Shown piece by piece: positions 1-15,128 of a DNA stretch of 15,128 bases. Where the stretch lies: positions 1-15,128 of the forward strand of contig CAYMPD010000024.1 of assembly GCA_964392445.1 (NCBI GenBank). Reading direction: 5' to 3'. Position 1 is the stretch's first letter. Each line of letters starts with the position of its first letter. The DNA is from an uncultured archaeon. GTDB lineage: Archaea; Aenigmatarchaeota; Aenigmatarchaeia; CG10238-14. The notes below the pieces were generated by a model. That model had not been told where the DNA came from and did not search any database. It saw nothing but the letters and a program-made list of their open reading frames with translations. Position numbers and translations under genes: made by a program.

Positions 1-668
1 AGTTCCACAGAACTAACTTTCATCCAACCACTACTAGTCTTATCATCCCAAATAACTTCAGAATCAATAATCTCGAGTTTTTTCTTAAAAATAGGACCAT
101 TCAAGCAAAGAGTTTCAAATTCTCCACCTTCTCCGATCAGGTTAATTTTGTATTTTTTGTTTAGTTCAATCAGTTCTTCTAATGATTCACTAGTAAGTTT
201 TCTTCCCAACCAACTTTTATCTAAACCCATCGAATAAACCCCAATAAATCTCACATCGAATCCGAACTCGATTGTGTCGCGCATAAATTTCTCAGGGTCA
301 GTTCCCCAAAAAGGAGCAAGTAAATTTAACCCCAATTCCTTACAAACTCTTTCTATTCGGGATTTTTGATAATTACTTGCTATTCCTCCACATGCTACTG
401 TGTCGATATCTAATCCCTCTAGAGCTAATTTTAGGTCATCCACTTCCTTTTCTTTTATTCCTGATGACTTCATTTTGATTAATTCTATTTCTATTGCTTC
501 TGCTAGTTCATCGACCAAGTGAATGTTCGGGTAATGAAACATCCAGGAATCTTCTCTTTCGGGTATTATTGAAACTAGATACTTGACGTTGTAACCATTT
601 TCCAGGCACCAGTGAACTGTTCTTGTCGAATCTTTTCCTCCTGAGAATAGTACTGCTATACTTGACAT
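1..668 (-). CDS. dph6: Diphthine--ammonia ligase (Dph6/DUF71 family PP-loop ATPase), 3' end runs off the window
   Basis: Not in the ORF track; translated by hand from ATG at 668: MSSIAVLFSGGKDSTRTVHW...SWMFHYPN...VACGGIASNYQKSRIERVC...APFWG...INLIGEGGEFETLCLNGPIFKKK. It has the PP-loop SGGKDS, MFH and GEGGEFET motifs of this family. The frame stays open to position 1. Confidence 0.9.
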   Translation of the reverse strand, partial: MSSIAVLFSGGKDSTRTVHWCLENGYNVKYLVSIIPEREDSWMFHYPNIHLVDELAEAIEIELIKMKSSGIKEKEVDDLKLALEGLDIDTVACGGIASNYQKSRIERVCKELGLNLLAPFWGTDPEKFMRDTIEFGFDVRFIGVYSMGLDKSWLGRKLTSESLEELIELNKKYKINLIGEGGEFETLCLNGPIFKKKLEIIDSEVIWDDKTSSGWMKVSSVE

Positions 669-699
669 AACTCATATTAAGAAGAGAATTTTAATAAGT

Positions 700-960
700 T
701 TAATCTTCAACTTCAACTTCCTTGGTAATAGCTTGACCAGGAAGATTTCTTTGAAACTTAGCTCTTACAACACCCTTTCCGCCATGAGGAGCAGTTATTT
801 CACCTTCAATTTCCTTTCCGCCAGGCGTTTTCCAAACCAGTTTTTTTCCAACCATTTTCTCAGCTTTCTCTTTGCTGTCAAGCCCTTCTACCTCCACTAA
901 CATCTGGTTAACATTCTGAGTATGTCTCCCTCTTCTGTAGCTGAGAATTTTACCTTTCAT
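700..960 (-). CDS. rpl35ae: 50S ribosomal protein L35Ae
   Basis: MKGKILSYRRGRHTQNVNQMLVEVEG...GKKLVWKTPGGKEIEGEITAPHGGKGVVRAKFQRNLPGQAI matches the L35Ae pattern. ATG at 960 is preferred over the ORF-track TTG at 969. Confidence 0.93.
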   Translation of the reverse strand: MKGKILSYRRGRHTQNVNQMLVEVEGLDSKEKAEKMVGKKLVWKTPGGKEIEGEITAPHGGKGVVRAKFQRNLPGQAITKEVEVED

Positions 961-984
961 AACTATCAACTATGTAAGATTAGG

Positions 985-992
985 TTTTTAAA
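985..992 (-). promoter_or_regulatory. Putative archaeal TATA box for rpl35ae(-dph6)
   Basis: TTTAAAAA on the minus strand, 25-32 nt upstream of the ATG at 960. Confidence 0.5.
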
Positions 993-1001
993 GATATTGG
1001 T

Positions 1002-1400
1002 TTACCAGTTTTTTAATTTAATCTTGTTTGTTTTGCAGAATTTTGTGTAGTCGCTATCTTTACTCAGTATGGCTTTACATTCCATCTCCTTAGCGGTAGC
1101 AGCTATTATCGAATCTACTGTGTGTATATTAAATGTGTAACTTATTTTACCAGCCTCCAGTACCAATTCTTTTGTTGTCTGTGAAATCTGGATTTTTTCA
1201 TTTTTTTCTAAATTATCGATAAACTCAAATATTTTCTTCATCTTGCCCCTTTTAAGCATTTTTCTTGTCAATTCAACAAATGTTATAGAAGGAATAATTA
1301 GACGTGTTTTTCCATCAACAGTTTCCTTTATTACTCTCTCAGCTTTTTTATTCTTCTTTGATAACTGAATGAGGAACCAAGTATCTACACAATACTTCAT
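1002..1400 (-). CDS. vapC: PIN-domain ribonuclease toxin (VapC family)
   Basis: 132 aa with the PIN acidic set: VDT (D6), TFVE (E43), HTVDSIIAATA (D96), SKDSDY (D115). ATGA overlap with the upstream AbrB-type gene. Confidence 0.88.
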   Translation of the reverse strand: MKYCVDTWFLIQLSKKNKKAERVIKETVDGKTRLIIPSITFVELTRKMLKRGKMKKIFEFIDNLEKNEKIQISQTTKELVLEAGKISYTFNIHTVDSIIAATAKEMECKAILSKDSDYTKFCKTNKIKLKNW

Positions 1401-1648
1401 CTGTCAGCCTCGCGTCTTTCTCTTTTAATCTCTTCCCAATCCTCGTCAGTTAATCCAAGTTTAGCGGCAGAATTCATTATATCCTCAACAACATTAGATT
1501 CTTGTTCTACTTTATCAACAAATATCATGCTTGGGACATAGCTAACCTTAACAAAGTCATTTGGTTTGATATCTTCTAATTTTCTCATTTTTGCAGGTAT
1601 TGTTATTTGACCTTTGGCATTAACCTTCACTATTTGATCGTCTATCAT
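1397..1648 (-). CDS. vapB: AbrB/MazE/SpoVT-family DNA-binding antitoxin (VapB)
   Basis: KVNAKGQITIPAKMRKLEDIKPNDFV is the AbrB swapped-hairpin signature, followed by an acidic C-terminus. Translationally coupled to the PIN gene. Confidence 0.85.
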   Translation of the reverse strand: MIDDQIVKVNAKGQITIPAKMRKLEDIKPNDFVKVSYVPSMIFVDKVEQESNVVEDIMNSAAKLGLTDEDWEEIKRERREADR

Positions 1649-1669
1649 GAGGAATATAATTGATTTAAT

Positions 1670-1677
1670 AGTTTAAA
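1670..1677 (-). promoter_or_regulatory. Putative TATA box for vapBC
   Basis: TTTAAACT on the minus strand, 22-29 nt upstream of the ATG at 1648. The region is AT-rich, so specificity is limited. Confidence 0.4.
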
Positions 1678-1803
1678 TATCTTACTACTTTATTACATTC
1701 ATACATTATTACTAGATTTAATAAAAAAAGATATTATAGCTCATTAGGAAATTCTAAATGGCTAAGGAACATTTAATAATAAAGGTTATTTAGTATTTAA
1801 CTA

Positions 1804-2928
1804 TCACTTCTTCTCCAAAATCCTTGAAAGGTCTCTAATCATTGTCCTAACATATTCCCTCATCTGATAAACATCTCTTTCAGGAATCTTGTCAAGTCTT
1901 CCTTTATCGGACAAGTTCTTCATCACATCCACTTTTTTCCAAACATCCCAGTAATAAGGTTTGATTAGTTTATTGTCCAAAAATTGTTTTCTAAATATTT
2001 CAGGTACTTCCTCATCCTTCTTGGGTAATTTATCAACCGATTTCAACGCAGCAGTTGCAGCCTTTCTCATGACACTGTAAGTTCTCTCCAAAACCTTCTC
2101 TTTCTTCTTTTGTTCTAATGCTGTTAATAAATCATACATTCTGTCAATAAACCTATCCGCGGTTTCAATCCACTGATCAACATATTCTCCTTTTACATCC
2201 ATAATTTCCTTGTGCTCAATCTTCTTCCTAATTTCAATTATCTCTTTTAGTTGTTGAGCATATTCTGGTTCAAGTAATCCTGGTTCAACCAAATACTTTT
2301 TCACAGCATCATAAGCCTTATTAGGAACAGGTGGTTCAACTCCCATAAACATCAAAGCAGCCTGAGCAGAATTAAGCATAGCATAAAAACAATCCTCTGC
2401 AAGCATCAGTAATTTGACGGTCTTCGCCCTCATCAGTTTTTTTGGTGCACCTTCAATGTAAGACTCTATTGCCTCCCTTGTCATTGGTATTCGTCCCTTT
2501 CTTAACAATCTCTGGAATGGTGTAAAGAATCCTGCATCAAACACGGCATGACCCTCTTTGATAAAATTGTAAATGATTGGATGACCTATTCTTGCATAAT
2601 CCATGAACTCTGTTAAAGTGTAAAGTGGTTGGAATGACAAATTGGGGGATATCTTCTTTGCCATTTTTAGAATATCACTGTCCATCTTCCTTTTCGCATT
2701 CAATGACATTGGTTTTTCAGTATCATCAGCAACTATGAATATGTCTATGTCGGACTTAGGTTTAAAATCCTCTCTAACAACCGATCCCATAACAACAATA
2801 CATTTGATTTTGTCTTCGTATTTTTCCAAAACTTTTTTCTTGAACTTGTTAACTCTATCCATTCTTTCTTTTTTCGTCTTTAATTCTTCGAATTTCTTTT
2901 TTTTCTTTTGCCCCCTCTTTCTTTTCAT
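1804..2928 (-). CDS. Pol-beta-superfamily minimal nucleotidyltransferase fused to a HEPN domain plus a second degenerate HEPN-like repeat
   Basis: MGSVVREDFKPKSDIDIFIVADD (GS...DxD). HEPN region CFYAMLNSAQAAL...EIRKKIEH carries an intact R-x4-H. The C-terminal ~100 aa aligns without gaps to the first HEPN. Confidence 0.8.
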   Translation of the reverse strand: MKRKRGQKKKKKFEELKTKKERMDRVNKFKKKVLEKYEDKIKCIVVMGSVVREDFKPKSDIDIFIVADDTEKPMSLNAKRKMDSDILKMAKKISPNLSFQPLYTLTEFMDYARIGHPIIYNFIKEGHAVFDAGFFTPFQRLLRKGRIPMTREAIESYIEGAPKKLMRAKTVKLLMLAEDCFYAMLNSAQAALMFMGVEPPVPNKAYDAVKKYLVEPGLLEPEYAQQLKEIIEIRKKIEHKEIMDVKGEYVDQWIETADRFIDRMYDLLTALEQKKKEKVLERTYSVMRKAATAALKSVDKLPKKDEEVPEIFRKQFLDNKLIKPYYWDVWKKVDVMKNLSDKGRLDKIPERDVYQMREYVRTMIRDLSRILEKK

Positions 2929-3848
2929 TTAAGTTTGCCTCCTAATTTTCTCTTAGGTAATTCCACTTCTCGTAAATCTTCTGGTAACAACTTCTTCAGT
3001 CTTTCAATTATATCTCTGGAAACTCCGTCTGCTTTTTTCACATAATCAGGATTAGATTTTTTTACTCTCTTATGGTCCAAATCCTTCCATAGTTTATTCA
3101 AATCCTTATACTTTTGAATGTATTCTTTTTCGAGTCCGTGTTCTTTAACTAATTTTTCAAGAAATTCAATCATTCTTTTATGATCAGGCATTTCCTTGTA
3201 ATGATGCATTATCACGGCTTGACAAATATCTGTTGCAGCATATCTTAAATCAAACACATCCGCTTTCCAAGAAGCTTCTACACGCTTTACTAATGCATCG
3301 CATGATTTCACTTTCAAACTTACAGTCTCCTCACTTGGTGGAAATAAACCCATCTTCAACATCCTCTGAACAGGTTTAACAAACCCAGTGTCATAGATAA
3401 CTAATCCGTCTCTGAGAAAATTGAACAATTCAGGTGATCCGGTCTTCATCCAGTTCCAGAATTCGGTTAGACCATTCATCTGAACATGAATGTCCTTCAT
3501 GTCTTTGCCGATTAATTGTAATTGAGCCTTCATCTTGAGTATGTCTTGCGTTCCTTTGGTTGCTGTGTCATCTACCACTACCCAAACATCAATGTCAGAA
3601 GTTTTCTTGGCTTCGTTCCTTGCGGCTGAACCGAAGATTAACACTGATTTAACTATGTCACCATACATTTTTTTGATTTTTCTTGTGAATTGAACTACTC
3701 TGGAATAATTGACGTTAGACTCGGGTTTAGGTTCTGGCTTTCCAGATTCTTTTTCTACCTTCTTTTCACTTTTTTCCTTCGTTTTGAATTCCTTTTCAAG
3801 AAACAGTGGTTTTTCTAATTCCTTTTCAAAATCAAATTCAAATGCCAT
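2925..3848 (-). CDS. Paralogous nucleotidyltransferase-HEPN fusion with altered HEPN motif
   Basis: FGSAARNEAKKTSDIDVWVVVDD (GS...DxD). TEFWNWMKTGSPELFNFLRDGLVIYDTGFVKP is paralogous to TEFMDYARIGHPIIYNFIKEGHAVFDAGFFTP. The HEPN motif reads W-KDLD-H. ATGA overlap with the downstream paralogue; AAGGTG RBS. Confidence 0.78.
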   Translation of the reverse strand: MAFEFDFEKELEKPLFLEKEFKTKEKSEKKVEKESGKPEPKPESNVNYSRVVQFTRKIKKMYGDIVKSVLIFGSAARNEAKKTSDIDVWVVVDDTATKGTQDILKMKAQLQLIGKDMKDIHVQMNGLTEFWNWMKTGSPELFNFLRDGLVIYDTGFVKPVQRMLKMGLFPPSEETVSLKVKSCDALVKRVEASWKADVFDLRYAATDICQAVIMHHYKEMPDHKRMIEFLEKLVKEHGLEKEYIQKYKDLNKLWKDLDHKRVKKSNPDYVKKADGVSRDIIERLKKLLPEDLREVELPKRKLGGKLK

Positions 3849-3891
3849 GCATACACCTTAGTTTTTCCTAAATATAATAGTTATTGGTTGT

Positions 3892-6093
3892 TTATCTTAA
3901 CTCTTCCTTCTTCCACTCTTCAGGTCTTTTACCGGCTTTGAGTGCTGCTGAACCTAACAAAGTATATTCCTCTTCTGGGAATTTCAGTAGTCCTTTGATT
4001 GGGTCAAATGTATGTTCGAAGATTATTGCTCTTTGTCTGGCTTCGTATTTCGGATGTGGTATCTCAAAGAACCATGCAGGTAATTTACTGGGTTCAACAC
4101 CTTGTTCAAGTAATTTTTTCATATCCTTCAACGCTTTTACACTTCCTTTATATGGATCTTTAAATCCTCCTCTTTCAAAGATTAAATATGTTTTGATTTT
4201 TCTTCCTAAACCAGCTCTTTTCAATTCCCAAAGTAATCTGTAAACAAGTTCTCTGTCTTCTGGCCCGAGGGGTTTGTGTGAATGCAATGGAGTTGGGACT
4301 CCCGCATGAACAGCTTTTACAATTTCCGCATAATCCTTTGTCATTTCATTATCTACCATCTCTGTTAACTCTTCTAATGGATCTACACCTTGAGTTGCTA
4401 AATGTTCGAAGTCTACTAACATGAATATTTTATCCCAATGATGATAAGATTCTGGGTGATCTTCATCTCCATTTTTAAGACTTTCTCTGATATTTTTTAT
4501 CGCTAAATATATCTGTTTAGGTCTCCATAATAAGAATCTACCTCCTTGACTTGGATCCCGTGCATCAGGATTTTCTATTGCTATTGCGAGCTGTTTTGCA
4601 TTTTCAATTAATCCATCTTGTTGTTCTTTTATTCTTTCTTTGTTTGGTTCTGTTAATTCAACTTCTTTTTTAAGTATATCAGGCAATTCTTCTTCCATCC
4701 ATCTAATAGCTCTTTCCGTGTGTCCTTGGAGGAACTTAATTGCCACTACTCCATAATAGAATTCTTTGAATGTTCTAACTAGTTCTTTATCTTTTTCTTG
4801 TTCTATACCTATAACAGTTTTTTCTAACCAATTCATTCTTTCAGCGTTAGGAAGCCCTTCTTTTTTTTCATCATAATCAACGTACCCGAGTATCTCTAAT
4901 TCATCCCGATATAATTGAACCATTTGGTCCCATATTGGGTACTTGTGCTTGTTTATATAGAGTTCATGAGCAAGGATGTAATAAGCCATTTCTAGGGTTG
5001 CTCCGGTTCTTTCCTTTTCAAACCAATCACCTGTATCGACTAGTTTTTCCTTGACTAATCTTTTGATGGTCCTTTCCCTTTCTTTTTCGATTTTCTCACG
5101 TATTATTGTGTCTGTGTCTGGACCAAAAACTGCCATTCGAGTTAATTCACCTATTTTGGAATGGTATGGAAGTCTTTTTATATCAGTTAAATACTCATTA
5201 AAATTATCATTAAAAATTTCAGTTTTTTCAATTAAATTCTCATCTTCTAATGTATCGTTCAAATATTTTCCATAATCTTCATTAGATTCATCACTTCCTT
5301 GATCTCTTATAAATCCTTTTTTTTTGAACTCTTCTATTATTGTTTGTTTTATGTCTAAACTACGAGAAACTAAATTCATAAAATTTTTTAATCTCTGCTT
5401 TTTAATATTAGCTTTACTCTGTTCTATAATATCATCCATTTTATTATCCATCGCAGTTTCTAATTGTAAATTAAGCTCAGGGCCAACTATAACACCACCA
5501 AAAGCACTCCAGAATCTATATCTACTATCATGAGCAAACCATTTAGCAAGTTTTGGATTATTTTTGAATATCTCTCCAATAAAATTTCCATCCCAATCAG
5601 ACATGATTATATGTAATCTAGAACCAGCATAAGTAAACAATTCTAACCACTCACGAAGACAAGAGTGAAAATCAATATACTTAGCACCAGCATGAACAGC
5701 TGACTTTAAAGATTTCTGCATATGCTCCTGTGCACTACTCCATTCAATTAATTCCGGAATACCCATTGCAACAGATAAAGAACCATGAGAAGTAATTTCC
5801 ACACCTTGTTTTTCAGCGATATGCCTTAATTCTTTTCCTTGAGTATAATTAACCTCATGAGGCACATCTGAAGCAAGCTCAAGACAAGCCGCACCACGGG
5901 TTAAAGTATAAGATAGTTTTCCAATTATATCAGCCAATTCCTCTGATCTTGCAGCATGGTATATTCCACTGGTAGTTCCTACTTTGAATTTCAGGCCTTC
6001 ACTGTTTTTTTTAATCTTAACTTTAGGTGTTTCTATGGATTTTTGTACTTTTTTCAAATCCAACTTCTCTTTCAGGTTTTCTAAAAATCCCAT
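3892..6093 (-). CDS. Endonuclease IV / xylose isomerase-like TIM-barrel metalloprotein with a large internal insertion
   Basis: Ordered ligand motifs SHG (H103), DFH (H143), IEN (E507), DFEH (D561/H564), VHA (H596), HSH (H604/H606), FER (E640) follow the AP-endonuclease-2 TIM-barrel pattern. Starts 3 nt after the upstream stop, with an overlapping GGTG RBS. Confidence 0.7.
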   Translation of the reverse strand: MGFLENLKEKLDLKKVQKSIETPKVKIKKNSEGLKFKVGTTSGIYHAARSEELADIIGKLSYTLTRGAACLELASDVPHEVNYTQGKELRHIAEKQGVEITSHGSLSVAMGIPELIEWSSAQEHMQKSLKSAVHAGAKYIDFHSCLREWLELFTYAGSRLHIIMSDWDGNFIGEIFKNNPKLAKWFAHDSRYRFWSAFGGVIVGPELNLQLETAMDNKMDDIIEQSKANIKKQRLKNFMNLVSRSLDIKQTIIEEFKKKGFIRDQGSDESNEDYGKYLNDTLEDENLIEKTEIFNDNFNEYLTDIKRLPYHSKIGELTRMAVFGPDTDTIIREKIEKERERTIKRLVKEKLVDTGDWFEKERTGATLEMAYYILAHELYINKHKYPIWDQMVQLYRDELEILGYVDYDEKKEGLPNAERMNWLEKTVIGIEQEKDKELVRTFKEFYYGVVAIKFLQGHTERAIRWMEEELPDILKKEVELTEPNKERIKEQQDGLIENAKQLAIAIENPDARDPSQGGRFLLWRPKQIYLAIKNIRESLKNGDEDHPESYHHWDKIFMLVDFEHLATQGVDPLEELTEMVDNEMTKDYAEIVKAVHAGVPTPLHSHKPLGPEDRELVYRLLWELKRAGLGRKIKTYLIFERGGFKDPYKGSVKALKDMKKLLEQGVEPSKLPAWFFEIPHPKYEARQRAIIFEHTFDPIKGLLKFPEEEYTLLGSAALKAGKRPEEWKKEELR

Positions 6094-6096
6094 AAA

Positions 6097-7977
6097 CTAT
6101 ACACCAGGAACTCCTGCTTTTCTCTTAAGGAAAGCATCTATTTCCAAGAAAGCAATACCAGGTCCTCTTTGCATTTGTCTTGCCATTCTTGAGTGCATTA
6201 GTTTTTCATAAGGTGTTTTGTAAGCGAACAATAAACCATCAAGTCCTAGTTTTCTTAGTACTTCTTTTGACTGGGTTTGTATTTTATTCATACTTTGTTT
6301 AAATGCTCCAGCCTTTTCTTTTAAGTCCTTTTTATCTTCATCTTTCATTTGTTTTTCTAACCATTTAGCACTCATCTCACCTTTATCAAAATCAAATTGA
6401 GGATATTCTTTTTTAAGTATCTCATCTATTTTAGTAGTCCTTCCCGGTGCGCCTAAATCTTCATAACCTAACATCATTGCTATCTCCCTCCTATCATTTT
6501 CCAATATCGCTTGCCTTTCTAAGAGATGTCCAATTATTATATTTTGTGTAGCATTAGCTGCCTGCATACCGTCAAACATCATATCTTCTAGCATTGTTCC
6601 ATTTGGTAGTTTTAACACGAGTTTAGTGACTGGTAACTTTACGAAGATATAATAAGGGCTCCACTCCCAACGTGGTCCTGCTCGGATAGCTTCTCCTGCT
6701 CCTCTGAGATAATCTCCTTCATAAGGTTCTGGACTTGAGAAATTTTTATGAAGATCTTCCACGTGTTTAACAACATCAACCACACTTAGTCTTACCCCAT
6801 GTTCAGCGTATATCATTTTCATTATATTTCTAACATGTCTATCCATAACAGGAACACCAGGCATTGGGGGAATACTACTGATCCCATTATCTTTAAGTAT
6901 ACTCCTCTCTTTTCTATTAAAACCAGCTTCTTTCAGTGTTATATCAGTCTCAATTCTAGGATATGGAAAGGGTTCTCCTTTAATAACAAATGGTTTCCAT
7001 GCCCATACTAATGTGTTATCTAGAGAAAGGGCTTGGGAATCCGGTCTCAACCAATGATGGGCCTGTTTTACCGCTTCTTCTGGCGTAGATCTCATTTCTT
7101 TTATGGACTTGTGTCTTGAGATTAAAGGAATTAAATCATCTCTAGTATCTTTTATTGAGAATTTCCTACCCATGGCCAATTGTTTCAGTCTTTTATACCT
7201 ACTAATAATGTTTGTTAAAAATCTTTCCTTCCAATCCAAGTAAAGTTCTTGTTTTGTTTTGAGAATTATTGCTTCTGCTCTAGGCACATCTAATCTCTCT
7301 TGTATATCATCAACATCAACATCATCATCAAACAAATCCATAAAATCGGAAATTATAGTTGGCCATCTTGGTGCTATACCCCTTAGACTTAAACCTTCAC
7401 CGGTGTGAGCATCTACCTGATCTATGAACATAGATTTGACAATATGTTGAGCCTCTCTATATTCATCTTTAGCCTTTTCAATTCCAACTTTTGTTTTTGT
7501 CTTTTTTGAATTTTCATATTTCTTTTTGGCTTTGGCAAGTTTTGCAAACCATGAAAGGTACTCAGAATATTTTCTTAAGTCATGATCTATAAGTTCAAAA
7601 TCTTGAACAGCTTGCATTAGAGATGCAAATCCATTCTTTATCTGATTATCTAACTGTTGTTTTTGTTCCATTACCAATGAATAATACTCCTTGTAAATCG
7701 GACTAACTTCTATATTATGGTTAACTTCATGAATATCATAACCCCATTTACCCAGTTGATATAGCAGGCTAATGTAGGCACCACTTCCAGCTCCCATTGG
7801 AAATTCCAAATCTAAATATTTCACACTTTCTAAAGGAGGTGCAAATATACCTTCTCCAGGGTACATGTTAAGATTTAAAGTTTCTTTAACCTTTTTGCCA
7901 GTTTCAGGGTCAACATACTCTATCTTTTCAGGTTTAGTACAACAAACTGGGCAAGGTCCTGCAGGGTATGGTATCAT
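6097..7977 (-). CDS. Uncharacterised ~626 aa protein (N-terminal CPVCC motif, predicted coiled-coil segment)
   Basis: Long uninterrupted ORF. ATG at 7977 (MIPYPAGPCPVCC) is preferred over the ORF-track start at 8034 because a TATA-like TTTATTAT lies 23-30 nt upstream (8000-8007). No family recognised. Confidence 0.8.
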   Translation of the reverse strand: MIPYPAGPCPVCCTKPEKIEYVDPETGKKVKETLNLNMYPGEGIFAPPLESVKYLDLEFPMGAGSGAYISLLYQLGKWGYDIHEVNHNIEVSPIYKEYYSLVMEQKQQLDNQIKNGFASLMQAVQDFELIDHDLRKYSEYLSWFAKLAKAKKKYENSKKTKTKVGIEKAKDEYREAQHIVKSMFIDQVDAHTGEGLSLRGIAPRWPTIISDFMDLFDDDVDVDDIQERLDVPRAEAIILKTKQELYLDWKERFLTNIISRYKRLKQLAMGRKFSIKDTRDDLIPLISRHKSIKEMRSTPEEAVKQAHHWLRPDSQALSLDNTLVWAWKPFVIKGEPFPYPRIETDITLKEAGFNRKERSILKDNGISSIPPMPGVPVMDRHVRNIMKMIYAEHGVRLSVVDVVKHVEDLHKNFSSPEPYEGDYLRGAGEAIRAGPRWEWSPYYIFVKLPVTKLVLKLPNGTMLEDMMFDGMQAANATQNIIIGHLLERQAILENDRREIAMMLGYEDLGAPGRTTKIDEILKKEYPQFDFDKGEMSAKWLEKQMKDEDKKDLKEKAGAFKQSMNKIQTQSKEVLRKLGLDGLLFAYKTPYEKLMHSRMARQMQRGPGIAFLEIDAFLKRKAGVPGV

Positions 7978-8061
7978 ATTATAATAATTTGATTTTGGGA
8001 TAATAAAAATTTGCGATACTATTTCGATAGACATTTAATCTTTAGTTTATAATCAAATTTT

Positions 8062-8514
8062 ATGGGAAATAACGCTTTGGGATTTATAGTTAGTCATTTC
8101 TCTTTAGAGAGTTTAGATGATGTTATTTTAAGGATTTCAGCAATTTTAGCACATTTCAAACAGGAGGGATTTCAAGGATATGATGAATCTATAGAAATGG
8201 AAGATATAGTCTCCGAGATAATATCTAGAATTGGACCGGGCTTTTATAAGAGGCCTATCGTCCATTGTTATCATTTTGCTCAATTCTCTAAAGAAATAGG
8301 GATATTTTTTGGTCATGATTGTGAGGTTGTTTATGGAAATCCCGATTATCTTGATGGACACCACCACTCTTTGATACATGATAAAACTTTTGGGGTTTAT
8401 CGAAATGGGTCCATTTACAAGAGAGTATATCAAGAGGGAGAATGGATTTCAATAGAGGATAGTGGAATTGATCGGAATGATGTCCCCGTTGAAATGTTGA
8501 ATTTACGTGATTAA
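8062..8514 (+). CDS. Hypothetical protein, 150 aa (possible transglutaminase/papain-like Cys-His fold)
   Basis: ATG start, protein-like composition, divergent from the 626 aa gene. HCYHFAQ...G...GHHHSLI weakly resembles a Cys-His catalytic spacing. Confidence 0.6.
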   Translation: MGNNALGFIVSHFSLESLDDVILRISAILAHFKQEGFQGYDESIEMEDIVSEIISRIGPGFYKRPIVHCYHFAQFSKEIGIFFGHDCEVVYGNPDYLDGHHHSLIHDKTFGVYRNGSIYKRVYQEGEWISIEDSGIDRNDVPVEMLNLRD

Positions 8515-8595
8515 TTTTTATCTTATATGTAAATTGGGATTTAAAAAATTGATATTAGTTAAACTTAAATTTTTGTCTATTTATCCATTATAATA

Positions 8596-9087
8596 ATGCC
8601 CTCAAAACAAGTAGAAAATAGTGTGGGAATAGCGAGAATACAAGATAGTCCTTTTTTTGGATTAATTAAGGAAATTTTTGGTAGTGAGGAACTTAAAATA
8701 TTGGATGTTGCCTGTGGTTCAGGTACTGATACCCGAAAAGCGCTAGAAAAAGGATTTAATGCTTATGGAATTGATTACGATATTGAAAATATAGGAGTAG
8801 GATATAAGTATTATAAAGATAGAGGTATCTTATTGGACGATTCTGGGCTCCCGAGAATAATATGTGCAGATGTTACGGAACCGATGCCCTTTAGGGATGA
8901 TTCATTCCATGGTATTTATGCTAATGCAGTAATGTGTACTTTCAAAGAAAAAATAATACCCTTTTTTCGAGAAATGGTTAGATTATTAAAGGACGGTGGA
9001 GTTATATACGGGAAATTAGTTTCTGATAAGTTAAAGGAGGCTGATCCATCACTAATACCAGAAGGTCATACCAGAAGAACTTTATAT
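8596..9087 (+). pseudogene. Class I SAM-dependent methyltransferase, 5' part (164 codons), interrupted by the IS200 dimer
   Basis: ILDVACGSGTD (motif I), YGIDYD, ICADVTEPMPFRDDSFHGIYANAV, LLKDGGVIY. The apparent stop TAG (9091-9093) lies inside the IS left end. Confidence 0.85.
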
Positions 9088-9097
9088 ATCTAGATTA

Positions 9098-9136
9098 CCA
9101 CCAGTTTGAGTGAGTGAAACGAACGGAAACTGGTGG
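9098..9136 (+). other. IS left-end hairpin (copy 2 at 9814-9852)
   Basis: CCACCAGTTT...AAACTGGTGG 10 bp stem extended by G.A mismatches to a GAA loop. The putative guide ATTA lies directly 5' (9094-9097). Confidence 0.85.
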
Positions 9137-9278
9137 AACAATGACGTTATCGTTACTAAGAACACTTATTCTAACGTAAAATAAAAAAATAATAGGGAGA
9201 GAATTATCCCTATCATCCACACTTTTAGTTAGTGATAGTTAGATTCTCTTCCTTAAAAAACTTGAGGTGGAAAATTTT

Positions 9279-9707
9279 ATGAAAAGTAAATTTGTTAAAC
9301 GTAGCTCTAGCATTGGAAGACATGAGATGCACATATCTTTCAAGACAAAATATTGCCATAAAGTATTCGAGTATGAAAAAGTTAGAAATCTATGTGAAAA
9401 AATCTTCTTAGAAGTAGCTGAAGAGATGAAAATAGATGTATGTGAAATAGGATTTGATAAAAATCATATACATATGGACATAGACATGGGATTATGGTCT
9501 GTAGTTCAAATTGCAAAAAAATTCAAAGGAACATCAGGACGAAAAATACTAGATACATTCCCTCGAATAAAAAAGAAATATTTTTGGGGATCAGGTTTTT
9601 GGAGTCCTGTAGTATATTTCGATAGTGTTGGGAACAATAGAGATTACATAAGAAAATACGTCAGAGAACAAGGAAAACAGCTAAAGATAAAAGAATTTCT
9701 GAATTAA
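9279..9707 (+). CDS. tnpA: IS200/IS605-family Y1 transposase TnpA, copy 1
   Basis: HISFKTKY, HUH motif NHIHM, KFKGTSGR, FWSPVVYFDSVG and catalytic YVREQ. ATG 9279 follows GAGGTG (9264-9269); the ORF-track GTG start lies inside that RBS. Confidence 0.95.
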   Translation: MKSKFVKRSSSIGRHEMHISFKTKYCHKVFEYEKVRNLCEKIFLEVAEEMKIDVCEIGFDKNHIHMDIDMGLWSVVQIAKKFKGTSGRKILDTFPRIKKKYFWGSGFWSPVVYFDSVGNNRDYIRKYVREQGKQLKIKEFLN

Positions 9708-9793
9708 AGCGAGCCCCCGAGCGAACTTAGTGAGCGAGCATGCCACCAGTCTATAGCGAGTGAAACGAGCGTTGACTGGTGGTGGGGCGAGCT
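9708..9793 (+). other. IS right-end structured region (copy 2 at 10424-10509)
   Basis: Hairpin CCACCAGTC...GACTGGTGG (9743-9782), hairpin 9718-9738 and outer stem 9708-9717/9784-9793. The putative guide CATG is at 9739-9742. Confidence 0.8.
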
Positions 9794-9803
9794 ATTGTTT
9801 GAC

Positions 9804-10519
9804 ATCTAGATTACCACCAGTTTGAGTGAGTGAAACGAACGGAAACTGGTGGAACAATGACGTTATCGTTACTAAGAACACTTATTCTAACGTAAAATAA
9901 AAAAATAATAGGGAGAGAATTATCCCTATCATCCACACTTTTAGTTAGTGATAGTTAGATTCTCTTCCTTAAAAAACTTGAGGTGGAAAATTTTATGAAA
10001 AGTAAATTTGTTAAACGTAGCTCTAGCATTGGAAGACATGAGATGCACATATCTTTCAAGACAAAATATTGCCATAAAGTATTCGAGTATGAAAAAGTTA
10101 GAAATCTATGTGAAAAAATCTTCTTAGAAGTAGCTGAAGAGATGAAAATAGATGTATGTGAAATAGGATTTGATAAAAATCATATACATATGGACATAGA
10201 CATGGGATTATGGTCTGTAGTTCAAATTGCAAAAAAATTCAAAGGAACATCAGGACGAAAAATACTAGATACATTCCCTCGAATAAAAAAGAAATATTTT
10301 TGGGGATCAGGTTTTTGGAGTCCTGTAGTATATTTCGATAGTGTTGGGAACAATAGAGATTACATAAGAAAATACGTCAGAGAACAAGGAAAACAGCTAA
10401 AGATAAAAGAATTTCTGAATTAAAGCGAGCCCCCGAGCGAACTTAGTGAGCGAGCATGCCACCAGTCTATAGCGAGTGAAACGAGCGTTGACTGGTGGTG
10501 GGGCGAGCTATTGTTTGAC
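9804..10519 (+). mobile_element. IS200/IS605-family element, 716 bp, copy 2 (head-to-tail with copy 1)
   Basis: Same sequence as copy 1; abuts it at TTTGAC|ATCTAG. Confidence 0.9.
9995..10423 (+). CDS. tnpA: IS200/IS605-family Y1 transposase TnpA, copy 2
   Basis: Identical translation to copy 1. Confidence 0.93.
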   Translation: MKSKFVKRSSSIGRHEMHISFKTKYCHKVFEYEKVRNLCEKIFLEVAEEMKIDVCEIGFDKNHIHMDIDMGLWSVVQIAKKFKGTSGRKILDTFPRIKKKYFWGSGFWSPVVYFDSVGNNRDYIRKYVREQGKQLKIKEFLN

Positions 10520-10684
10520 AGGGTACTAAGGGAAGGATTAGTTATGGGATATACTGATACTCAACTAAAGAGATTATTCTATGAGGGGGGCTTCCGAAAT
10601 ACTGAAGTAGAATATAGAGAGGATAACGAGTTTCCAGGTTTAATGTCTTGGCTAGAATGTAAAGCTTATGTTAGAAAAAATTGA
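10520..10684 (+). pseudogene. Class I methyltransferase, 3' remnant (54 codons plus stop)
   Basis: Hand translation gives RVLREGLVMGYTDTQLKRLFYEGGFRNTEVEYREDNEFPGLMSWLECKAYVRKN*. The Y-T-x-x-x-L-x-x-L-F-x-x-x-G-F segment is typical of class I MTase C-termini. It is in frame with 8596-9087 once the IS dimer is removed. Confidence 0.8.
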
Positions 10685-10768
10685 ATGTCTTTATAATTCT
10701 TTTTTTAGGGAAATATTACAAATATCCTACAACTCGTAAATTTTCTGATTAACTAATTATAGAATCGA

Positions 10769-12163
10769 CTAAATTTCAGTTAATATAGGAAAATTATCTA
10801 TCTTATATATTTCTTCTTTATTTGGGTCTATATTAATGAGATCCTTCCAGGCTTCTCTAGGAATAATATGTTTTTCTTCTTGTTCTTTTGATTTAAAAAC
10901 CATCTCCAATGGATAAGGATCTTTTAATTTTAAGTTAAATTCTTTTGGGTTATCCGCCATATAACTACCCTTGGTTGCTCTATATTTGGAAAAAAGTACA
11001 CTATCTAGAATTCCTTTATTCTCTTTAAGAAATTTTATTGTTTCCTGTAAATCCCCTTCTGTTTCTATGGGTAAGCCAGTTATTAGGTAACTAACGGTCC
11101 TTATACCTGCTTTTTTTGCATTTGATAGATTCTTTTTAACAACATCTAATTCTATATCCTTATCTATTTTCTTTAAAATCTTCTGAGAACCTGATTCGAT
11201 ACCTATCCAGAGAAAAGAACAGCCACTTTTTTTGAGTTTTTTCATGACCTTTAATGTCATTTCAGGTCTAACAACGCACATACCACCCCAAAGAACATTA
11301 ATTTTCCTTTTTTGTATTATATGGCACATTTTAAGTAGATCATTTATATTATGATTTATAAGACAATCATTGAATCTGAATATTTTAATATTATATTTTT
11401 TCCTAAGATATTCAATCTCCTTTACTACTCTCTCTGGATTTTTTTTCCTGAAATCCCCCCAAATACTTTTCTCAGAGCAGAATCTACATTTTTTTATACA
11501 ACTTCTACTCCCCTCTATTGATAGAATTCTGGTCCCAACCCTAAAATTGAGATAATCTTCTATTTTATTTTTATTGTAATTGGGAATTGGTATATCTTTA
11601 TAATTTATTTTGATTTTAGCCACCTTCAGAGGAACTTCAAATAACTCCTGACCCAAAAACAATTGATCGATACTGGGAAATCTTTTTCTAAACAAATCTA
11701 AGTGTTTCTTTCCATAAAAGTAAAACTTACTTCCCCCTAAATATATTTTAGTGTCTATCTCTCTTTTTAATTCCTTAGAAATATTATCTATCCAGGCTAA
11801 TGAACTTAAACTGCTTCGAAAATAATGAAAATTGAAATAAATTAAATCTGGTTCCTCTTTTATTCTTTCTCTAATCCAATTTTTCCTTATGGATTCATAT
11901 TTCTTTAGTAGATCTAAAATATAATTTTCGTTATGTTCAAAATCAAGTATCCTACCAATTGTATAATAAAATCTCAGGTCATCAGGAAAAATTTCTCTTA
12001 TTTTTTTCTCAAAATCCTCAATAAAAAGATTCATTAATTCTATATTGGGTTCCAATACAGTTACCTCATGACCTTCATCCTCGAATATCGGAACTAATTG
12101 CGGAATATCTAAAGTAGGATATCCTAAGAAACTAATTGGAGGTAAACTCAGATGAATTTTCAA
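10769..12163 (-). CDS. Cobalamin (B12)-binding domain radical SAM enzyme (class B methyltransferase-like)
   Basis: IEGSRSCIKKCRFCSE (CxxxCxxC), FRFND, GIESGSQKIL, SYLITGLP. The N-terminal B12-binding-like region includes PDLIYF...KIYLGGS. Start set at TTG 12163 (MKIHLSLPP) after GGAGGGCGGAG; the ORF track starts at 12217. Confidence 0.85.
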   Translation of the reverse strand: MKIHLSLPPISFLGYPTLDIPQLVPIFEDEGHEVTVLEPNIELMNLFIEDFEKKIREIFPDDLRFYYTIGRILDFEHNENYILDLLKKYESIRKNWIRERIKEEPDLIYFNFHYFRSSLSSLAWIDNISKELKREIDTKIYLGGSKFYFYGKKHLDLFRKRFPSIDQLFLGQELFEVPLKVAKIKINYKDIPIPNYNKNKIEDYLNFRVGTRILSIEGSRSCIKKCRFCSEKSIWGDFRKKNPERVVKEIEYLRKKYNIKIFRFNDCLINHNINDLLKMCHIIQKRKINVLWGGMCVVRPEMTLKVMKKLKKSGCSFLWIGIESGSQKILKKIDKDIELDVVKKNLSNAKKAGIRTVSYLITGLPIETEGDLQETIKFLKENKGILDSVLFSKYRATKGSYMADNPKEFNLKLKDPYPLEMVFKSKEQEEKHIIPREAWKDLINIDPNKEEIYKIDNFPILTEI

Positions 12164-12192
12164 ATTCTCCGCCCTCCGAAATTCTAATAGAT

Positions 12193-13530
12193 TTAAATTG
12201 CCTTTTCGGCCATCCAATTAAGTAATAATTTGCAGTGTTTACAAAAGTCATCGTCAAGTTCCCATATATCCCCTTTCTTTTGAAAAGCCTCATATAAACA
12301 ACCTCCACCACATATACCCATACCAATGCAATCTTTGCATTTCTCCATGTTTATTGGGGATCTATATATCCATTCCTTGATTATTTCTGATTTTTCAATC
12401 TTTTGAATGATATTTTTGTCTTTTATATTACCTACTATAAAATCTCCATTTTGGACAGCAACATGACATGGTGAAACATCACCAGTTGTAGATATAGCTA
12501 ATTCAGCTCCACATGCTGAACAATCATGAAAATAAGGCTTCTCAGTTATAAAAGATCTAATTTTTCTCATAATTCTATCTTCGTAATTCCTCTCTGTTGG
12601 TCTTTTTTTCATTCCTTCAAATGCATCTATTATTTTTTGAGTAGCTCTTTCCACTGGAGGTTTTGATGGGTGATTATAAGGTATATTCCTCATAACATTA
12701 AATGCTAAATTTTTGGAACTAAAATTATCTAGGAAATAACTTGGTAATCTTTCAAGAATATCTAAATTATGATTACCAACGGTACAAGATATACTTGGTG
12801 TGATTCCATATTCTTTTAGAATTTTAATTCCTCTTACTACATCCTCCCAAGTCCCCTCGTTATTTTTGTAAATCCTCATTTTGTCATTAACATCTTTATT
12901 ACCATCTAGGGAAATAACGACATCTATATTATTATCTTTGAAAAATCTCCCTATCTCATCTGTGATTAAAGAACCATTAGTTACTATTGAAATGGTCAAA
13001 GGCTTTTTATTGAATTGGCCTACTGATTTGAGTTTTTCTGCATATTTAGTGACAGATTTTAATGTTTCATAATTACATAGTGGTTCTCCCCCATAGAAAG
13101 TAATTTTGTAAGATTTTGAATTTTTATCTTTGACTTGAGAAAAAATTTTAACAGCCCTCTTTCCAATTTCAGGAGTCATATCTGTTATTTTAGAAGGTTT
13201 GATTTCCTTTTCAAAGCAGTACTTACAATCAAAATTACATTCGGTAGTTATGTTAAGATATAATATTCTGAAGTGGGGTTTAAATTCTCTTCTTTCATTC
13301 ATCTTTTTAATATAAATCTCTTCATCAAAATTTTTCGGGATGATGAATTTACCCTCTATTAATAAATCTAAAGGGAGACCATCCATAGGAATTTCATTTT
13401 CTATATTATCTAAAATTTCAATAACTTTTTTATTGACTTTTAATTTATTAAGAAATAAAGAATGATAAAGGAGAAAGTCATCTCCAAATCTAAAGTTAAA
13501 AGTAAATCTGGATTTTTTGTGTTCAGTCAC
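12193..13530 (-). CDS. Radical SAM/SPASM peptide maturase with probable N-terminal RiPP recognition element
   Basis: LNITTECNFDCKYCFE (C98/C102/C105), FYGGEP, VTNG, ISLDG. SPASM motif C-x9-G-x4-C...C-x2-C-x5-C-x3-C-x18-C. An ~85 aa N-terminal extension has a three-strand-then-helix pattern. Confidence 0.9.
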   Translation of the reverse strand: MTEHKKSRFTFNFRFGDDFLLYHSLFLNKLKVNKKVIEILDNIENEIPMDGLPLDLLIEGKFIIPKNFDEEIYIKKMNERREFKPHFRILYLNITTECNFDCKYCFEKEIKPSKITDMTPEIGKRAVKIFSQVKDKNSKSYKITFYGGEPLCNYETLKSVTKYAEKLKSVGQFNKKPLTISIVTNGSLITDEIGRFFKDNNIDVVISLDGNKDVNDKMRIYKNNEGTWEDVVRGIKILKEYGITPSISCTVGNHNLDILERLPSYFLDNFSSKNLAFNVMRNIPYNHPSKPPVERATQKIIDAFEGMKKRPTERNYEDRIMRKIRSFITEKPYFHDCSACGAELAISTTGDVSPCHVAVQNGDFIVGNIKDKNIIQKIEKSEIIKEWIYRSPINMEKCKDCIGMGICGGGCLYEAFQKKGDIWELDDDFCKHCKLLLNWMAEKAI

Positions 13531-13546
13531 TTTTATCGCTTAATTT

Positions 13547-13705
13547 CTAATCACAATGACAGCAGTCACAATTACATGCAGCACCTATTTCCCTCGATCC
13601 TGGTAATTTTATTTCCCCATAAAGCCTCTGAGTTAACAGCCCCATATCTATTTTTGTTACATATGGTAGTTCTAAACTTGGTACATAATCTCTCTTGTTT
13701 TCCAT
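13547..13705 (-). CDS. Putative RiPP precursor peptide, 52 aa, Cys-rich C-terminal core
   Basis: Not in the ORF track. Hand translation gives MENKRDYVPSLELPYVTKIDMGLLTQRLYGEIKLPGSREIGAACNCDCCHCD*. ATG start, TATA box 23-30 nt upstream, stop 16 nt before the rSAM/SPASM start. Confidence 0.82.
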   Translation of the reverse strand: MENKRDYVPSLELPYVTKIDMGLLTQRLYGEIKLPGSREIGAACNCDCCHCD

Positions 13706-13727
13706 GTTATTGGATTGGCACCACAAA

Positions 13728-13735
13728 TATTTAAA
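13728..13735 (-). promoter_or_regulatory. TATA box for the precursor-rSAM operon (probably leaderless transcript)
   Basis: TTTAAATA on the minus strand, 23-30 nt upstream of ATG 13705. Confidence 0.65.
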
Positions 13736-13752
13736 GTTAACCGTAATATCCT

Positions 13753-13760
13753 TTTAAATA
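13753..13760 (+). promoter_or_regulatory. TATA box for the phosphohistidine-domain gene (probably leaderless transcript)
   Basis: TTTAAATA on the plus strand, 23-30 nt upstream of ATG 13783. Confidence 0.65.
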
Positions 13761-13782
13761 ACTTGCTATTTATTTTTAATTT

Positions 13783-14136
13783 ATGACTATCTATGAGTGG
13801 CAAAAAATCGGTAGGGGAACACCGGCATCTATTGGAAAAGTTGAAGGAACTGCTACCTTGTTATATGATTCCTCAGAAGCTCCTTCTTTTCCTAAGGGGA
13901 ATATTTTGGTCGCTAGAAGGACATCTCAAGATTATGTACTTGCTATTTTTGCAGCTTCTGGTATAGTGACTGAGAGAGGAGGTGTAACTTCTCATGCAGC
14001 GACCATATCTAGGGAGATTAATTTACCTTGCATAGTTGGATGTTCTGGAATAATGGATGATTTAAAAACTGGAGATTATTTGAAAATAGATTGTAATACT
14101 GGAGAAGTTTACAGGAGAGTAGAGATTGAAAATTAA
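13783..14136 (+). CDS. Stand-alone PEP-utilising enzyme mobile (swivelling phosphohistidine) domain protein
   Basis: GTPASIGKVEG, GNILVARRT, GIVTERGGVTSHAATISREINLPCIVG, LKTGDYLKIDCNTGEV. Contains the GGxTSHAA phospho-His signature and no other domains. Confidence 0.9.
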   Translation: MTIYEWQKIGRGTPASIGKVEGTATLLYDSSEAPSFPKGNILVARRTSQDYVLAIFAASGIVTERGGVTSHAATISREINLPCIVGCSGIMDDLKTGDYLKIDCNTGEVYRRVEIEN

Positions 14137-14150
14137 TGAGGTGAGTATAA

Positions 14151-15081
14151 ATCTCAAAATCTTCAGTAATAAGAGAACTTTCCGAATTAAAAAGAGAATT
14201 GAAATCAGGTGGCTCGTTAGATTTCTCCACTAGTGCAGCGGCACTAATTAGAGATTATCCTTTTGTGTTATCAGAAGAGCCTTCTATTGTACAGGAAAAG
14301 GGTATAGAGGAATTTTCCCAACTTCGTATGGATGAAATTCTTGAGAGAGCAGAAGATGTGTTCCATTCAAGGATAAATATAACTCCGCAGCTTGGTAGAT
14401 TGTTATCGGAGCCCCCAAGAGAAGTCGAGGATGAATTTATTTTAACCTATCCTTTATACAGATATTCAGGTTTCAGAAGAGCTTGTGAGGTCGGTTATAA
14501 CAGAGCAACAGAAACTAATAATCCGGGCCCTGCGCAGAGAGCATTTACTAGATTGGTTCAAATAATTAAAGGATTATATCCAGAAAGATCTCAAATATTC
14601 ATTACAAGATTATTAAGACCAACTGAACCCAGTTTTTATATAAGATTACACGATGATTACGTTAATGTTTTTGGGGATGAACTGGGCCATATAGAAGGTG
14701 ATTTAGAAAAGTTGGATAGACTAATAAATTTGATGAGATCTGGGACTGAATACTATTTAAGTTTCCTAGAATTAACTGATACATATTGCTACGGAGATAT
14801 TAGAATGAGTGCCTCTGAAGTCTTAAAGCAAACATACAGACCTCTATTGATAGGCTCTGATTCCGGGGAAGTTTCTAAAATGACTGAAGTGGAAATTACA
14901 TCCCAGTTAACTGGAAGAGAAAGAAATGATTTTAGATATGCTTTGGCTGAGTTAAGAAAATCGATGGATTTTCAAAATAATATAGAGCCAATGAGATTTA
15001 GAAATCCTTCATTTAGGAGATATTCGGAATATGGAATAAGACTGTTGATTAGGGTAGCTAGAGTTGTTAATCAAATTAGTC
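14151..15081 (+). CDS. Hypothetical protein (>300 aa), truncated at the contig end; start uncertain
   Basis: Open frame from 14151 (ATC after a GAGGTGA RBS) or TTG 14199. No family recognised. The apparent C-terminus IGRASCRERV* is encoded by adapter sequence. Confidence 0.7.
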
Positions 15082-15128
15082 AGATCGGAAGAGCGTCGTG
15101 TAGGGAAAGAGTGTAGATCTCGGTGGTC
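15082..15128 (+). other. Illumina TruSeq adapter contamination (not biological)
   Basis: AGATCGGAAGAGCGTCGTGTAGGGAAAGAGTGTAGATCTCGGTGGTC is the read-through sequence of the TruSeq universal adapter. Confidence 0.99.

What the first reader, a model, noticed from the sequence alone, without database searches (positions are those of the whole stretch)
13547..13705. Precursor core CNCDCCHCD packs three known rSAM crosslinking motifs into nine residues
Seen: a 43 aa Cys-free leader ending IGAA, then C44-N45-C46-D47-C48-C49-H50-C51-D52 (5 Cys). Established motifs that map onto it: N-x-x-C (N45/C48; NxxcB-type Asn beta-thioether), C-x3-D (C48/D52; PapB/freyrasin-type Asp beta-thioether) and aromatic-x-D (H50/D52; triceptide-type three-residue cyclophane spacing). 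G41-A42 resembles a double-glycine-type cleavage site. Inference: a very compact polycyclic or metal-chelating core. The motif matches may be coincidental given the low-complexity composition.
Basis: partly seen in the sequence, partly recalled or inferred. Interest (0 to 1): 0.75.

Follow-up and report, generated by a model that had tools for sequence, protein, structure and literature searches.

The report
Archaeal Cys-rich radical-SAM peptide precursor

Summary
The ORF is there exactly as described (13547-13705, minus strand). It has a 43-residue Cys-free leader and then C-N-C-D-C-C-H-C-D. It is the only one of 6,979 small ORFs in its 1.2 Mb genome with 5 Cys in the last 9 residues, and it lies 16 nt upstream of an rSAM/SPASM gene.

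The maturase's best family is FibroRumin (TIGR04136), at 208 bits against a cut-off of 400. Most relatives of this maturase have precursors with alternating C-x-C cores just upstream.

One true orthologous cluster was found, in a metagenome contig (L089). It has the same order: unknown protein, precursor, SPASM rSAM (41% identity), B12-type rSAM (37.5%). Between the two precursors A43-C44-N45-C46-D47-C48 and the C-terminal Asp are invariant. C49, H50 and C51 are not.

So N-x-x-C survives, but it follows automatically from C-N-C-x-C. C-x3-D becomes C-x3-E. His-x-Asp is lost.

A complex model docks the leader on the enzyme's N-terminal domain (0.72 against a best control of 0.01).

The chemistry is inferred, not shown. 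The most likely reading is Cys thioethers plus a methylation.

Verdict: a genuine new variant of a known kind. The three-motif reading is largely coincidence.

The parts
13547..13705 (-). Precursor peptide gene, 52 aa plus TAG stop (13547-13549)
   Evidence: Translation. It is unique among 6,979 small ORFs of the genome. It has an orthologue at L089 3807-3935.
13577..13705 (-). Leader, residues 1-43, Cys-free. Y29, G30, S37, I40 and A43 are identical in the orthologue.
   Evidence: Alignment A2.
13610..13672 (-). Leader residues 12-32, the part a complex model places on the maturase. Residues 14-19 pair with maturase 30-36; residues 24-32 touch maturase 307-328 and 440-444.
   Evidence: complex prediction: score 0.72 against a best control of 0.01. 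This is a model, not a measurement.
13562..13579 (-). Conserved core A43-C44-N45-C46-D47-C48
   Evidence: Identical in L089.
13550..13561 (-). Variable tail C49-H50-C51 and the conserved C-terminal D52
   Evidence: L089 has E-A-A-E-G-D here. Only the final Asp is shared.
13728..13735 (-). TATA-like box, 22 nt upstream of ATG 13705
   Evidence: Read from the sequence. Its role as a promoter is inferred.
12193..13530 (-). RRE-like / radical SAM / SPASM maturase, 445 aa
   Evidence: Pfam hits PF04055, PF13353 and PF13186. Best NCBIfam match is TIGR04136 FibroRumin at 207.9 bits over residues 7-439, cut-off 400, followed by PapB at 180.4. C98, C102 and C105 plus seven SPASM Cys are invariant in 17 homologues. 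Nearest solved structure is CteB, 5wgg.
10769..12217 (-). B12-binding-type (class B-like) radical SAM protein, 482 aa from TTG 12217. The true start may be the TTG at 12163.
   Evidence: PF04055 at 80.5 bits; PF02310 only 22.4 bits against a cut-off of 32.1. All NCBIfam hits are far below their cut-offs. The orthologue at L089 5361-6863 is 37.5% identical, E 9e-94.
14199..15081 (+). Unknown protein conserved beside both clusters. Here it is divergent in orientation and cut off by the contig end.
   Evidence: BLASTP against L089 2720-3799 gives E 1e-14. No Pfam or NCBIfam family matched. An Illumina adapter starts at 15082.

Best explanation
This is a functional-looking RiPP operon in a small-genome archaeon from a microbial mat. 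The order is precursor, then RRE-like/rSAM/SPASM maturase, then a B12-type rSAM. It is a divergent, minimal-core branch of the alternating-cysteine 'FibroRumin-like' peptide family.

Proposed mechanism (inferred unless marked otherwise):
- The leader, residues about 12-32, docks as a strand on the maturase's N-terminal recognition domain. This step has model support only.
- The SPASM enzyme then uses a 5'-deoxyadenosyl radical to join thiols of the conserved C44/C46/C48 to carbon atoms of neighbouring residues, forming thioethers. The most likely acceptors are the carbons next to the carboxylate or amide of the conserved D47, N45 or C-terminal D52, as in PapB- and QhpD-type enzymes.
- The class-B rSAM adds one or more methyl groups.
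- The leader is then removed just before C44, by a protease that is not encoded in the cluster.

The individual matches to N-x-x-C, C-x3-D and His-x-Asp are by-products of the (C-x)n pattern, not three stacked systems.
For: Gene reality and linkage:
- The ORF is unique in its genome.
- It lies 16 nt from the maturase.
- A metagenome contig has the same four-gene arrangement, with a 41%-identical maturase, a 37.5%-identical B12-type rSAM, a homologous unknown protein and a homologous precursor.
- In a quick IQ-TREE of 60 maturases, the window enzyme and L089 are sisters (SH-aLRT 99).

Family placement:
- The best model for the maturase is TIGR04136, aligned over its full length.
- At least 32 of the 48 best genome loci have a Cys-rich ORF directly upstream.
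- C-x-C spacing dominates those cores, at 151 of 246 intervals.
- True FibroRumin precursors and maturase are recognised in L038: 68.3 and 51.6 bits for TIGR04135, and 777 bits for TIGR04136.

Enzyme competence:
- The CX3CX2C motif and seven SPASM Cys are invariant.
- The nearest solved structure is the thioether-forming CteB.

Binding:
- Complex prediction scored 0.72, against 0.01 for the best of 3 controls.
- That mark was reached by 58 of 80 solved complexes and by 2 of 110 mismatched pairs. These counts hold only roughly here, because my own alignments were used.
- The three runs agree in at least 41% of their contacts, and the partner's pLDDT is at least 54.
- Solved leader-RRE complexes of related enzymes exist, so the pass may reflect likeness rather than show that this copy binds.

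Chemistry leads:
- PapB is the second-best family hit (180 bits).
- PapB links Cys to Asp/Glu and also to a C-terminal carboxylate residue (PMC12373016).
- Both orthologous precursors end in Asp and keep D47.
- L052, a member of the same maturase clade, has a repeat ORF with C-x3-D spacing five times.
Against: - No chemistry is shown. The library holds no paper that contains 'FibroRumin', TIGR04135 or TIGR04136.
- Both the maturase and the precursor fail the curated cut-offs of every named family.
- Conservation rests on a single orthologue.
- A leader-only HMM built from the wider family scores the window leader at noise level, 0.3 bits. Leader kinship to the wider family is therefore only visual.
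- Some family cores, such as L016, contain only Cys, Ala, Gly and Ser. Asp/Asn acceptors therefore cannot be general for the clade.
- The complex model does not place the core in the active site.
- The roughly 233-aa HExxH-type protein that follows the maturase in at least 14 related loci has no tblastn hit in this genome. An IS200 dimer lies just beyond the cluster, so the pathway may be incomplete here.
- The Pfam B12-binding domain is below its cut-off.
Confidence: 0.6

Rival explanations
1. It is a sactipeptide-type product. The three alternating Cys act as donors to alpha-carbons of downstream residues in a hairpin, as StsB does with its C-x-C-x-C ... G-x-G-x-G substrate.
For: StsA has a C-x-C-x-C donor block, and StsB makes three Cys-Gly sactionines from it (PMC10288494). 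Residues between and after the Cys in the wider family are very variable and include Gly and Ala, which favours a backbone acceptor. The StsB model does hit the maturase, at 77.9 bits.
Against: The StsB score is far below its cut-off of 625. The closer families (FibroRumin-like, PapB, SCIFF, QhpD) are, where characterised, non-alpha thioether formers. The tail after C48 is only 4 residues long in the window peptide.
Confidence: 0.18
2. It is a metal-binding or metallophore-like peptide. Most Cys stay as free thiols, giving a metallothionein-like set of C-x-C and C-C motifs. The rSAM enzymes would make only a minor modification, or one that does not involve Cys.
For: There are five Cys plus His, Asp and Asn in nine residues. 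C-x-C is a classic thiolate-cluster spacing (general knowledge, not tested here).
Against: C49, H50 and C51 are not conserved in the orthologue, which has only 3 Cys and no His. The maturase's kin are Cys-crosslinking enzymes.
Confidence: 0.1
3. It is a remnant or silent cluster. The genes are intact, but the pathway is no longer complete in this genome, so no mature product is made.
For: The accessory HExxH-type gene seen in L089 and many other loci has no tblastn hit in this genome. A tandem IS200 pair lies directly beyond the B12-type gene. The cluster's GC is 0.29-0.33, against 0.35-0.37 in the flanks. Maturases of this family are sporadic, found in 2 of 370 other genomes of the phylum.
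Against: All three ORFs are open and their catalytic Cys motifs are intact. The genome is only 94.9% complete, so the missing gene may simply be unassembled.
Confidence: 0.1
4. It is a chance ORF and not a gene.
For: The genome is AT-rich and has many short ORFs. The ORF has no Pfam or NCBIfam hit.
Against: It is the only ORF of its kind among 6,979. It has a syntenic homologue. The complex model passes its controls.
Confidence: 0.02

Closest known systems
FibroRumin system (NCBIfam TIGR04135 precursor, TIGR04136 rSAM/SPASM maturase)
   Same: It is the best-scoring family for the maturase, aligned over its full length. A Cys-rich precursor with C-x-C spacing lies directly upstream. A short hydrophobic-Gly leader motif lies 10-16 residues before the core, though this match is only visual.
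   Different: The maturase scores 208 bits against a cut-off of 400, and the precursor does not hit TIGR04135. The core is 9 residues with 3 conserved Cys, against 7-13 Cys in typical members. It has an extra B12-type rSAM and a conserved unknown protein. The host is archaeal. The chemistry of FibroRumin itself is not described in the searchable literature.
PapB / freyrasin ranthipeptides (Cys to Asp/Glu beta/gamma thioethers; also to C-terminal carboxylate residues, PMC12373016)
   Same: It is the second-best maturase family (180 bits). D47 and the C-terminal Asp are conserved, and C-x3-D/E spacing is present in both orthologues.
   Different: The score is below the PapB cut-off of 340. There is no repeated C-x3-D array. 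The acceptor has not been determined.
StsB / streptosactin-type sactisynthase (PMC10288494)
   Same: It has a C-x-C-x-C donor block in a very short core.
   Different: StsB belongs to the MftC-like group and scores only 78 bits here, against a cut-off of 625. Its G-x-G-x-G acceptor block is absent.
CteB / SCIFF maturase (PDB 5wgg)
   Same: It is the nearest solved structure (E 1.6e-30). The architecture is the same: an N-terminal recognition domain, the rSAM core and a twin-cluster SPASM domain.
   Different: The SCIFF model scores 155 bits against a cut-off of 425. The SCIFF precursor pattern is different.
NxxcB (Asn beta-thioether; recalled from Caruso et al. 2019, not re-read here)
   Same: N45-x-x-C48 is present and conserved in the orthologue.
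   Different: The motif is an automatic consequence of C-N-C-x-C and occurs in only 12 of 40 family cores. No NxxcB-type model is among the 25 best of the 79 NCBIfam hits, which are all that one search shows.
CrpC/CrpA of Methanococcus voltae (PMC13692751)
   Same: It is an archaeal SPASM rSAM enzyme that installs thioether crosslinks on a Cys-rich substrate encoded next to it.
   Different: CrpA is a protein, not a short leader-core peptide. No specific sequence relationship was tested.

Membership tests
FibroRumin (strict, NCBIfam equivalog) | Maturase reaches the TIGR04136 cut-off of 400 bits | tested here: not met
   It scores 207.9 bits. L038 scores 777 bits as a positive control.
FibroRumin (strict) | Precursor reaches the TIGR04135 cut-off of 45 bits | tested here: not met
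   No hit at E <= 0.01. The L038 precursors score 68.3 and 51.6 bits.
FibroRumin-like clade (broad) | A short ORF with an alternating-Cys core lies directly upstream of a maturase whose best model is TIGR04136 | tested here: met
RRE-dependent rSAM/SPASM RiPP maturase | CX3CX2C motif, seven-Cys SPASM motif and an N-terminal peptide-recognition domain that takes the leader | tested here: met
   C98/C102/C105 and C337/C355/C398/C401/C407/C411/C430 are invariant. PF13186 is present. The leader is modelled on residues 20-57, score 0.72 against a best control of 0.01. This last point is model-level only.
Ranthipeptide (PapB family NF047865; SCIFF TIGR03974) | Maturase reaches the family cut-off | tested here: not met
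   PapB scores 180.4 against 340. SCIFF scores 155.3 against 425.
Ranthipeptide | Thioether from Cys S to a non-alpha carbon | not testable with these tools
   This needs MS/MS, desulfurisation labelling or NMR.
NxxcB-type Asn beta-thioether | Conserved N-x-x-C in the core, together with an NxxcB-family enzyme | tested here: inconclusive
   The motif is kept in L089. It is implied by C-N-C-x-C and is present in only 12 of 40 family cores. Membership of the enzyme family was not shown.
Triceptide / three-residue cyclophane (XyeB, GrrM, FxsB, YhhB) | Conserved aromatic-x-acceptor motif, together with a cyclophane-forming maturase | tested here: not met
   H50 is not conserved, and L089 has no aromatic residue in its core. 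The XyeB, GrrM and YhhB models score 79-107 bits against cut-offs of 310-450.
Double-glycine leader with C39 peptidase export | GG/GA cleavage site, together with a C39-domain transporter in the cluster | tested here: inconclusive
   G-A-A and S-G-A precede the first Cys, with Ile at -4 in both orthologues. No C39 gene is in the window. A 149-aa stand-alone C39-like gene lies on contig C8.
Class B (cobalamin) rSAM methyltransferase | B12-binding domain plus rSAM core | tested here: inconclusive
   The rSAM core scores 80.5 bits. PF02310 scores 22.4 against a cut-off of 32.1. The best NCBIfam hit, ApyD, scores 99.6 against 750.

The most novel reading that the evidence does not exclude
The SPASM enzyme and the B12-type rSAM together turn a six-residue A-C-N-C-D-C motif into a previously undescribed scaffold, for example a methylated bicyclic or tricyclic thioether on Asn/Asp. 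That would define a new RiPP subclass, so far known from only two uncultured small-genome organisms. It would also be the first chemically defined product of the whole FibroRumin-like clade, possibly acting as a signal or metal ligand in an archaeal episymbiont.
Probability: 0.2. Interest if true: 0.75.

Novelty: new variant of a known kind. Interest (0 to 1): 0.5.

Why it matters
The alternating-cysteine, FibroRumin-like peptides are widespread in candidate-phyla bacteria, small-genome archaea and gut anaerobes. I found no published chemistry for them.

This locus and its one orthologue offer the smallest substrate of the clade: three conserved Cys, one Asn and one Asp. That makes it a tractable entry point for working out what these enzymes do.

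It also pairs the clade with a class-B-type rSAM, although the core has none of the usual methylation targets. Archaeal rSAM RiPPs are still very few.

For the scan itself, the result is a caution. Short motif matches inside low-complexity Cys-rich cores are mostly a matter of composition.

Tried and rejected
The contigs of the next-closest maturases (P0006, P0017, P0029, P0036, P0043, P0045) therefore could not be fetched.
- The word-indexed protein search with the precursor found nothing. With the two-sequence alignment it found only the L089 peptide itself.
- A full HMMER search of 1.84 billion representatives found only that peptide and a 1,533-aa protein that matches the profile in five separate stretches and that I take to be spurious. 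Short ORFs are often not called, so this is weak evidence of rarity.
- There is no paralogue of the precursor in its own genome. The four other SPASM paralogues have no Cys-rich peptide beside them.
- No maturase orthologue was found in 60 relatives. Only 2 distant ones were found in 370 genomes of the phylum.
- A leader-only HMM from the wider family gave 0.3 bits, which is noise. I do not claim statistical leader homology to the wider family.
- A scan of viral contigs for G-A-C-N-C-D-C gave 18 hits, all chance matches with no rSAM nearby.
- Sequencing runs: no RNA holder is listed. One microbial-mat DNA run holds 36% of the words at about 4x depth, and its contigs show no differences.
- The Atlas search for the conserved unknown protein gave no usable hit and a poor model. 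For the HExxH-type protein it returned only unnamed clusters, one of which has a 21% share of Peptidase_M78.
- ApyD as a functional guide for the B12-type enzyme was rejected. ApyD methylates Tyr C-beta (PMC10635010), and the match covers only the generic rSAM core.
- Searches for 'FibroRumin' or the TIGR numbers in papers returned nothing.

Full report
**Observation.** The minus-strand ORF at 13547-13705 encodes 52 residues. It has a Cys-free leader of 43 residues and the core C44-N45-C46-D47-C48-C49-H50-C51-D52. The genome holding the window is 1.2 Mb in 54 contigs, 94.9% complete, with 34.5% GC. The window also encodes ribosomal protein L35Ae and diphthamide synthase, so the organism is an archaeon. 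Its relatives have genomes of 0.3-1.3 Mb. Of 6,979 ORFs of 30-150 aa in the genome, this is the only one with five Cys in its last nine residues. It ends 16 nt before an rSAM/SPASM gene on the same strand.

**Surroundings.**
- Downstream on the same strand is a 445-aa enzyme with Radical_SAM, Fer4_12 and SPASM domains. Its best NCBIfam model is the FibroRumin maturase TIGR04136 at 207.9 bits, aligned over residues 7-439, against a cut-off of 400. PapB (180.4), nif11-type, SCIFF and QhpD follow, all below their cut-offs.
- The CX3CX2C motif (C98, C102, C105) and seven SPASM cysteines are invariant among 17 homologues. The nearest solved structure is CteB.
- Next on the strand is a 482-aa B12-binding-type rSAM. 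Its Pfam B12 domain is below threshold, and all its NCBIfam hits are far below their cut-offs.
- Beyond that lie two identical IS200 transposase copies.
- On the other side, divergently oriented, are a 117-aa PEP-utilizer swivel-domain protein and an unknown protein. The end of the unknown protein is an Illumina adapter at the contig end.

**The wider family.** A scan of species-representative genomes with a maturase alignment gave 80 loci.
- At least 32 of the 48 best loci carry a short ORF with a Cys-rich core just upstream of the maturase.
- The dominant feature of these cores is alternating cysteine. C-x-C spacing makes up 151 of 246 Cys-Cys intervals. The intervening residue is mostly Ser, Ala, Asn, Asp or Thr.
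- The precursors and maturase of Lachnospiraceae locus L038 pass the curated FibroRumin models. The window enzyme, L089, L054, L013, L017 and L052 all have that model as their best hit but fall below the cut-off.
- The system is therefore a divergent relative, not a strict member.
- No paper in the library mentions FibroRumin or its TIGR numbers. As far as I can see, the clade's chemistry is not described.

**The orthologue.** The closest database maturase is 41% identical. A pattern built from a stretch shared by the two proteins retrieved its metagenome contig, L089. The gene order there is:
- an unknown 359-aa protein, homologous to the window's truncated unknown protein (E 1e-14);
- a 42-aa precursor;
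- the SPASM maturase;
- a B12-type rSAM, 37.5% identical to the window's (E 9e-94);
- a 233-aa HExxH-type protein, a creatininase-family protein and an adenylate-forming-like protein.

The two maturases are sisters in a 60-sequence quick tree (SH-aLRT 99). They sit inside a group that holds other small-genome archaea and the Asp/Asn-rich C-x-C cores of L013, L019 and L029.

The two precursors align with E 9e-7. Invariant positions are K18, M21, L23, Y29, G30, S37, I40, A43, C44, N45, C46, D47, C48 and the terminal Asp. C49, H50 and C51 are not conserved.

No further member was found by word search, by HMMER over 1.84 billion representatives, in 370 genomes of the phylum, or in viral contigs.

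- His-x-Asp is lost in the orthologue, and the cyclophane-maturase models score poorly. The triceptide reading fails.
- C48-x3-D52 corresponds to C-x3-E in L089. This is compatible with PapB-type chemistry, which accepts Asp or Glu and even a C-terminal carboxylate residue (PMC12373016). The spacing occurs in only 11-13 of 40 family cores.
- N-x-x-C is retained, but it is contained in C-N-C-x-C. It occurs in 12 of 40 cores.
- The conserved unit is A-C-N-C-D-C plus a C-terminal Asp.

**Mechanism.** A complex model of the maturase and the precursor passed its controls. The score was 0.72, against 0.01 for the best of three controls. That mark was reached by 58 of 80 solved complexes and by 2 of 110 mismatched pairs. 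These counts hold only roughly here, because my own alignments were used. The runs share at least 41% of their contacts, and the partner's pLDDT is at least 54.
- The model lays leader residues 14-19 along maturase residues 30-36 in the N-terminal domain. Residues 24-32 lie against maturase 307-328 and 440-444.
- The core is not placed.
- Related leader-enzyme complexes are solved, so this pass shows likeness more than proof.

From the enzyme's kinship I infer Cys-derived thioethers. The acceptor is open: the beta carbon of Asp or Asn, the C-terminal residue, or alpha carbons as in StsB, which uses a C-x-C-x-C donor block (PMC10288494). The B12-type enzyme is specific to the window-L089 pair among the loci examined, and its target is unknown. 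ApyD, its top-named hit, methylates Tyr C-beta and is not a useful guide.

**Caveats.**
- Conservation rests on one orthologue.
- A leader-only HMM from the wider family scores the window leader at noise level.
- The HExxH-type accessory gene seen in at least 14 related loci has no tblastn hit in this genome.
- The cluster has a lower GC than its flanks, and maturases of this family are sporadic in the phylum. Both fit acquisition by transfer, and possibly an incomplete pathway.
- The source run is a microbial-mat metagenome at about 4x depth, and no RNA holder is listed.

**Verdict.** This is a genuine RiPP precursor. It is a new variant of a known but chemically uncharacterised kind. The eye-catching three-motif packing is largely coincidental. 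The useful result is the conserved minimal core and the conserved four-gene set.

Noticed in passing
window 15082-15128: An Illumina adapter (A-G-A-T-C-G-G-A-A-G-A-G-C at 15082-15094) sits at the contig end. The last residues of the 305-aa ORF at 14199-15116 are therefore an artefact, and the gene is truncated.
   Followed up: yes
window 14199-15081 (+); L089 2720-3799: An unknown protein with no Pfam or NCBIfam family is conserved next to both orthologous clusters (E 1e-14). The Atlas model is poor (pLDDT 0.38). It may be a fourth pathway component.
   Followed up: partly
L089 6872-7573; L087 1476-2192; also L007, L012, L015, L016, L018, L020, L024, L025, L028, L031, L046, L053, L076: A roughly 233-aa protein with an H-E-x-x-H motif and no family assignment follows the maturase in at least 14 FibroRumin-like loci. 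It is a candidate leader peptidase. It has no tblastn hit in the window's genome.
   Followed up: partly
L052 5286-5480: Directly after a FibroRumin-like maturase in a Nitrospinales MAG lies a 64-aa ORF with five P-T-D-D-C-G repeats. This gives C-x3-D spacing, reminiscent of freyrasin-type substrates.
   Followed up: partly
L088 1300-3078; L034; L050: In several small-genome archaea the maturase is 590-640 aa. In L088 the extra part is a C-terminal extension. Two database relatives (P0088, P0099) carry acetyltransferase (PF00583) domains.
   Followed up: no
G000 contig C8 14654-15103 (L090 1480-1929): This is a stand-alone 149-aa C39-like cysteine peptidase with no transporter domain. It lies next to glycosyltransferase-like genes and is unlinked to the RiPP cluster.
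   Followed up: partly
window 9267-9707 and 9983-10423: Two identical tandem IS200-type transposase genes lie between the halves of a class I methyltransferase, just beyond the B12-type rSAM gene. Other first-stage notes already cover this.
   Followed up: no
window 13783-14136 (+): A 117-aa protein consists only of a PEP-utilizer swivel domain. It lies between the precursor's promoter region and the conserved unknown gene. There is no counterpart in L089.
   Followed up: no
window 10801-13800: The RiPP cluster has a GC of 0.29-0.33, against 0.35-0.37 in the flanks and 0.345 genome-wide.
   Followed up: partly
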